The position numbers were made by a program, and so were the translations under genes. A stretch of 64,000 nucleotides of DNA from Candidatus Scatocola faecigallinarum (GTDB lineage Bacteria > Pseudomonadota > Alphaproteobacteria > RF32 > CAG-239), in assembly GCA_018713605.1 (NCBI GenBank), contig DVOM01000024.1, forward strand, positions 7,509 to 71,508, read 5' to 3'. The notes below the pieces were generated by a model. That model was not told the origin of the DNA. It saw only the letters and a list, made by a program, of their open reading frames with translations, and did no database searches. This document shows positions 1-64,000 of this stretch, piece by piece. How positions within the stretch are numbered: position 1 is the stretch's first letter; each line of letters begins with the position of its first letter.

Positions 1-765
1 GCTCAACGAACGGTTCATGGCTTTGGTCATGATGTAAGAAAGAATTGCGCCGCTGGCGCCGACAATGGCACCGACGATAATCAGCAGAACATTGTTGAGC
101 GAGAAGCCGATGCCGACGGCCGCCCAGCCGGAGTAAGCATTTAGAACCGATATAACGACAGGCATGTCGGCACCGCCGATGGGCAGAACGAGGAGAAAGC
201 CGAGCAGAACGGACAAGCCGGCCAGAATATAGAAAAGTTCGTGTTTGCCGCTGAAAATAAAGAGCACGCAGAGTGCGACGACGGACAGGCCGAGAACAAG
301 GTTCAGCAATTGTTGTCCGGGGAAGACGACGGCTTTTGGCGACATCAGTCCCTGAAGTTTGGCAAAGGCAATAACCGAACCGGAAAATGCTACGGCGCCG
401 ATGAGCAGGCCGAGCGACGTTTCAAGATAAGTCCGTGAACCGGAAACGATTTCGGCGGCCGCGATGAAAACGGAAGACAAGCCGCCGAGGCCGTTGAATG
501 CGGCAATCATCTGGGGCAGCGCGGTCATTTTCACTTTCAGGGCAAACCAGACGCCGATGACGCCGCCCAGAGCAATGGCGCCAAGCATCCAGGCATATTC
601 GCTTACAGTCGGCGAGTAAACGGTAACCGATATTGCAACGGCCATGCCAAGCATGCCAAGAATATTGCCGCGCCGGGCAGTGTCGGGCGAAGCCAGACCG
701 CGAATCGACAAGATGAACAGAATGCTGGAAAGCAGGTAAGCTGCGGAAACATAAGCGGCGGTCAT
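1..765 (-). CDS. pntB: NAD(P) transhydrogenase subunit beta (PntB), 3' end truncated by the window edge
   Basis: The minus-strand ATG at 765-763 overlaps the pntAB stop by 1 nt. My translation begins [34 protein letters not shown]..., which is typical of the PntB N-terminus. It follows pntAA-pntAB as expected. It is absent from the ORF track because the ORF is open at the window edge. Confidence 0.85.
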   Translation of the reverse strand, partial: MTAAYVSAAYLLSSILFILSIRGLASPDTARRGNILGMLGMAVAISVTVYSPTVSEYAWMLGAIALGGVIGVWFALKVKMTALPQMIAAFNGLGGLSSVFIAAAEIVSGSRTYLETSLGLLIGAVAFSGSVIAFAKLQGLMSPKAVVFPGQQLLNLVLGLSVVALCVLFIFSGKHELFYILAGLSVLLGFLLVLPIGGADMPVVISVLNAYSGWAAVGIGFSLNNVLLIIVGAIVGASGAILSYIMTKAMNRSLS

Positions 766-1067
766 TATTTTTTCTCCCCGGGACGACGGTTTTTCTTCTT
801 GAACATTTCGAGCATGCGCTGTGATACGGCGAAACCGCCGAAAATGTTGATTGAGGCTAAGACGACGGCAATCAGGCCGAGAATTTTGTGCGAACTCATT
901 TCCGGCGTGCCGGCCGTGATCAGTGCGCCGACAATGACGACACCCGAAATGGCGTTGGAAACGCTCATCAGCGGCGAATGCAGAGCCGGCGTAACACCCC
1001 AAACGACAAAGTAGCCGACGAAACAGGCCAGAACCAGTATGGTAAACAGCATCCAGATGTCAATCAT
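765..1067 (-). CDS. pntAB: NAD(P) transhydrogenase subunit alpha part 2 (membrane part)
   Basis: A 100-aa, very hydrophobic protein (3 TM segments) lying between pntAA and pntB. Its start overlaps the pntAA stop (ATGA). Confidence 0.85.
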
Positions 1068-2182
1068 TTGAGCGCTCCTGTCAGTTGTCCGTCTTTGCAG
1101 ATGCAGGTCTTGGCAACGAGTTCGTCTGCAAAGTCGAAAGTTATGTTTTGGGTTTCGGGGTTGTACATGGCATTTAGAAAATTGAAAACATTTCTGGCAA
1201 ACAACGTGCTGGCCGAGGTAGGAACGCCGGCGGCAAGATTGGAATCGCCGATGACGGTAACGCCGCCGATACGGACGGTTTGGTTGTCTTGGGAACCCTC
1301 GACGTTTCCGCCCGCCGCCGCGGCCATGTCGACGACGACCGAACCTTCGGGCATGTTGCGGAGCATTTCCGCGCTAATCAGCCGCGGCGCCGGTTTGCCG
1401 GGAATCAGCGCGGTCGTGACGGCGAGATCGGTTTTGGCGAGTTGTTCGGCCACGGCTTTCTGCTGGCGTTTTTGATAGGCGGCGGAGGTTTCTCCGGCGT
1501 AACCGCCGTTGTCTTCGAAATTTTCCTCATTTTCGACGTCGACAAAACGGGCGCCGAGAGATTCAACCTGTTCCTTAACCGACGGCCGGACGTCCGCGGC
1601 ATATACCTGCGCGCCGAGACGTTTGGCTGTGGCAATGGCCTGAAGCCCGGCAACGCCGGCGCCTAAAATCAGAACTCTGGCCGGCGGTACAGTGCCGGCG
1701 GCGGTCATCATCATCGGCAAAGCCCTGTCAAGCATATTGACGCCTTTCAACACGGCCTTGTAACCGGCCAGATTGCTTTGTGATGTTAAGATGTCCATGC
1801 TTTGGGCGCGGGAAATGCGCGGTATCAGTTCCAAGGCAAAACAGGTTGTCTGCCGGGCGGCGAAAACGGCGGCGCGTTCACGGTTGTCAAGCGCCTGAAA
1901 GTTGGCAACGATTGTCTGGCCGGGGAAAAGGTACGCATCTTCTTCCGGCTGCGGCGCCCAGATTTTAAGAATTAAACCGGCACCTTTCCAAAGCGCGGCC
2001 GTATCTGCGACAATTTCGGCTCCGGCCTGCCGATAGGTTTCGTCAGGGAACCCGGACAGCCGGCCGGCGTTTTGCTCAACGCGCACGGCAAAGCCGAGGG
2101 AAACGTATCGGCGAACGGTTTCCGGCGTTGCGGCAACACGGGTTTCTCCGTTGCGGCGTTCCCGGGGAATGGAAATAATCAT
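1064..2182 (-). CDS. pntAA: NAD(P) transhydrogenase subunit alpha part 1 (Ala-dehydrogenase/PNT fold)
   Basis: 372 aa. It has the Rossmann motif [13 protein letters not shown] and the N-terminus [17 protein letters not shown] typical of PntAA. It forms an operon with pntAB and pntB. Confidence 0.9.
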
Positions 2183-2278
2183 TATGGTCTCCGTTGTTTT
2201 TAACGATATTGAAAGCTTATCTTACTATATAGGTTTTAGACAAACTGTTTTAAACTCATTCACAGGGAAAGATGCGAA

Positions 2279-2815
2279 ATGGCCGGTTATTGGAATTTGT
2301 TTTGGACGTTTTTCCGCGTCGGACTGTTTACGTTCGGCGGCGGTGCGGCAATGCTGCCGCTGCTTCGTGCCGAGGTGGCGGAAAAGAACCGGTGGGTAAC
2401 CGATGAAGAACTGCTGGACTATTATTCTATCGGGCAATGCACGCCGGGAATTATTGCCATTAATACCGCGACTTTTGTCGGTTATAAGCTGCGCGGCGTG
2501 ATCGGAGCGGTGCTGACGACTTTTGGCGTGGTGGCGCCCTCGATAATCATCATTACGCTGATTGCTGCGGTTTTGCAGAATTTTATGTATGATTCTCATG
2601 TGACGCAGGCTTTTGCCGGAATTCGAATCGTGGTCGTGGCGCTGGTGGCGGAAGCTGTCGTTGAACTTTGGAAGAAAGGCGTTCATGGCCGAATCGGTCT
2701 GGCTGTTTTCGTGTTGAGCCTTTTCCTGCTGGTTTTTCTGCATTTTAGTCCGATTGCCGTTATTTTGACAGCTTCGGTAATCGGGCCGGCTTATTTAAAA
2801 TGGGTGCGCAAATGA
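2279..2815 (+). CDS. Short-chain chromate transporter (CHR family), first of a pair
   Basis: 178 aa with the motif FFRVGLFTFGGGAAMLP and multiple TM segments. It is paired with a second half-size CHR gene. Confidence 0.8.
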   Translation: MAGYWNLFWTFFRVGLFTFGGGAAMLPLLRAEVAEKNRWVTDEELLDYYSIGQCTPGIIAINTATFVGYKLRGVIGAVLTTFGVVAPSIIIITLIAAVLQNFMYDSHVTQAFAGIRIVVVALVAEAVVELWKKGVHGRIGLAVFVLSLFLLVFLHFSPIAVILTASVIGPAYLKWVRK

Positions 2816-3333
2816 TTTATCTGGTTTTGTTTTGGGAGTTTTGCAAAATCGGGCTGCTGGCTATCGGTGGCGGTTTGGTAACCATACCCTTTCTGATGGA
2901 ACTGACCGATAAATATGACTGGTTCAGCAAACAGCAGCTGGCCGATATGATTGCGGTTTCCGAATCGACGCCGGGTCCCATAGGGGTTAATATGGCAACA
3001 TATGGTGGTTTTAACGCCGCGGGCATCTGGGGCGGTTTGGCGGCGACTTTGGGGTTGGTGTTTCCGTCTCTGGTCGTTATTGTTCTTATCAGCAAATATG
3101 TAATGAAGTATCAGAGCTGTCTGACTTTTCAGAATATTCTGCTCGGCATTCGTCCGGCGGTTCTGGCGCTGATTTTATATGCAGGTTATATTCTGGCCGA
3201 GCTGGCGATAACCGACATTAAAACCGGCGTCATCGCTTTGGCGTCGTTTGCCGTTGTGCACCGCTGGCACAAGCTGCATCCGGTCATTTTCATTCTGGGC
3301 GGCGCGGCCGCGGGAATTGTGTTTCGGCTGTAA
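2800..3333 (+). CDS. Short-chain chromate transporter (CHR family), second of a pair
   Basis: 177 aa with the motif FCKIGLLAIGGGLVTIP. The start is ambiguous: ATG at 2800, or ATG at 2812 forming an ATGA overlap with the upstream stop. Confidence 0.8.
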   Translation: MGAQMIYLVLFWEFCKIGLLAIGGGLVTIPFLMELTDKYDWFSKQQLADMIAVSESTPGPIGVNMATYGGFNAAGIWGGLAATLGLVFPSLVVIVLISKYVMKYQSCLTFQNILLGIRPAVLALILYAGYILAELAITDIKTGVIALASFAVVHRWHKLHPVIFILGGAAAGIVFRL

Positions 3334-3364
3334 AAAAAAGCCTCTCTGCAGAGAGGCTTTTTTT
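3332..3364. terminator. Bidirectional rho-independent terminator
   Basis: Hairpin GCCTCTC-TGCA-GAGAGGC flanked by an A-run and a T-run, between convergent genes. Confidence 0.8.
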
Positions 3365-3366
3365 AG

Positions 3367-3609
3367 CTAGATTTCCAAGGCTTTGCGGTAGGTTTCCAGG
3401 AGAAGTTCCTTTTCGTCGCGGTCGGCGGCGTCCATTTTGCGGAGTTTGAGAATTTCTCGCATGACCTTTACGTCGAAGCCGGCGGATTTGGCTTCGGCAA
3501 AAATGTCGCGGATGTCTCCGGCGATGGCTTTCTTTTCTTCTTCCAAGCGTTCAATGCGTTCAATCAGGGAACGCAGTCTGTCTACGGCAATGCCGCCAAC
3601 TTCAGTCAT
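3367..3609 (-). CDS. Small conserved alphaproteobacterial protein (DUF2312/UPF0335-like)
   Basis: 80 aa, MTEVGGIAVDRLRSLIERIERLEEEKKAIAGDIRDIFAEAKSAGFDVKVMREILKLRKMD... The GGAGAAAG SD precedes the ATG at 3609. The longer ORF-track start lacks an SD. Confidence 0.75.
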   Translation of the reverse strand: MTEVGGIAVDRLRSLIERIERLEEEKKAIAGDIRDIFAEAKSAGFDVKVMREILKLRKMDAADRDEKELLLETYRKALEI

Positions 3610-3773
3610 TTTCTTTCTCCTGTTAATAAAATCAATTGCATTGAAACTAGCAAAATCTCCGCTTTTTGACAAGTAATAATTTGTTCAAATCTTATTTAAA
3701 AGTAATATCTTTTTTAATATATCTTTGCTATTATCCGGCTCATAAAAAAGCTTAATAGATAAGGAAACAAAAA

Positions 3774-5198
3774 ATGCCACAGAAAACACATACGAAAATT
3801 TTGGCGACAATCGGTCCGTCTTCGGCTTCCAAAGAACAAATCGAAAAGTTAATCGATGCGGGCTGCGATGCTTTCCGCTTCAACTTCAGCCATGGCACTC
3901 ATGCCGAGCACAAAGAGCGTTTTGAAATCGTGCGCAAGCTTTCCAAGGAAAAGAACCGCCATATTACTCTGGTGGCGGACATGCAGGGGCCGAAGCTGCG
4001 CGTCGGCGAGTTTCGCGACGGCAGCGTTATGCTGAAAGAGGGGCAGAAATTTGTGCTGGACATGGAGCATGAACCGGGAGACGAAAGCCGTGTCGAACTG
4101 CCGCACAAGGAAATTTTCGAAGCGCTGAAAGCCGGCGAAAAGCTGTTGCTGAACGACGGCAATATTGCGCTGCTGGTTAAGGAATGCGGCAAAAACCGCG
4201 CCGTGACCGAAGTCTTGGTCGGCGGTCCGCTTTCCGGGCATAAGGGTGTCAATCTGCCCAACATAAAGCTGCCGATTTCAGCGATTACCGAAAAAGATCG
4301 CAATGATTTGGAATTTGCGTTGAAGCTCGGCTTTGACTGGATAAGCCTTTCTTTTGTGCAGTCGGCCAACGATGTGCGCGAAGCCCGCGAACTTATCGGT
4401 GACCGGGCTTGGATTATTTCCAAGCTTGAGAAGCCGAGCGCGATTGACGATTTGGAAGAGATTATCAAGCTTTCCGACGGTATTATGGTTGCCCGCGGCG
4501 ATTTGGGCGTTGAATGTCCGCTGCCGACGGTGCCGGTTTTGCAAAAGCGAATCGTCACGGCTTGTCGCAAATATGCGCGTCCGGTCATTATTGCGACCCA
4601 GATGCTGGAATCGATGATTAAGGCGCCGACCCCGACCCGTGCCGAGGTTTCGGATGTGGCAACCGCGGTTTATGACGGTGCCGATACGGTTATGCTCTCG
4701 GCAGAAACGGCGGCCGGCGCATATCCGGTTGAAGCGGTCAAAATGATGAATTCGGTCATTACGCAGGTTGAGTCCGACCCGTTGTTTTTTAAGCTGATGG
4801 AAAATTCGCGTTTGAACAACTGCTGTTCGGGCGAAGCGGATTCGATTACTTTTGCGGCCAGCGACATTTCGTCTATTTTGAAGAAGGTCGCCTGTATCGT
4901 AACCTATACGTCTTCGGGACTGACGACGTTTTTGACCGCGCGCGAGCGTCCGAATCTGCCGATATTGGCGATTACGTCCGAACCGAAGGTTGCCGACCGT
5001 TTGGGAATTGTCTGGGGAGCCAAGAGCTTTGTGAACAAAGAGAGTTTCAAAAGCTTTGACAAGATTGAGGATATTGCGGTTAAAATCGCGGTGGAAAACG
5101 GTTTTGCCCGGTCCGGCGACCATATTATCATCACGGCCGGTTTTCCGCTCGGCAAAAAAGGGCGTACAAACATGCTGCATACGGTTTATGTGGAATAA
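3774..5198 (+). CDS. pyk: Pyruvate kinase
   Basis: 474 aa with TKILATIGPSS, MVARGDLGVE and MLSAETAAG motifs. The SD is AAGGAA. Confidence 0.95.
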   Translation: MPQKTHTKILATIGPSSASKEQIEKLIDAGCDAFRFNFSHGTHAEHKERFEIVRKLSKEKNRHITLVADMQGPKLRVGEFRDGSVMLKEGQKFVLDMEHEPGDESRVELPHKEIFEALKAGEKLLLNDGNIALLVKECGKNRAVTEVLVGGPLSGHKGVNLPNIKLPISAITEKDRNDLEFALKLGFDWISLSFVQSANDVREARELIGDRAWIISKLEKPSAIDDLEEIIKLSDGIMVARGDLGVECPLPTVPVLQKRIVTACRKYARPVIIATQMLESMIKAPTPTRAEVSDVATAVYDGADTVMLSAETAAGAYPVEAVKMMNSVITQVESDPLFFKLMENSRLNNCCSGEADSITFAASDISSILKKVACIVTYTSSGLTTFLTARERPNLPILAITSEPKVADRLGIVWGAKSFVNKESFKSFDKIEDIAVKIAVENGFARSGDHIIITAGFPLGKKGRTNMLHTVYVE

Positions 5199-5220
5199 GA
5201 GACCAAGTTGTCTTTGCAGA

Positions 5221-5246
5221 AAAAGCGCCGAATTCGGCGCTTTTTG
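5221..5246 (+). terminator. Rho-independent terminator of pyk
   Basis: AAAAGCGCCGAATTCGGCGCTTTTT. Confidence 0.8.
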
Positions 5247-5299
5247 TCTGGCAGCGGCAAAAAGGGTTTTCATACTTGTATGTCGGTTAGGTGCCGCAT

Positions 5300-5331
5300 A
5301 AAAAAACCTGCTTGATTCAAGCAGGTTTTTA
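5300..5331 (-). terminator. Rho-independent terminator downstream of rpmJ
   Basis: Hairpin AACCTGCTTGATTCAAGCAGGTT with flanking A/T runs. Confidence 0.75.
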
Positions 5332-5354
5332 ACTTTTCAAAAATCTCATCCGAA

Positions 5355-5480
5355 TTAACCCTGGCGAGCCTTCAGCTTCGGGTTCTTCTTGTTGATGACA
5401 TAGACGCGGCCTTTGCGGCGGACAATCTTGCAGTCCTTATCGCGTACTTTTTTTGATTTTAAAGAGCTATAAATTTTCAT
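5355..5480 (-). CDS. rpmJ: 50S ribosomal protein L36 (YkgO-type)
   Basis: Hand translation gives 41 aa: [41 protein letters not shown]. This is a close match to the alphaproteobacterial bL36 pattern. It is too short for the ORF track. Confidence 0.85.
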
Positions 5481-5535
5481 TTTAAACAATCCTTTTATCT
5501 TTGACTTGTCCGCAAAATATGCTAAATGATACTAA

Positions 5536-6222
5536 ATGTCAATGAGAAAATTGCTGGATAGTGAGGAAAAAGTGAAATATTCGGGCTTTTGGGCGGTTAT
5601 CGGCATGTTCTGGGCGTTTTCGGCGCAGGCGCAGATGCCTTATCTGGACGAAGTGAAGGCGCTGGGAGCCGTGGCCGGGCAGGGAATGGCCTGCGGCGCT
5701 TCCAAATACGACACTTTCGAACTGCTGGCCCGGGCGATTCTCATTTCCAAGGCCCCGAGCGACAAAATGCAGTCGGAAGCGGTTTATACCTATAACGAGG
5801 CTAAAGCCAACGCTTATATCTCCAAGCAGATGGACGGTTTTTTCGAATGTGACGTGATTAACCGCCGTTTTGACAATCAGGACATTTTCAAAGCCACGCT
5901 TTACAGGGACGGAACGATTAAAATGCCGGACGGTACGCTGGTAACGCCGCGGCAGCCCTATGACGCGACCTTGGTTTACAATAAGGACGCGGATGTTGAC
6001 GCCGAAGCGATTTATAACGGCGGCGGCCGGCAGAATGTCGGCGAAATCAGAATAAAACAGGAGGGAAGCTCGTCGGAAGTCAAAGCCGTTTATCAGCCGT
6101 CGTCGGCTGAAATTGCCGCGCCGGCAGCCGTTTCGGAACGTCCGGCTGAGGTACGCCGGACGGAACCGGCGGAGGACGCCGGTATCGGCCATATTAAAAG
6201 CCGGTGGAAAACTAATCGTTAA
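5536..6222 (+). CDS. Hypothetical secreted protein
   Basis: 228 aa with an N-terminal signal-like segment (GFWAVIGMFWAFSAQAQ). I recognise no family. Confidence 0.5.
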   Translation: MSMRKLLDSEEKVKYSGFWAVIGMFWAFSAQAQMPYLDEVKALGAVAGQGMACGASKYDTFELLARAILISKAPSDKMQSEAVYTYNEAKANAYISKQMDGFFECDVINRRFDNQDIFKATLYRDGTIKMPDGTLVTPRQPYDATLVYNKDADVDAEAIYNGGGRQNVGEIRIKQEGSSSEVKAVYQPSSAEIAAPAAVSERPAEVRRTEPAEDAGIGHIKSRWKTNR

Positions 6223-6934
6223 ACCAACCCCGGTCAGCCAGAAAAGAATAAAAACCGCCGCTGTCGAAAGATACGGCGCGTTTTTGGTCACGGTTGTCAA
6301 GCAGCCGTAAAATCCGGCGGCGGGTTTTTTCGGAAGGGCACCAGTTTTCGATCAGGGGCATATTGTCGGGGCCGCGTCGGCCGGTGCGTCTTTCGACGAG
6401 CTGGGAAAAACGGCGTTTTTCTTCGTTCAGGCGGTCGTTGTCCGCGCCTTCGGCACGGCTGAATTCGATAATGTCTTCCGGCGGAAAGCCGGAGCAGGCA
6501 CCCGAAATGACCGCGACATAGCTTCTGACCCGAGAGGGCGAAACGCGGGCTTCTTTCAGTTCGGGATTGAGGTCAACCAGTTCCTGATACATTCTGCGGA
6601 CGGCAAAAAGACTTTGCGGCTTGGTTTTCTGCAAGTCGGCGGCCAGAGTGTCGGTGCCCGGATTCATTCCGCGTTCGATGACTTCGTATATACGCATCGG
6701 CTTCATAAGCGCTTCGTATTCAAGCGGGTTCATGTCTTCGGGAAATTTGTAATTGTGATAAATGCCCCGCAGTCCGGAGGCCTTTTCAAAGCGTTTGACC
6801 GGCGAATAGTTCCGGTAGTCCAGACAGGCATAAAGCGCCGCCAGTTCGTTTCGGCGTTCTTCGGGAACGGCAGCATAGATTTCCTTTTGAACGGCCAGGC
6901 TTTGTTCTTTTCTGAAAGGACGGCGGTTTTCCAT
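6212..6934 (-). CDS. Hypothetical protein
   Basis: A 240-aa ORF convergent with 5536..6222, overlapping it by 11 nt. Coding-like composition. No family recognised. Confidence 0.5.
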   Translation of the reverse strand: MENRRPFRKEQSLAVQKEIYAAVPEERRNELAALYACLDYRNYSPVKRFEKASGLRGIYHNYKFPEDMNPLEYEALMKPMRIYEVIERGMNPGTDTLAADLQKTKPQSLFAVRRMYQELVDLNPELKEARVSPSRVRSYVAVISGACSGFPPEDIIEFSRAEGADNDRLNEEKRRFSQLVERRTGRRGPDNMPLIENWCPSEKTRRRILRLLDNRDQKRAVSFDSGGFYSFLADRGWFND

Positions 6935-7041
6935 GTTTTTCTCCGTGGCTGTAAAGGTAATTATAGATTGAAAATATTAAGATTGCAACTTGATAAATTT
7001 CCGTTATACTCGGGGCAAACATTTAATTTCAGGAGTATAAA

Positions 7042-8721
7042 ATGGCATCATATCAGTATATTTTCGTTATGCAGAATTTAACCAAGGTTTTTCCGGGCGG
7101 CAGGGAACTGTTCAAGGGAATTACGCTGTCGTTTCTGCCGGGCGCCAAAATCGGCGTGCTGGGCGTGAACGGCGCCGGTAAATCTACATTGCTGAAAATT
7201 ATGGCCGGTGTGGACAAGGAGTTTAACGGCGAGGCCTGGGCGGCCGACGGCGTTAAGGTCGGTTATCTGGAGCAGGAGCCGAAACTGGATCCAAACAAAA
7301 ACGTTATGGAAAACATTATGGACGGACTGGGCGAAACCCGTGACCTGCTGAAACGTTTTGAGGAAGTTTCTGCCAAGTTTGCCGAGCCGATGAGCGATGA
7401 CGAAATGAATGCCCTGATAGAAGAGCAGGCCGCTTTGTCGGAAAAAATCGATGCCTGTGACGGTTGGAATTTTGAACGAACCATTCAGATTGCAATGGAC
7501 GCTTTGCGTTGTCCGCCGGCCGATGCCGACGTTACCAAACTTTCCGGAGGCGAAAAACGCCGCGTGGCTCTGTGCCGTCTGCTGTTGCAGAAACCTGACA
7601 TGCTGCTTTTGGACGAGCCGACCAACCATTTGGACGCCGAATCGGTGGCCTGGCTGGAAAATCATCTTAAAGAATATAAGGGAACCGTGGTTATGGTTAC
7701 GCACGACCGCTACTTCCTGGACAATGTTACCGGCTGGATATTGGAGCTTGACCGCGGTCAGGGCATTCCTTATGAGGGGAATTATTCGTCCTGGCTGGAA
7801 CAGAAGCAGAAACGTTTGGAACAGGAAGCCCGTGAGGAAACCGCGCGTCAGAAAACGCTGGCCAACGAGCTGGAATGGATTCACAAAAATCCGAAAGCGC
7901 GTCAGGCGAAGTCCAAAGCGCGCATCAATGCCTATGACGAGTTGCTGAACGCGGCGACCAAAGACAAAATCACGCAGGCGCACATCAATATTCCGATGAC
8001 CGACAGGCTCGGCGATTTGGTTATTGAAGCCAACAACATTTCCAAAGGTTATGGCGACCGTCTGCTGATTGATAATCTGTCCTTCAAGATTCCGAAGGGT
8101 GCGATTGTCGGTATTATCGGTCCGAACGGCGCCGGCAAGACCACTTTGTTCCGCATGATTACCGGTCAGGAAAAACCGGATGCCGGCGAAATCAGAATCG
8201 GCGAGACGGTTGACCTCGGTTATGTCGATCAGAGCCGCGACGAGCTGGATCCGAACAAAAACGTCTGGGAGGAAATTTCTGACGGTCTGGACATGATACA
8301 GCTCGGCAAAAAGGAAATGCCGTCGCGCGCTTATGTCGGACAGTTCAATTTTAAGGGCGGCGACCAACAGAAAAAAGTCGGGCAGCTTTCCGGCGGCGAA
8401 CGCAACCGCGTACATTTGGCCAAAATGCTTAAAAAAGGCGCCAATGTCATTCTGCTGGACGAGCCGACCAATGATCTTGACGTCGATACGCTGCGTTCTC
8501 TGGAAGAAGGCATTATGGAATATCCGGGCTGCGTGCTGGTTACGTCCCATGACCGCTGGTTCCTGGACCGTCTGGCAACACATATTCTTGCTTATGAGGG
8601 CGACAGTCAGGTCGTATGGTTTGAAGGAAACTTTGAGGAATACGAAAAAGACAAGAAACGCCGTCTCGGCGACGATGCCCTGGTACCGCATGCCATTAAG
8701 TACAGGAAACTTACCCGCTAG
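7042..8721 (+). CDS. ettA: Energy-dependent translational throttle ABC-F ATPase EttA
   Basis: 559 aa with two ABC cassettes ([24 protein letters not shown]; [16 protein letters not shown]). The N-terminus [18 protein letters not shown] is typical of EttA. Confidence 0.92.
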
Positions 8722-8723
8722 GG

Positions 8724-8806
8724 AAACCCTCGTATAACGGGGAAATGATACAGGATTAGCAGGTAAAATAAATCCTTATTATTTTCCCCGTTCTCCGAGG
8801 TTTTTT
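8724..8806 (+). terminator. Long imperfect hairpin plus T-run terminating ettA. Its 5' half is a copy of the stop-proximal repeat motif.
   Basis: CCTCG/CGAGG, AACGGGGAAA/TTTCCCCGTT and AGGATT/AATCCT pairings, followed by TTTTTT. Confidence 0.7.
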
Positions 8807-8938
8807 ATTTGGTATTTTAAAATTTAAAACTTTTTGTCAGTTTAAACTCTTTGACGGCGGATTATATGATTCTTCGGTTTCGGTCTTTGGGGCGGAACGA
8901 TTTAACACTTGTGTTTAATAATTTGCGAGGAATCTACA

Positions 8939-9145
8939 ATGCTAAGAGGTACGGTTAAGTGGTTTAACAACAAAAAAGGTTATGGTTTTATTAATCCCGA
9001 CGGCGAAGAAAAAGACGTGTTTGTTCATATTACGGCATTGGAAAAGTCCGGACTGCGCAGTTTGTCCGAAGGTTCGCGGGTCAATTTTGACATTTATGAC
9101 GACCGCGGCCGCAAGGCTGCCGGCAACATTACCCTTTTGAATTAA
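8939..9145 (+). CDS. cspA: Cold-shock protein (CspA family)
   Basis: 68 aa, MLRGTVKWFNNKKGYGFINPDGEEKDVFVHITAL (RNP1/RNP2 motifs). The ATG at 8939 is the internal start of the ORF-track ORF. Confidence 0.9.
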   Translation: MLRGTVKWFNNKKGYGFINPDGEEKDVFVHITALEKSGLRSLSEGSRVNFDIYDDRGRKAAGNITLLN

Positions 9146-9164
9146 CTGTTCGGATGGGTAAGAC

Positions 9165-9190
9165 AAACCCCGCTTTGAGCGGGGTTTTAT
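9165..9190. terminator. Rho-independent terminator between cspA and the convergent gene
   Basis: CCCCGC-TTTGA-GCGGGG followed by TTTT. Confidence 0.75.
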
Positions 9191-10002
9191 TTATATTCCC
9201 ATTCTTCGTAGGCCTGCCTGCGGCGGTATTCGGGATTAAACTGCAGCGTCTTCTGATAAGCGGAGAAGAAGCGGGTGCATTTTTCCAGAGCCTGTGCGGC
9301 CTTGTTGTCATTGCCGATTTGAGAATGAATGCCGTATAATGCGTTGTAAGTCTGGTTCTTTGCCAAAAAGCGCTGGCTGCGGCTCCAGCCGCTGTTGTCT
9401 ATCAGGTAGATTTTTTCTTCGTTAAGGCGGATTTTTTCTGCGGCGGATTTTATTTTTTTCAGTTCTTCGTTAATGGTTCGAATACCTTCCGTACTGATTT
9501 GCCTTTTGATTTCTTCGGCATAGTTTGGAGCCGGCAGCGGATTCTTTTTGTTTTTGAGCATACGGTTGAGCAAGCGCACTTTGTCGACGGCCTTGGGGTG
9601 TTCGTTCAGTTTGTAGCGAAAATGCTCATAACCGCCGAGATGGTAAATTTGTTCCATTTTGCGGATGGCAAACCAGAGGTTTTTGTTGTCCAGACAGGGG
9701 AGCGTACGGTCCAATTGTCCGATGACTGCACCTGCCTGCCGGCAATTGTAGTTGTGAATGTCGCGGATATGGCGAAAAGTGCTTTCTATTCTCAGCATTT
9801 CGCCGACGACCGGAGGCGTGACCTTATTGGCAATGCGCGAATCGATAATCTGCCTGAGTTCTGAGATGGAGAGTTTCGCGGTTTCCGGGGGCAGGCCGGC
9901 AGTTTGAACAATGTCCCGGCGGGATTCGTAAAAGCGGTATTCGCGGCACAGTGCGGCCGTACGGTTAAGGATGAGTTTGTCCTGCATGCTGTATTCGGCC
10001 AT
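9187..10002 (-). CDS. Hypothetical protein
   Basis: A 271-aa ORF. No signal peptide and no recognisable family. Confidence 0.5.
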   Translation of the reverse strand: MAEYSMQDKLILNRTAALCREYRFYESRRDIVQTAGLPPETAKLSISELRQIIDSRIANKVTPPVVGEMLRIESTFRHIRDIHNYNCRQAGAVIGQLDRTLPCLDNKNLWFAIRKMEQIYHLGGYEHFRYKLNEHPKAVDKVRLLNRMLKNKKNPLPAPNYAEEIKRQISTEGIRTINEELKKIKSAAEKIRLNEEKIYLIDNSGWSRSQRFLAKNQTYNALYGIHSQIGNDNKAAQALEKCTRFFSAYQKTLQFNPEYRRRQAYEEWEYK

Positions 10003-10088
10003 TGTTCCGTTCCTGTTCAGAAAAGACTATGACCTTATCTTAGTTTATATTTTCTTAAAAAGCAACATTTTTGTATAAAATTTGTCCA

Positions 10089-10529
10089 TTAGGCTAAGTC
10101 CTTGACCATACGGGCAAAAGTGATGCCCTGATCTTCGAAGATTTCGCCTTCCTGACGATAGCCCATTTTTTCGTAAAAGTTGACGACCGAGAGCATGGCA
10201 TGCATGACAAGGCGTGAATAGCCGGCTTCTCTGGCGCGTTTTTCGGCGTATTTTACCATTTCGCGGCCAATGCCTTCGCCCTGATAACGGTTGTCGACAG
10301 CAACCTGCATCATGCGGATTTCTTCGTTGTTGACCGGTGCCAGAATCAGTCCGCCGACCAAGGCGTCGTCCAGGCTTTCGATGCAGCCGATGTGAAGATA
10401 GCCGGCTTCCTTGTCGCGGTGCATGTCCAGAAATTTGAGACCCAGCGGCTCGAGAAGGACTTTGTAGCGGAGTTCGACCAAGTCGTCATAGCGGGAAGAT
10501 CCGAACGGAATGTCAATCATTTTTTTCAT
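10089..10529 (-). CDS. GNAT-family N-acetyltransferase
   Basis: The motif MQVAVDNRYQGEGIGREMVKYAEKRAREAGY is the acetyl-CoA binding Q/RxxGxG/A motif. The AAGGAGGG SD precedes the ATG at 10529. Confidence 0.8.
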   Translation of the reverse strand: MKKMIDIPFGSSRYDDLVELRYKVLLEPLGLKFLDMHRDKEAGYLHIGCIESLDDALVGGLILAPVNNEEIRMMQVAVDNRYQGEGIGREMVKYAEKRAREAGYSRLVMHAMLSVVNFYEKMGYRQEGEIFEDQGITFARMVKDLA

Positions 10530-10661
10530 GGCGCCCTCCTTAGCTGGTTTCTTCCTATTATAAGCACAAATTGATAATTCAATCAATATTATATTGCTTA
10601 ATCCGAGATTTTCATTTATCTATTACTCAAGAAAAATTTTTAAACGGAAACAGTAAAAAAG

Positions 10662-12467
10662 ATGACAACCGATTTGAATTTAATCAGAAACTTTGCCATT
10701 ATTGCCCATATTGACCATGGAAAGTCGACGCTGGCGGACCGCATGATTGAATACTGCGGCGGACTTGAACGCCGCGAAATGACCGAGCAGGTGCTGGACT
10801 CCATGGACATCGAAAAAGAGCGCGGCATTACTATCAAGGCGCAGACCGTGCGGCTGAACTATAAGGCCGACGACGGCAAAACCTATCAGTTAAATCTGAT
10901 GGATACGCCGGGACATGTGGACTTTTCTTACGAGGTTTCGCGTTCGCTGGCTTCCTGTGAGGGATCGGTGCTGGTGGTGGATGCAACTCAGGGCGTCGAA
11001 GCGCAGACATTGGCTAACGTATATCTGGCGCTGGACAACAATCATGAAATCGTTCCGGTGTTAAACAAGGTTGATTTGCCTTCCGCGGATGCGGCGCGGG
11101 TCAAGCAGCAGATTGAAGACGTCATCGGGCTGGATGCGTCCGACGCGGTAGAAACTTCCGGCAAGACCGGTCTGGGCGTGAAGGATCTGCTTGAGGCGAT
11201 TGTTCATCGGCTCCCTGCGCCGCAGGGCAGTGCCGAAGCGCCGTTGCAGGCGCTGCTGATTGACAGCTGGTATGATCCGTATTTGGGCGTGGTAATTCTG
11301 GTGCGGATTAAGGACGGCGTGCTGAAAAAGAAAATGCAGATAAGGATGATGAGCAGCAACGCGACTTATCAGGTGGAAAAAGTCGGTATTTTTACGCCGA
11401 AAATGCAGGACATTGAGGCGCTGTATCCGGGGGAGGTCGGTTTTCTGACCGCGAGCATCAAGAGTGTCAGCGACTGCCGGGTCGGCGATACGATTACCGA
11501 CAACAAAAATCCCTGCGCCGCGCCTCTGCACGGGTTTAAGCCGTCGGTGCCGGTCGTGTTCTGTTCGATTTTTCCGGTTGACAGCAGTCAGTACGAGAGT
11601 TTGAAAGACGCTTTGGCCAAGCTGAAGCTCAACGATGCGAGCATTGACTATCAGAACGAAAATTCGGCCGCTCTGGGGTTGGGGTTCCGCTGTGGTTTTC
11701 TCGGGCTGCTGCATATGGAAATTATTCAGGAGCGGCTGGGGCGCGAGTTTGATCTTGACCTGATTACGACGGCACCCTCGGTGGCTTATAAAATCCACAT
11801 GACCAACGGCGAAACGATAACGCTGCACAATCCGGCCGATATGCCTGATTTGTCGCAGGTGGCGTCGATTGAGGAGCCGATGGTCAAGGCGACGATTATG
11901 GTGCCGGACGAATATCTGGGTGCGGTTCTCAAACTCTGTACCGAACGCCGCGGCGAACAGCATGAGCTGACCTATGTCGGCAGCCGGGCTATGGTGGTTT
12001 ATCAGATTCCGCTGAACGAAATCGTTTTTGACTTTTATGACCGTCTGAAATCGATTACCAGCGGTTATGCCAGCTTTGACTATGAGCTGACCGGCTATGA
12101 GGAATCCGACCTGGTTAAAGTGCAGATTCTGATTAACGAAGAACCGGTTGACGCGCTGGCGTTTCTTTGTCACCGTTCGGAAGCGGAATCGCGCGGACGG
12201 CAGATTTGCGAGCGTCTGAAAGATCTGATTCCGCGGCATTTGTTCAAAATTCCGATTCAGGCGGCCATCGGCGGGCGCGTGGTGGCGCGCGAAACGATTT
12301 CAGCGCTGCGCAAAGACGTGACGGCCAAGTGTTACGGCGGTGACGTTACCCGTAAGCGCAAGCTGTTGGACAAGCAGAAAAAAGGCAAGCTCAGAATGCG
12401 CCAGTTCGGCAAGGTTGAAGTTCCCCAATCGGCGTTTATTGAGGCTTTGCGTATCGGCGACAAGTAA
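10662..12467 (+). CDS. lepA: Elongation factor 4 (LepA)
   Basis: 601 aa with [32 protein letters not shown] and the LepA C-terminal domain. Confidence 0.95.
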
Positions 12468-12592
12468 AAACCTCGTATAACGGGGAACTAATACAGGATT
12501 AGCGGGTAATAAAATTATTTCTCTTACACTCCGGGCTTTTTGCGAAATCTGTATAACGGAGGACTAATACGAAATGTCGGGGAGGTAAGTGT

Positions 12593-13051
12593 TCAGACAA
12601 AGCGGAGGGCATCGAGTGCTCCTTGCAGAATGTAGGCGGCGGCAGAAGAATCGAGAACTTTGCGGCGTTTGCTTCGGGACATGTCGACTTCTTTAATCAG
12701 AAAGTTTTCCATGGCTGATGACGATAATCTTTCGTCCCAGAAAAAGACCGGCAGGCCGGTTGCTTTTTGCAGCTTTTCGGCAAAGGCGCGGACTTCTTTG
12801 GCGATTTCTCCCTCTTCGCCGTTCATTTGCAGGGGCAGGCCGAAGACCATGCCGCCGATTTCCTTTTCCGACAGGATTTGGCTGATTTCGGCCAGATCTT
12901 TTTCCCAGCTGCCGCGCTGGATGATTTTATGTGACGTGGCAACGGTCAGCAGCAGGTCGGAGACGGCGACGCCGAGACGTTTGGCGCCGTAGTCGAAACC
13001 GATGAGCGCCCGGTAGGGTTTAAGGGCTGATTTAAATTCGCGGATATCCAA
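12593..13051 (-). CDS. ruvX: Holliday junction resolvase-like / pre-16S rRNA nuclease YqgF
   Basis: 152 aa, GFDYGAKRLGVAVSD ... GLPLQMNGEEGE ... DERLSS, the YqgF pattern. Confidence 0.85.
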   Translation of the reverse strand: MDIREFKSALKPYRALIGFDYGAKRLGVAVSDLLLTVATSHKIIQRGSWEKDLAEISQILSEKEIGGMVFGLPLQMNGEEGEIAKEVRAFAEKLQKATGLPVFFWDERLSSSAMENFLIKEVDMSRSKRRKVLDSSAAAYILQGALDALRFV

Positions 13052-13159
13052 GTCTTACCTCTTTTAATTCTTAAAAATACAGCTATTTGCTAATTGATTT
13101 TTAAGAATATTATACTACTATTCTGCTCAAGTAAAATTCTTTTTCTCATAGGTGATATA

Positions 13160-14473
13160 ATGAAATTAAAATATATTTTAGCCCTCGTTATGTGTTTGGT
13201 CGTAACCCCGGCTAAAGCCGAACTGCAAATCGACGTCAACGGCGCAATGCGTGATCCGCTGCCGCTGGCTTTTCCCGAGATGATTCACGAAGGTTTCTGG
13301 GTTGGCCAGTATGCCGGCAAAATCCGCAGCGTGGTTATCGCGGATTTGGAGCGTTCGGGGCTGTTCCGCATTATTCCCGAAAACAGCTATATTCAGGAGC
13401 TTACTTCGGTGGACGAGCAGCCGAACTTTGTTGACTGGAAGGCAATTAATGCGCATGCTCTGGTACAGAGTGCCGTCAAGGAAGTGAATCCGAACACGCT
13501 GCGGGTCGAGTTTCGCCTGTGGGACGTTTATGCCGAGAATCAGCTCAAAGGTCAGTCTTTTACCACAACCAAAGACAACTGGCGCCGGGTAGCCCATGTG
13601 ATTGCCGACGCCATTTATGAGCGCCTGACCGGCGAGAAGGGTTATTTTGACACCCGGATTGTTTATGTTTCCGAAACCGGGCCGGCGACCAAGCGCGTCA
13701 AGCGGCTGGCGATTATGGATCAGGACGGCGAAAACCACAAGTTTTTGACTTCCGGCGCCGCGATGGCTCTCACGCCGCGTTTTTCGCCGAATCTGCAGAA
13801 AGTGACCTATATGTCTTATGCCGGTTCCATGCCGAAAGTTTATATTCTGGATATTGAAACCGGCCGTCAGGAACTGCTGGGATCTTTTCCGGGCATGACC
13901 TTTGCGCCGCGTTTTTCTCCGGACAGCAGCAAGGTTCTGCTGAGCTATGCGAACAACGGCCGCACCAATATCTACGAGATGGATTTAAAACGCCGCACCA
14001 GCAAACAGCTGACTTCAGGTCCGGCCATTGATACGTCGCCGAGCTATTCGCCCGACGGCAGCCAGATTGTGTTTAACTCCGACCGCGGCGGCAATCAGCA
14101 GCTTTATGTTATGAATGCCGACGGTTCCGACGTGCACCGTATCAGTTTCGGTACCGGGCGTTATGCGACGCCGGTGTGGTCGCCGCGCGGCGATTATATC
14201 GCCTTTACGAAAATGGCCAACGGTCAGTTCTATATCGGCGTTATGTATCCGGACGGCAGCGGCGAGCGTTTGCTGGCCAGCGGCTATCTGGTCGAAGGGC
14301 CGACCTGGTCGCCGAACGGCCGCGTGTTGATGTATTTCCGCCAGGATAAGGGGAATTCTCGCAGCAATGCGCCGGTCAAGCTGTATTCAATCGATTTGAC
14401 CGGATATAACGAGCGGATGATTGTGACGCCGGCCGAGGCTTCAGATCCGGCCTGGTCGCCGCTGTTGCCCTGA
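13160..14473 (+). CDS. tolB: Tol-Pal system beta-propeller protein TolB
   Basis: Signal peptide [20 protein letters not shown]. Repeated [27 protein letters not shown] propeller motifs. Confidence 0.9.
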
Positions 14474-14480
14474 TTTGCAG

Positions 14481-14508
14481 AAAAGCCCCTCAAAAGAGGG
14501 GTTTTTTC
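14481..14508 (+). terminator. Rho-independent terminator of tolB
   Basis: CCCCTC-AAAA-GAGGGG followed by TTTTTT. Confidence 0.8.
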
Positions 14509-14775
14509 TTTGTCATGTTCGGCCTTGAGCCGGACATCTCCCCTACAGATTCCCCGGTCAAGCCGGGGAATGACGAAAAAGAAAAAAAGCCGGGCAATGA
14601 CAGTATCATTTTCTTTCCCCTGTTACCCTCGGGCTTGTCCCGGGGTCTCTGGATTGCCGTGTGTAAATTCCCAACTACGTTGGGCCCCTTTCGTTCCGTA
14701 AGCCTCGAATTTCGCTTATAGCTCGTTCTCGCCAACTATCGACTCCAAGTCCGGCAATGACGATATTATTTTTTT
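14509..14775. repeat. Cluster of short palindromic repeat units (GTCAT..CCGG-loop-CCGG..ATGAC family)
   Basis: Units present include TGTCATGTTCGGCCTTGAGCCGGACATCTCCCC, AGATTCCCCGGTCAAGCCGGGGAATGAC, GCCGGGCAATGACAG and TCCGGCAATGACG. Related copies occur at 33181-33330, 34461-34600 and 39010-39200. Confidence 0.8.
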
Positions 14776-14802
14776 GTTTGACTTGCAATCACGGGGCTTT
14801 TT

Positions 14803-15030
14803 TCATATCAGGCTGATTTTGACGGTTTTGCCGTAGGCTTTGGCCAGCTGGTGCAGATGGCCGATGTCAACCGGTTTGATGACGACTTCCAGCAAGTCGA
14901 TAATATTGGCCGGAATGCCGGACAGCTTTTCAACCTGTGTCAGCGATAAATGCGCGCTGATGCGGGCTTCGCGCAGCTGGCGGGCAATGCCGTTCCTGAT
15001 TTTGATGATTTCGTGGTTTTTGGTTGCCAT
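14803..15030 (-). CDS. Small XRE-family helix-turn-helix protein
   Basis: 75 aa, LREARISAHLSLTQVEKLSGIPANIIDLLE is HTH-like. The AAGGAG SD precedes the ATG at 15030. The longer ORF-track start crosses a terminator hairpin. Confidence 0.65.
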   Translation of the reverse strand: MATKNHEIIKIRNGIARQLREARISAHLSLTQVEKLSGIPANIIDLLEVVIKPVDIGHLHQLAKAYGKTVKISLI

Positions 15031-15057
15031 TATGTTCAACTCCTTCAATGTTTTGTT

Positions 15058-15236
15058 AAAACAAAACCACCTTACTTGACGGTAAGGTGGGAGGAGTTGG
15101 AAACTGTATAGAGACAGTACGCTTATTCGCCCGCAAAGCGGCTTATCTCGCGTCATCCTCCACAAAGGAGGTTATAATCGGTTCTCTATAAGGAGTTTCC
15201 ACACTCCGCCGCCGGTTTAACCGTTTCCGTCGGCAG
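15058..15236 (-). ncRNA. Candidate structured small RNA or cis-regulatory leader, family unknown
   Basis: It lies between a near-consensus promoter and an intrinsic terminator on the minus strand. Long-range pairing joins GGAAACTGTATAGAGA (15099-15114) to TCTCTATAAGGAGTTTCC (15183-15200) and encloses two small hairpins. CU-rich CCUCC and CUCCUCCCA motifs are present. Confidence 0.45.
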
Positions 15237-15241
15237 AAATG

Positions 15242-15269
15242 ATTATAAGCGGTAATTTCTAATTTGCAA
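15242..15269 (-). promoter_or_regulatory. Sigma70-like promoter TTGCAA-N16-TATAAT (minus strand)
   Basis: -35 at 15269-15264 and -10 at 15247-15242, immediately after the ampD stop. Confidence 0.5.
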
Positions 15270-15277
15270 TGAAGATT

Positions 15278-16009
15278 TTAAGACTTACCGGCATAGCTGT
15301 AGGCGACGGCTTTAAGCGTGCGGATAAACTTTTCGCCTTGCAGAAGTTCCCGTCGGCCGATCGGGTAGACATTGTCGACCAGATGTTTTATATCCGGGTC
15401 TACGGCAACTTCTTGCGGCAGGAAACGACGGCGGAAAGCATAAGCCGAGGCGATGGTCTTTTCCTCGTCACGAGTGTCATAGCCGATGATTTTCAGAAGC
15501 TCGGTCGGGTCGTCAACGCCGATTTTTTCGGCATTGCGGAGCTGATACCATAAACCGATGCCTTCGCGCGCCAGACGTTTCCACGGAAAACGAATGCCGG
15601 GATCCGGTTTGCGTGTGGGGGCAATATCAGAATGGGCGACGATGCGGCGCGGGTCAAGGTTGTATTTTTTTATCAGTTTGCGGCAGAAGGGAATCAGCTT
15701 TTCAATCTGAGCTTCGGCAAAGTCCTGCTGTCCCAGGCTCAGATTGCCGATTTCAATGCCGATTGAATGCGAATTCAAATCCGTGTCAATCCCTTGCCAA
15801 TAGCCGGCTCCGGCATGCCAGGCACGTTTTGGTTCATCGACCATGCGGGTAATCCTGCCGTTGAGGTCGACGAAGTAGTGGCAGCTCAGTTCCAGTTTGT
15901 CGAGACTTTCAAAAACTTCGTCGGCGTCGGCGTGACAGGTGGCGTGAAGCACGAGCATGTCGACCGGCGTTCGGCGTTCGTTGTAGTGGGGAAGAAAGCA
16001 TTCCTGCAT
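15278..16009 (-). CDS. ampD: N-acetylmuramoyl-L-alanine amidase (AmpD/amidase_2 type)
   Basis: 243 aa. The motifs LVLHAT ... AWHAGAGYW ... NSHSIGIEI ... IVAHSDIAPTRKPDPG are typical of amidase_2. Confidence 0.8.
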   Translation of the reverse strand: MQECFLPHYNERRTPVDMLVLHATCHADADEVFESLDKLELSCHYFVDLNGRITRMVDEPKRAWHAGAGYWQGIDTDLNSHSIGIEIGNLSLGQQDFAEAQIEKLIPFCRKLIKKYNLDPRRIVAHSDIAPTRKPDPGIRFPWKRLAREGIGLWYQLRNAEKIGVDDPTELLKIIGYDTRDEEKTIASAYAFRRRFLPQEVAVDPDIKHLVDNVYPIGRRELLQGEKFIRTLKAVAYSYAGKS

Positions 16010-16018
16010 CGGCGGTTC

Positions 16019-17191
16019 CTAAATGGTCTTGCGGCTTTTCATGATATTTTGATAAGCATTGTTGATTTCGGCCATTTTGAGCGTATAGGCCTCGATGGTG
16101 CCGCGGTCGGCGCCGTTGGCCTGTGCACGGTCGGGATGATACAGGTTAATCAGTTCTTTCCAGCGGCGTTTGATTTCGCAGTTGCTGGCGTTGCAGAAAA
16201 CGCCGAGCACCTGATAACAGTCATTCAGCGAAGAGGCCTGGGTGCGGATTTCGAAATTCTGGCGAATGGCTTCGAAATTGCCGTCGGGAAGTTCGATGAT
16301 GGTTGCTACCGAACGGATAATGCCGAGTTCGGCATCGCCGAAACGACCGTCGGCCACGGCGATTTTGAATAGGTTTTCAACGATGCTTTCCTGCAGGTTG
16401 AGGTCGTCTTTGGCCAACAGGCGCAGCTGAAATGCATAGGGTTCAAAGTTGTCGGCAGTTTGTTTGGCTTCGTTGAAAATGCGGGCGAGTTTGTCGTTGC
16501 TGCCGGCGGTAATGTCAAAAATCTTTTTGAAAGCGCGGATTTCGTTTTCGCTGACCTGTCCGTCGGCCTTGGCAACTTTTGCCGACAGTCCGGCCATGGA
16601 CTGAATCAGCGAAACCTTGCGGGCTTCGGCGGAATGCAGCGCCAGCTTGAGCGGATTTATTCTGGCCCAGAAACCGAGCAGGCGGTTGATTTTCAGCTTG
16701 CTGCGCCAGGTGCCTTCCAGCCGGTAGAGATCGGCGAAAAAGCCGATAATGATGCCGGCAAACAACACAATCCGGCTGTGCAGCGAAAAGCCGAGAATGA
16801 AGCCGAAGATTTTTCCCCAATGGCGGTTCCAGAAATGTTCAAAGCCTTTTTTTGCATCTTTGACCAGGGCGTTGCCACGGACGTCGAACAGGATGTGTCC
16901 GAGAATGAACAGGGTTATAAAGCCGCCCCAGCCGAAAGCTGCCGCGCCGAGCAGCGCTCCCCAGACTTTGCCGAACAGGTTGTCGTCAAGCCGACTGTAA
17001 TATTTGTAAAAGCCATAGGGAAGCAGCAGACGGACATTGTCGTCCAGTTCGCTCAGGCGGTTCTCAATCCATTTGCCGACCAGCGAACGGTCAATCAGCA
17101 GATGGCCGAGGAACATTCCCCAGAAAAAACCGGCGGCGCCGAACAAGCGCAGCCCGATGACAGATAACGTGAATTTGCCCAGCGGTGCCAT
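16019..17191 (-). CDS. djlA: DjlA-like membrane co-chaperone (TerB-like domain plus C-terminal J domain)
   Basis: 390 aa with N-terminal TM segments. The C-terminal J domain is YQVLGVFCNASNCEIKRRWKELINLYHPDR, containing HPD. Confidence 0.7.
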   Translation of the reverse strand: MAPLGKFTLSVIGLRLFGAAGFFWGMFLGHLLIDRSLVGKWIENRLSELDDNVRLLLPYGFYKYYSRLDDNLFGKVWGALLGAAAFGWGGFITLFILGHILFDVRGNALVKDAKKGFEHFWNRHWGKIFGFILGFSLHSRIVLFAGIIIGFFADLYRLEGTWRSKLKINRLLGFWARINPLKLALHSAEARKVSLIQSMAGLSAKVAKADGQVSENEIRAFKKIFDITAGSNDKLARIFNEAKQTADNFEPYAFQLRLLAKDDLNLQESIVENLFKIAVADGRFGDAELGIIRSVATIIELPDGNFEAIRQNFEIRTQASSLNDCYQVLGVFCNASNCEIKRRWKELINLYHPDRAQANGADRGTIEAYTLKMAEINNAYQNIMKSRKTI

Positions 17192-17255
17192 AAACTTTCT
17201 TCTTAACGGTTAATGATGGCTCATAATAGCTTAAATTTCCCGGAAAATAAAGCTC

Positions 17256-18011
17256 TTATAAAGTTATGGTTGATAACTGCACCGGAAAGTCGGCAGGGCG
17301 TGTTATGCGGCTGAGGCGGCATTCGCGGCGGTAGCTGAAATAGTCCGGGTCGGTGAAGGTGTCGATACCGGAGGCGGCAATGTTTTCAATGCCGAATTTG
17401 CGCAGACGGAAGAGCAGGTACTGTTCCATGTCAAAAAGATAACATTCGGTGCCGGCCGGCGTGAAAAAACTTTGGTTTTCCGGATCCTGCGCGAGGAACT
17501 CGCTGAGCATGTCGGTCCGGGTCTCAAAAGATTTTTTTTGCAGGCAGGGGCCGACGGCCGCGGCAATATGTTTTAATTCGGCGCCGTGTTGCAGCATCAG
17601 AGCCAGCGTGTTCTCCATAATGCCGCGCACCGCGCCGCGCCAGCCGGCGTGCGCGGCGCCGATGACGCCGTTTTTGAAGTCGGCAAACAAAACCGGTGCG
17701 CAGTCGGCGGTTGTTATGCCGAGCAGAATTCCGGGCCTGTCCGTTACAAAACCGTCGGCCTCAATCCGGTGCAGCGAAGGGGCGTCTGTATATTCGGCAT
17801 GGCCGGTTACGCCCTGACAGGGAAAAGCGGCGGCAGCTGCCGCCATCCCGAAAGTGCTGGCGGCAATGTTGATATTTTGTCTGATGTTTTCCGGGGCATC
17901 GGCACTTTTGCGGTTGACGTTCAAGCTTTCGTAACGGCTGTTTGAAACGCCGCCGTGACGGTCGAAAAAGCGGTGTTTGTCCGCCGGCAGGTTGGGCGCG
18001 TTCCAGCTCAT
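17256..18011 (-). CDS. pgeF: YfiH/PgeF family (laccase-domain) purine nucleoside-processing enzyme
   Basis: 251 aa. GFVTDRPGILLGITTADCAPVLF ... AAHAGWRGA ... GPC match the YfiH pattern. Its start overlaps the deoB stop by 4 nt. Confidence 0.8.
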   Translation of the reverse strand: MSWNAPNLPADKHRFFDRHGGVSNSRYESLNVNRKSADAPENIRQNINIAASTFGMAAAAAAFPCQGVTGHAEYTDAPSLHRIEADGFVTDRPGILLGITTADCAPVLFADFKNGVIGAAHAGWRGAVRGIMENTLALMLQHGAELKHIAAAVGPCLQKKSFETRTDMLSEFLAQDPENQSFFTPAGTECYLFDMEQYLLFRLRKFGIENIAASGIDTFTDPDYFSYRRECRLSRITRPADFPVQLSTITL

Positions 18012-19204
18012 TTCAAAAAGCTTTCGCCGTAAGCGAGCGGAGCAATGTCCAAAAAGGCGGCAATGCTTTGACCGAGGTCGGCATAGGAGGCGCGTCGTCC
18101 GAGACTGCGGGGAGCGACTTGGCGGCCGAACATGAGCACCGGCACCTGCTCGCGGGTGTGGTCGGTTCCTTCATAGGTTGGGTCGTTGCCGTGGTCGGCG
18201 GTGATGAACAGCAGGTCGTCATCGCGAATGTGCGGCAGAATCTCAGGCAGGCGCGAATCGAAATATTCCAGCCCTTCGGCATAGCCTTTGACATTGCGGC
18301 GATGGCCCCAGAGCATGTCAAAGTCTTCAAAATTGGTAAAAATCAGACTGTTGTCCGGTGCGGTTCGTAAGGCGCCGAGGGTCAGGTTCCAAAGCTCTTC
18401 CAAACCGGCGCCGTGGATTTCTTCGGTAATGCCGCGGTGCGCATAAATGTCATTGATTGCGCCGATGGCAAAGACATCGCGCCCGGCGGCTTTCAGTCGG
18501 TCGAGCAGCGTGTCGCCGAAAGGTTGCGCGGTGTAATCGCGGCGGAATTTGGTGCGGGTAAAGCTTCCGGCTTTTTCGCCGATGAACGGGCGGGCGATAA
18601 TACGGCCGATATTATACGGCTGTACATACCGGTAAGCAATCTGGCACAGTTCGTACAGACGCTCCAGCCCGAAATGCTCCTGATGGGCGGCAATTTGCAG
18701 GTTGCTGTCGGCTGAGGTGTAGAAAATCGGTTTGCCGGTGGCAATGTGTTCTTCGCCCAGCTCCTGAATAATTACGGTTCCTGAAGCGGCTTTGTTGCCG
18801 AGGATGCCGTCAAGACCGGCTTCGGCGCAGATGCCGGCAACCAGGCCGGCCGGGAAAGACGGGTAAGCCGGCGGAAAGTGTCCCCAGCCCTTGAGGTTGG
18901 GCAGGCCGGCCAGTTCCCAGTGTCCGGAAACGGTGTCTTTGTCGGCGCTGATTTCGCGCATGCAGCCCCAGGCGGAGGGAAGGCCGAGCCGGCTTTCCGC
19001 CTGAACGGAAAGTGCCGTTTGGCGGCCGGTTGCCAGTTCCGAGGCTTTGCAAAGTCCGAGGCCGGCCAGGTTAGGAATCTTCATGTCCGGACAGGCGGCG
19101 GCAATGTGGCCGAAAGTGTCGGCTCCGTCATTGCTGAATTTTCCGGCATCCGGCGCTCCGCCGATACCGAAGGAATCCATCATCAAAATTACGGCGCGTC
19201 CCAT
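18008..19204 (-). CDS. deoB: Phosphopentomutase
   Basis: 398 aa, RAVILMMDSFGIGGAPDA ... GHWE ... TADHGNDPT, the DeoB pattern. Confidence 0.9.
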   Translation of the reverse strand: MGRAVILMMDSFGIGGAPDAGKFSNDGADTFGHIAAACPDMKIPNLAGLGLCKASELATGRQTALSVQAESRLGLPSAWGCMREISADKDTVSGHWELAGLPNLKGWGHFPPAYPSFPAGLVAGICAEAGLDGILGNKAASGTVIIQELGEEHIATGKPIFYTSADSNLQIAAHQEHFGLERLYELCQIAYRYVQPYNIGRIIARPFIGEKAGSFTRTKFRRDYTAQPFGDTLLDRLKAAGRDVFAIGAINDIYAHRGITEEIHGAGLEELWNLTLGALRTAPDNSLIFTNFEDFDMLWGHRRNVKGYAEGLEYFDSRLPEILPHIRDDDLLFITADHGNDPTYEGTDHTREQVPVLMFGRQVAPRSLGRRASYADLGQSIAAFLDIAPLAYGESFLK

Positions 19205-19219
19205 TTTGTTCTCCTTGTG

Positions 19220-20536
19220 TCAGGCAATGTGTTCAATTATGACCGGTTTGTTTACCGGTTTCTGTTCCGAAACGGTTATGCTGCGTCTGAGATCTGCGGC
19301 GGCCTGTTGCCAGGACGTCTCATCAGCGGCATGAATAACGGCCAGCGGTCTGTGGGCGTCGACGTAATCGCCGATTTGGCAAAAGTCCGTATAGCCGGTC
19401 GAGTAGTCAAGTTTCTGGTCCGGGGTAATGCGGCCGCCTTTGAGGCCGATAATGCTCAGGCCTATGTTCCGGGTCTGCATGGACGCAATCCAGCCGTCCT
19501 TTTCGGCGTACAGCGGTTTAACAACCGGGGCGCGGGGCAGATATCTGTCCGGGTAATCGCAGAAATCGACCGGGCCACCGAGCGCCGCTACCATGCGGGC
19601 AAAAATTTCCAGTGCCCGGCCGGAAGACAATGCCTTTGTCAGTTTGTTCTCCGCTTCGGTTTCGTCTTTTGCCAGCTTGGCGGAAATCAGAAGTTCGGCG
19701 CAAAGCGCCATGGTGACTTTGTGCAGACGCGAATCGACGTCCTGCCCTTTAAGGTAAGCGACGGCTTCGGCGACTTCTACGGCATTGCCGGCGGTGCGGC
19801 CGAGAACCTGATTCATGTCGGTCAGGACGGCGGAGGTTTTGGTTCCGGCGCCGTTGGCGACGGTAACGATGGATTCTGCCAGCCGCCGCGCGTCGTCAAG
19901 ATTATCCATAAAAGCGCCGTTGCCGCATTTGAGGTCCATAACCAGGCAGTTCAGTCCGGCGGCCAGTTTCTTGGACAAGATGGAAGCGGTTATCAGTTCG
20001 ACGGATTCAACTGTGCCGCAGACGTCGCGAATGGCATAAATTTTTTTGTCGGCCGGGGCCAGATTGCCGGTTTGCCCGATAATCGCGCAACCGACTTCGC
20101 GAACGGTTTGGCGGAACCGGTCGTTGTCCGGCGCGGTTTGATAGCCGGGAATGGAATCGAACTTGTCGAGCGTGCCGCCGGTATGTCCGAGCCCGCGGCC
20201 GGAAATCATCGGCACAAAACCGCCGCAGGCCGCAATCATCGGCGCCAGCATCAGGCTGACTTTGTCGCCGACGCCGCCGGAAGAGTGTTTGTCGACGACA
20301 GGCCCGTCAATGTCCGGCCATTGCAGCACGTCGCCGGAATCGCGCATGTTCAGCGTAAGCGCGACGGTTTCGTCTCGGGAAAAGCCGTTCAGAAAAATTG
20401 CCATGGTCAGGGCGGCGGTTTGGGCGTCGGCAATCGAACCGTCGGTTATGCCTTTGACGAAAAAGCCGATTTCTTCGCCGGTCAGCGTTTGGCGGCTGCG
20501 TTTTTTGCGAATGATTTCCTGCGGCAGAAAAGTCAT
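19220..20536 (-). CDS. deoA: Thymidine/pyrimidine-nucleoside phosphorylase
   Basis: 438 aa, DKHSSGGVGDKVSLMLAP ... GRGLGHTGGTLDK. Confidence 0.9.
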   Translation of the reverse strand: MTFLPQEIIRKKRSRQTLTGEEIGFFVKGITDGSIADAQTAALTMAIFLNGFSRDETVALTLNMRDSGDVLQWPDIDGPVVDKHSSGGVGDKVSLMLAPMIAACGGFVPMISGRGLGHTGGTLDKFDSIPGYQTAPDNDRFRQTVREVGCAIIGQTGNLAPADKKIYAIRDVCGTVESVELITASILSKKLAAGLNCLVMDLKCGNGAFMDNLDDARRLAESIVTVANGAGTKTSAVLTDMNQVLGRTAGNAVEVAEAVAYLKGQDVDSRLHKVTMALCAELLISAKLAKDETEAENKLTKALSSGRALEIFARMVAALGGPVDFCDYPDRYLPRAPVVKPLYAEKDGWIASMQTRNIGLSIIGLKGGRITPDQKLDYSTGYTDFCQIGDYVDAHRPLAVIHAADETSWQQAAADLRRSITVSEQKPVNKPVIIEHIA

Positions 20537-20537
20537 A

Positions 20538-21275
20538 TCAGTATCCTCTTTCTATTACTTCTATCAGATTGTCGAGCAGCGAACTGGCGCCGATGCGGAA
20601 GTTGGACGGGCTTATCCATTTCCAGCCCATGATCGCGTTGGCAAGAACCAGATATTTTTTTGCGTCGTCGATGGTTTTGATGCCGCCGCTCGCCTTGAAA
20701 CCGACATTGCGACGGCCGGAGGCGACGGTTTCCAGAATGACGTTGGCGGCTTCCGGCGTTGCCGAAACCGGCGTTTTGCCGGTGGAGGTTTTGATAAAGT
20801 TGGCGCCGTTGTCGATACAGATGCCGGCAGCGCGGGCAATCAGCGCGGCTTTTTCAATAACGCCGGTTTCCAGAATGATTTTGGAAGGATGTTTTTTGCC
20901 GGTAATTTTACTTATCAGGGCAACGAAGTCGGCACAGGTCTGATAATCGCCGGCAAGAAAGTTCCTGTACGGAAAGACGGCGTCGATTTCCACGGCGCCC
21001 TTTTCGAGCGCGTATTCCGTTTCGGCACGGACTTTGCTCAGGTCGCTGCCGCCGTCGGGGAAGTTGACGACCGTGGCAAGTTTGACGCTGGTGCCGTCCA
21101 GCAGGCTTTTGGCCAGCGGCAGAAATTTCGGATATATGCAGACGGCGGCGACGTTGCCGTAGGGTGTCTGGGCTTTGGCGCAGAGCTTTTCAATGCGGCT
21201 TTCGGTGTCGTCGTTGTTCAGCGACGTGAGGTCGAGCAGGCGGACGAGGTGTTTGGCGGCAGTAACGTCATCCAT
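20538..21275 (-). CDS. deoC: Deoxyribose-phosphate aldolase
   Basis: 245 aa, LIDLTSLNNDDT-like N-terminus, FIKTSTGK with the Schiff-base lysine, and KASGGI. Confidence 0.88.
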   Translation of the reverse strand: MDDVTAAKHLVRLLDLTSLNNDDTESRIEKLCAKAQTPYGNVAAVCIYPKFLPLAKSLLDGTSVKLATVVNFPDGGSDLSKVRAETEYALEKGAVEIDAVFPYRNFLAGDYQTCADFVALISKITGKKHPSKIILETGVIEKAALIARAAGICIDNGANFIKTSTGKTPVSATPEAANVILETVASGRRNVGFKASGGIKTIDDAKKYLVLANAIMGWKWISPSNFRIGASSLLDNLIEVIERGY

Positions 21276-21277
21276 GG

Positions 21278-22084
21278 CTAAATCTCCCGAATACAGGTTT
21301 TGACTAAGCGGATAAGGTTTGCGGAGGCCTTTTCGGCTTCACGCAGGGTTTCGGCATGGTTTAACGCGCCTTGTTTCAGGCCGCAGCCCAGATTGACGAT
21401 GACCGAAAAACCGAGAACCCTCATGCCGGAATGAACGGCACAGATAACTTCGGGAACGGTGGACATGCCGACAGCGTCGGCACCGAGAATCCGATAGGCG
21501 CGAACTTCGGCCGGGGTGTCGAAAGTCGGACCGCTGACCATCAGATAGACGCCTTCGGCCAGCGGGATGTTTTCCCGTGCGGCAATTTGTCTGACCCGGG
21601 TGCGGAGTTCCGCGTCATAGGCGTTGCTCATGTCGGGGAAACGGGGGCCGAAGGCGTCGTCGTTGGGACCGACAAGCGGGTTGGCGCCGCTGAGGTTGAT
21701 ATGGTCGGAAATCAACATAATCGTTCCGGCCGGCAGCTCCGCGGTCAGTGAACCGGAGGCATTGGTAACAATCAGGTTTTTTATGCCGAGCAGCTGAAAC
21801 GCCTTGATGAAGGTGTTTATGCTCTGCGGGCTGTGACCCTCGTAAAGATGGACGCGTCCCTGCATGCAAAGTATGTCTTTGCCCTCAAGCCGGCCGATAA
21901 TCAGGCGTCCTTTGTGTCCGCTGACGGTGCTTTGCGGAAAGCCTTCAATTTCGGCATAGGGGATAATGACCGGGTTTTCCACCAGATCGCCGAGCGCTCC
22001 CAGGCCGCTGCCGAGTATGACGGCGGTTTCTGGACTGTAGGCGCCGAGGCGGGCTTTGATTTGAGCGGCAATTTTCTCTATCAT
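21278..22084 (-). CDS. punA: Purine nucleoside phosphorylase (trimeric PunA/XapA type)
   Basis: 268 aa, ILGSGLG ... VSGHKGRLIIG ... MQGRVHLYEGH ... GADAVGMSTVPE. Confidence 0.88.
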   Translation of the reverse strand: MIEKIAAQIKARLGAYSPETAVILGSGLGALGDLVENPVIIPYAEIEGFPQSTVSGHKGRLIIGRLEGKDILCMQGRVHLYEGHSPQSINTFIKAFQLLGIKNLIVTNASGSLTAELPAGTIMLISDHINLSGANPLVGPNDDAFGPRFPDMSNAYDAELRTRVRQIAARENIPLAEGVYLMVSGPTFDTPAEVRAYRILGADAVGMSTVPEVICAVHSGMRVLGFSVIVNLGCGLKQGALNHAETLREAEKASANLIRLVKTCIREI

Positions 22085-22491
22085 TTGGCAAGATCCTTTT
22101 CATCAAAAGCGAAGGGCAGAAGTTCGGCGGCGGTGCAGGTTCTGCGGACCCCGGACGCGTCGGCCAGATGAACCAGCGTCTGCGGCGCGGAAAATTCCTT
22201 TATCCGCTGCCGGCAGGCGCCGCAGGGCGAAATCAGCTCCTTGCCGCTGCCCAAAATCAGAATTTCGGCAATTTCACGGCTGCCGCCGGCAATCATGGCG
22301 GCAATGGCGCCGGTTTCGGCACAGCTGCCGCAGGGATATGACACGTTTTCGACGTTGCATCCGGCGTAAAAACGGCCGTCGCCGCTGAGAACGGCAGCGC
22401 CGACCGCAAACCGCGAATAGGGAGCATAGGCGTTTTTCATTGCCGCGGAGGCGAGTTCAAACAGCTTGGGGATATTATTCATTTCTTGCAT
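22081..22491 (-). CDS. cdd: Cytidine deaminase
   Basis: 136 aa with the zinc motifs CAE and PCGACRQ. Its stop overlaps the punA start (ATGA). Confidence 0.9.
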   Translation of the reverse strand: MQEMNNIPKLFELASAAMKNAYAPYSRFAVGAAVLSGDGRFYAGCNVENVSYPCGSCAETGAIAAMIAGGSREIAEILILGSGKELISPCGACRQRIKEFSAPQTLVHLADASGVRRTCTAAELLPFAFDEKDLAK

Positions 22492-22601
22492 ATTTCCCTT
22501 AAAATGTTTATTAATTAATTTATGTTTTAATACTATATACAGTTTGCGGATTTAGCAAAGATTATTTTAACTTTTTGCATTACCGGCGGGGGAGAAAAGT
22601 T

Positions 22602-25600
22602 TTGAAAAAGGCGGCAATCATTATACTGGCGGTGTTAGTTCTGGCAGTCGGCGGCGTATCGGCCTATGTGGCGATGATTGACTGGAATGAGCACAAGGAC
22701 CAGATTGCCGCGCAGTTTTCGGAAGTGAGCGGCAAACGCGTCGTTTTTGAGGGACCGGTCAGCTTCAAGATTTTTCCGTCGCCGGACCTGACCGCCTCCA
22801 ATATCAAGATTTACAGCCGCGAGGGCGTCAATCAGGACGTGCCGCTGGCGACCATTGACCGGCTGGTGGCCAAACTGTCGCTGTGGCCGCTGCTGAAAGG
22901 CAACTTCGAAGTCAAGATGATGTCGCTGATTGAGCCGAAGATTTTGATGGACGTTGACGACAACGGCCGATTAAACTGGCAGTCGTCGATTACGGAAGAA
23001 CAGAAGCTTAATCTGGACAATGTGGAAATAAAGCTCGACAGCGTGCTGCTGGAAAAAGCGACGCTGAATTTCGTCAATGCCAAGCATGATGTTGACATCA
23101 AGCTGGAGAATCTGAATGCGGAAGTGATTGCACCGAGCATCTTCGGTCCGTACCGTATTGAAGGCAGCTATATCAAGGACAACAATCCGGAAGGCTTCGC
23201 CATGTCGCTGGGACGGTTTTCGGAAAGTTTTGCGACATCGGTCAATTTTGTGCTGAACCATCCTACTTCGGAAACCTTTGTCCGTTTTGACGGTTCGATA
23301 CTGCTGAAGAACGATGCGATTAACGGCAACCTGATTGTCGAATCGAAAAAACCGGTCGACTTCATCAACAAAAACTTCAAAGACGTCAATCTGGGCACGG
23401 CGTATGATTATCCGCTGGCTTTGTCGATGCAGCTGGACACCAATAAAACCAAAGCTTCCCTGTCAAATATCGTTGTGAAGTACGGAACGACGGCCGGTGC
23501 CGGAAATATTCTGATTCCGCTTGCGGAAGAATATGCCGACGAGGACGAGGAACCGTCCCGGCGGCGGGCGGAAATCGGTTTTGAAATGACCGACTTTGAT
23601 TTAACGCCGATTGCGGCGGCGCTGAAAGCCGGTTATGAGAAGTACGGCGCGGAAGGGGCGGCTTATAATCCGCAGCTTAAGTTTGATTTTATTGCCGACT
23701 TGAAATCCATCAACACGACCTATAACGGCCAGACGTTGAAAAACTTCAACCTGAGCGCCGATTATCTGGACAACCAGCTGACTCTCCGTAATCTGAGCGC
23801 GACGCTGCCCGGCGAAACGGAATTTAAGGTTACCGGCGACGTGTTTGCCGACAATGATGAGCTTACCTATTCGCTGCAACCCGAATATACGACCAATGAT
23901 TTGCAGAAACTGCTGGGCTGGCTGGGATATCAGGTTAATCAGGTAACGCAGGCGACCTATAAGCGCAGCACCGGCGACGCAACCGTGGAAGGAACGCTGA
24001 AAACGGTAAAGGTTTCGCCGTACGAAATCAGTGTCGACAAGAGTTCTTTTTCCGGCAATATGGGCATTATTACCGGCGAGAGGCCGAATGTCTTTCTTGA
24101 GGTTAATGCCGACAGCGTTAACTTTGACAATTATATTCCGCCGCTGCCGGCCGAAGAGCAAGGCGGCACCCTTGCCGAAAAAATTAACCGCCGTTTTGCC
24201 AGACTTGGTTTCCTGAATGATTTCGACATGCGGCTTTTCGGTAAAATCGGGCTGGGCATTTATGAGAACATTCCGTTTGAAAATACGCAGTTTGACATGG
24301 ATACGGCGCAGGGCGTGCTGACGGTTTCGAAACTTAATGTCGGGGCAGTGGCCAATGCGGCGGTTGACGTTTCCGGCGTGTTGAAGGGCATGGGACAGTC
24401 GTTGCAGTTTGAAAATCTGAAGTATAGTCTGGAGACCAAGGATTTGGCATCTTTTCTGAACAAATTTACGCTGCCGCTGCCGAATGCCGATTTGAAAAAA
24501 CTCAAAAACTTCAGTTCTAAGGGCATTTTAACCGGCAGTCCGGAACTTATGGCAATGAAGACGGTCTCACGTTTGGAAAACATTGATTTCATTTATGGCG
24601 GGCAGGCCGGAAAGCAGAATGGGCAGTGGGTTTTTGCGGGAGAGGTTGATCTGAAGGCACCGGATTTTGTTCAGCTGGTTAACGATTTTAACTTTAACTA
24701 CAAGCCCAAGGCCTTTTCGCTGGGGATTTTTACGCTGGCGTCCAAAGTTTCGGGAACCGCCGACAAATTCAGGCTTACCGGTCTGAATGCCTTTGTCGGT
24801 TCCAACAATTTTAAAGGCGAGCTGGCTGTTGACCGCAGCCTGGGGCGTCCGAACATTACGGCTCGGATGGACGTTAACAAGTTTGAACTGGAGCGCTTTT
24901 TTTACAATGATGCGCCGAGTCAGGAGAATAAGGTTAATTTCCGCGCCGGCGAAGCCGAGAATGCCGCTTTTGTTGCCCGTCCGTTTTTGGACAAGAGCAA
25001 AATCAATTATGATTTTTACAAAACGTTTGATCTGAACGGAAACTTTAAAATTGCGTCGCTGACATACAAAAACGAGGATTTCAGAAATGCGGCACTGAAC
25101 GGCGTTCTGAAAGACGGGGTGTTGATGCTTGGCAATTTTGCCGCGGATTACAACGGCGGACAGGTTTCGGGCAATGCCGAACTCGGTATGGTCGATGTGC
25201 CGTATCTGAAGGGCGAACTTAATCTGCAAGGGCAGAAAATGGCGGAAAAAAGCTGGAGCGGCAGCGTGTACGGCATAAAATCGGGAATTTTGTCCGCACA
25301 GGCCGCTTTTTATACCGGCGCCGCTTCCGAAGAAGAAATGCTGACCGGTCTGGGCGCAGACATCAGCTATACGGTTGAAGCGCCGGTCGTCAAGGGCTGG
25401 AATTTAAGCGTCGTTGATACAGACCTGAAAAAACGCGACCGTTCGGACGGGCTGGCGGCGCTGGTACAGGAGAATCTGCAAAAAGGCGAAACGGCCTTTG
25501 CGCGCGCTGCCGGCAAAGTTAAAATCGTGAATGCGCAATATACTTTTGAAAACGCGGTCTTTGAGGCGCCGGGCTGGACGGTGTCCATGACCGACAAAGG

Positions 25601-26969
25601 CAGTCTGGACACCTGGGACATGGATGCGGGCTTTACGGTAACTTTTCCCGGCGGCAAGGTCAAACCGTTCGGCTTTGCAATGACCGGTCCGATGATTTCG
25701 CCGGCTCTGACCGTTGACGTCAAGGCGATTACCGATACCTACGACGCTCACTGGGAAAAGGTTGCCGCGGACAAAAAGGCTGCGGAGGATGCCCGCAAGG
25801 CACATCTGAAGGCTCTGATGGACGAGCAGCAGAATTATGCCAAGAACATTCAGCAGCGTTTGTTCAAAGACGTTATTCCGGAACTGGAAGCGCGTCGCAA
25901 AATGACGACGGACGCCGATATTCTGGCTAAATACAAAGAGATTGACGACCGGGTCAAAGAAGTCAGCAAAGGTTTGGACGAGGTTATTGTTCAGGGACTG
26001 GTTCCCGAGTTCGACGAAAGCCTGCCGAAGGCGCTCGGTGAGAAAAATTCGCAGCTGGACGACCGTTCAGCCGGATTTAAAAACGAAATACTCGGCGTTT
26101 ATGAGCAGGACGTTAAAAAGAGAATCAACGGTTTCTACAACAAAATCGTCGACAATTACAACCGCTCGAAAGCGGATGTCAACACTTACCGTGACAACTA
26201 CGGCGTTTTCGGCCGGCGTCTGGCGATGATTAAGACCATGCTGGACATAGAACAGGACGACCGGGTCATCGAAATGAAAAAAGAAATTGAGGACAGGCTG
26301 CTGGCGCTGGACGCGGTCAATACGCAGGTAGTCAAAGACTATATCTTTATGCAGAACAGTCATGATCTCGGGCAGTTGGAAGATTATGCCGCCAAAATTG
26401 CCGGCCTGGAGGTGCAGTCGGCGGAGGATTTGAAACTGCTGAATGAAAAAATCGAAGCGCTGTTCAAGTATTCGGAGGAAATTACGTCGGCAGAAGAAAA
26501 AGCTTATGACGAAAAGCTCAAGCAAGAGGAAATCAAGAAAAAGCTGGAGGAAAACACCGGCAAAATTTCAGGCGCGCGGGGAGAGGACATTACGGTAACG
26601 CGCGATATTGAAGAAATTGAAAAGATGGAAGCCGCCAAGATGAAAGAGGATATTCCGGTTCTGGATTTCAGCGGCAAAACGCCGAGCGGAATCGTCAAGA
26701 AACCGACGATAATTCTGGAAGGCGAAACAGCAGCGGAAACTGACAATGCGACTTCGGGGAGCGTCAGGATATGGCAGAAACTCGAACCGGTCGGGCGAAC
26801 ATTTCCGGAGGTCTTGAAAGCAGAGGAAAACGTTGTTTCGGCGCCGGTCGAAACAACGGAAAAAACGGTTGCGGCAGAGCCGGCGTCTGAGCCCGAAAAG
26901 CCTCTGCTGAAGCAGACTCTGGGCGAAATTTCCAAAGCTTCGGGCAAAATAATCAGGGTAGACGATTAA
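22602..26969 (+). CDS. AsmA-family outer-membrane biogenesis protein with a long C-terminal coiled-coil extension
   Basis: The N-terminal TM anchor is followed by the AsmA signature region IDWNEHKDQIAAQFSEVSGKRVVFEGPVSFKIFPSPDLTASNIKIY. I prefer the TTG at 22602 as start because of the GGGGAG SD; the ORF track starts at TTG 22575. The last ~400 aa are K/E-rich and heptad-like. Confidence 0.75.
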   Translation: MKKAAIIILAVLVLAVGGVSAYVAMIDWNEHKDQIAAQFSEVSGKRVVFEGPVSFKIFPSPDLTASNIKIYSREGVNQDVPLATIDRLVAKLSLWPLLKGNFEVKMMSLIEPKILMDVDDNGRLNWQSSITEEQKLNLDNVEIKLDSVLLEKATLNFVNAKHDVDIKLENLNAEVIAPSIFGPYRIEGSYIKDNNPEGFAMSLGRFSESFATSVNFVLNHPTSETFVRFDGSILLKNDAINGNLIVESKKPVDFINKNFKDVNLGTAYDYPLALSMQLDTNKTKASLSNIVVKYGTTAGAGNILIPLAEEYADEDEEPSRRRAEIGFEMTDFDLTPIAAALKAGYEKYGAEGAAYNPQLKFDFIADLKSINTTYNGQTLKNFNLSADYLDNQLTLRNLSATLPGETEFKVTGDVFADNDELTYSLQPEYTTNDLQKLLGWLGYQVNQVTQATYKRSTGDATVEGTLKTVKVSPYEISVDKSSFSGNMGIITGERPNVFLEVNADSVNFDNYIPPLPAEEQGGTLAEKINRRFARLGFLNDFDMRLFGKIGLGIYENIPFENTQFDMDTAQGVLTVSKLNVGAVANAAVDVSGVLKGMGQSLQFENLKYSLETKDLASFLNKFTLPLPNADLKKLKNFSSKGILTGSPELMAMKTVSRLENIDFIYGGQAGKQNGQWVFAGEVDLKAPDFVQLVNDFNFNYKPKAFSLGIFTLASKVSGTADKFRLTGLNAFVGSNNFKGELAVDRSLGRPNITARMDVNKFELERFFYNDAPSQENKVNFRAGEAENAAFVARPFLDKSKINYDFYKTFDLNGNFKIASLTYKNEDFRNAALNGVLKDGVLMLGNFAADYNGGQVSGNAELGMVDVPYLKGELNLQGQKMAEKSWSGSVYGIKSGILSAQAAFYTGAASEEEMLTGLGADISYTVEAPVVKGWNLSVVDTDLKKRDRSDGLAALVQENLQKGETAFARAAGKVKIVNAQYTFENAVFEAPGWTVSMTDKGSLDTWDMDAGFTVTFPGGKVKPFGFAMTGPMISPALTVDVKAITDTYDAHWEKVAADKKAAEDARKAHLKALMDEQQNYAKNIQQRLFKDVIPELEARRKMTTDADILAKYKEIDDRVKEVSKGLDEVIVQGLVPEFDESLPKALGEKNSQLDDRSAGFKNEILGVYEQDVKKRINGFYNKIVDNYNRSKADVNTYRDNYGVFGRRLAMIKTMLDIEQDDRVIEMKKEIEDRLLALDAVNTQVVKDYIFMQNSHDLGQLEDYAAKIAGLEVQSAEDLKLLNEKIEALFKYSEEITSAEEKAYDEKLKQEEIKKKLEENTGKISGARGEDITVTRDIEEIEKMEAAKMKEDIPVLDFSGKTPSGIVKKPTIILEGETAAETDNATSGSVRIWQKLEPVGRTFPEVLKAEENVVSAPVETTEKTVAAEPASEPEKPLLKQTLGEISKASGKIIRVDD

Positions 26970-27083
26970 AATCAGACTCTTTTGACTTAAGGGTTGTGCA
27001 AGGGTTGTTTTTGGCTTGTCGAATCGTTTTTTTATGATATGATTTTGGGCATTGTGTAACATTATGTATTATTGGAGTTTTAC

Positions 27084-27974
27084 ATGATAAAAAAACCTGA
27101 AGTTTGTATTTTGCCCGTAGCCGGACTTTCAACCAGAAACCTTCCGGCAACAAAAGCTCTTCACAAAGGGTTTCTTACCCTCGACAGTCTGCCGATTATT
27201 CAGTATGCGGTTGATGCCTGTGCGGAAATCGGGGTTAAGGAAATTGTTTTCATCTACAGTGACCAGTCCTGCAAACATTTGTTTGAAACCTATTTCAAAC
27301 CTTATCCGTGGCTGGAAAACCATTTAAAAGAAAAAAACAAGCTTGATCTTCTGAAAGTCATTCAGGACATTATTCCGCACGGCATGAAGTTTTCTTTTGC
27401 CGAGCAGAAGGAACCCAAAGGCAATGGCCATGCCATTCTGATGGCCAGGGAGATCGTCGGCGACCGTGACTTTATCGTAATGTGGCCGGATGACGTATAT
27501 ATCAATATTCACGGCGACGGTATTCTGAAACAGCTGCTTAAAGTTTATGACGAATACGGCGGCATGGTTGAGAATATCATGGAATTTCCGCGCGAACAGA
27601 TGACCCGTTACGGTGCTCTGGTCGGCGCGGTTCGCGACGGCCGGGTCGTTCATGCCAAAGGCCTGGTCGAGAAGCCGAAGCTTGAAGAAGTTCCGTCAAA
27701 CTACGCCAGCATGGGGCCGTATATTCTGCCGAACGTGATTATGGACATTCTGCCTGAGGTCAGCAAAGGTTCCAACGGCGAAATCAATCTGACCGACGCC
27801 ATGAATCTGGCGGCGGCGCGCGGTGTCAAACTCAGCGGCGTTCTTTGTGACGCTATGAGGTTTGACTGCGGCACCAACAAGGATTTGGCATATTCCGACC
27901 TTAAGCTCAAATTGATGCGCAATCCGGAGATGCGGGCTTATGCAAAGGATTTGCTGGATACGATGTTCGTTTAA
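27084..27974 (+). CDS. galU: UTP--glucose-1-phosphate uridylyltransferase
   Basis: PVAGLSTRNLPATKALHKGFL ... EQKEPKGNGHA ... and the VEKP motif. The ATG at 27084 is preceded by GGAG. Confidence 0.85.
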   Translation: MIKKPEVCILPVAGLSTRNLPATKALHKGFLTLDSLPIIQYAVDACAEIGVKEIVFIYSDQSCKHLFETYFKPYPWLENHLKEKNKLDLLKVIQDIIPHGMKFSFAEQKEPKGNGHAILMAREIVGDRDFIVMWPDDVYINIHGDGILKQLLKVYDEYGGMVENIMEFPREQMTRYGALVGAVRDGRVVHAKGLVEKPKLEEVPSNYASMGPYILPNVIMDILPEVSKGSNGEINLTDAMNLAAARGVKLSGVLCDAMRFDCGTNKDLAYSDLKLKLMRNPEMRAYAKDLLDTMFV

Positions 27975-27995
27975 TGCGGAATAACGGAGAGTGAT

Positions 27996-28027
27996 AAAAA
28001 AGACCGGAATTGTCCGGTCTTTTTTTG
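27996..28027. terminator. Bidirectional terminator between galU and atpF
   Basis: AGACCGGA-ATTG-TCCGGTCT flanked by A5 and T7. Confidence 0.85.
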
Positions 28028-28050
28028 TATGAAAATGTTTTTGAAACCGT

Positions 28051-28659
28051 TTACAGTCTGGTTATCAGGCTGATGGAATCGTCAATCAGCTTATTTTGTG
28101 TTTTGGCATCCAAATTTTTGACAATGGCAGCTTTGACCGTTTTGATGGTAAGTTCACTGGTCAAATCGGAAATTTCTCTGGCCGCCTTTTCTTTAGATGC
28201 GGTAATCCGGTCTTCGGCCTCTTTTTCCTTAATTTTCATTTCTTCTTCAAGTTTGGCGAGGTTTTCTTTTTTGAGATATTCGATTTCTTTCTGCGATTTG
28301 TTTAATATTGCCTGTGCTTCCTTATCGGCGTTAAGAAATTTTTTTTCATAATCGGCCAGCAGTTTCTGCGCTTCGTCGCGGAGTTCGGCCGCGTCGTGGA
28401 TGCGTTTGGTTATGTTGTCAATGCGTTTGTTCAGCATTGAGCGAACCAGCCTGCCGACCGGTCCGGCCAGCAGCAGGACGACCAGAACGAAAGCTACGCC
28501 GACCCAGAATTCGGCGCTTTGATAGAAGATTTCCTCGTGACCGTGAAGTTGTTCGGCGGTGTTCTCAATTATGCCGGAAACGTCATCGGCAGCCTGCATA
28601 ACCGCGTTTTGTGCGGCGTCGATGATTTCTTTGCCGGAATTAATGTTTTCGGTGGTCAT
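28051..28659 (-). CDS. atpF: F0F1 ATP synthase subunit b
   Basis: 202 aa with one TM segment and a long charged helix. Last gene of the atpIBEF'F cluster. Confidence 0.8.
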   Translation of the reverse strand: MTTENINSGKEIIDAAQNAVMQAADDVSGIIENTAEQLHGHEEIFYQSAEFWVGVAFVLVVLLLAGPVGRLVRSMLNKRIDNITKRIHDAAELRDEAQKLLADYEKKFLNADKEAQAILNKSQKEIEYLKKENLAKLEEEMKIKEKEAEDRITASKEKAAREISDLTSELTIKTVKAAIVKNLDAKTQNKLIDDSISLITRL

Positions 28660-29147
28660 TTCTGTTCTGCCTCGACGGTTTTTACGGCTTCTTTAAGTTG
28701 TTTGGCGGTAATCGACGTTAAGCCGATTTTGGCAACAACGGCCTGCGCCAGTTCTTCGGACATATCTTTGACTCTGGCCATGGCTTCTTCTTTGCTTTTG
28801 GCGATTTCGGCTTCGCCGGCGGCAATTTTCTTTTGGAGTTTTGCTGCCAGTTCATCCTGTTTGGCCTGCATATAGGCATTCAGCTCAGCCTGAGTAGCGG
28901 CCAGCGACCTGTTGGCTTCGGCAGTTGCTTCGGCCAGGGCGTCCTGATATTTTTTCAGCGACTCTTCGGCTTCCAGCCTGATGTTGTGAGCCTTGTTCAG
29001 ATAGCCGTCAATTTTGCGCTGTCTTTGTTCCAGAATATCGGCAATTCGCGGCACGATGAAACGGGACATGATGAACAGCATGCTGAAAAAGCAGACAATC
29101 AGCCAGAACAGCTGGGAAGTGAATGTCGATGTATCTAACTGAGGCAT
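28656..29147 (-). CDS. atpF2: F0F1 ATP synthase subunit b'
   Basis: 163 aa, MPQLDTSTFTSQLFWLIVCF is a typical b' N-terminus. It overlaps atpF by 4 nt. Confidence 0.8.
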   Translation of the reverse strand: MPQLDTSTFTSQLFWLIVCFFSMLFIMSRFIVPRIADILEQRQRKIDGYLNKAHNIRLEAEESLKKYQDALAEATAEANRSLAATQAELNAYMQAKQDELAAKLQKKIAAGEAEIAKSKEEAMARVKDMSEELAQAVVAKIGLTSITAKQLKEAVKTVEAEQK

Positions 29148-29223
29148 GGTTTATCCTTTACGCAGCCGTCTGTTTCAGAACCGGGAAATTTGTCTGTCCC
29201 GGTTCTGACTAAGACGAAACCTA

Positions 29224-29445
29224 TTAGTTACCCGTGAGCATTACCAGAGCAATAACCAAAGCGTACAAAGCAATAGCCTCAACCGCTGCAAAACCTGCCC
29301 AGCCGTAGATGTCTACGTCTTTTTTTACCTGCGGGTTGCGGCCGACGGTTGAAATAATCGTTGTCCAGACCTGAGACACACCCCAAGCAGCGACAGTCAT
29401 TGACAAAGCGCACATACCGGCGCCGATATAAGCCATAGGTTCCAT
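29224..29445 (-). CDS. atpE: F0F1 ATP synthase subunit c
   Basis: A 73-aa two-helix proteolipid with the loop GRNPQ and a carboxylate E in helix 2 (AAVEAIALY). Confidence 0.9.
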   Translation of the reverse strand: MEPMAYIGAGMCALSMTVAAWGVSQVWTTIISTVGRNPQVKKDVDIYGWAGFAAVEAIALYALVIALVMLTGN

Positions 29446-29627
29446 TTATTTTTCCTTTTGTTCGGGGAAGTTTGTTTATTGGCTTATTGCTTGCAACTTT
29501 TTTCCTTATGTACTTCGTTATGCACGGCGGAAAAAACTTGCGGCGTATTAGGCGCAATATCCAAACTTCGGTTGTTGTGTTTTTTATTCGACATAATTAT
29601 ATTCGGCACATGGCCAAAACTTAATCC

Positions 29628-30350
29628 TTAGTGGCTGTGCAGGGCGTCGCCCAGATAAATACAGCTCAGAACCGTATAAATAAACGCCTGCAACAGGGCA
29701 ATGAAAATTTCAAAGACGATAATGCAGCCGTCGAACGCCAGAGGGACAATGCCGCCGATACCGAGAGCGACAATAAAGCCGGCGATGATTTTCAGCATAA
29801 TGTGGCCGACGGTCATGTTGGCGACAAGACGGACGGTCAGGCTGAACGGTTTTGAAAGGAAAGATATCATTTCAATCGGGACGATCAGAGGCGCCAGCGC
29901 GGCCGGAATTCCTTTGGGCAGAAAGGTACGGAGATAGCCCCATTTCTTTTTTCTGATGCCGATGCCGATATTGAACAGCAGCGCGATGACGGACAGTCCG
30001 CCGACGGCGGCCAGATGCGATGTAAAGGTAAAGGCGTAGGGGAACAGGCCGAGCAGGTTGCCGAAAGCGACAAACAGAAAAACCGTGAAGATAAACGAAA
30101 AGTATTTCAGCCCCTCGACGCCGACGTTTTCTTTCAGCAGTGAGGAGACAAATTCGTAAACGGTTTCCGGTACCGATTGGGCGACCGAGGGAACGATGGT
30201 CCTTTTGCGCAGGCAGAGGCCGAAAACGAGCGTGGAAACGACAACCGCCAAAACCATAAACAGGCTGGAGTTGGTAAAAGAGATGTCCACGCCGCCGACT
30301 TCGATGGGAATAATCGGCTTAATCGTAAATTGTTCCATTGGGTTAGACAC
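29628..30350 (-). CDS. atpB: F0F1 ATP synthase subunit a
   Basis: SNPMEQFTIKPIIPIEVGGVDISFTNSSLFM is a typical N-terminus, and SLTVRLVANMTVGH is present. I prefer the GTG at 30350, 10 nt after the AAGGAG that ends atpI. The ORF-track ATG at 30389 would overlap atpI by 32 nt. Confidence 0.85.
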   Translation of the reverse strand: MSNPMEQFTIKPIIPIEVGGVDISFTNSSLFMVLAVVVSTLVFGLCLRKRTIVPSVAQSVPETVYEFVSSLLKENVGVEGLKYFSFIFTVFLFVAFGNLLGLFPYAFTFTSHLAAVGGLSVIALLFNIGIGIRKKKWGYLRTFLPKGIPAALAPLIVPIEMISFLSKPFSLTVRLVANMTVGHIMLKIIAGFIVALGIGGIVPLAFDGCIIVFEIFIALLQAFIYTVLSCIYLGDALHSH

Positions 30351-30357
30351 GACTGAC

Positions 30358-30660
30358 TTACTCCTTGCTCCGGTCCTCGTTTTTGACAAAACGGTATACG
30401 TTTAAGAATCCCGCGGCACCGCCGAAAAACAGGCAAACAATGAGCAGAACGGGCTGCGTGTCGAACAGTTTGTCCAAAAAGTAGCCCAGAGCGGCCCCGA
30501 CCAGTACGCCCGAAACCAGTTCAGTTCCGACCCGGAATCCGGTTTTGGTCGCATAGGCAAACTCTGATTCCGGACGGTCTTTCCGCGCGGCTTTTTCAAC
30601 CGCTCTTTGTTTGTTTATGCGTTCTTCCAACGATTTCAGGTCATCGGGAATCTTTTTCAT
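30358..30660 (-). CDS. atpI: ATP synthase protein I (AtpI-like)
   Basis: A 100-aa protein with two TM helices, immediately upstream of atpB. Confidence 0.65.
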   Translation of the reverse strand: MKKIPDDLKSLEERINKQRAVEKAARKDRPESEFAYATKTGFRVGTELVSGVLVGAALGYFLDKLFDTQPVLLIVCLFFGGAAGFLNVYRFVKNEDRSKE

Positions 30661-30715
30661 CTGTACCTACTATACTCATAAATTGTTACCGACTTATTAA
30701 AAAAAGGCGGCTTTG

Positions 30716-31459
30716 TTATTTATTTGCAAGCTTTTTTTCCAAAAAAGCCTTGAGCAGTTCATAGTCTGGGGCGCCGTGAATGACTTCTTTGCCGTCCTTG
30801 CTGACAACGAGCAGCGCCGGCGTACCCTGAACCTTGAGTTTTTCTATGGCCTGCTGGCGTTCTTCAATTATGTTCTGAGCCAGTTTTTCGTTTTTGAGAC
30901 ATTTGGCGACTTCTTCTTTGCTCAGTCCGTTCAGCGACGCGTATTCGGCCAACAGTTTTTCGGTGCGGAGCGAAAGTCCCCAGTCGCGTTGTTTTTTGAA
31001 CAGGAGTTTGATAAATTCATGATAGTTTTTCTCCGGCATACAGTCGGCAATCATGGCGGCCATCATTGATTTGCTGTCGAGCGGAAAGTTGACGAAGACG
31101 AGTTTGACCTTGCCGCTGTCAATAAAGTCTTTTTGAAGTTTGGGCAGGGTTTCGAGATGAAAATCGGAGCAGTGGTAGCAGCCGAAAGAGGAATATTCGT
31201 AAATTGAAATCGGCGCGTCTTTGCTGCCGACAGGGTGTCCCTTGGGAAGGATTACGTTGACATTGGCCGCGATTTTCTCTGCCAGGCCGTCGGCATCCTT
31301 CGGGTTTGCGGCAGCGCGGGCTTCTTTAACCAAAACCGGGCGTCCGTCGGGACTCATAATGAAGCCCTTGAGGTTCAGATACATTCCGGCGCCAATGAAA
31401 AAAATGAGCAGTCCGGCAACAAAGCCGCTGATTTTTTTTATCGTATCTTCAAATTTCAT
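30716..31459 (-). CDS. DsbA-family thiol:disulfide oxidoreductase
   Basis: An N-terminal TM/signal anchor, the CYHC active site in FGCYHCSDFH, and a thioredoxin-fold C-terminus (QGTPALLV). Confidence 0.8.
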   Translation of the reverse strand: MKFEDTIKKISGFVAGLLIFFIGAGMYLNLKGFIMSPDGRPVLVKEARAAANPKDADGLAEKIAANVNVILPKGHPVGSKDAPISIYEYSSFGCYHCSDFHLETLPKLQKDFIDSGKVKLVFVNFPLDSKSMMAAMIADCMPEKNYHEFIKLLFKKQRDWGLSLRTEKLLAEYASLNGLSKEEVAKCLKNEKLAQNIIEERQQAIEKLKVQGTPALLVVSKDGKEVIHGAPDYELLKAFLEKKLANK

Positions 31460-31995
31460 TTTTTCTTATTCTCTCTTTTGTTGTCATTAAATACACTTTT
31501 ACCTAATTTTACTAATATTTCCTTAAGTTCGGAATGGTTTAGGTCTTCCGCCAGATTATTAATATAATTTTCCTCTTCGGGGCTTACAAGAGTTTCGGAA
31601 CGTTCCTCTTTCTTTATTTTATCCAGTTTTTCAAGCGTCAGGCTGTTGTTTTGGACAATTTTTATTTTGGCTACCGCCTGATATCCGAAACGGGTGTTGA
31701 TTTTTTCAAGAATAAATTTTTCTCGGTGCTGGATTTCGAGCGCAAAAGCGCCGGAAGCGACGTTTAAGTACAGGGTGCCGTTGCTTTTCTGTCCGCGGGG
31801 AAAGTCGATTTTCTGCGGCAGGCAGAATTCGGCCAGCTCTTCGCCGACGATTTCGTGCCAGCCGGCCAAGATGTCGACTTCGACAAAGCCCCTGCTTCCC
31901 AAAATCTGTCTGGCGAAAGGCAGAATGGTTTTTGACAGCGACGACAGCCCCATGGTTTTGCGTTCGTCGGATATTTTGATTTTTTCCTCTTTCAT
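31456..31995 (-). CDS. DUF721-domain protein (DciA-like)
   Basis: The segment ILAGWHEIVGEELAEFCLPQKIDFPRGQKSNGTLYLNVASGAFALEIQHREKFILEKIN resembles DUF721. Start taken at ATG 31995, because the 142-codon N-terminal extension in the ORF track runs antisense through fliO. Confidence 0.6.
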   Translation of the reverse strand: MKEEKIKISDERKTMGLSSLSKTILPFARQILGSRGFVEVDILAGWHEIVGEELAEFCLPQKIDFPRGQKSNGTLYLNVASGAFALEIQHREKFILEKINTRFGYQAVAKIKIVQNNSLTLEKLDKIKKEERSETLVSPEEENYINNLAEDLNHSELKEILVKLGKSVFNDNKRENKKK

Positions 31996-32139
31996 AGGTT
32001 TATCTCTAACATATTGTTTTTTCTTCTTCCAGTCCCGCGCTTTACATATCAACAGACACGGCGGCGGCGATTGACTTTTGGCGGCGAAGCCCCGTATAAT
32101 CAGCGCAGAAAGGATAACAGCGACCGGACGGACGATAAT

Positions 32140-32427
32140 ATGGAAGGTATGATGATTTTGAAAGCCATGCTTTCGCTGGCTTTTGTGTTGGGACTGATGT
32201 TCCTGACGCTGTGGGCGGTCAGGTACTGCCAGCTGCACGGCGCCAAAAGCCGTTTTATGCGCAAACTTGGCGAACAGCAGCGATTGCAGGTTCTGGAGGT
32301 TCGCCGTCTGGACGCGCGGAATACGCTTGTTTTGTTCCGAAAAGACAAAGACGAGCATTTGGTTTTGCTCGGTGCGGCGCAGAATTTGCTGATTGAAACC
32401 GTTCCGCTTAAGAAGGCTCAAAAATAA
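32140..32427 (+). CDS. fliO: Flagellar biosynthesis protein FliO
   Basis: One TM segment followed by LQVLEVRRLDARNTLVLFRKDKDEHLVLLG, a FliO-like core. Its stop overlaps the fliP ATG by 1 nt. Confidence 0.65.
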   Translation: MEGMMILKAMLSLAFVLGLMFLTLWAVRYCQLHGAKSRFMRKLGEQQRLQVLEVRRLDARNTLVLFRKDKDEHLVLLGAAQNLLIETVPLKKAQK

Positions 32428-33170
32428 TGTCTAGGAAATTCTTTCTTTTTGGTTTTGTTCTTGCGGCGGCGCTGCTGTATTTCAGTTTTCCGGCAGAGGC
32501 GCAGACGCTCAGCCTGAATATTCAGGATCAGCCGAGCGGTTCGGCAACGGCAAGGATTTTTAACCTTATTCTGCTGATTACGGTGTTGTCGATTGCGCCG
32601 AGCCTGCTGGTAATGATGACGTCGTTTACACGTATCGTCGTCGTTTTTTCGATTACGCGCAGCGCGCTGGCGACCAACTCGACGCCGCCGAATATGGTGC
32701 TGCTCTCGCTGGCTTTGTTCCTGACCATGTTCATTATGGCGCCGACGTTTGAAAAGTCCTGGGAAGAGGGCATTAAGCCGATGTATGAAGAGAAAGTCGA
32801 AATTATCGAGGGACTGGAAAAGGCTGCGGAGCCGATTAAGGAATTTATGATTCGGAACACCCGGGAAAAAGACTTGCTGCTGTTTACCGATCTGGCTAAG
32901 GAAAAACCGGCCGAAACGGTTGCGGAAACGCCGTTGAAAGTTGCCATTCCTGCGTTTATGATCAGCGAACTGCGCCGCGCGTTTGAAATCGGCTTTTTGA
33001 TTTTCGTGCCGTTTCTGATTATTGATATGGTTATCGCTTCGGTGCTGATGTCGATGGGTATGATGATGCTGCCGCCAACGGTTTTGGCTTTGCCTTTCAA
33101 GGTTATTTTCTTTGTTCTGGTTGACGGGTGGTATATGTTGGCCGGGTCGTTGGTTCACTCCTTTAAATAA
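32427..33170 (+). CDS. fliP: Flagellar type III export apparatus protein FliP
   Basis: 247 aa, LLITVLSIAPSLLVMMTSFTRIVVVFSITRSALA ... FLIFVPFLIIDMVIASVLMSMGMMMLPP, the FliP signature. Confidence 0.92.
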   Translation: MSRKFFLFGFVLAAALLYFSFPAEAQTLSLNIQDQPSGSATARIFNLILLITVLSIAPSLLVMMTSFTRIVVVFSITRSALATNSTPPNMVLLSLALFLTMFIMAPTFEKSWEEGIKPMYEEKVEIIEGLEKAAEPIKEFMIRNTREKDLLLFTDLAKEKPAETVAETPLKVAIPAFMISELRRAFEIGFLIFVPFLIIDMVIASVLMSMGMMMLPPTVLALPFKVIFFVLVDGWYMLAGSLVHSFK

Positions 33171-33180
33171 AATATTTGTT

Positions 33181-33330
33181 CTGTCATTGCCGGTTTTTTT
33201 CGTCATTTCCCGGTTTGACTTGGGAATCCTTAGATTGCCGGATCAAGTCCGGCAATGACAGAGCGAGTACTTGAGCAGGGAATCTATATATCCCCGGCGT
33301 TGGCACTATGTGCTGCCCGAGGATGACGGA
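33181..33330. repeat. Cluster of palindromic repeat units of the same family
   Basis: CTGTCATTGCCGG..., CGTCATTTCCCGG..., TAGATTGCCGGATCAAGTCCGGCAATGACAG and ...CCCGAGGATGACGG. Confidence 0.75.
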
Positions 33331-33525
33331 AATGCAAGCACAATTTTGGCTAAATAGTCGGTCATGCTCCGGCTTCACCGGAGCTGCTCCCCATACGTGC
33401 CGAGTTTGTTCTGTAAGTCTCGTGGTTTTTGCTGTCGCTCAACCGCTCGCCAACAGGACTGCACCGCAGCCGGCTCGCAGCTTCACCGGAGCTGCTCCCC
33501 ATACTGCGCCAGGTGTAGCAGAAAT

Positions 33526-33556
33526 AAAAAAGCTCTTCGGGGAGAAGAGCTTTTTG
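33526..33556. terminator. Bidirectional rho-independent terminator
   Basis: AAAAA-AGCTCTTC-GGGGA-GAAGAGCT-TTTTT. Confidence 0.85.
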
Positions 33557-33575
33557 TTTGGGGAAAGGGCTTGGC

Positions 33576-34175
33576 TTAGAAGACGTAGCGGATACCGCCG
33601 TAGACTTCGTGAGCGCGAACCGAAGCTTTTTCAATTTCGCCCATGTGCAAGAAACGGTAACCGACGTCAATGTTGATACGGTTGGTCAGCTTGGCCGAGA
33701 GACCGCCGCCGACGGCCCAGGTAAAGTTGTCTTCTTCATATTTGACGGAACGGCGCCCGAAACCCTGAAATTCGTACTGAATGTTGGTCATACCGATACC
33801 GGCCATGACATAGGGCGTAAACATCGAGTAGGGGGTCAAATCGGCATAAACGTTTAACATGTAAGACATGGTCTGAAAATTCGAATGGTTTCTGGCGTCA
33901 ATTTCGCCGGTGGCCTTGTCGGTTTCTTCACGCCAGGTATATTCGAGCTCGGCGCGGAAATAAGTATAGCGGTAGCCGAGAGCGATGCCGGCCATCCAGG
34001 CATTGTCGTCTACTTCCAGTCTGTCGCCGAGGGCTTCGTCGGAATCGCCGACGTTATGGTTAACGATACCGCCGCGGACGCCCATATAAAAACCGTCGCA
34101 TTCGGCAGAGGCAGACGCGGCCAGACTCATAGACATGACAAAGGCCGTAAATGCCGATAAAAGTTTTTTGCTCAT
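33576..34175 (-). CDS. Small outer-membrane beta-barrel protein (OmpA-like 8-strand / porin family)
   Basis: Signal peptide ending ASASA-E. Alternating aromatic/hydrophobic strands and a C-terminal GGIRYVF. Confidence 0.75.
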   Translation of the reverse strand: MSKKLLSAFTAFVMSMSLAASASAECDGFYMGVRGGIVNHNVGDSDEALGDRLEVDDNAWMAGIALGYRYTYFRAELEYTWREETDKATGEIDARNHSNFQTMSYMLNVYADLTPYSMFTPYVMAGIGMTNIQYEFQGFGRRSVKYEEDNFTWAVGGGLSAKLTNRINIDVGYRFLHMGEIEKASVRAHEVYGGIRYVF

Positions 34176-34460
34176 TCGTTCACTCCAAATAAATTTAGCT
34201 GAAAAAGTCTATTTTGTCCAAATTTATACAATAATTTGTTTAATTACGCAAGTCTAAAATTCATACTTTATGCTTAAATCTAGCCAAAATGTCTTAAAAT
34301 GTGATTAATAAAGCTGATATTTCAGGCAGATGAGTTGAAAAAAAGCCGGTTTGAGCCGTTTGCAGGCGCGACTCGGCAAAAGATTTTGCGACTCGGTAAT
34401 TAGGGTAAGTGTTCGGCTTATTTCGGGAATTTCCGGTTATATCTGAAGGTAACTTTTTTC

Positions 34461-34600
34461 TGTCATTTCCGTGCACTTTTTCTTTCCTTTGTCATTCCCC
34501 GGCTTGAGCGGGAAATCCAAGCGGCTAAGCGTTTCTAGATCCCCGGACTAAATCCGGGGATGACAGAAACGCTTGGCCGGAATTGGCCAGAGGATGACGA
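34461..34600. repeat. Palindromic repeat cluster forming the left boundary of the low-GC insert
   Basis: TTTCTTTCCTTTGTCATTCCCCGGCTTGAGCGGGAAATCC...AGATCCCCGGACTAAATCCGGGGATGACA. It aligns in direct orientation with 39026-39101. Confidence 0.8.
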
Positions 34601-34682
34601 TAGGGGGGATTTTAAAAAGGGAAAGGGCGGCAGGTAAACCTGCCACCCTTTCTATATTATTATAATAATATTTTTTATTGGT

Positions 34683-35522
34683 TTAGAAGCGACCCTTGTT
34701 CGGGCGGCGTCCTAAGCCGAATTCTATTTTTACCGTAACGGACCCGTAAACCGGTTGGTAGGACTTGCCGAAGCTTTTGAATTGATAGCTTTCAACACGT
34801 CCTTCAAGAGAAACTTTGGTTATTGAGCCAATGAAACGTTTCTCAAGACCAAGGACAGCTCCATATTTGACAGAACTGCCATCCTTTACAGATGGGAAGT
34901 CCACTGTGCCGGGGACATCAACGTCCGGATCCGGATCTTCATAGTGGAAATTGGTGGTATTTTTGCAATACTGGTATCCGACTGACGGACCAGCATATAA
35001 TCTCCACGACCTCCCGTAACGTTCGTTGCGGAGAGCATGCTTCTTTTGATAAGGAGTCATGCCCGTCGTATTTACCACTGTTTTATTCCCAAAATGCGCC
35101 AGAGTGATGGCGAAATCAACAGAGGCGCCAAGAGAACGGAACTGTTGTCCAAGCTCTTTAGCTATTTCCATTTTTTCGCCAATTTCGGCGTTGACACTGA
35201 CGTGTCCCCAGCCGAAGTAATTCTGTACGAAAGCACCATATTGAGCGCCCCCGTAAGAATTTATACCGGCTTTTGCTCCAATGCTCCAGCCAGTGATGAC
35301 GGTAGCTTTGGGCTCGCCGTCTTTGAACTTCACGTCATACGGTTGCCCTCCGAAAGCATCAGCGAGATCGATGTATGACATGTCGATTGCAGCGGTGTCT
35401 CCTGTTTCGGTGACAGCTGTGAAATCGTATTCAACACTTGCGCCGGTATTTTCTTGCGCACTAATATTTGTTGTTGCAGCAATCATAGCTACTACGACAG
35501 CTGCTAATTTGAAAGTCTTCAT
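34683..35522 (-). CDS. Outer-membrane beta-barrel protein (insert gene 2)
   Basis: 279 aa. Signal peptide MKTFKLAAVVVAMIAATTNISAQE, beta-strand periodicity, and a C-terminal ...KGRF. Confidence 0.65.
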   Translation of the reverse strand: MKTFKLAAVVVAMIAATTNISAQENTGASVEYDFTAVTETGDTAAIDMSYIDLADAFGGQPYDVKFKDGEPKATVITGWSIGAKAGINSYGGAQYGAFVQNYFGWGHVSVNAEIGEKMEIAKELGQQFRSLGASVDFAITLAHFGNKTVVNTTGMTPYQKKHALRNERYGRSWRLYAGPSVGYQYCKNTTNFHYEDPDPDVDVPGTVDFPSVKDGSSVKYGAVLGLEKRFIGSITKVSLEGRVESYQFKSFGKSYQPVYGSVTVKIEFGLGRRPNKGRF

Positions 35523-35614
35523 AAAAAGTTGTGTTAGTTCCCCGGGCGGTTGTTATGCCCGGGGAGGATTATTTTGCTAAATTTTTTTCTCTTATTTCTG
35601 ACAGCAGTGGTAAG

Positions 35615-38464
35615 TTACCATGCTGCAGCAGTAGCAGAACCTTCAGCCGAAGATACTGTTACAGAACCATCGGCGTTCTCCTTGGAAGAAGATGCGATAT
35701 AGACTTCCGGTTTGCCATGAGCAGCAATTTGAACTTGGTTGAGTTCGATTGATGTAATGGCGGTGTTGTTGTTAGCTTTTTCAATGCTTCTCCAGATAAA
35801 GGCATTACCGCTTTGATATGCGCGAGTGAAAACCCATGTTCCGTCAGCTTTTTGAGCAAGGCTTGCAACACCGGAAGGAGCATTTACTTCATCCCAGCTC
35901 TTCTTGGCTACTTCTTTGCCATCGATAAAGCCCTTTAATCCGCCGCCTACGAGTTGTCCATTTTCATAGATGTTGTAAACGAAGATTGTGGCAATGTGAT
36001 GGGCATTGTTGTAATCCCAAGTATGAGACTGGCTTCCAGATGAGATTCCGAACTGGTTAGGAGCAACGACCCAAAGGTTGACTTCTGCGCTGGCGTCGGT
36101 TGAACGGCCGTTAAATGTTGCACTAATCTGAGATTTGTACATCATGCCGTTCTTTCCGTCTTTACGACCGAGGTCAACAAGGCTGGAGGAACCCAAATCG
36201 GTAAAGCTGTATGTCTTAGAAGTCATTGCAAAGCTGTCGCCGATAGTCGGAACAAATTCAGCTTCTTCATGATAAGCAGCAAATACAACTTGGGCTTTGT
36301 TAGTCTTTGTTGTATAAGTTGTTTTGTACTTCTTTACAGTAAACTTACCATACTTGCCGGCAGCCTCGCGGGTGCTTACAAGTTGCTTGGATCCTTCAAC
36401 TGCATTGGCGTCTGAAACGTTGAAGTTGTCAGTGTCAATGTTTTGGCCGGCCGGAGCTTCGATAGAATTGAAAATCTGAACACCGTCAGTACCCAGTTCC
36501 TTTTCAGTGCCGTCAGACATGATGGCATAGAAAGTAGCATAAGTATAAGAGGTGGTCGGATTTACGTAATCGAAACCGAAGTTTTTGCCTATAGTTCCTT
36601 TTGGGCTGGCCTCTTCACCTTTGTCATTCCAAACTTCAGTATCGGTGTTGTGTGCCGAAGCAGCATTTTTACCGAAAGCAGCGTTGTAAATGAAAGATAC
36701 CGGAGTAACCTCGTAGTTGTGGTTGTTCTCTTTTTCTTCACGTACATTGCCCAGAGAAGTCTTAGAATGTTCCAAAACCCACATCGGAACTGTCAAGTTG
36801 CAGCTCTTTCCGCCTTCAGTATAAGTCAAAGCTGTATACTGGAGTTCAATCTCATGAGCATGGCCGTTATAAGAAGCGGTCATATCCTGAGACATGGTTT
36901 GGAAAGTTAAACCTTCATGCTTTGTAGATGAACCAACTTTTGTTGCGTTGCCTTTCTTAGCAATTGTCGGGTTGCCAAAATTGGTGTTGTCGCGATACAG
37001 TCTGTCCAGTTTAGGCATGATGATTTTGCTTGCATAACCGTAGTTGTTGACAACGGTGGTGTCGCTGTATGTGTTGTCGTCATAATAACGTGTAATCACA
37101 TAAGTTTTGTCACCGTCGAAACTCTTTTCGGTTACTCTTGTCAGGTTCTTTTCAGGTTTTGGTTCTTCGCCTTTCAGCTTACGGAGAATAATTTCTCCTT
37201 CGCCGTTCAGGTTACGGTCATAGTAGGTCGCAACAATCCGTGAGTAAGCGTGTTTCTGCTCATAACCGTATCCGGCCATGTCGGTCAGTTCGGTTGTGCC
37301 GCTGTCGCGGAATGAGAAATCTTTGCTCAAGAACTGTATATTTTCTCCCATTCCCTGAGGCACAATATAAGTGGCCTCTTCAGTGTGTGCGTAAAATACA
37401 CTTGAAGACTTGTCGGTCTTGGTTGTGTAAGTTGTTACGTACTCCTGAATGGAAATGGATCCTACCAATCTCGGGTCGCCAACTTTTTCTTTGGAACCGG
37501 CAACCGGTTCTAAGTCTGTTAAAGCAAAAGCTTCATCGTCTTTCAAATCAACAATGACGCCTTCGGCATTAACCAACCAGAAGCGAAGGGTTGCAGAAAC
37601 ATCAGAAAGTTTTTCTTCCTTACCGTTGTTCAATTTTTGCCACATTTCGAATGCTGTTTCGGCAGTATTGTCAGATGTGGTTTTGAACGTGAAGTTCTTT
37701 CCAAACATTTCCGTAGCTTCGGGATCCGGCTCAATGGTGTTGTTGGCTACGAAGAATTTGTGGGTTTTTGTAAACTCACGAACGTCGTCTTCATTGTAAA
37801 CAAATTCCCACACGAGAGTGTTGGTATAAAGTTTACCTTCAACGCCTTCATGAGTGTAAGCTTCGCCCTTTTCTCCGTAACGAACACCCTTGAAATTGCC
37901 TAACCAATAGCTGGATTTCATCTCCCAACCTTTATACCATGCTTTTTCGTGCACAGTATTGATGGTTTCTGAGAAACTGCCAAAGTTGTAGTTCCAACCA
38001 GCGCTAAACTCCATTTTAGTGAAGTCTCCGCTTTGGTAAGAACGAGTGGCTCTGGTAGCTGAGAAACTCGGAGCTCCGATAATGCTGTCAGGAACCACGA
38101 TAATATCGTGATCACAGTCAGCGATTGAAGCTCTGACATTCAGGTCGGTGCGTACTTCTTTGCTTATACCATCTTCAATGATGGGATAGTATGAAGTGTA
38201 GTGTTCTTCATCTTTGAAGTAGAGCTCTGGATTGCCGTCAGCTTTGATGCCTTCCTTTTTGATTACCTCGACAGTTAATGTGTCGTGAACGGGATACCAG
38301 ATGGTATCTTTTTTCTCGATGATAACCTCGATGGTTTTCTGGGAAGCCGTGAATGTCGGCATACCATCTTCACTGTTAGTGCAAGAAGTAAACATTGCAC
38401 CAAAAACTACTGTGCAGAGCAACATTACTAATGCCGCAGCTGCGAAATTTTTCATTGTTCTCAT
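35615..38464 (-). CDS. Large predicted surface lipoprotein with two duplicated modules (insert gene 1)
   Basis: 949 aa. Signal peptide plus lipobox-like MFTSC, followed by TNSEDG. The composition is T/S/N/Y/K-rich. No family recognised. Confidence 0.7.
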   Translation of the reverse strand: MRTMKNFAAAALVMLLCTVVFGAMFTSCTNSEDGMPTFTASQKTIEVIIEKKDTIWYPVHDTLTVEVIKKEGIKADGNPELYFKDEEHYTSYYPIIEDGISKEVRTDLNVRASIADCDHDIIVVPDSIIGAPSFSATRATRSYQSGDFTKMEFSAGWNYNFGSFSETINTVHEKAWYKGWEMKSSYWLGNFKGVRYGEKGEAYTHEGVEGKLYTNTLVWEFVYNEDDVREFTKTHKFFVANNTIEPDPEATEMFGKNFTFKTTSDNTAETAFEMWQKLNNGKEEKLSDVSATLRFWLVNAEGVIVDLKDDEAFALTDLEPVAGSKEKVGDPRLVGSISIQEYVTTYTTKTDKSSSVFYAHTEEATYIVPQGMGENIQFLSKDFSFRDSGTTELTDMAGYGYEQKHAYSRIVATYYDRNLNGEGEIILRKLKGEEPKPEKNLTRVTEKSFDGDKTYVITRYYDDNTYSDTTVVNNYGYASKIIMPKLDRLYRDNTNFGNPTIAKKGNATKVGSSTKHEGLTFQTMSQDMTASYNGHAHEIELQYTALTYTEGGKSCNLTVPMWVLEHSKTSLGNVREEKENNHNYEVTPVSFIYNAAFGKNAASAHNTDTEVWNDKGEEASPKGTIGKNFGFDYVNPTTSYTYATFYAIMSDGTEKELGTDGVQIFNSIEAPAGQNIDTDNFNVSDANAVEGSKQLVSTREAAGKYGKFTVKKYKTTYTTKTNKAQVVFAAYHEEAEFVPTIGDSFAMTSKTYSFTDLGSSSLVDLGRKDGKNGMMYKSQISATFNGRSTDASAEVNLWVVAPNQFGISSGSQSHTWDYNNAHHIATIFVYNIYENGQLVGGGLKGFIDGKEVAKKSWDEVNAPSGVASLAQKADGTWVFTRAYQSGNAFIWRSIEKANNNTAITSIELNQVQIAAHGKPEVYIASSSKENADGSVTVSSAEGSATAAAW

Positions 38465-39009
38465 GATTTTTGTTTTTTTATTGTTATTATTTTTGTTATT
38501 TTCTTTGGAGGGAACTTCGGGAAATATGGGTTTCGGGAAGTTTTATTTGAAAAATTATGTCAGAGATGGAGATTCAAATTCAGCTGATAACCCTTTGGTC
38601 TAACCTAAATTTTATGAATCCTTTTATTCTTTTAAAATAACTGGCCATTGTAATCTAACATAATCCTTATTTGTCGAATTTTAGAATAGCACAAAATTGA
38701 TTAAAAAACAATAAAAACCATATGAATCTCTTTGATTTTTATCGTTTTAACAAAAGTGTAACAATGTTTAAAATGTCCAAGTTTGGACAAAATCGGTTAT
38801 TTTCAGGGAGTCGCCGCCGATGACGTAAGTTTGTGAATTTTAAGACTTTTTTGAAACAAAATGAATCCGCGCAGCTGATGGTTGCACAAATTTAGCAGAA
38901 TCCCGGACTCAAAAAGAAACGAATCGGAGTGTTTTTTGTATTTCGGCGCGAATTTTCCGGAGATGTCCGACTCGGAAAAGCTGTTTTGTGGTATTTGGAC
39001 TTTTTTGAT

Positions 39010-39200
39010 TGTCATTGTCAGGCATTCCTTTTCTCTTTCCTGTCATTTCCGGTTTTGGCGGGGAAAGCCGGAAGATCCCCGGGTTAAACCCGGGGATGAC
39101 ATCAGAGGTAGGGTAAACCCGGGGATGACGCCAGGGGAGATGTCCGGGACAAGCCTGAACATGACAGATAAAAGAAAGCCCGAATATGACGGAAAGGACG
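39010..39200. repeat. Palindromic repeat cluster forming the right boundary of the low-GC insert
   Basis: CTGTCATTTCCGGTTTTGGCGGGGAAAGCCGGAAGATCCCCGGGTTAAACCCGGGGATGACA, then GGGTAAACCCGGGGATGACG, then GGGGAGATGTCCGGGACAAGCCTGAACATGACA. The last unit is an inverted copy of the unit at 14511-14544. Confidence 0.8.
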
Positions 39201-39348
39201 GAGAAAGGGATAAGTCTGAAAAACTAATATTTTTCTTGAAGAATCAATTGATATGTTATAGATTCGCAGACAGTTCAAAGAATCGGCCTGCGCCTTTCGG
39301 GGCGTGTGGCCATGTTTTAACAATATAGCTATAGGAGCTGAAACAACA

Positions 39349-42045
<2,697 letters not shown>

Positions 42046-42082
42046 AAAACTCTGTATAATGGCTGACTAATACAGAAAGTAC

Positions 42083-42140
42083 GAGAGGCGGAAAATTCAT
42101 GTAGGTTTGTCTACACTAAAATTTTCCGCCCTCTTTTTTC
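42083..42140 (+). terminator. Rho-independent terminator of ppdK
   Basis: GAGGCGGAAAATT...AAATTTTCCGCCCTC followed by TTTTTT. Confidence 0.8.
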
Positions 42141-42475
42141 TTATTATTCCGCTCATTCTCCAGAGTTTTTTTGTGTAAAAAAATAAGTCCTTTTAGGCTA
42201 AGTTACGTACGTTGATGTACGCGCCTGTCGCCTAAAAGGCTTTTTCTTATTATAATCCTCGTATATCGGCTTTTGTTTTTTCTCTTCTCTTTTTATTGTT
42301 TTGCGTATTTTCCTGAGTTTGGAAAAAGCCAGGTTCAGGCTTTTCCGATATGGCTTTAGCTTTGCCGCGTGAAACGATTATTGTATGAGGGCGAAAAGAG
42401 GTTTCGGGGCGCCTTTTTTATTGTTTTTTAAGGTTCGTGGTATATGTATTTGTTCAAATACAGGTGAGGTGTGAA

Positions 42476-43063
42476 ATGAAACCGTATAACCAGGGAAATG
42501 TCGATTTTTTCTGCGGCATTTATGCCGTTATCAACGCATGTCGTTATGCCGGGCGCAAATATCATATTTTCAGCTTTAAGGAGGGCTGCGCGTTTTATCA
42601 GCATATGATGCAGTTTCTGCTGGACAAAGGGCTGTTTGAAGAGGTTCTCTATCATGGCTCTTCTTTTGAAATTATGCAGATGTATTTGGAACAGGCCTGT
42701 AAGTACATGTATGAGCATTATCGGCTGCGGTTGTTCTATAAGCGGCCGTTTACATGGATGGACATGCCGCTTGAACGGGCGACCAGAGTCATCGCCAAAT
42801 ATCTGACGGCGCCGAACACGGCCTCAATAATTCGCTTTGAAAACAAAGACTGCGGCGACCTCTGGTCAATAATCCGGGCGGTGCCGTTTCCGCTGAGCAG
42901 GTTTAAACTGTTTGACAGTTATCTGTATCCGCATTTGGATACAGGCAGCTGTCGTTGGGAAAAAGGCAAAAAATGCAGTTATGTACCGCGCGAGGGGATT
43001 ATTTTTGTTAAAATCGCACCCGAAAAGCCGGATAAGTTGTCAGATGATATTGACAAAAACTGA
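42476..43063 (+). CDS. Hypothetical protein with an N-terminal Q-x6-C-G motif
   Basis: 195 aa from ATG 42476, preceded by a GGTGAGGTG SD. The N-terminus reads MKPYNQGNVDFFCGIYAVINACRY. No family recognised. Confidence 0.55.
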   Translation: MKPYNQGNVDFFCGIYAVINACRYAGRKYHIFSFKEGCAFYQHMMQFLLDKGLFEEVLYHGSSFEIMQMYLEQACKYMYEHYRLRLFYKRPFTWMDMPLERATRVIAKYLTAPNTASIIRFENKDCGDLWSIIRAVPFPLSRFKLFDSYLYPHLDTGSCRWEKGKKCSYVPREGIIFVKIAPEKPDKLSDDIDKN

Positions 43064-43178
43064 TCTTTGATTACATTTACAGCCATAGTTAATATATTTT
43101 TTAGGAGTATTTTGTTTTTTGAAAACATTTTAAGCCTCAGGCTTTACCATATTTTTATAACGTTTTAATTTTTATAGT

Positions 43179-43658
43179 ATGAAGGAAAATCTTCTCTCCA
43201 AAAAAGATGCCAAAGTTCAGCTTGAACGGCTTGGCATAATTGTAAAGGAAGACGACGTGCAAATAGGCCGTTTTTTCCTGATTGAAAATCCCGGCAGCGG
43301 CAAAGTGACGGTTTCGCCTTTTTGCGTCTGTGGGGAAGGCGTAACCGGATTGGGCGTTTGTTTCGTGTATTACTATCACGGAATTCTGACTGAAAACCGG
43401 TATCGGAATTTTGTTTACAGCTGCATGAATTTTCTGATTCCCGACAACAGGAAGAAAACTTATGCCGTTTATGTCCGGGCTTTCAGCGGCAAACACAGCC
43501 GTTTTCCGGAATTTGTGCTGAAAGAAAATTCTGAAATGATCCGTTATGATCTGCCCGGACATTCGTTTATGGCCGATGCCGGCGAATGGGTAGTTGTTGA
43601 CGGCAGAATCGTTGCGGCAAAGGCGGTTTTCAAAACCCCGGTTGCCATGCGCGGATAA
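43179..43658 (+). CDS. Hypothetical protein
   Basis: A 159-aa ORF followed by a clear terminator. No family recognised. Confidence 0.5.
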   Translation: MKENLLSKKDAKVQLERLGIIVKEDDVQIGRFFLIENPGSGKVTVSPFCVCGEGVTGLGVCFVYYYHGILTENRYRNFVYSCMNFLIPDNRKKTYAVYVRAFSGKHSRFPEFVLKENSEMIRYDLPGHSFMADAGEWVVVDGRIVAAKAVFKTPVAMRG

Positions 43659-43664
43659 TTTGTT

Positions 43665-43705
43665 ACGACAGGTTTGTCCTAAGGGGCAGACCTGTCGTTT
43701 GTTTT
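43665..43705 (+). terminator. Rho-independent terminator
   Basis: ACGACAGGT...ACCTGTCGT followed by TTGTTTT. Confidence 0.7.
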
Positions 43706-43730
43706 AAATAAATTTGACGGCTTATGAATA

Positions 43731-43759
43731 TTGACAAAATTTGTCCAGAGTGGTATTTT
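43731..43759 (+). promoter_or_regulatory. Sigma70-like promoter TTGACA-N17-TATTTT
   Basis: Exact -35 consensus at 43731-43736 and -10 at 43754-43759, about 65 nt upstream of the 43824 ATG. Confidence 0.5.
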
Positions 43760-43823
43760 GCGGGTCGATTGATATTAAGAATATGCGAGAGTATTACTAT
43801 AGTTTAATTTAAATTGAAAAATC

Positions 43824-44606
43824 ATGGAAAAGAAAGTTATCATTTCAGACCTGACATTGTCAGCCGCTGAAGGTGTTGCAGAAACAAAGGCCAAACGTTT
43901 TTGGGAAAACCGCATGAAACCTTATGAAAAAGTCAGGTTTCTGGCCGGGCATTTTGACCGTTTTATCGAGTATAATCCCGAATATGTTCAGGAAGGTCCG
44001 ATTCAGATTGTCGTTTCGGCGACCAAAGACGTCGGCGCTTATCAGATCGGGCCGGACGAATATATGGAAGACGTGCTGGTTTCCAGAACGCCTCTGCGCG
44101 GGGCAAAATATTTTGTGGCCCTGCTCGGCGAAGCCAGAAACTGTGCAAGTTCTCACCGACGTTTCCAGCGTTGTCTGTATGCAAATACATTTTATCTGCA
44201 TATTGACGGCAAAGGGATTATTCATCTTGACAGGCTGTTGGACAACAATGACTGGCTTTTTGCCGACCGCGTTGACCGCGCTCTGGAGATTGCGGTTAAG
44301 CGTCTGGGCGGAAAAATGTCTGAAGAGGAAAAGCCGCAGTGGTGCGATTTTTCCTACGGCGAAATCAAAGATTTCGGCCGGGTCGGATATTATGTTGCCA
44401 AAGACGGCCGGAAACGTCTGATTATCTGCATGCTCAATTCCGGAACAATTTTGCCGGAACTTGATGCCAATGATGTCAAGCTTTCCGTTTTGTCTAGAAA
44501 AGGCGAATATTCCGATATGGTAAATCCGCTGCTGCGTTTCAGAATGCTGTCCAATAACATTGTTGCCCGTGTCAGTGCGGACAATGTAAATGCGTTTATG
44601 CGATGA
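43824..44606 (+). CDS. Hypothetical protein, paralog 1 of a tandem pair
   Basis: 260 aa. It aligns with the next gene over roughly 200 aa: YNPEYVQEGPIQIVVSA / YNPGYEQEGPMQIAVSA and LIICMLNSGTIL / VLICMPNSGAIL. Confidence 0.6.
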   Translation: MEKKVIISDLTLSAAEGVAETKAKRFWENRMKPYEKVRFLAGHFDRFIEYNPEYVQEGPIQIVVSATKDVGAYQIGPDEYMEDVLVSRTPLRGAKYFVALLGEARNCASSHRRFQRCLYANTFYLHIDGKGIIHLDRLLDNNDWLFADRVDRALEIAVKRLGGKMSEEEKPQWCDFSYGEIKDFGRVGYYVAKDGRKRLIICMLNSGTILPELDANDVKLSVLSRKGEYSDMVNPLLRFRMLSNNIVARVSADNVNAFMR

Positions 44607-45352
44607 ACAGCTATAAGATTTCCCGAGTGCCGGTTGTCGGCGGCGGGAAGAGAGAACGGCGGACTCCGTTTTCGCAGAGAGTTGACGAACTTGCGGACAA
44701 TTTGAAGGGCTTTTTTGCCTATAATCCCGGTTATGAGCAGGAAGGTCCGATGCAAATTGCCGTGTCGGCAAGGGTAGACGAAGGAACCTACCAGTATGCG
44801 CCGGACAAATATGCCGAAAACATTCTGGTTTCCAAAACGCCGCGCAAAGGTGCCGATTTTTTTGTCGCAGGCCTTGGCGCATCCCGTCTTCCCGGCGGCA
44901 GAAACGTCGGCAAACGCTGCCATTATTCCCGAACCTATTATGTCTGGAAAGATGGCGAAGGCTATTGTTGCAGGCTCTTGCTCAACAACGGCGAACAGCT
45001 TGTTGCCAAAAAGGCGGACGCGGCTCTGGACTGGATAATCGCCCGGGTCGGAGGCACGGCGCTGCAAGACGGTTCCGGCTGGTTTCGTTTCCGGCTGGAA
45101 GACGGTCTGAATTCGCTGGGCAGAATCAGGTGTTACTGGGATAAGGACGAAGAGCTGAGGGTGCTGATTTGCATGCCCAATTCGGGTGCAATTCTTGATT
45201 ATGCGTCTTTTGACGTGGAAATCGGCGAAGTTTTGCAGCCGGGGCATTATTATTCGACCCGTTTTCTGAACTTTATGCTGAACGGGCTGGATAACCTGCA
45301 GAGCAACCAGACGCTTTCGCAGAAAGAACTGAACGATGATTTGACGCCATGA
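44603..45352 (+). CDS. Hypothetical protein, paralog 2 of a tandem pair
   Basis: 249 aa. Its start forms an ATGA overlap with the upstream stop, which indicates translational coupling. Confidence 0.6.
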   Translation: MNSYKISRVPVVGGGKRERRTPFSQRVDELADNLKGFFAYNPGYEQEGPMQIAVSARVDEGTYQYAPDKYAENILVSKTPRKGADFFVAGLGASRLPGGRNVGKRCHYSRTYYVWKDGEGYCCRLLLNNGEQLVAKKADAALDWIIARVGGTALQDGSGWFRFRLEDGLNSLGRIRCYWDKDEELRVLICMPNSGAILDYASFDVEIGEVLQPGHYYSTRFLNFMLNGLDNLQSNQTLSQKELNDDLTP

Positions 45353-45356
45353 CGTT

Positions 45357-45395
45357 AAAGAGCGGGTTTCCCGAAAGGAAACGCCGCTCTTTTTG
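45357..45395 (+). terminator. Rho-independent terminator
   Basis: AGAGCGGGTTTCC-CGAA-AGGAAACGCCGCTCT followed by TTTT. Confidence 0.8.
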
Positions 45396-45664
45396 TATAT
45401 ACGGAAGTTTTACGGAATCGCTGATTTTAAAGCGTCGCAAACCGATAAAAGGTTATATGTTTTCTCCGGCGGACGCGTTTTGACTCCGGCCGGAGACCGG
45501 CAAAACCGGGCTGAATGGCGGCAAAGGGGCTTTGCTGCAAGTTTTTTTGCATTTTTTGCGGTCTTTTTACTTTTGTTATTGAAAAATAAATTTTTATTGC
45601 TTAAGTTAAAGCTGTATTAGTTGTTTAGCAATTAAAAATATTAAACCCAATTGGAGAATATAAA

Positions 45665-46129
45665 ATGAAAAAACTTTTAAGTTTGTTTTGCGCAATCGCT
45701 TTCTTATCCGGTTGTTCTTCTTTCGGTTCCAACGGCGGCCTGTTCGGCGGCAGCGAATGTGAATCCAGAGAAGCCCGTGACTTCATGGCCAATGCTGAAG
45801 ACAGAGTATTCTTTGCTTTCGACAGCTCGGCTCTTTCCGACAACGCCGTCGAAGTCCTGAATACTCAGGTTAAATGGCTGAAAGACCACAAGAAAGTTAA
45901 CGTCATCGTTCAGGGTTACTGCGATGAGAGAGGTACCCGCGAATACAACCTGGCTTTGGGTGAGCGTCGTGCCAATGCCGTTAAGCAGTATCTGGTATCC
46001 CAGGGCATTGCAGCAGACAGAATCTCTGTAATCTCCTATGGTAAAGAGCGTCCGGCCGTTCTCGGCAACAACGAAGCTGCCTGGGCTCAGAACCGTCGTG
46101 CCGTTACTGTTGTCAAAGCTGCCAACTAA
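45665..46129 (+). CDS. pal: Peptidoglycan-associated lipoprotein Pal
   Basis: Lipobox FLSGC. The OmpA-like domain reads VFFAFDSSALS ... GYCDERGTREYNLALGERRANAV. Confidence 0.92.
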   Translation: MKKLLSLFCAIAFLSGCSSFGSNGGLFGGSECESREARDFMANAEDRVFFAFDSSALSDNAVEVLNTQVKWLKDHKKVNVIVQGYCDERGTREYNLALGERRANAVKQYLVSQGIAADRISVISYGKERPAVLGNNEAAWAQNRRAVTVVKAAN

Positions 46130-46156
46130 TCAGCTTACGGTATCGTAAGAGTTCGA

Positions 46157-46188
46157 AAAGGAACGCGTCTTTAGGCGCGTTCCTTTTT
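46157..46188 (+). terminator. Rho-independent terminator of pal
   Basis: GGAACGCG...CGCGTTCC followed by TTTTT. Confidence 0.75.
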
Positions 46189-46298
46189 ATGTCTGGTGGG
46201 AAACAGGCTTTTTGCGCTTGTGATTATGGAACTTTTATTTTATCTTAGGCTGACAGGCAAAAAAACTGCAACGGGAATAACATTTATTGAGGTCAGAA

Positions 46299-47147
46299 AT
46301 GAAAATGTTCAAAACAATCGCATTGGCTGCCGTTCTGGCGGGATTTTCGGGAACGGCTTTGGCGCAGACGGGGTCTTTTGAGGAAGAACTGGCGCAGCTG
46401 CGGGAAGACGTCACTTTCCTGCAGCGGCAGGTGTATAAGGACAATAATGCCGGCGTTGACAGTCTGACTTCATCAAAGAACGTATCCGTACAAATAGGGC
46501 AGTTTGACGAACTGCTGAGGCAGGTTATCGGGCGTACCGACGAACTGGAATTTAAAATCAAAAAGCTTAACGAACGTCTCGACGTTATGAACAAAGACAT
46601 TGATATCCGTTTTAAACTCCTGGAGGGAAAACCGGTCAGCGGCGGCAGCGGCATGCTGGAGCTTCCGGCTCAAGAAAAGTTTGCGGCGCCGGTGGCTAAA
46701 GACGCGCCAAAGTCAATTGTCGGCGACAGCATTAAGGGCGATGACCTGAAACCGCTGAAAGGTTTTGACGTCAAGGGCATTTATCAGGAAGGTCTGGAAG
46801 CTCTGAAAGCAGGGAATGACAAGCTTGCCGAAGAAAAGTTCAATACTATTCTGAGCAAGTTTCCGGAAGACAGCCTGGCCGGAAATGCTCAGTATTGGCT
46901 GGGAGAAGTTTATTACGGTCGCAAGGATTTTGCCAAGGCGGCTGTGGCTTTTGCCAAAGGTTATGAAAAATACAAGGGGCCGAAAGGGCCGGACAGTCTG
47001 CTGAAACTGGGCATGTCCATGCGCGAGCTGAAGAAAAAAACGGAAGCCTGCGTTGCCTTTATGTCATTGCCGGCGGAGTTTCCGAAAGCCGAAGCGGCGC
47101 TCCTCAGCCGGGCGAAGAGTGAGGCGTCGAAGCTTAACTGCAAGTAA
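46299..47147 (+). CDS. cpoB: Cell-division coordinator CpoB (YbgF)
   Basis: Signal peptide MKMFKTIALAAVLAGFSGTALAQ, an N-terminal coiled coil, and C-terminal TPR-like repeats (AQYWLGEVYYGRKDFAKAAVAF). Confidence 0.85.
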   Translation: MKMFKTIALAAVLAGFSGTALAQTGSFEEELAQLREDVTFLQRQVYKDNNAGVDSLTSSKNVSVQIGQFDELLRQVIGRTDELEFKIKKLNERLDVMNKDIDIRFKLLEGKPVSGGSGMLELPAQEKFAAPVAKDAPKSIVGDSIKGDDLKPLKGFDVKGIYQEGLEALKAGNDKLAEEKFNTILSKFPEDSLAGNAQYWLGEVYYGRKDFAKAAVAFAKGYEKYKGPKGPDSLLKLGMSMRELKKKTEACVAFMSLPAEFPKAEAALLSRAKSEASKLNCK

Positions 47148-47244
47148 GCGGCGGCGTAAACAATCCTTGTCATGTCTGTTCAGCGTTTTGAAAAACTTTG
47201 CGTAACAGGCTTTTAGAGCGATAATCGATGCGACGGTACAAATA

Positions 47245-48312
47245 ATGCTGCGGGAGTTTTTTGAAAAATATCAGATTGGAGATGTGGCGGTTGCGGCCGG
47301 CGTTTCCGGCGGAGCCGATTCACTGGCGCTGCTTTTTCAGCTTGACGCCTTTTTGCGTCCGCAGGGCCGGCGGGTTATTGCCCTGACTGTTGACCATGGC
47401 CTGCGTCCGGAATCCCGCGACGAGGCCGAATATGTTGCAAAACTGGCGGCAGAACGTCAAATCGAACACCATATTTTAACCTGGGAGGGGAAAAAGCCGG
47501 AAAAAGGCATTGAGGAAGCGGCGCGCACTGCCCGTTACGGCCTTCTTTGCGGCTGGTGCCGGGATAATGGCGTCGGTACGCTGGCGGTGGCGCATCACCT
47601 GCTGGATCAGGCGGAGACCTTTTTTATGCGTTTGCAGCGAGGCAGCGGTCTCAACGGCTTGTGCGGCATGGCGCCGCTCAGCGAAAAAAACGGCGTCAGG
47701 CTGATTAGACCCTTTTTGCAGGTTCATCCCGAGCGATTGAAAGAATTTCTGCGTGAACGCGGCGTTTCTTGGGCGGAAGACCCCTTCAACCGTTGCGACG
47801 ACTATCTGCGGGTGCGGGTACGCAAATTTTTGCCGCAGCTGGCGGCGACGCTGGACATTACGCCGGAGCGGATTGCCGACACGATGTCGGTTTTGGCGCG
47901 GAGCCGCGATTGTCTGGAAGAACAGGCAGCGCAATTTGTTGATCGTTATGTCCGCCGGTACGAAAAGGCCGGGTTTTCGGTTTCCCGTCTGCAATTGGCC
48001 GGGCTGCATGCGGAAGTCTGTTTTCGGGTGCTTTGCTTTCTGTTGAAAGAAACCGGCCGGCGCGATTATATTCCGCGGGCCGATGATGTTGACAGGTTGC
48101 AGCGCCGGCTGTTTGATGAGAATTTTCGCGGTGCGACGCTGGCCGGCTGCGAAATCGTTCCGTTTCGGAACAGGCTGTGGATTGTTCCCGAACTTAAGGG
48201 ACAAGTCCGGCTTTCCAAAAAGGACTGGGGGGCTTATGCCGCATTGCATCCGCAGTACGGCAGGCTTGCGCTCCCCTACAAGCTGAAACTCAGCCTTTAT
48301 AAAAGCTCTTGA
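47245..48312 (+). CDS. tilS: tRNA(Ile)-lysidine synthase
   Basis: PP-loop motif VSGGADSLAL. It sits in the conserved position between cpoB and ftsH. Confidence 0.85.
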   Translation: MLREFFEKYQIGDVAVAAGVSGGADSLALLFQLDAFLRPQGRRVIALTVDHGLRPESRDEAEYVAKLAAERQIEHHILTWEGKKPEKGIEEAARTARYGLLCGWCRDNGVGTLAVAHHLLDQAETFFMRLQRGSGLNGLCGMAPLSEKNGVRLIRPFLQVHPERLKEFLRERGVSWAEDPFNRCDDYLRVRVRKFLPQLAATLDITPERIADTMSVLARSRDCLEEQAAQFVDRYVRRYEKAGFSVSRLQLAGLHAEVCFRVLCFLLKETGRRDYIPRADDVDRLQRRLFDENFRGATLAGCEIVPFRNRLWIVPELKGQVRLSKKDWGAYAALHPQYGRLALPYKLKLSLYKSS

Positions 48313-48373
48313 GTTTTGGGCAAATCCTCCCTATATATGAATAAGCTGTAATTTTAAACTGTAAGGAAACACG

Positions 48374-50239
48374 ATGAGAGCAGGAAAAAGTATTATTGTC
48401 TGGCTGGTAGCCATTGTGCTGCTGACGTCTCTGATGAATATGTTCGGCGAGGGATCCGCGCGCGCAACGGCTGAAAATCTGGCTTTCTCCGATTTTATGA
48501 AGGACGTTGAGGGCAAGAGAATCAGCGAAGTGACGATTACCGGCGCGGAGATTTCCGGTTCGTATTTGGACGGGCACAAGTTCTATACCTATGCGCCGGA
48601 GGATCCGACGATGGTTGAAACGCTGCGCAACAGCGGCGTCAAGGTGACTGCTAAGCCGGAAGGAAGTGCCGCAGGCACATTCTGGAGCGTACTGATTTCG
48701 TGGTTTCCGATGATTCTTTTAATCGGCGTCTGGGTATATTTCATGCGTCAGGCCAGTTCCGGAAACAACAAGGCGATGAGTTTCGGAAAATCGCGTGCCC
48801 GGCTGATTGAAAACACCAAAAAAGTCACTTTTGCCGATGTAGCCGGCGCTGACGAATCAAAACAGGAACTGGAAGAGGTTATTGACTTTTTGAAAGATCC
48901 TTCCAAGTTTCAGCGACTGGGCGGCAAAATTCCGAAAGGCGTTTTGCTGGTCGGCCCTCCGGGTACCGGAAAGACCCTGCTGGCCAAAGCGGTCGCCGGC
49001 GAGGCAAATGTACCGTTTTTCTCGATTTCGGGTTCGGATTTCGTCGAAATGTTTGTCGGCGTCGGTGCGTCGCGTGTTCGTGACATGTTTGCGCAGGCTA
49101 AGAAAAATGCTCCCTGTCTGCTGTTTATTGACGAAATCGACGCTGTCGGCCGTCATCGCGGCGCCGGTCTGGGCGGCGGTAATGACGAACGCGAACAGAC
49201 GCTGAACCAATTGCTGGTCGAGATGGACGGTTTTGAACCGAACGAGAACGTTATTCTGATTGCGGCGACCAACCGTCCCGACGTTCTTGATCCGGCTTTG
49301 CTGCGTCCGGGGCGTTTTGACCGTCAGGTTACGGTAACGAATCCTGACATTAAGGGGCGCGAGGATATTTTAAAGGTACATACCCGCAAGGTGCCTTTGG
49401 CCAAAGACGTTAACCTGTCGGTTATTGCCCGCGGCACGCCAGGATTTTCCGGCGCCGATCTGGCCAATCTGGTCAATGAGGCGGCACTGCTGGCAGCGCG
49501 CAAAAACAAAAACAAAGTGACGTCGAAAGATTTTGACGATGCCAAGGACAAGGTGTTGATGGGCAACGAACGCCGTTCGATGGCGATGGACGAGGCGGAG
49601 AAGAAACTGACGGCCTATCATGAAGCCGGTCATGCCATCTGTTCGCTGTTTGTACCGGACACCGATCCGATTCACAAGGCGACGATTATTCCGCGGGGAC
49701 GGGCTTTGGGTATGGTTCAGCAGCTGCCGGAGAAAGACCAGTATTCCTATTCGCGTTCCAAGATGCTGTCGCGTCTGATTATTCTGATGGGCGGACGGGT
49801 CGCCGAAGAACTGAAATTCGGATACGACAAGGTTACGTCAGGGGCCTCCTCGGATATTGCCGCGGCGACTAATCTGGCGCGTTCCATGGTTACGGAATGG
49901 GGAATGAGTGACAAGCTCGGTCCGGTTCTGTATGCCGAAAATTCCGGGGAGGTTTTTCTCGGCAAGTCGGTTACGCAGAACAAAAACATGAGCGAAGACA
50001 CCGCGCGGCTGGTTGATGCCGAAATCAAGCGTTTGGTTACCGAAAGCTATGAGGGCGCGCAGAAACTGCTTAAAGAGAAGAACAAGGAGTGGGAAACTCT
50101 GGCTCAGGCCCTGATGGAATATGAAACGCTGACCGGCGACGAAATCAAGCAGGTTCTGGCCGGCGAAAAGGTGGACAAGTCCAAAGAATGTCCGGTCTGC
50201 GAGGAAAAACGGACGCACGCGTCCATTCCCGAAATCTAA
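48374..50239 (+). CDS. ftsH: ATP-dependent zinc metalloprotease FtsH
   Basis: [20 protein letters not shown], the HEAGHA zinc motif, and N-terminal TM segments. Confidence 0.97.
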
Positions 50240-50275
50240 GTACCGGTCGGCTTCTGCCTGTCTGTAACAAACATT

Positions 50276-50319
50276 AACAACACTTGAGGTGAATATCTGC
50301 TCTCAGGTGTTGTTTTTTT
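50276..50319 (+). terminator. Rho-independent terminator of ftsH
   Basis: AACAACACTTGAG...CTCAGGTGTTGTT followed by TTTTT. Confidence 0.8.
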
Positions 50320-50376
50320 ATGTTCGGGCTTTATGATTGAAACATTGTAAAACTTATTTGAGAAAGGATTTCAGCG

Positions 50377-51747
50377 ATGGGCGCAAAATTATTCGGCACC
50401 GACGGCGTGCGCGGCAAGGCCAATATTTATCCGATGACGGCAGAGTTTGCCCTGAGACTGGCAACGGCAGCCGGACAGCTTGTCTGCAACAAGGAACGTC
50501 GAGTTGCCATTGGGCGGGATACGCGCCTTTCCGGCGAGATGTTGGAAGCGGCGATGATTGCCGGATTTACGTCGGCCGGTATTGACGTCATCTGTCTCGG
50601 TGTTCTGCCGACTCCGGCGGTAACGACGTTGACGCCGGATTTGAAAGTCGACATGTCGGTAATGATTACCGCTTCGCACAATCCGTGGCATGACAACGGA
50701 ATTAAGCTGATTGCGTCCGACGGTTCCAAGTTTTCGGACAAGGTAACCTCCGAGCTGGAAGCGCTGATTGCCAACGGGGAATTTGCGCTCTCTCCTGAAA
50801 AAATCGGACGGGTCAGCAGCGAGGAAACGCTGGTTAACAAATATATCGTTCAGGCAATGTCCGCCGTGCCGGACGGAAAACCGCTGAAAGGTCTGCGTGT
50901 GGTTTTGGACTGCGCCAACGGCGTTTTTTCAGAGATTATGCCCAAGGTGTTTATGGAACTCGGTGCCGGGGTAATTGCCATAGGCAATAAGCCGGACGGC
51001 TGGAACATTAACAGAGAATGCGGCTCGCAGCATGTCGAGAAAATGGTCGAGGCGGTGTGCGGCGCTCATGCCCAATTGGGAATTGCCGTGGACGGCGACG
51101 GCGACCGGATAATTATCTGTGACGAAAAAGGCGTTCGCCTAGACGGGGATCAGGTTATCGCCTTTTTGGGACAGTATCTGAAAGGCAAATCGCGCCTCAA
51201 AGGAAATGCAGTGGTGGCGACGATTGTTTCCAATCCGGCGCTGGACCGTTTTCTGAAGTCGCAAGGGGTTGACTGCGTGCGTTCCGGCGTGGGCGAGCGT
51301 TATGTGATTGAGGAAATGAAAAGGCACGGCGCCAATGTCGGCGGCGAAGAATCGGGGCATATGGTGCTTTCTGACTACGCCAGAACCGGTGATGCAATGA
51401 TTGCGGCGCTGGTTGTCAGTCAGGGGTTGCTGGAAAGCGGCAAAAAGATGAGCGAAATTTTTCCGTTATTTGTACCGATGTATAAAAAACGGGTCGATAC
51501 CCGTTTTGCCGGCCGGGAGGAAATGCTGGCCGCTTTCGAACTGCCGGCGTTTAAGACGGCGATTGCCGAAGGCGAAAGAAAAATTGAAGGCAAGGGCAGG
51601 GTTCTGGTCCGGACTTCCGGCACTGAGCCGAAGATTCAGGTTTGGGTCTGGGGAGACGACGCAGCGCTGGCTGACAAGGTCAACGGCGAAATATCCGCAG
51701 TGCTGGCAAAGGCTCCCGGGTACGAATCCGTTAAGGTTATGCCGTAA
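50377..51747 (+). CDS. glmM: Phosphoglucosamine mutase
   Basis: LFGTDGVRGKAN, ITASHNP with the active serine, and GDGDR. Confidence 0.93.
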   Translation: MGAKLFGTDGVRGKANIYPMTAEFALRLATAAGQLVCNKERRVAIGRDTRLSGEMLEAAMIAGFTSAGIDVICLGVLPTPAVTTLTPDLKVDMSVMITASHNPWHDNGIKLIASDGSKFSDKVTSELEALIANGEFALSPEKIGRVSSEETLVNKYIVQAMSAVPDGKPLKGLRVVLDCANGVFSEIMPKVFMELGAGVIAIGNKPDGWNINRECGSQHVEKMVEAVCGAHAQLGIAVDGDGDRIIICDEKGVRLDGDQVIAFLGQYLKGKSRLKGNAVVATIVSNPALDRFLKSQGVDCVRSGVGERYVIEEMKRHGANVGGEESGHMVLSDYARTGDAMIAALVVSQGLLESGKKMSEIFPLFVPMYKKRVDTRFAGREEMLAAFELPAFKTAIAEGERKIEGKGRVLVRTSGTEPKIQVWVWGDDAALADKVNGEISAVLAKAPGYESVKVMP

Positions 51748-51836
51748 AGTTGAGGCCGGGTTAAACATTTGTTTACTTTATTTGCCTAAAGTCAATATTA
51801 TATAGACTTGTATCCATAGGAAAGCGAGGCTTGATT

Positions 51837-52040
51837 ATGAACAGTATGCAAACCGGTTTTGACTGGGAAAAAAACAAACCCTATCAGATAAAAAAACGCG
51901 GCAACCTGTCTTTGCTGGCGGCGACGACGTTTAAAAACGGAAACATGGTCAGCAGCGGTTCGCGCTGTGTATGGCCGAGCGCTTCGGAAAGCCGCGACTC
52001 CCGGATAATTTCGCGCCGCGTATGGGGTAAGACAATTTGA
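51837..52040 (+). CDS. Hypothetical small protein
   Basis: A 67-aa ORF with a weak SD (GCGAGG). Its stop overlaps the TTG start of the next ORF. There is no other support. Confidence 0.3.
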   Translation: MNSMQTGFDWEKNKPYQIKKRGNLSLLAATTFKNGNMVSSGSRCVWPSASESRDSRIISRRVWGKTI

Positions 52041-52357
52041 TTAAGGGAATTTTGTCGCTGTTTACGTCGGGGGCGATACTTAACCCGATGGTGCTGCTTG
52101 GAATTTTCATCGGAATTTTCTGTTATGTGTATTTGACGGCAGAGCAGATAACGGCGTTGTTTTCGGATTATCGTTTCTATCTGCTGGGGCTTTTGATTGC
52201 CTTTGTTTATAATTTTCTTTTTAAAAAGGTATATCAGGAAGGCGGGTATAATCTGGATACGGGTGCGACGCTGCTGAACGTGCTGGGATCTGCTTTCAAA
52301 CTTTTTCTTTCAGGAATTTTGATGATTTCTTTTCTGTCCATGCTCAGTTTGACCTGA
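52037..52357 (+). CDS. Hypothetical small membrane protein
   Basis: 106 aa with three hydrophobic helices and a TTG start. A strong terminator follows. Confidence 0.4.
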   Translation: MIKGILSLFTSGAILNPMVLLGIFIGIFCYVYLTAEQITALFSDYRFYLLGLLIAFVYNFLFKKVYQEGGYNLDTGATLLNVLGSAFKLFLSGILMISFLSMLSLT

Positions 52358-52360
52358 ATG

Positions 52361-52392
52361 AAAAAAAAACACCCGGCCGGGTGTTTTTTTTT
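52361..52392. terminator. Bidirectional terminator
   Basis: A9-ACACCCGGCCGGGTGT-T9. Confidence 0.85.
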
Positions 52393-52404
52393 GCGGAAAT
52401 TTTG

Positions 52405-52581
52405 CTAAACGGAGATGTCGACGTTGTGTCCGTGGGTCGGGGAAGGGGAAACCGTGCGGCTGCCGTCGCCGAGCAGAATTTCAATCACTTCCTGCTGCAT
52501 TTCAACGGAATTTTTAATCAGCGACATCTGCATCTGCTGAACAGACAACGCGTAAGAACTCAGAGCGCCTAATTCTGCCAT
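52405..52581 (-). CDS. YjfB-like putative motility peptide
   Basis: Hand translation gives 58 aa: MAELGALSSYALSVQQMQMSLIKNSVEMQQEVIEILLGDGSRTVSPSPTHGHNVDISV. The SD is AAGGAG. The pattern resembles the YjfB family as I recall it. It is too short for the ORF track. Confidence 0.55.
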   Translation of the reverse strand: MAELGALSSYALSVQQMQMSLIKNSVEMQQEVIEILLGDGSRTVSPSPTHGHNVDISV

Positions 52582-52803
52582 TTTTCTTCTCCTTAAAACT
52601 AAGTTTTATTATAGCATAAAAAAATTAAGTTTTCATTAAAAAACTTAATGATGCCGTTGGCAGAAAATGTTTGCCTTTCGGCGGTTTTGCCGCTAGAGTG
52701 GCAAAAAAAACGGAGACAACGGCGGATGCCGAACCGGTTTTGCGGAAATGTTATCTGGAATTTTTGGTAATAAGAGGTTATATATTGGCAGAGGCGCAGA
52801 AAA

Positions 52804-54609
52804 GTGGCAGACATTAAACACGGATTATCGGTTCTGTTGAAGAACATTAAAATCGCCCCCGAAAAACCCGGCGTGTACCGGATGCTCGGCGAGGGCGACA
52901 AGGTTCTGTACGTGGGCAAGGCCAAAAACATCAAGAAGAGAATCGTCGCCTATTCGCATATTGAAAAACTGCCGATACGTTTGCAGCGGATGGTTTCGGA
53001 AATCAGGCGGATGGAATTTATCATCGTTGAAAACGAAGCCAAGGCGCTGTTGATGGAAAATGAGCTGATTAAGAAGCTTGAACCGCGTTACAATATTCTG
53101 CTTAAGGACGACAAAACCTTTCCGCATCTGGTGATTGACGTGCAATCTGAGTTTCCCTGTTTGCGCAAGTATCGGGGCAAGCGTCATGACAAAAGCAAAT
53201 ATTTCGGGCCGTTTGCCAGTGTGCTGGCGGTTAATTCCACGCTGGATACCGTGCAGAAGGCGTTTTTGCTCCGCACTTGCCGCGACAGCGTTTTCAAACA
53301 CCGTGACCGTCCGTGCCTGATGTATCAGATTAAGCGCTGTTCGGCGCCCTGCGTTGGCAAAATATCGCCGGAAGACTACCGGCGGCTGGTGCGTGACGCG
53401 GTTGATTTTCTTGAAGGTAAAAACTCCAGGATTCAGGAAGAACTGTCGCAGAAAATGCAGGAAGCCAGCAACGCGCAGAATTATGAACTGGCGATGGTGC
53501 TGCGCGACCGCATCCGCGCGCTGACCAATATTCAGCACGGCAATCAGGTGGAGTATGCCGATATCAAATCGGCTGACATTATTGCTCTGGCGCGCCGGAA
53601 CGATTTGGTCTGCATTCAGGTTTTCTTTGTCCGCTCGGGGCAGAACTGCGGAAACGTGCCCTATTTCCCGAAACAGATAGAAGGCGCGGCAGACGGCGAA
53701 ATTCTCGAGGCTTTTCTGAGCAGTTTCTATACGCGCCATATTCCGCCGAAAGAAATTATTCTTTCCGAAGAACTGGAAAACAAAGATTTTCTGGAAGAAG
53801 CCACCGGCGCCAGAATCAATACCTATCAAAAAGGAAACAAGGCCAAGCTGGCCGCCAATGCCAAAGAAAACGCGCTGGCGTCGATTGAGCGCAAAATTGC
53901 CGAAGAGGCGTCGGTTAAAAGCAATCTGGAAGAATTTGTGCGGATTTTCAATCTGCCGCGGATACCGCAGCGGATTGAGGTCTATGACAACTCTCATATT
54001 CAGGGCAGCTATGCCATCGGCGCGATGGTCGTGGCGACACCGGACGGATTTGACAAGAAGCAGTATCGAACTTTTAACATCAAAAATCCTGAGATTACCA
54101 ATGACGATTTCGCGATGATGAAGGAGGTGCTGACGCGCCGTTTCAACCGGATGACGCCGGAAAACAAACCGGATGTTATATTGCTTGACGGCGGTCTCGG
54201 ACAACTGCATGCGGTGCATGAGAGCCTGAAGGATTTTGACCTTTCGGGCATTGCCGTCATTGCCATTTCCAAAGGGCCGGACAGAAATGCGGGCAAGGAA
54301 TTTTACCATATGCTCGGACGCGAAAGTTTTGCGCTGCCGTTTCAGTCTCCGATAGCCTTTTATATGCAAAATCTGCGCGACGAGGCGCATCGTTTTGCCA
54401 TCGGCACGCATCGCAAGAGACGCGCCAAGTCTGTTTCCAAGTCGCGGCTGGACGAAGTGGAAGGAATCGGCAGCCGCCGTAAGCACGATTTGCTGAATTA
54501 TTTCGGTTCGGTCGAAGAAATTTCTCAGGCTTCGATTAAAGACATTGAAAAAGTGGAGGGAATCAGCAAAAAAACGGCGGAAAAGATTTATAACTACTTC
54601 CACAAATAA
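52804..54609 (+). CDS. uvrC: Excinuclease ABC subunit C
   Basis: GIY-YIG N-terminus (PGVYRMLGEGDKVLYVGKAKNIKKR), a UVR domain, and C-terminal HhH. GTG start. Confidence 0.95.
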   Translation: MADIKHGLSVLLKNIKIAPEKPGVYRMLGEGDKVLYVGKAKNIKKRIVAYSHIEKLPIRLQRMVSEIRRMEFIIVENEAKALLMENELIKKLEPRYNILLKDDKTFPHLVIDVQSEFPCLRKYRGKRHDKSKYFGPFASVLAVNSTLDTVQKAFLLRTCRDSVFKHRDRPCLMYQIKRCSAPCVGKISPEDYRRLVRDAVDFLEGKNSRIQEELSQKMQEASNAQNYELAMVLRDRIRALTNIQHGNQVEYADIKSADIIALARRNDLVCIQVFFVRSGQNCGNVPYFPKQIEGAADGEILEAFLSSFYTRHIPPKEIILSEELENKDFLEEATGARINTYQKGNKAKLAANAKENALASIERKIAEEASVKSNLEEFVRIFNLPRIPQRIEVYDNSHIQGSYAIGAMVVATPDGFDKKQYRTFNIKNPEITNDDFAMMKEVLTRRFNRMTPENKPDVILLDGGLGQLHAVHESLKDFDLSGIAVIAISKGPDRNAGKEFYHMLGRESFALPFQSPIAFYMQNLRDEAHRFAIGTHRKRRAKSVSKSRLDEVEGIGSRRKHDLLNYFGSVEEISQASIKDIEKVEGISKKTAEKIYNYFHK

Positions 54610-54662
54610 AAAATCTGTCCTATGATACCTGCAAATATTTCGCTAATATATTTTTGTAAAGG

Positions 54663-55370
54663 ATGCAAAAAGTGTACAGCTTACCGAATCTTCTGACGAT
54701 TTCACGCATTGTCGTCATTCCCGTTATTTTCATGATGGTTTATATTCATGCCACTCTGTGGCAGCTGGTGGCGGCGATTTTGTTTATCGTGGCTTCGATT
54801 ACCGATTATCTTGACGGCTATCTGGCGCGTTCGCGCAACGAAACTTCGGCTTTCGGCCGTTTGCTGGATCCGATTGCCGACAAGCTTCTGGTTACGTCGG
54901 CGCTGGTGGTCATTCTGGCGGTTCCGGGCATGGTTGTCTGCAAGCTGAGTTACATTCCCGTTATTGTTATCCTTTGCCGCGAAATTCTGGTTTCCGGCCT
55001 GCGCGAGTTTCTGATGGAAGTCAAGGTCGGTATGCCGGTAACGCGTCTGGCCAAATGGAAAACCGGCTTTCAGATGACGGCGTTGTCGATGATGCTGCTG
55101 AAAGGTTTCTGGCTTTGGGGCGGCATCGGCGAGATTCTGCTGTGGATTGCCGGCGTGCTGACTTTTATTACCGGTTATCAATATTTTCAGAAGAGTCTGA
55201 ACTACATCAAAAAAATCGAAAAGGCGGCAAAGCCGGCAGCCGGAGCGGGTAAATCGGCAGCAAAAGCCGAAAAGCCGGCCAAGAAGAAAACCGCGCCTGC
55301 CAAAAAGGCTTCCGGTAAAAAAACGGCCCGCAAAGCGGCTCCGAAAAAGACTGCCGTCAAAAAGGCCTAA
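54663..55370 (+). CDS. pgsA: CDP-diacylglycerol--glycerol-3-phosphate 3-phosphatidyltransferase with a Lys/Ala/Pro-rich C-terminal tail
   Basis: LPNLLTISRIVVIP ... DYLDGYLAR ... GRLLDPIADK is the CDP-alcohol phosphatidyltransferase motif. It is followed by a 53-aa tail, KKIEKAAKPAAGAGKSAAKAEKPAKKKTAPAKKASGKKTARKAAPKKTAVKKA. Confidence 0.9.
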   Translation: MQKVYSLPNLLTISRIVVIPVIFMMVYIHATLWQLVAAILFIVASITDYLDGYLARSRNETSAFGRLLDPIADKLLVTSALVVILAVPGMVVCKLSYIPVIVILCREILVSGLREFLMEVKVGMPVTRLAKWKTGFQMTALSMMLLKGFWLWGGIGEILLWIAGVLTFITGYQYFQKSLNYIKKIEKAAKPAAGAGKSAAKAEKPAKKKTAPAKKASGKKTARKAAPKKTAVKKA

Positions 55371-55387
55371 TCAAGCCGGGCATCCGA

Positions 55388-56077
55388 ATGGATAAAGACA
55401 AAGCACATATTCTGGTCGTTGATGACGATACCCGTTTGCGTTCGCTTCTGCAAAGGTTTTTGAGGGAAAACGGGTTTTACGTTTCAACGGCCAAAGATGC
55501 GGCAGAGGCGCGTGAACGGCTGACCGAATACAAGTTTGACCTGTTGATTGTCGATATTATGATGCCGAACGAAACGGGGCTGGCTTTTTTGGAAAAGTTT
55601 CGCGCCGAGAGCAATTTGCCGGTAATTATGCTGACGGCTATGGGCGAAACGGCGGATCGGATTACCGGACTTTCGGCCGGGGCGGACGATTATCTGCCCA
55701 AGCCGTTTGAGCCGTTGGAACTGGTGCTGCGGATTAAGAATATTCTCAAACGCGCGCCGCAGGTTCGCGAGGAGGTTCGGGACAAGCTTGATTTGGGACT
55801 CTGCGTGTACGATTTGAATAAAAAAGAGTTGCATACCAAACAGGGGCAGATTATTCACATTACGCCGGTCGAACAGGCGCTGCTCGGTGTGCTGGGGCAG
55901 AAGTCAGGGCAGATTTTTACGCGTGAAAAGCTGGCGGAACTGCTGGGAGCCGGGCAAAGTCCCCGCTCCATCGACGTTCAGATTACGCGCCTGCGCAAAA
56001 AAATCGAAAAGGACTCTAAAAATCCGCGTTATCTGCAAACGGTACGCGGCAAGGGGTATATGCTGCTTCCCGAATAG
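55388..56077 (+). CDS. ompR: OmpR-family response regulator
   Basis: Receiver domain ILVVDDDTRLRSLLQRFL...DLLIVDIMMP...DDYLPKPFEPLEL plus a winged-helix C-terminus (RYLQTVRGKGYML). It is very similar in pattern to E. coli OmpR. Confidence 0.85.
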   Translation: MDKDKAHILVVDDDTRLRSLLQRFLRENGFYVSTAKDAAEARERLTEYKFDLLIVDIMMPNETGLAFLEKFRAESNLPVIMLTAMGETADRITGLSAGADDYLPKPFEPLELVLRIKNILKRAPQVREEVRDKLDLGLCVYDLNKKELHTKQGQIIHITPVEQALLGVLGQKSGQIFTREKLAELLGAGQSPRSIDVQITRLRKKIEKDSKNPRYLQTVRGKGYMLLPE

Positions 56078-56217
56078 TTTTTTGCAGGTTTCTGCGGGAC
56101 TGCCAATACAAGTCATCAGACAAATGTTCTTTTGTAATTCTTTGTCAGTTAATTTTACTGGCATTTATTTTTGATTGGTTTAATATCGAAAGTAGTTTTA
56201 TTATCAGGAGAAAACAT

Positions 56218-57576
56218 ATGCATTTGAAATTTCCGGAAAAGGTGGACAACGGCTTGCGGTTTCTGAAACTCAAGCTTTTGCCGAAAACCTTGTTTTTCAG
56301 AACGATGCTGCTCATTTTCATTCCGCTGATTGTGGTTCAGGTGGTTTCCATCGTGGCCTTTTTTGACGGAAGCTGGGGCAGGGTAGGCAAAAGGCTGTCG
56401 ACGAATCTGACTTCGGACATGGCCTTTATGATGCAGCTGGTGGAAAAGTCGCCGGACAAACTGTCTGAAATTCAGAAACTGAGCCGGTCGATTTTTGACA
56501 TTGATTTGAAGTATTACGGCAATGACGAAAAGCACAAGGTCTTAAACAAAACCAGCCGCAACAGCAAGCTGGTAACCGGGTTTTTGGAAGATGCGCTGCG
56601 CCGTGAATTTCCTGAGGCCATCAGCAGCATTTACATGGGCAAGGGTGATTACAACATGGTGGTTTTCGTTGATACTGAAAACGGCCTGTTTCAGTTTTCG
56701 ACGTCGTCCAAAAACATTTTCTCGACTTCAATATTCGGTTTCGTTGCCTGGATGATAGGCACGTCGCTGCTGTTGTTTCTGGTGGCGGCACTGTTCCTGC
56801 GGATTCAGGTCAGGTCGATTGCCGAACTGGCCAGAGTGGCCGAAGACTTCGGTAAAGGAATTGACAATAAGGACTTTAAGCCTTACGGCTCGATAGAGGT
56901 TCGCCGTGCGGGAATTGCCTTTATCAAGATGAAAGAACGCATTCAGCGGCAGATCAGCGAACGCACGCAGATGCTGGCCGGCGTATCTCATGACCTCAGA
57001 ACGCCGCTGACCCGGATGAAGCTGCAGACGGCGATGCTGAAAGACAGCCAGGATAAGGAAGACTTCTTAAACGACATTTCAGAAATGGAAAAGATGCTGG
57101 ACGGCTATTTGTCGTTTGTCAGCGGCGAAGGCGGCGAGAAATCGACTTTTGTGGATATGAACGAGCTTATTTTGAGCATCATCAACAAGTTTCGCAATAC
57201 AAAAGCTCTTATCCGCTATTCGACCAATGATCAAGTCAGCGCGATACAGGGGCGCGAGCAGGCGCTGAAGCGGGCTCTGACCAATATTATTTCCAATGCT
57301 TTTGATTACGGCAAAACGGTAGCGGTCAGTCTGGAAAGCAACAACAACAAACTTGAAGTGGCGGTTGACGATGACGGTCCGGGAATTCCTGCAGACAAGA
57401 GAGAGGAGGTTTTCAAGGCCTTTTACCGTTTGGAAGGTTCGCGCAATAAAGAGACCGGCGGCGTCGGTCTGGGTCTGTCAATTGCCAAAGATATCATTAC
57501 GTCACACGGGGGCAAGATTGAGCTTCTCGACAGTCCGATAGGAGGCTTGAGGGTTCTCGTCAGTATTCCCCTATAG
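56218..57576 (+). CDS. envZ: EnvZ-like sensor histidine kinase
   Basis: Two TM segments, H-box GVSHDLRTPLTR, N-box NIISNAFDYG, and G-boxes DDDGPGIP and GGVGLGLSI. Confidence 0.85.
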   Translation: MHLKFPEKVDNGLRFLKLKLLPKTLFFRTMLLIFIPLIVVQVVSIVAFFDGSWGRVGKRLSTNLTSDMAFMMQLVEKSPDKLSEIQKLSRSIFDIDLKYYGNDEKHKVLNKTSRNSKLVTGFLEDALRREFPEAISSIYMGKGDYNMVVFVDTENGLFQFSTSSKNIFSTSIFGFVAWMIGTSLLLFLVAALFLRIQVRSIAELARVAEDFGKGIDNKDFKPYGSIEVRRAGIAFIKMKERIQRQISERTQMLAGVSHDLRTPLTRMKLQTAMLKDSQDKEDFLNDISEMEKMLDGYLSFVSGEGGEKSTFVDMNELILSIINKFRNTKALIRYSTNDQVSAIQGREQALKRALTNIISNAFDYGKTVAVSLESNNNKLEVAVDDDGPGIPADKREEVFKAFYRLEGSRNKETGGVGLGLSIAKDIITSHGGKIELLDSPIGGLRVLVSIPL

Positions 57577-57693
57577 CGGCCACGTTCGGCGTTATACTTT
57601 CAACAAGGTCTATGTCAGTCCGCGGGTCAAAATAGCCAACGACTGACAGGGACGGAAAGGCTGAACAGGAGGTAAGTTATTATGTTTGCTTCA

Positions 57694-57727
57694 AAAACCC
57701 GGCGGAATTTTCGACCGGGTTTTGTTT
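57694..57727 (+). terminator. Rho-independent terminator downstream of the kinase gene
   Basis: AACCCGG...CCGGGTT followed by TTGTTTG. It lies inside a 16-codon mini-ORF (see findings). Confidence 0.65.
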
Positions 57728-57794
57728 GTTAAAGTCATTTTAACATATATATATTAGAATCCGTTCAGAATGCAATTTTTACAGGTGAAGAGCG

Positions 57795-59747
57795 ATGGCT
57801 GAAGATTTACAGAATCCCGATAATGTGCAGGCAGCTGCCGGCAATCCGGCGGCGGACGGTGAGGAATATGAATACGAGTATATTGAACTTGCCGAAGGAG
57901 AAGAGCTGCCAGAAGATGCGGAATATGAGTATGTTGAGGTTTCGGACGACGAGATGCCGTCGATGATACCGCCGACAGCCGTCGTATCGACGTCTGACGT
58001 TTCCGAACCGGAAGTATCGACGCCGGAACCGATTATACCTTCCGCAGAGGAAACTGTTACCGTGCCGGTCTCTTCCGCGCCTGTTCAGCCAGTTGACGCG
58101 GTTGTGCCGCAGGCTGCCGTTTCACAACCGGCAGCGGTTCCGCCGGTGGAGGAGGCAGATTTAAACGCTTTGCTTGACAATGACGGAGAGATTGAAGAGG
58201 TTGACGCATCGACGTTGCTGGACGGCGATTACAGTGACGATTTTGCCCGGAACCTGTTTGCAGACAAGCCGTCGGAAAAAATTGAGGAAGTTTCGATTGA
58301 TGACATACTCGGAGAAGACGCCGCGGCAGTACCGGCCGGAATCGGCGATGTCCGTGAGGTTTCGGCTGATGAACTGATTGCGGGTATTAGAAATAAAGAA
58401 GATGACGACGGTTCTCTGCGCCGTAATATCTGGAGTGATTTGACCGATGATGTTCCTGCCGCCGCAGAACCCGAACCGGTTGTTGAACCTGAGCCGGTTG
58501 TTGTACCTGAGCCGGTTGTTGAACCTGAACCGGTCGTTGCACCCGAGCCGGTTGTTGAACCCGAACCGGTTGTTGAACCTGAACCGGTTGTTGAACCTGA
58601 ACCGGTTGTTGCACTTGAGCCGGTTGTTGAATCCGAACCGGTTGTTGCACCCGAATCGGTCGTTGAACCCGAGCCGGTTGTTCCGGTTTTTGAGGAAGCT
58701 GAACCGGATGTTTATGCGCCGGTTACGAAAATTATTTCCGAACCGGAAGTTGTTGAACCGGCAGTTGAAGAAAATACGGAACAGGAGCAGGTACGGCCGG
58801 ACGAAAGCGTTTCCGGAACGGAAATTTGTTCCGAAACCGTTATGGGACGTATTGTTCAGGTTGCTTACCAGTCGGTTTTGCTGACAGATGACCTTCGAAC
58901 CGAGATGCTGGCTAAGGACCGGGTTGCCGATGAGAATTCCGGTCTGCAATTTTTTGAGATGCGGGGCGGCGGCCTGTTGCTGAATGTCAGCGAGGTTTCG
59001 GCTCTGGAAAACTGGCATTTGATTATCTTCAATCAGAATCTGGTTCCGGCAGAGGCCGGCGGCGTGATTGAAATCGTTCAGCCGCAGGATACCATTCGGG
59101 CGGCGACCGTTGTTAAACAAGGTACGGAAAAGCTTGAGATTTATAACGAAGAGGAATATCGCTTTGCTGATCCCGCCGATGGTTTTGTCCCGGCGCGGAA
59201 GCATTTTATTTATGGGCGGACTGGCGATGATACAGGACTGATTGTCAATGATTTTGTGAATATCGGTCTGCGGGAAAATTCCGGGAAAGTTATAACTTTT
59301 GAAAATCCGGTTTTTGGCTGGTTGAGCGGTCCGAACGGTGCGCAGATATATTTTGCCCAGCTTGGCAGACTGGCGGTTTCGTCGCCGGAGCAGGCGGCCG
59401 GCGATGACGAAAAGGCCGGACAGCATGCGGCCAAATGGTATAGCGGAAATCTTGAAGACAGGTATTTTGAGTTTTCCGGTGCGTCGCAGTCCGGCGAATT
59501 TACCGGTTCTGACGAGGTTAAAAACATTCATGTCAATGTCGGCACTTCAGCGTATGGCTGGAATGTATCTTTTGACAATGGTTTGGTGATGAGTATGCGC
59601 GATTTGCAGGAATTTGAGAGCAAACACGGCAAAATGCCTTCGCCAAACGGCGAAATCAGCCACGGCGCTTTGAAACTAAAGTTCAGCAACGTAGAAAGAA
59701 TCGTAGCCTACCAGACGCCACAGTATTTTGCCTATGGGCGGCGTTAA
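57795..59747 (+). CDS. Hypothetical acidic protein with (P/S)EPVV(E/A/V) tandem repeats
   Basis: 650 aa. It has a very acidic N-terminus (EEYEYEYIELAEGEELPEDAEYEYVEV), 12 hexapeptide repeats, and a C-terminal domain of about 330 aa of unknown family. No signal peptide. Confidence 0.65.
   Translation: MAEDLQNPDNVQAAAGNPAADGEEYEYEYIELAEGEELPEDAEYEYVEVSDDEMPSMIPPTAVVSTSDVSEPEVSTPEPIIPSAEETVTVPVSSAPVQPVDAVVPQAAVSQPAAVPPVEEADLNALLDNDGEIEEVDASTLLDGDYSDDFARNLFADKPSEKIEEVSIDDILGEDAAAVPAGIGDVREVSADELIAGIRNKEDDDGSLRRNIWSDLTDDVPAAAEPEPVVEPEPVVVPEPVVEPEPVVAPEPVVEPEPVVEPEPVVEPEPVVALEPVVESEPVVAPESVVEPEPVVPVFEEAEPDVYAPVTKIISEPEVVEPAVEENTEQEQVRPDESVSGTEICSETVMGRIVQVAYQSVLLTDDLRTEMLAKDRVADENSGLQFFEMRGGGLLLNVSEVSALENWHLIIFNQNLVPAEAGGVIEIVQPQDTIRAATVVKQGTEKLEIYNEEEYRFADPADGFVPARKHFIYGRTGDDTGLIVNDFVNIGLRENSGKVITFENPVFGWLSGPNGAQIYFAQLGRLAVSSPEQAAGDDEKAGQHAAKWYSGNLEDRYFEFSGASQSGEFTGSDEVKNIHVNVGTSAYGWNVSFDNGLVMSMRDLQEFESKHGKMPSPNGEISHGALKLKFSNVERIVAYQTPQYFAYGRR
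58467..58686 (+). repeat. In-frame 18-bp tandem repeat, about 12 copies (GAACC[C/T]GA[A/G]CCGGTTGTT)
   Basis: Read directly from the sequence. It encodes EPEPVVEPEPVVVPEPVVEPEPVVAPEPVV... Confidence 0.9.
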
Positions 59748-59753
59748 GTTTCG

Positions 59754-60605
59754 TTATTTTTTAATCGGGAAAACCTGAACGTTGGCATTGACGTTCGGCG
59801 TACCGGCGGCATTTATCTGCGGTGCGGAAGCGTTGATATATTCCTGTCCGGCATTGCCCGACGAACTGCCGGCAGCCGCCGAAGTCAGTTCAGGGCTGAG
59901 CGGATAGGCGTCTTTGGGTAGGCGGATAAGCATGTAACCGGTGCCGCCCCCATAAGCGGGGCCGGAAAGGCCGACGGAATAAAAGCCGCCGATATAGCCA
60001 TAGTCAAGGTCTATGTAGTCAATGACGAACAGCGTTTTTATCATGGTCTGGCCGATGGATGTCATTCGGCACATATAGCCGCTGTCTTCAAGGACAATGT
60101 TGTTGACGTTCTTGACATAAAGCAGCGATTTGGCCGGTTTGCAATCCGGCGTCTGTCCGTTGTAAGTGACGTTATAATTCAGAATCAGGTTAAGCGAACG
60201 GTTGCCCTTGGCAATGGAAACGTCGGTAATTTTGACCGAATCAATGTACATGTAAGCAGGCGTAATCCCTACGGTAATCGGCAACGAAACGAAAGTTTCG
60301 GTACAGGCGTGCGTGCCTGCGTCGGCCTGGCAGACAAGAGCCTTTTTGCGGTTGTTGTTGTCAAGCAGGTGCAGCAGGCTGTTGTAGATGTATTCGCGGG
60401 ACATCGACAGTTTGGCCGGTGCGCATTGTTTGGTGCGGCAGACGACGACCGAAGAAGGCATGCGCAGGGGTGCCGGCTCACGGACGGAGGCGCTTTTGAA
60501 CGGGTTGTTCAGAACGTCCTGCACGCTGCGGTTCCAGAATTCGCAGCCGCCGAGGGCTGCCGTCATAACGGCCAGCGCAAAAACTCTATGAAAAATGTTC
60601 GACAC
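59754..60605 (-). CDS. Hypothetical lipoprotein
   Basis: 283 aa. Signal peptide with lipobox ALGGC. No family recognised. Confidence 0.6.
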   Translation of the reverse strand: MSNIFHRVFALAVMTAALGGCEFWNRSVQDVLNNPFKSASVREPAPLRMPSSVVVCRTKQCAPAKLSMSREYIYNSLLHLLDNNNRKKALVCQADAGTHACTETFVSLPITVGITPAYMYIDSVKITDVSIAKGNRSLNLILNYNVTYNGQTPDCKPAKSLLYVKNVNNIVLEDSGYMCRMTSIGQTMIKTLFVIDYIDLDYGYIGGFYSVGLSGPAYGGGTGYMLIRLPKDAYPLSPELTSAAAGSSSGNAGQEYINASAPQINAAGTPNVNANVQVFPIKK

Positions 60606-60714
60606 TTTGAGTTATCCTCTATATACCTGACTTTAAACTTTTAGCCTATCATAAGGCAAAGCATTGAGAATAACAAACCTTTTAATGCTGTTATCCAAAC
60701 TTTTTCACAATTTT

Positions 60715-61317
60715 CTAGCGGGTTTCGACGGTTTCGAGCGTCCCGGTTTCGATTGAAAAGTACCAGCCGTGCAGGCGGAGTTTTCCGGCGGCAAGTTTTT
60801 CTTTTACAAAAGGAAAGGTTTCGAGGTTGTGCAGCGATATGCCGATGGCGGCCTTTTCGCAGAAAGCGCAGCTTTCTTCATGATCAAGATGGCGGTGGGC
60901 GGCCTCGAATTTGGCGTCTTCGACGATATAGATCCAGTTGTCGATAAACGTATGGTCGTTCTCGCGGTCGTCAACCAGGGCTCTGATGCCGCCACAGTGC
61001 GAGTGGCCGAGAATGACGATATCTTCGACCTGCAAATGATTGACTGCATACTCAATGGCGGCGGAAGTGCCGTGACAGCTGCTTAGGTCATGTTCGTAGG
61101 GCGGAACGATGTTGGCAACATTGCGGATAACGAAAAGGTCGCCCGGTTCGGCGCCGAGAATTATCGAAGGGTCGACCCGGGAGTCACTGCAGGCGATGAC
61201 CAGAACCTTGGGCGACTGTCCTTCCTGATGAAGCCTGCGATAAAGTTCGGGGTTGTCGACAAAATATTTTTGGCGGAAAGAGCGGTGTCCGGCGAGCAGG
61301 CGGCTGATTTCGGTCAT
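60715..61317 (-). CDS. can: Beta-class carbonic anhydrase
   Basis: The motifs CSDSRV and GHSHCGG are the zinc ligands of beta-CA. Confidence 0.88.
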   Translation of the reverse strand: MTEISRLLAGHRSFRQKYFVDNPELYRRLHQEGQSPKVLVIACSDSRVDPSIILGAEPGDLFVIRNVANIVPPYEHDLSSCHGTSAAIEYAVNHLQVEDIVILGHSHCGGIRALVDDRENDHTFIDNWIYIVEDAKFEAAHRHLDHEESCAFCEKAAIGISLHNLETFPFVKEKLAAGKLRLHGWYFSIETGTLETVETR

Positions 61318-61401
61318 TTGTCAAATCTCCTGTTGATTAAATCCGCAGAAATTATATAGTTGAATCCGATATTGTAAAGACGAAACGGGAGAATGTGAAG
61401 A

Positions 61402-61863
61402 ATGAGATTTGCGGTTATGTTCTTTCTGGCCTTTTTCAGCGCGGTTCCGGCCTATGCGGACGGCGATGTCTATGTCGTGGACGGCGACAGCCTTAAACTC
61501 GGCGAGCAGAACGTGCGTCTGGCGCATATTGATGCGCCGGAATATTATCAGACCTGCAAACGGGCCGACAAGAGCACCTACAACTGCGGCATCAAGGCCC
61601 GTGAAAAGCTCGAAAGCCTGCTTAAGCTCGGCAAACTCAGCTGCAAAATGGTCGGCAGGGACATATATAACCGCGACATGAGCGAATGTTTTGCCGGCCG
61701 GACGAACATTAATCTGGAAATGGTGCGCAGCGGCTGGGCTGTGGTGTATAAAAGCGGGGACGCCGCCTATCTGGAGGCGCAGGCCGATGCAAAACGCGCC
61801 AAACTCGGAATATGGCAGGGCAAATATATGAAGCCCGAGCTGTATCGGATTTTGTTTAAATAG
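61402..61863 (+). CDS. Secreted thermonuclease (SNase-like)
   Basis: A signal peptide, then VVDGDSLKL...VRLAHIDAPE ... and a YxxAE-type C-terminus (AQADAKRAKLGIW). Confidence 0.8.
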   Translation: MRFAVMFFLAFFSAVPAYADGDVYVVDGDSLKLGEQNVRLAHIDAPEYYQTCKRADKSTYNCGIKAREKLESLLKLGKLSCKMVGRDIYNRDMSECFAGRTNINLEMVRSGWAVVYKSGDAAYLEAQADAKRAKLGIWQGKYMKPELYRILFK

Positions 61864-61904
61864 GGATTATGCGCATTAAAGTTAACTTTTTATATAGATT
61901 CTTA

Positions 61905-61932
61905 TTGACAGCAGGAAAAAGTTATGTATATT
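61905..61932 (+). promoter_or_regulatory. Sigma70-like promoter TTGACA-N16-TATATT upstream of rplU
   Basis: -35 at 61905-61910 and -10 at 61927-61932, about 50 nt upstream of the rplU ATG. Confidence 0.45.
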
Positions 61933-61981
61933 GCAAACAACGATTTATGTAACGAAATAATCAAAAATTAGGTGAATTGAA

Positions 61982-62284
61982 ATGTACGCAGTAATTAAAA
62001 CAGGCGGAAAACAGTACAAAGTTGCCTCCGGCGACGTTGTTAAGCTGGAGAAAATCGCCGGTGAAGAAGGTAAGGAAGTAATTTTCAACGAAGTTCTGGC
62101 TTTGGACGACACTGTCGGTACGCCGCTGGTTTCCGGCGCTTCGGTTAAGGCTACCGTCTTGAAACAGGCCCGTGACGCGAAAGTTATCGTCTTCAAGAAA
62201 AAAAGAAGACAGAATTATCGTCGCAAAAACGGTCACAGACAGAGTGTTACAATTGTTAAAATTACTGACATTATCGGTAAGTAA
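61982..62284 (+). CDS. rplU: 50S ribosomal protein L21
   Basis: [25 protein letters not shown]. Confidence 0.95.
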
Positions 62285-62308
62285 TAAGAAGTTTAGGAGA
62301 AATTAGTC

Positions 62309-62563
62309 ATGGCACACAAGAAGTCAGGTGGTAGTTCGAATAACGGACGCGACTCAGAAGGCCGCCGCTTAGGTCTGAAGAAGTCCGGCGGACAGGCTGT
62401 TATTCCGGGTAACATCATCATCCGTCAGCGCGGCACCAAGTATCATCCGGGCGAGAATGTCGGCATGGGCAAAGACCATACCATTTTTGCCTTGGTTGAA
62501 GGCAAGGTCGTATTTACGAAAAAAGCCGACGACAAAACTTTTGTTTCGGTTGTTGCCGAATAG
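62309..62563 (+). CDS. rpmA: 50S ribosomal protein L27
   Basis: [48 protein letters not shown]. Confidence 0.96.
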
Positions 62564-62569
62564 GCCTAA

Positions 62570-63760
<1,191 letters not shown>

Positions 63761-63774
63761 CAGGAGTAAGAAGA

Positions 63775-64000
63775 TTGGCAAAAGCAGCTAAAAAAGTTGA
63801 GATGAACGCAGAAGACAAGGTTTTGGAAATTATTATCCAAACGCTAGACGAAAACAAGGCCGAAGACGTGGTGGTAATCGATTTGCGCGGCAAGACTTCT
63901 ATTGCCAACCAGATGGTGGTTGCCAGCGGCACGTCGCAGCGCCATGTGGCGTCGCTGGCCGAAAAGGTTCAGGAAAATCTTAAGGCAGCCGGATTTAAAT
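63775..64000 (+). CDS. rsfS: Ribosomal silencing factor RsfS (Iojap-like), 3' end truncated by the window edge
   Basis: My translation ...DKVLEIIIQTLDENKAEDVVVIDLRGKTSIANQMVVASGTSQRHVASLAEKV matches the RsfS pattern. The start is TTG 63775 (AGGAG SD) or ATG 63802. Confidence 0.8.
   Translation, partial: MAKAAKKVEMNAEDKVLEIIIQTLDENKAEDVVVIDLRGKTSIANQMVVASGTSQRHVASLAEKVQENLKAAGFK

Follow-up and report, generated by a model that had tools for sequence, protein, structure and literature searches.

In Neisseria and Pasteurellaceae, the tbpB-tbpA and lbpB-lbpA operons each begin with the gene for the lipoprotein, which the gene for the barrel follows, and in Neisseria the lipoprotein is far more variable than the barrel, being a mosaic formed by recombination both inside a species and across species. 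The uncultured Alphaproteobacteria of the gut that are relatives of Candidatus Enterousia have small genomes, and to our knowledge the cell surface of these bacteria is all but undescribed. A lifestyle dependent on partners has been suspected for the related order Rs-D84 (PMC12306168). Surface lipoproteins of Bacteroidota bear a lipoprotein export signal (LES), in the form of K-(D/E)2, Q-A-(D/E)2 or S-D-D-D-D immediately following Cys+1 (Lauber et al. 2016, PMC5080379). Bacterial genomes contain recombination hot regions (PMC4866539). Here, we describe two adjacent genes in a 64-kb stretch of DNA that was analysed at its full length (the window), and we consider it likely, with a probability of roughly two in three, that they form a resident, recombining lipoprotein-barrel operon of the uncultured, Enterousia-related gut Alphaproteobacteria.

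The pair resembles tbpB-tbpA and lbpB-lbpA in its gene order and in its mosaic lipoprotein. TbpA is, however, a ~900-aa, 22-strand TonB-dependent transporter, whereas the partner here has 279 aa and a predicted ~8-12 strands, and TbpB and the window lipoprotein have no sequence or fold relationship; a receptor of the TbpB/TbpA type was rejected because the 279-aa partner matches neither TonB_dep_Rec nor Plug in Pfam. With Slam/type XI secretion the locus shares the concept of a dedicated outer-membrane barrel encoded beside the surface lipoprotein that it serves, but the partner here is about half the size and its fold matches are small barrels (NspA, OmpX, OmpW). A Slam/T11SS assignment, which implies a 14-stranded DUF560 barrel with an N-terminal TPR, was discarded, as neither DUF560 nor TPR was matched at E <= 1 and the fold matches are 8-stranded. 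Type IX secretion (T9SS) cargo with a PorP/SprF anchor, which calls for a PorP_SprF barrel and a C-terminal sorting domain on the cargo, was likewise rejected, since neither protein has a Pfam hit and the would-be cargo belongs to the lipoproteins, not to the CTD proteins.

Table 1. Features of the lipoprotein-barrel locus and of the palindromic repeats, in window coordinates.
Feature	Nucleotides	Residues	Strand	Evidence or remark
Gene for giant modular lipoprotein	35615..38464	949 aa	-	ORF call
Partner gene, predicted small outer-membrane beta-barrel	34683..35522	279 aa	-	ORF, AF2, Foldseek
Intrinsic terminator-like hairpin closing the two-gene unit	34621..34652		-	14-bp stem, 9 GC pairs, T-run
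Operon leader/upstream region, AT-rich	38465..39000		-	91-99% conserved within species despite diverging CDS
Signal peptide and lipobox	38381-38464	aa 1-28	-	PROSITE-type rule, Cys28
Acidic patch TNSEDG		aa 29-34		Directly after Cys28
Repeat module copy 1	37169..37720	aa ~249-432	-	31% identity to aa ~618-800, E 2e-10
Repeat module copy 2	36065..36613	aa ~618-800	-	Family hallmark, motif Y.TTYTTKTNK...EEA
Tract of recent interspecies exchange	36479..37738 (1.26 kb)		-	97.2% identical to L001
REP/MITE-like palindrome, left copy	34489..34566		+	Left repeat of the original prediction
REP/MITE-like palindrome, right copy	39041..39102		+	z = -4.4; partial extra unit 39111-39130
Palindrome, third copy	33201..33262		+	fliP-porin spacer, outside the proposed insert; E 3e-16, z = -6.2
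Palindrome, fourth copy	14510..14576		-	nhmmer E 1e-8; 20 kb from the locus

Both reading frames exist as the original prediction had placed them (Table 1). A strong terminator lies directly 3' of the barrel gene, and the lipoprotein and beta-barrel pair is supported as a transcription unit of its own. The ATG of the 949-aa gene is preceded by an A-rich leader in which a Shine-Dalgarno sequence is absent. Matches to a regulatory palindrome, TGTCCAAnTTGGACA, were not above chance, for a pattern with a spacer of 1 base, the spacer of the real site at 38774-38789 being 2 bases long; a scan of the whole window at the Rfam gathering thresholds gave 0 hits. The compositional departure claimed for these genes proved genuine: the 949-aa gene (44.1% GC, GC3 0.451) and the 279-aa barrel gene (47.4% GC, GC3 0.457) have the two lowest GC3 values of the window, which has a GC content of 50.3% and a mean GC3 of 0.59 (sd 0.062, 57 longest non-overlapping ORFs), and the tetranucleotide distance has its maximum, the strongest outlier, at 35-39 kb (z = 3.5-3.6, 3-kb windows). 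GC content drops to 37.9% in the 1-kb bin 38001-39000 and to 24% at 38600-38799.

The 949-aa protein starts with MRTMKNFAAAALVMLLCTVVFGAMFTSC, followed after the cleavage point by TNSEDG. Lipoboxes were recognized by a basic N-terminus, a hydrophobic core and [LIVMFWSTAG]2-[LIVMFYSTAGCQ]-[AGS]-C within ~35 residues, and the N-terminus MRTMK...GAMFTSC satisfies this PROSITE-style expression with its Cys at position 28, a residue that is invariant in the family alignment (A2). The expression also matches 183 of the 197 family members with 500 aa or more, and at least two D/E occur at +2 to +9 in nearly all unique mature N-termini of the family (69/71); the N-terminal acidic patch is supported as a conserved feature of the lipoprotein family. 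The lipobox and acidic patch originally proposed for this product have both stood, the first as a canonical match and the second as acidity conserved family-wide. In E. coli Lol sorting, D/E at +2 would signal inner-membrane retention; many of the homologs have D or E at +2, which by these rules counts against outer-membrane sorting of the lipoprotein.

The remainder of the protein is an all-beta multidomain body (AF2, mean pLDDT 72). Self-BLAST of the whole protein found no internal repeat, and one emerged when aa 246-432 were compared specifically with aa 618-800; aa ~41-241 and aa ~439-613 did not match each other. The second module copy is the segment matched most often in distant homologs, where it is present in 1-4 copies, and the first is missing (profile positions 249-431) from an allele of the same species, on contig L003. 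Pfam and NCBIfam contained no significant family for either protein or for at least eight relatives, and no PDB sequence was matched at E <= 1 by the profile of alignment A2. Foldseek matches of the whole 948-residue model in the PDB (Sevenless, acylaminoacyl-peptidase and the SusE-like BT4661; best E 2e-5 to 6e-4, TM ~0.05, low probabilities) were judged uninformative, and jumbo-phage tail/fibre-like matches in BFVD (E 4e-11, TM 0.07, 9% identity) were rejected as homology and would signify only a long string of beta domains. When 1.84 billion representative proteins were searched exhaustively with a profile, the lipoprotein family was found in just 43 clusters, and all inspected matches of at least ~900 aa are lipoproteins with an acidic N-terminus. 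The chain of homology runs from the window lipoprotein to that of L005 (E 3e-43), on to those of L015 and L010, and from there to that of L007.

For the 279-aa product, the original claim of a beta-barrel was upheld by a signal peptide (...NISA, then QE), a C-terminal Phe (...GRF), a barrel in the AF2 model (mean pLDDT 67; core mostly 75-91, loops and helices lower) and Foldseek matches to NspA (E 6e-5, TMt 0.68), OmpX, PagL, OmpW and Ail; the protein is predicted to be a small outer-membrane beta-barrel of OmpX/NspA/OmpW-like fold with ~8-12 strands. Pfam gave no match for it at E <= 1, and its homolog in L015 matches OMP_b-brl weakly (E 4e-4). Barrel homologs are found downstream of lipoprotein homologs in L085, L086 and L015, in the first two of which the barrel is co-inherited at another locus, beside mlaC. 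A barrel partner was not detected in the cassettes of L005 and L010, and those of L006 and L007 include a small partner that has no detectable homology to the 279-aa barrel.

The lipoprotein is probably a variable adhesin or antigen of the cell surface, and the barrel its dedicated partner. In the proposed model, the lipoprotein would be lipidated at Cys28, sorted to the outer membrane and presented at the cell surface, with its beta-rich modules in an elongated array, and the co-inherited small barrel would act as its membrane partner, anchor or export helper; surface exposure and the interaction between barrel and lipoprotein are both steps that we infer. The same genetics could also describe a nutrient-capture module, in which a ligand- or glycan-binding surface lipoprotein feeds a small barrel channel, by a logic like that of TbpB/TbpA or of SusE/F with SusC and not that of an adhesin or antigen. 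Such a module would be in keeping with the order of the lipoprotein and barrel genes in one operon, with the resemblance of the barrel to OmpW-type small channels besides NspA and OmpX, with the tandem beta-sandwich-like architecture seen in the lipoprotein model and with the genome-reduced, scavenging-dependent relatives in the order Rs-D84 (PMC12306168). We regard it as unlikely, as the barrel falls far short of the size of a TonB-dependent transporter and has no such Pfam hit, some cassettes have no barrel, and the extreme allelic mosaicism described below is more typical of variation-selected proteins than of conserved ligand binding.

Rather improbable, too, is a new two-component surface display system of Alphaproteobacteria, in which the small barrel, with no relationship to Slam, BamA or the TonB-dependent transporters, would export or anchor the lipoprotein and the acidic patch would serve as a signal analogous to the LES. 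Like the LES of Bacteroidota, the patch consists of a polar residue and then an acidic cluster within +2 to +7, counted from the lipidated Cys (C-TNSEDG, C-DKSEDEF and C-ENGIDGE in the family, compared with QKDDE, SDDDD and SDDFE in Bacteroidota; PMC5080379), but its acidic peaks are at +2 and +5 to +7 instead of the published register of +3 to +5, and the host here is an alphaproteobacterium, with homologs not traced to Bacteroidota. If true, such a system would represent a convergent or shared logic of lipoprotein surface export outside Bacteroidota.

The adhesin or antigen operon that we favour is a resident of its site. In L001-L003 and L087-L091 the genes follow one another as ppdK <> big > barrel > porin < fliP, and the pair lies between ppdK and porin/fliP in all close relatives checked. 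The idea that it had been inserted between porin and ppdK is contradicted by this synteny of the best homologs in related alphaproteobacteria. Giant lipoproteins with an acidic N-terminus are encoded directly upstream of ppdK in L005, L006, L007, L010, L011, L012, L013 and L015, in all eight of which ppdK protein identity is at least 85%; among the matches listed, no such lipoprotein precedes ppdK in Enterousia or remoter taxa. An empty site was found solely in L055, a species further removed, and in L007 the same neighbours enclose two pairs. Upstream of ppdK lies a hotspot that has long existed in this clade and that holds 0, 1 or 2 cassettes depending on the species. The reported absence of mobility genes and tRNAs was confirmed by a tRNA scan of the window (0 found) and by Pfam, which showed no mobility domain in the tested ORFs and, for the two genes and the neighbouring orphan ORFs at 42437-45352, no hit beyond one sub-threshold match. 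An integrative genomic island was rejected on the lack of a tRNA and of a mobility domain, on the dispersal of the repeats and on the presence of the pair in close relatives.

Among contigs of the same species, DNA identity is 98.7-100% in ppdK and 97-98% in the flanks, and the cassette diverges in blocks: the barrel gene is 80% or 96% identical and the big gene 68, 80 or 94% in its 5' part, 74% or 98% in its middle and 77-82% in its 3' part. Same-species alleles are down to 68-82% identity in parts of the cassette, and the blocks reassort independently among these contigs. Between L003 and the window, dS is ~1 in the cassette and 0.05 in ppdK. The opposite is seen with L001, which belongs to another species and has a ppdK that is 87.2% identical at the nucleotide level (dS 0.89): most 60-codon windows of the 1.26-kb tract have a dS of 0.03-0.13, and the one at aa 423-482 has 0.39, with dN ~0. 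Judged from these alignments, the cassette is a mosaic, and it recombines inside the species as well as across species. As all the sequences come from metagenome assemblies, assembly chimeras could in principle yield some of the mosaicism, an explanation that is weakened by the occurrence of the same alleles on many independent contigs and by a tract identity of 97%, not 100%. The cassette dN/dS of ~0.2, about 20-fold above that of ppdK, points to relaxed or mixed constraint on the gene.

Cassette GC3 is ~0.45-0.47 in the window, L003 and L001, where that of the host ppdK is 0.61, 0.62 and 0.44, respectively, and in the lower-GC relatives L014 and L015 the cassettes are GC-richer than the host genes. 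The GC dip is explained by the match between cassette GC3 and that of low-GC congeners, and exchange between congeners of differing GC accounts for a foreign-looking composition that is decoupled from the host (~0.45 versus ~0.6 GC3). The original suggestion of lateral acquisition is retained in that the composition reflects lateral exchange, and is lost in that the donors are low-GC congeners and not members of another phylum. Low GC3 could in part be an intrinsic trait of weakly expressed, fast-evolving genes. Carried further, this would mean no lateral exchange at all, with low GC arising from AT-biased mutation and weak codon selection and diversity from fast vertical divergence. A cassette GC3 of ~0.40-0.55 across relatives, irrespective of host GC3 from 0.32 to 0.62, and the raised dN/dS are compatible with this account, which we consider highly unlikely, as it cannot yield a 97% identical tract between species with such a ppdK dS, nor a conspecific cassette dS of ~1 beside a ppdK dS of 0.05, and the independent reassortment of blocks also speaks against it.

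The two direct repeats were correctly located by the original prediction, but they do not bracket an insert as its boundaries. With copies identified by nhmmer and hairpin z values obtained by DNA folding, four copies were found in the window and further ones in L003, and L001 and L002, two contigs of another species that carries the same pair at the same site, lack the repeats around it. The bracketing reading fails because the repeats are palindromic, dispersed and absent there; they are dispersed palindromic intergenic REP/MITE-like elements and not insertion scars. A variable block spanning repeat to repeat, as first suggested by blastn, was rejected when 100-bp sliding alignment put its right edge at ~38400, the 5' start of the lipoprotein CDS, with the promoter region conserved. 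The elements resemble REP/BIME, Correia and RPE sequences in their length (~62-78 bp), their inverted TGTCAT...ATGACA ends, their hairpin formation and their intergenic dispersal with copy content differing among strains, and differ in being unrelated in sequence to any Rfam family; the palindrome family seems confined to this species and near relatives.

The proposed Bacteroidota origin found no homolog to sustain it among the contigs with a checkable taxon, which do not include several short Logan contigs: the recovered distant contexts (ppdK, mlaC, an autotransporter and a kdsD-lptC-lptB-hpf-ptsN cluster) are alphaproteobacterial or proteobacterial, and one distant homolog is labelled 'Alphaproteobacteria bacterium' at NCBI. 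A recent Bacteroidota islet between porin and ppdK, bounded by a duplicated target/att-like direct repeat, is barely credible, since its low GC3 and tetranucleotide outlier, the likeness of the post-Cys acidic patch to the signals QKDDE, SDDDD and SDDFE (PMC5080379), the A-rich leader of the big gene with its lack of a Shine-Dalgarno sequence and a weak structural match to BT4661 (probability 0.30, TM 0.06) are set against synteny in all close relatives and another species, dispersed palindromic repeats that are missing around the L001/L002 pair, the lack of an integrase and a tRNA, exclusively alphaproteobacterial or proteobacterial distant contexts, and just 43 clusters in 1.84 billion proteins though gut Bacteroidota are very heavily sampled.

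In the favoured reading, the resident operon runs in the order promoter, giant lipoprotein, small outer-membrane beta-barrel and terminator, and its cassette evolves by homologous recombination in units of ~0.5-1.3 kb gene segments and whole repeat modules, exchanged among strains and with congeneric species differing in genomic GC. Diversifying pressure on the exposed protein, such as host antibody, phage or partner-cell recognition, may keep many mosaic alleles. For genome scanning, the lesson is that a repeat-flanked dip in composition can mark a recombination hotspot and not an insertion. The lipoprotein family, for which Pfam, NCBIfam and the PDB contain no relative and which is limited to a few dozen clusters in 1.84 billion representative proteins, offers a test case for whether LES-like acidic signals and small partner barrels bring about lipoprotein surface exposure outside Bacteroidota. 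The cassette could be used as a strain-typing marker and as a candidate adhesin or antigen in studies of interaction with host or partner cells. The locus, which is retained at a conserved hotspot of the chromosome and shuffled from species to species, is a clear candidate for the main variable surface structure of Enterousia-related gut Alphaproteobacteria.

The giant lipoprotein gene and the barrel gene form an operon of their own, since a strong terminator-like hairpin directly follows the 279-aa gene. The AT-rich stretch of 340 bp noted upstream of the big gene is present (24% GC over 38600-38799). The A-rich leader aataaaaaaacaaaaatcATG precedes the lipoprotein ATG (38440-38470) and holds no Shine-Dalgarno sequence; a well-spaced one is likewise absent from the barrel gene (35523-35560), and most of the window's ORFs that start with ATG have GGAG or AGGA upstream. 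At 38774-38789, some 310 bp upstream of the start codon of the lipoprotein gene, a near-perfect palindrome, TGTCCAAGTTTGGACA, adjoins a promoter-like site pointing towards ppdK, and a related half-site, TTTGTCCAAAT, is found upstream of the porin gene (34202-34230); together they could be candidate sites of a shared regulator.

Positions of the gene pair, its neighbours and the additional repeat copies
Feature	Position	Strand	Description
Giant lipoprotein gene	35615-38464	minus	ORF, 949 aa
Barrel gene	34683-35522	minus	ORF, 279 aa
Porin gene (OMP_b-brl/Opacity-type, 199 aa)	33576-34175	minus	Pfam E 2e-20
fliP	32427-33170		Beyond porin, on barrel-gene side of pair
ppdK	real start 39349		Divergent from lipoprotein gene, on its other side
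Intrinsic-terminator-like hairpin	34652-34621		Directly 3' of 279-aa gene; 14-bp stem, 9 GC pairs, T-run
Extra repeat copy	33201-33262		fliP-porin spacer; profile match E 3e-16
Extra repeat copy	14510-14576		20 kb from locus; profile match E 1e-8

The 949-aa product was expected to carry a lipobox-like signal peptide, and MRTMKNFAAAALVMLLCTVVFGAMFTSC indeed satisfies the PROSITE-type lipobox rule, its Cys being invariant among homologs. The body of the protein is modular and all-beta (AF2, mean pLDDT 72) and contains two homologous repeats (aa ~249-432 and aa ~618-800; 31% identity, E 2e-10), the first of which is missing from the allele of the same-species contig L003. The acidic N-terminal tail is conserved family-wide, with at least two D/E at +2 to +9 in 69 of 71 unique tails. 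Under the Lol rules of E. coli, D or E at +2 leads to inner-membrane retention; the residue at this position is D or E in many family homologs and T in the window protein. The tail appears similar to the export signals QKDDE, SDDDD and SDDFE of Bacteroidota lipoproteins (PMC5080379), but its register differs. The prediction for the 279-aa partner also holds: it has a signal peptide (...NISA/QE) and a C-terminal Phe, is modelled by AF2 as a beta-barrel (mean pLDDT 67, barrel strands mostly 75-91) and has NspA as its top Foldseek match (E 6e-5, TMt 0.68), ahead of OmpX, PagL, OmpW and Ail.

An exhaustive HMMER search of 1.84 billion representative proteins with the subfamily profile matched only 43 clusters at E <= 1e-3; the inspected matches (14/14) are lipoproteins of ~900-1400 aa in which an acidic patch follows the Cys, and one match is labelled 'Alphaproteobacteria bacterium' at NCBI. 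By sequence, no relative of the family was found in Pfam, NCBIfam or PDB. Every context fetched is alphaproteobacterial or proteobacterial, several short Logan contigs falling outside taxon assignment, and nothing was found that points to the Bacteroidota origin once considered possible. The window-subfamily profile matches a 1352-aa protein of the relative L005 via repeated modules (E 3e-43), and phmmer links L005 to the relatives L015 and L010, and these two to L007; the big lipoproteins of the clade thus compared are linked by homology as one divergent family. By eye, many distant family members from the profile search (e.g. P0206, P0208, P0212, P0213, P0220 and P0232) and L005 (5398-9456) share a C-terminal stretch, ...W.Y.G....M....AL..GIKNF.G.NTA..P...NGVL.VYN..G..., and the C-terminus of the window subfamily is different or strongly diverged, ending ...SATAAAW.

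Distant homologs of the barrel (L085, E 7e-16; L086, E 1e-9; L015, E 6e-7) always lie downstream of a family lipoprotein gene, and on contigs L085 and L086 the pair is found elsewhere, beside mlaC. A kdsD-lptC-lptB-hpf-ptsN cluster, typical of proteobacteria, is also present on L086, and an autotransporter gene on L085. That lipoprotein and barrel are inherited together at more than one locus speaks for a functional connection between them. The link is not absolute: the lipoprotein loci of L005 and L010 have no partner gene, and in L006 and L007 no relatedness of the small partners to the barrel was detectable.

The pair was originally read as an insert, and the gene order of relatives contradicts this. 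The 949-aa protein has 131 word-index matches, all unnamed metagenome proteins (53-98% identity), and the 279-aa protein 77 (39-100% identity); of the nine contigs fetched via these matches, those of sufficient length all have the arrangement ppdK <> lipoprotein > barrel > porin < fliP-dciA-dsbA-atp. Scanning GTDB species representatives with ppdK shows the source organism, on the similarity of this gene, to be an uncultured gut alphaproteobacterium. Its closest MAGs among the matches listed, from mouse (MGBC), rabbit (Lapin) and rumen (RUG) assemblies, have 85-95% ppdK protein identity, and Candidatus Enterousia has 77%; L023 is among Enterousia MAGs placed in order Rs-D84 (PMC12306168). Among the same matches, the gene immediately upstream of ppdK encodes a giant lipoprotein in eight relatives (L005, L006, L007, L010, L011, L012, L013 and L015; 795-1420 aa, each product with signal peptide, Cys and acidic tail), and none was seen by ppdK in Enterousia or more distant taxa. 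The next gene usually encodes a 233-289-aa signal-peptide protein, and the unit is sometimes duplicated in tandem. The relative L014 has a comparable pair, with products of 931 aa and 278 aa, that is oriented the other way and lies a few kb upstream of ppdK; the lipobox of the 931-aa protein is no more than lipobox-like. A pheA-like gene directly adjoins ppdK in L055, whereas in L007 two lipoprotein/partner pairs lie between the same gene (70% aa identity) and ppdK. Because of this contrast and the lipoprotein genes of the relatives, the region upstream of ppdK is taken to be an old variable hotspot of the clade; it is not a recent insertion site here.

Tandem giant-lipoprotein genes occupy this region in L007 (787-9450), L015 (891-9443), L011 (1764-9480) and L012 (1601-9402), and those of the three relatives compared, L007, L011 and L015, encode clear paralogs. 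A single barrel gene follows the two lipoprotein genes of L015. In L005, two small opposite-strand ORFs (4575-5124; 84 and 102 aa), which by eye resemble helix-turn-helix regulators, stand in place of the barrel gene.

The direct repeats said to bracket the insert are present as two copies (34478-34566 and 39026-39101), yet they belong to a dispersed palindromic family. The unit of ~62-78 bp has inverted ends (TGTCAT...ATGACA) and folds, as single-stranded DNA, far better than shuffled sequence (z = -6.2 and -4.4). A profile built from the copies found two more in the window, L003 holds further ones, and none was found by profile search in L001 or L002, contigs of another species, though the gene pair sits at the same place. 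Extra copies, palindromic fold and absence from L001 and L002 rule out insertion scars; the repeats are, to judge from these features, REP/MITE-like intergenic elements that chance to occupy these spacers. Conspecific identity falls to 54-74% at the repeat clusters (33200-33400, 34400-34600 and 39000-39100), against 95-100% in the surrounding DNA. The plus-strand ORF 38882-39328 (148 aa) is annotated as a gene in public assemblies (e.g. L003, 9084-9530), with a 172-aa gene call at the corresponding position of the same-species contig L089 (6612-7130); the window ORF is largely a translated palindromic repeat cluster, has no Pfam match and is probably a spurious gene call.

The compositional deviation of the pair proved stronger than hand counts had indicated. 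GC is 44.1% in the lipoprotein gene and 47.4% in the barrel gene (window, 50.3%), and their GC3 values, 0.451 and 0.457, are the two lowest of the 57 longest non-overlapping ORFs (mean 0.59, sd 0.062); GC2 is not lowered. Tetranucleotide distance to the whole-window profile peaks at 35-39 kb (z = 3.5-3.6, 3-kb windows). Cassette GC3 is alike (0.45-0.47) in the window, L003 and L001, and among these fits the genome of L001 only, ppdK GC3 being 0.44 in L001 and 0.61-0.62 in the other two. In L014 and L015, relatives of still lower GC, the cassette genes are GC-richer than host genes. The foreign-looking composition is most simply read as the outcome of congeners that differ in GC drawing on a common pool of alleles, and the shared middle tract may plausibly have come, not long ago, from a low-GC lineage such as that of L001. 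A second low-GC stretch (42-44 kb, 40-43% GC) lies just downstream of ppdK. Four orphan ORFs at 42437-45352 (208, 159, 260 and 249 aa) have no Pfam match, two of them (43824-44606 and 44603-45352) being visibly paralogous in translation; the block is 94-95% identical in nucleotides within the species and only ~68% to L001, and similar unannotated genes are present in relatives.

Segment-by-segment nucleotide identity with the window
Segment	Same-species contigs (L003, L087, L088, L089)	Other species (L001)
ppdK	98.7-100%	87.2%
Flanking genes	97-98% (L003, L087, L088; not on L089)	about 72-82%, per-window identity
Barrel gene	80% or 96%	87.6%
Lipoprotein 5' third	68, 80 or 94%	75.6%
Lipoprotein middle	74% (half missing) or 98%	97.2% (1260 bp, 36479-37738)
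Lipoprotein 3' third	77-82%	71.9%

In the comparison with L003, dS is ~1 for the cassette and 0.05 for ppdK; in that with L001, the middle tract has dS mostly of 0.03-0.13 and dN of ~0, and ppdK a dS of 0.89. Identities and substitution rates alike thus show that the segments have discordant histories and reassort independently, the mark of homologous recombination both inside the species and across species. In 100-bp sliding alignments, within-species divergence is limited to ~34400-38400 and the promoter region (38400-39000) is 91-99% identical, which places breakpoints in the conserved 5' region and the downstream spacer. With dN/dS of ~0.2, against 0.01 for ppdK, constraint on the cassette is relaxed or mixed. 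The porin gene is ~93% identical in nucleotides within the species, against 97-98% for fliP and the atp genes, with a dip at 33900-34100, which may reflect either hitch-hiking with the hotspot next to it or selection that acts on the porin.

In the proposed model, the 949-aa protein would be lipidated, sent to the outer membrane and displayed on the cell surface, where it would serve as an adhesin or antigen of elongated shape, the barrel may act as its anchor or export helper, and selection for variation (host IgA, phage or partner-cell recognition) would keep many alleles circulating. A nutrient-capture role of TbpB/TbpA-like or SusE/F-like logic is a less likely possibility. The tbpB-tbpA type, a variable lipoprotein with a barrel, is the closest analogue in operon order and population genetics; the barrel here is far too small for a TonB-dependent transporter. 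Slam/T11SS was rejected, as no DUF560 or TPR match is present, and the pair is not of the SusC/D kind, a T9SS cargo with a PorP/SprF-type anchor or an integrative island. Of the foreign surface module first envisaged, the surface-type module and a real lateral signal stand, and the repeat-bounded insertion and Bacteroidota origin do not. We rate the locus as a recombining variable surface-protein locus, drawn from an uncharacterised lipoprotein/barrel family that would be specific to uncultured gut Alphaproteobacteria.

What the first reader, a model, noticed from the sequence alone, without database searches (positions are those of the whole stretch)
42437..45395. Orphan four-gene block between ppdK and pal, including a translationally coupled paralog pair
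**Gene content.** Four co-oriented genes with no family I can recognise occupy the space between two strong terminators (42083-42140 and 45357-45395). Their products are 195, 159, 260 and 249 aa.

**The paralog pair.** The last two genes are clear paralogs. Shared blocks include F(I/F)(E/A)YNP(E/G)Y(V/E)QEGP(I/M)QI(V/A)VSA, (V/I)LVS(R/K)TP and (L/V)(I/L)ICM(L/P)NSG(T/A)IL. They are coupled by an ATGA start/stop overlap at 44603-44606. A near-consensus promoter (TTGACA-N17-TATTTT, 43731-43759) precedes them.

**Transcription units.** The second gene has its own terminator (43665-43705), so the block contains at least two transcription units.

**Context.** The block interrupts housekeeping surroundings. 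The pal-cpoB-tilS-ftsH cluster follows immediately, and a 390-bp gene-free, hairpin-rich spacer precedes the block.

**Interpretation.** The arrangement of a small enzyme-like protein, a small partner, and a duplicated pair is what one sees in accessory modules such as effector/immunity or defence modules. Its function cannot be read from the sequence.
Basis: partly seen in the sequence, partly recalled or inferred. Interest (0 to 1): 0.6.

Follow-up and report, generated by a model that had tools for sequence, protein, structure and literature searches.

The report
Orphan gene family fixed beside pal
The four genes are real but are not one accessory module: the paralog pair belongs to an unannotated, fast-evolving protein family that sits just upstream of the outer-membrane gene pal across a whole family of uncultured Alphaproteobacteria, the first gene is a decaying stray from a mobile element, and the function of all four is unknown.

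Summary
All sequence observations hold: four co-oriented ORFs (195, 159, 260 and 249 aa), a 39%-identical paralog pair joined by an ATGA overlap, a conserved promoter and three strong terminators. No Pfam, NCBIfam, PHROG or PADLOC family matches, and the two fold models (g1, g3) match nothing.

The block is not one module, because its parts have different histories.

- **g3/g4** arose by duplication in the genus ancestor. They belong to an orphan superfamily (branches A and B) found in about 11 genera of one alphaproteobacterial family. It has 1-3 tandem copies, nearly always immediately 5' of pal-cpoB-tilS-ftsH, whatever lies further upstream (ppdK, ftsI, ybgC). It is inherited vertically, under purifying selection but fast-evolving, and separated from pal by a terminator.
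- **g2** is a genus-restricted, single-gene orphan.
- **g1** is a solitary copy of a Gln-Cys-His-Asp (papain-like motif) family. That family normally sits in a DUF3768-X-resolvase mobile-element module. This copy carries Leu in place of the catalytic His.

There is no evidence for an effector/immunity or defence role. My best guess is that g3 and g4 form a cytoplasmic, non-enzymatic heteromer. A weak neighbourhood hint points to envelope or peptidoglycan processes.

The parts
42083..42133 (+). ppdK intrinsic terminator hairpin followed by a T-run
   Evidence: RNA fold -24.1 kcal/mol, z -5.5
42046..42340 (+). Conserved non-coding spacer after ppdK, holding a second hairpin (about 42188-42242)
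   Evidence: 93-94% identical to G001 and G005, although neighbouring genes are saturated at synonymous sites. A unit of about 120 nt is tandemly duplicated in sister species. The second hairpin folds at -22.5 kcal/mol, z -4.1. No Rfam match and unique in the genome.
42476..43063 (+). g1, 195 aa: solitary member of a Gln-Cys-His-Asp (papain-like motif) family; the catalytic His position is Leu in this copy
   Evidence: Alignment A6: Q6, G7, C13, G61, D147 and S148 are invariant; His is present in 23 of 24 sequences, and only the window copy has Leu. The cluster representative 98% identical to the window copy (P0021) has His; P0027 and P0029 are frameshifted and P0022 carries a deletion. Relatives sit in DUF3768-X-resolvase modules.
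43050..43077 (+). Promoter-like site for g2 (TTGACA-16-TACATT), overlapping the 3' end of g1
   Evidence: Scan, 10 of 12 matches. The same motif precedes g2 in G002, which lacks g1.
43179..43658 (+). g2, 159 aa: genus-restricted orphan gene in its own transcription unit
   Evidence: Present in all 7 species of the genus, including G006, which lacks g3/g4. No family or PDB match. Omega 0.27.
43665..43698 (+). g2 intrinsic terminator
   Evidence: 15-bp stem, -26.6 kcal/mol, z -7.4. Compensatory substitutions keep the stem in six species.
43731..43759 (+). Sigma-70-type promoter of the g3-g4 unit (TTGACA-17-TATTTT with TG)
   Evidence: Scan. The boxes are conserved in six species while the flanking spacer diverges.
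43824..44606 (+). g3, 260 aa: member of the orphan 'pal-upstream' superfamily (branch A)
   Evidence: AlphaFold model pTM 0.73 with no PDB or BFVD fold match.
44603..44606 (+). ATGA overlap of the g3 stop and the g4 start (translational coupling)
   Evidence: Read from the sequence. In sister species the two genes overlap or abut within a few bases.
44603..45352 (+). g4, 249 aa: paralog of g3 from a duplication in the genus ancestor
   Evidence: 39% identity, E 2e-40. The g3 and g4 clades are sisters, and together they are sister to the single-copy clade of genus g19.
45357..45393 (+). Intrinsic terminator separating g4 from pal
   Evidence: -22.8 kcal/mol, z -5.1. An equivalent hairpin follows the last family gene before pal in all 17 loci checked.

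Best explanation
The block is a composite of three unrelated lineage-specific elements. They lie in the slot immediately 5' of pal-cpoB-tilS-ftsH in a family of small-genome (1.3-1.9 Mb), uncultured Alphaproteobacteria.

(1) g3-g4 is a two-gene unit with its own conserved sigma-70-type promoter and its own terminator. It encodes two paralogs of an unannotated superfamily, which I call the 'pal-upstream' family, branches A and B. The superfamily is inherited vertically at this position, varies from 0 to 3 tandem copies, and evolves fast under purifying selection. The proteins are soluble, with no signal peptide or membrane segment. They have no conserved catalytic constellation, and the predicted alpha+beta fold has no detectable relative. 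From the translational coupling and the long branches after duplication I infer, but have not shown, that the two products form a cytoplasmic heteromer with a binding or scaffolding role rather than an enzymatic one. The only functional hint is the neighbourhood (pal, cpoB, ftsI, tolB, an LD-carboxypeptidase, a lysozyme-domain gene), which points weakly to envelope or peptidoglycan processes.

(2) g2 is a genus-specific single-gene orphan.

(3) g1 is a solitary, diverged copy of a family with an invariant Gln-Cys...His...Asp signature. That family normally lies between a DUF3768 gene and a serine recombinase in mobile elements. Here it has lost both partners. In this assembly it also carries Leu at the His position, and population variants carry frameshifts, so it is probably decaying.

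Odds: about 0.7 that the composite, vertically inherited account is right; about 0.4 that g3 and g4 form a heteromer; about 0.2 that the function is linked to the envelope.
For: Distribution of g3/g4:
- Both copies are present, in the order ppdK-[g1]-g2-g3-g4-pal, in 5 of 6 sister species.
- Profile A5 finds the family in 42 of 201 genomes of the order, in 5 of 22 genera, all within one family, with 1-3 tandem copies.
- In 14 of the 16 loci fetched the hit lies in the interval just upstream of pal-cpoB-tilS-ftsH, and in 11 of them directly 5' of pal. The upstream neighbour is ppdK, or the ybgC-type thioesterase after ruvCAB.
- Branch B is a remote relative of branch A: hhalign probability 92%, E 5e-7, against 0.7% for a reversed-sequence control. 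It is in 27 of 201 genomes and 8 of 22 genera. In 22 of 27 loci pal is found within the 1.5-kb flank on the side opposite ftsI or ppdK, co-oriented.
- Distant metagenomic members are also directly upstream of an OmpA/Pal gene.
- The family is rare overall: 39 hits at E<=1e-3 among 1.84 billion representative proteins.

Vertical descent: the tree's clades follow the genera, and the g3/g4 duplication is placed in the genus ancestor. G+C matches the genome.

Selection: pN is far below pS, and omega is 0.16-0.19.

Separate transcription: a terminator precedes pal in 17 of 17 loci, and the promoter and terminator are conserved.

No known relatives: sequence; fold.

g1.

The Tol system is intact elsewhere in this genome: tolB at window 13169-14467, and ybgC-tolQRA on contig C15.
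Against: - The function is not established by any test. The heteromer is inferred only from the gene overlap, and tandem copies in other genera are 70-230 bp apart and so not coupled.
- The envelope hint rests on few independent events: pal adjacency is ancestral, ldcA adjacency is one event in three g36 species, and lysozyme adjacency is seen in one genome. A conserved terminator argues against co-transcription with pal.
- The AlphaFold models rest on shallow alignments (13 and 8 sequences; pLDDT 68 and 67), so a known fold could have been missed.
- Some copies lie elsewhere: G161 locus L078, and G211 C9 after tolB.
- The His-to-Leu change in g1 could be a MAG consensus error.
- About half of the genera in the family have neither branch, so the family is dispensable.
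Confidence: 0.7

Rival explanations
1. g3/g4 and the family's 1-3 copy arrays are orphan immunity proteins against interbacterial toxins that act in the cytoplasm. On this reading they are kept as a polyimmunity locus, and g1 (a hydrolase-like protein) with g2 is a degenerate toxin/immunity pair.
For: Tandem divergent paralogs, copy number varying from 0 to 3, and fast evolution with few conserved polar residues. There is no signal peptide, which fits immunity to cytoplasmic toxins. g1 has a Cys-His-Asp hydrolase signature.
Against: - No toxin, Rhs, CDI, VgrG or PAAR gene is adjacent in any locus examined.
- No Pfam immunity family matches any member.
- The genome has no TssC.
- The tree follows the genera instead of showing exchange.
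- A 99%-identical g3 cluster is seen on 380 contigs.
- g1's usual partners are DUF3768 and a resolvase, not g2.
- g1 and g2 have different distributions (3 of 7 against 7 of 7 species).
Confidence: 0.12
2. The superfamily is a clade-specific cytoplasmic partner or regulator of envelope and peptidoglycan processes (Pal-CpoB, FtsI, LdcA). It would be retained next to pal because of a functional tie that arose when the tol-pal cluster was broken up in this lineage.
For: - Adjacency to pal persists through at least four different upstream contexts: ppdK, ftsI, ybgC, and a lysozyme-domain gene.
- In genus g12 the triplet lies where tolQRAB lies in outgroups.
- Dispersed second copies in g36 lie directly 5' of an LD-carboxypeptidase gene.
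- One copy follows tolB in G211.
Against: - A terminator precedes pal in 17 of 17 loci.
- The proteins have no export signal, whereas Pal and CpoB are periplasmic.
- About half of the family's genera lack the genes while keeping pal-cpoB.
- TolQRA and TolB are intact in this genome, so nothing is obviously being replaced.
- There are few independent association events.
Confidence: 0.18
3. The block is anti-phage defence cargo in a chromosomal hotspot between ppdK and pal.
For: The same interval carries an AIPR (abortive-infection) gene in another genus (locus L086) and an unannotated insert of 686 aa plus 239 aa in three g36 species. g1 relatives travel with a resolvase near HsdM and an integrase.
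Against: No PADLOC hit for any of the four proteins. g3/g4 descend vertically with host-like composition. No nuclease, ATPase or sensor domains are present. No phage or plasmid matches.
Confidence: 0.07

Closest known systems
Canonical ybgC-tolQ-tolR-tolA-tolB-pal-cpoB cluster of Proteobacteria
   Same: pal-cpoB(-tilS-ftsH) lies downstream. In genus g12 the family's triplet lies between the ybgC-type thioesterase and pal, which is where tolQRAB lies in outgroups of the same order and class.
   Different: g3/g4 have no membrane segment, signal peptide, ExbB/ExbD domain or beta-propeller. Tol genes are intact elsewhere in this genome. The family is transcriptionally separated from pal.
Immunity-protein arrays of polymorphic toxin systems (Imm/SUKH/CdiI/Tsi-type loci)
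   Same: Tandem, divergent, fast-evolving small paralogs with variable copy number and no enzymatic motif.
   Different: No adjacent toxin, no match to any Imm family, a fixed chromosomal position with vertical descent, and proteins larger (about 250 aa) than most immunity proteins.
Papain-like (clan CA, for example C39-like) cysteine peptidases - for g1 only
   Same: A Gln seven positions before an invariant Cys that opens a predicted helix, a later invariant His (His-Trp or His-Tyr) and an Asp-Ser, in that order.
   Different: No HMM or PDB sequence match. The AlphaFold model finds no papain-like structure. The window copy has Leu at the His position. The family's context is DUF3768 plus a serine recombinase, not transporters or bacteriocin loci.
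Earlier notes of this scan on other genomes (e1-1265998, e1-1456816): orphan tandem paralogs upstream of pal in uncultured Alphaproteobacteria
   Same: The same slot 5' of pal, with tandem diverged paralogs that have no annotation. I saw the triplet between ybgC and pal myself in G158, and helical ORFs of 186-201 aa in G071 and G211.
   Different: In this genus there is a pair, not a triplet, made by a separate and more recent duplication. This genome keeps TolQRA and TolB, so the idea that the clade has lost the Tol motor does not apply here.

Membership tests
Papain-like cysteine peptidase (g1) | Oxyanion-hole Gln followed by a nucleophile Cys at the N-terminus of a helix | tested here: met
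   Q6 and C13 are invariant in 24 divergent sequences. The model's first helix starts at residue 7.
Papain-like cysteine peptidase (g1) | Catalytic His | tested here: not met
   The window copy reads CGDLWS. The other 23 of 24 sequences have His, including P0021, the cluster representative 98% identical to the window copy.
Papain-like cysteine peptidase (g1) | Third catalytic residue (Asp/Asn) after the His | tested here: met
   D147-S148 are invariant.
Papain-like cysteine peptidase (g1) | Papain-like fold, or a profile match to a peptidase family | tested here: inconclusive
   No Pfam, NCBIfam or PDB sequence hit. Foldseek on a model with pLDDT 67 found nothing (best E 0.24, TM <= 0.26).
DUF3768-X-serine recombinase mobile module (g1) | Homolog of the middle gene X | tested here: met
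   18-25% identity to module copies, recovered by profile A3; same invariant residues.
DUF3768-X-serine recombinase mobile module (g1) | DUF3768 gene immediately upstream and a resolvase downstream | tested here: not met
   Both are present in 13 of 20 further loci and one of the two in 3 more, and both in the two loci checked by Pfam. They are absent from the window, where g1 is flanked by a spacer and g2.
Polymorphic-toxin immunity array (g3/g4) | Adjacent toxin gene or toxin-cassette remnants | tested here: not met
   None in the window or in about 45 related loci.
Polymorphic-toxin immunity array (g3/g4) | Match to a described immunity family | tested here: not met
   Pfam found none for g3, g4 or 10 distant members.
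Polymorphic-toxin immunity array (g3/g4) | Tandem divergent paralogs with variable copy number | tested here: met
   0-3 copies.
Anti-phage defence system (PADLOC catalogue) | HMM match to a known or candidate defence protein | tested here: not met
   No hits at E<=1 for any of the four proteins.
Tol-Pal system component | Envelope localisation (signal peptide, lipobox or membrane helix) | tested here: not met
   Highest 19-residue hydropathy is 0.85 for g3 and 1.07 for g4, and there is no N-terminal hydrophobic segment.
Tol-Pal system component | Co-transcription or co-occurrence with tol-pal across Proteobacteria | tested here: not met
   A terminator precedes pal in 17 of 17 loci. The family is absent from outgroups with canonical clusters.
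Tol-Pal system component | Conserved adjacency to pal | tested here: met
Type II toxin-antitoxin pair (g3-g4 overlap) | Two small, non-homologous, co-translated partners matching TA families | tested here: not met
   The partners are paralogs of about 250 aa, and no TA family hit was found.

The most novel reading that the evidence does not exclude
The A/B 'pal-upstream' superfamily is a new, clade-specific cytoplasmic module that acts as homo- or hetero-oligomers of a new fold. It would be functionally tied to envelope and peptidoglycan homeostasis (Pal-CpoB, FtsI, LdcA), in a lineage where the tol-pal and dcw clusters have been broken up and rejoined. This would explain why the family has stayed next to pal through several rearrangements.
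Probability: 0.15. Interest if true: 0.7.

Novelty: categorically new. Interest (0 to 1): 0.42.

Why it matters
If the family has a defined role, it would be a previously unseen protein fold and module specific to an abundant but uncultured group of small-genome Alphaproteobacteria. It is positioned at a landmark envelope locus whose canonical organisation has been remodelled in this clade.

'Categorically new' is meant here only in the weak sense. No sequence or fold relative could be found for g3/g4 or g2, and no function or mechanism has been demonstrated.

In practical terms:
- The result removes a candidate from the defence and effector lists.
- It defines two profile families (A and B), and a third (the g1 family with its DUF3768-X-resolvase module), that annotation pipelines currently leave blank.
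- It gives a clear example of a 'module' that dissolves into parts with separate histories once comparative data are used.

Tried and rejected
- **Family libraries.** Pfam, NCBIfam, PHROGs and PADLOC on all four proteins, and Pfam on distant relatives, gave nothing above noise.
- **PDB sequence profiles.** Searches with A3, A4, A5 and A6 gave nothing.
- **Fold searches.** AlphaFold2 plus Foldseek gave no match at E<=0.001 and low TM scores throughout: g3 against PDB and BFVD, g1 against PDB.
- **Phages and plasmids.** tblastn of g3 against phages and g1 against plasmids gave no match.
- **Internal relatedness.** hhalign of g1 and g2 against the g3/g4 superfamily, and against each other, showed they are unrelated.
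- **Replacement of Tol.** Rejected: tolB and ybgC-tolQRA are present elsewhere in this genome.
- **Recent foreign insertion.** Rejected on composition and synteny.
- **T6SS effector/immunity.** No TssC in the genome. One VirB4-like gene exists on contig C10 and was not followed up.
- **Tools and literature.** Literature searches for DUF3768 and PF12599 returned nothing.


Full report
**1. What is there**

The window is C12:7509-71508 of a 1.68-Mb, 44-contig genome. The nearest public records are titled 'uncultured Alphaproteobacteria bacterium' MAGs. Between ppdK (TIGR01828, 1344 bits) and pal-ybgF/cpoB-tilS-ftsH (all NCBIfam equivalogs) lie four co-oriented ORFs:

| Gene | Coordinates | Length |
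|---|---|---|
| g1 | 42476-43063 | 195 aa |
| g2 | 43179-43658 | 159 aa |
| g3 | 43824-44606 | 260 aa |
| g4 | 44603-45352 | 249 aa |

- g3 and g4 are paralogs: 39% identity over 203 residues, E 2e-40. They share an ATGA stop/start overlap at 44603-44606.
- The TTGACA-17-TATTTT promoter at 43731-43759 carries a TG extension. In an alignment of the g2-g3 spacer from six species, its -35 and -10 boxes are conserved. The g2 terminator stem is kept through compensatory changes while the rest of the spacer diverges.
- A second promoter-like site, TTGACA-16-TACATT at 43050-43077, precedes g2. It is also present in G002, a species that lacks g1.
- The likely units are therefore g1, g2 and g3-g4.
- All four frames are coding. 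pN is far below pS against each sister species. Against the nearest species (G002) omega is 0.27 for g2, 0.16 for g3 and 0.19 for g4, compared with 0.135 for tilS and 0.026 for pal.
- G+C is 0.46-0.53 against a genome mean of 0.49, and none of the four proteins has a signal peptide or membrane segment.

**2. No known family**

- Pfam, NCBIfam, PHROGs and PADLOC give nothing significant for any of the four proteins.
- Profiles of each family against all PDB sequences give nothing.
- An AlphaFold2 model of g3 (13-sequence alignment, pLDDT 68, pTM 0.73) has no Foldseek match in PDB (best E 0.04, TM below 0.2) or BFVD.
- A g1 model (pLDDT 67, pTM 0.65) also has none.
- g3 has no tblastn match in phage records, and g1 has none in plasmids.

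**3. The four genes have different histories**

Within the genus the order ppdK-[g1]-g2-g3-g4-pal is syntenic.

| Gene(s) | Species of the genus (of 7) | Beyond the genus |
|---|---|---|
| g1 | 3 | patchy, at varied loci (section 5) |
| g2 | 7, including G006, which lacks g3/g4 | not detected at significance |
| g3/g4 | 6, always as a pair | many genera (section 4) |

Sources. Identity to the window copy is 95-98% for ppdK, pal and ftsH, 75-77% for g1, 38-73% for g2, 58-73% for g3 and 64-66% for g4. A single-sequence search finds g3/g4 in no other genus of 35 sampled, apart from one weak hit.

**4. The g3/g4 family is an old resident of the slot 5' of pal**

*Extent of branch A.*
- A profile of the genus-level alignment, scored against 1.84 billion representative proteins, found only 39 hits at E<=1e-3.
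- The distant hits that could be located lie directly upstream of an OmpA/Pal gene and cpoB in metagenome contigs, again with a tandem partner.
- A broader profile (A5) scored against 201 genomes of the order found the family in 42 genomes and 5 of 22 genera, all in one family, with 1-3 tandem copies.
- In 14 of the 16 loci I fetched, the hit lies in the interval just upstream of pal-cpoB-tilS-ftsH; in 11 it is directly 5' of pal. In three g36 species an opposite-strand insert separates the family gene from pal.
- The upstream neighbour is usually ppdK. In genus g12 it is yebC-ruvC-ruvA-ruvB-thioesterase(ybgC), so the triplet lies where tolQ-tolR-tolA-tolB lie in outgroups.

*Branch B.*
- In other genera a second set of ORFs of 190-250 aa lies directly upstream of pal, after ftsI or ppdK.
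- With four sequences it aligns to branch A at hhalign probability 92%, E 5e-7. A reversed-sequence control gives 0.7%.
- Branch B is in 27 of 201 genomes and 8 of 22 genera. In 22 of 27 loci pal is found within the 1.5-kb flank, on the side opposite ftsI or ppdK and co-oriented with it.
- Together the two branches cover about 11 genera.

*Descent and duplication.*
- A maximum-likelihood tree of 62 branch-A members groups sequences by genus.
- The g3 and g4 clades are sisters (support 88/64). Together they are sister to the single-copy clade of genus g19 (100/99).
- Genus g12 has three old paralog clades.
- The pair in the window is therefore a duplication in the genus ancestor of a vertically inherited family, followed by long branches (0.66-0.77 changes per site).

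*Conserved residues.* Few polar residues are conserved across the superfamily, chiefly Q61 and R116; the other nearly invariant positions are Gly and Leu. This argues against an enzyme.

**5. g1 is a stray from a mobile-element module**

- Profile A3 finds the g1 family in 38 of 201 genomes and 12 of 22 genera, at varied loci.
- In 13 of 20 further loci the gene lies between a DUF3768 gene (PF12599, E 1e-33) and a serine recombinase (Resolvase plus HTH_7), on the same strand and often overlapping; 3 more loci keep one of the two partners. In the first loci examined the module lies beside HsdM, a tyrosine integrase or a UvrD-type helicase.
- Across 24 divergent members, Q6, G7, C13, G61, D147 and S148 are invariant.
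- A His in the 'DHW' motif is present in 23 of 24; the single exception is the window copy (CGDLWS).
- The cluster representative 98% identical to the window copy (P0021) has His. Other population variants are frameshifted (P0027, P0029) or carry a deletion (P0022).
- The order Gln-Cys...His...Asp, with the Cys opening a predicted helix, is the papain-like arrangement. Neither a profile nor a fold search confirms membership.
- In the window g1 has neither DUF3768 nor a resolvase beside it.
- I read it as a solitary, probably decaying, accessory gene.

**6. Function**

*What is shown.* Gene structure, paralogy, selection, distribution, position, and separate transcription signals.

*What is inferred.* g3 and g4 probably form a heteromer. 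This rests on the start/stop overlap, which is kept as an overlap or a gap of a few bases in sister species, and on divergence after duplication. The role is more likely binding or scaffolding than catalysis.

*The one functional hint is the neighbourhood:*
- pal and cpoB;
- ftsI;
- tolB (G211);
- a lysozyme-domain gene (G007);
- for dispersed second copies in three g36 species, an LD-carboxypeptidase gene directly downstream.

*Against a direct tie to pal:*
- A terminator-like hairpin follows the last family gene in all 17 loci checked.
- The proteins have no export signal.
- About half of the genera lack the family.
- The Tol system is intact in this genome: tolB at window 13169-14467, ybgC-tolQRA on contig C15.

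*Other readings.*
- The immunity-array reading fits the tandem, variable, fast-evolving pattern. It lacks any toxin neighbour, any Imm family match and any sign of exchange, and the genome has no T6SS sheath gene.
- The defence reading has only hotspot-type support: an AIPR gene in the same interval in one genus. There is no PADLOC hit.

**7. Verdict**

- The 'one accessory effector/immunity or defence module' reading is only partly supported, for g1 alone.
- The main result is that the paralog pair belongs to an unannotated, clade-restricted superfamily that is fixed next to pal and has no detectable sequence or fold relatives.
- Two earlier notes of this scan describe the same slot in other genomes. 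I reproduced the ybgC-triplet-pal arrangement independently. The suggestion that the Tol motor has been lost does not hold for this genome.

Noticed in passing
window 42046-42340: The non-coding spacer after the ppdK terminator is 93-94% identical to that of G001 and G005, although neighbouring genes are saturated at synonymous sites. A unit of about 120 nt holding the second hairpin (about 42188-42242) is tandemly duplicated in four sister species. There is no Rfam match and the sequence is unique in the genome. It is a candidate small RNA or regulatory element.
   Followed up: partly
window 41983-42045 (C-terminus of ppdK): The short Cys-rich tail of PPDK is also present in sister species...KKEEGSCCKKAC in G002 and ...KKEESGNCCCKKSA in G001, read from the DNA printed. 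It is therefore conserved and not a read-on artefact.
   Followed up: partly
window 13169-14467 and contig C15 of the genome: The tol-pal cluster is fragmented in this lineage: tolB lies 30 kb upstream of pal, ybgC-tolQ-tolR-tolA are on another contig, and pal-cpoB follows the orphan block. Outgroups of the order and class keep ybgC-tolQRAB-pal.
   Followed up: partly
L082, L085 and L124-L141 (genera g8, g4): In several genera the division/cell-wall cluster is cut after ftsI (mraZ-rsmH-ftsL-ftsI) and joined to [branch-B gene]-pal-cpoB, instead of continuing with the mur genes.
   Followed up: no
L080 7794-9315; L079 7187-8711; L104-L123: A conserved three-gene module, DUF3768 - Cys/His/Asp protein - serine recombinase, recurs in many genomes of the family. 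In the loci first examined it lies near HsdM, a tyrosine integrase or a UvrD-type helicase. It appears to be an undescribed mobile-element module.
   Followed up: partly
L086 5040-6278 (G016): An AIPR (abortive-infection) gene lies just downstream of ppdK in genus g11, in the position the orphan block occupies here, which suggests the slot can accept defence cargo.
   Followed up: no
L074 6311-9204; L075 5656-8517; L077 1769-4665: Three g36 species carry an opposite-strand insert of 674-686 aa plus 238-239 aa between the family gene and pal. The two proteins tested (locus L074) have no Pfam match.
   Followed up: no
L010 about 6760-6850 (g3 ortholog of G004) and P0008-P0018: The N-terminus of g3 orthologs carries a variable acidic repeat (GAAAATGCA x4, giving ENAENAENA...) that is absent from the window copy.
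   Followed up: no
window 44603-45352 against G002 (L009): g4 is as far from its G002 ortholog (dN 0.26) as from the more distant species. g3, tilS and cpoB are about half as far from G002 as from the others. This hints at allelic replacement or accelerated change in g4.
   Followed up: no
L070 2474-4406; L076 1497-2676 (genus g12): Tandem ORFs of 186-201 aa, probably helical and with no Pfam match for the two tested, lie upstream of the family arrays. They look like a second fast-evolving family in the same slot, but only the two L076 copies share an obvious N-terminal motif and BLAST did not link the L070 copies.
   Followed up: no
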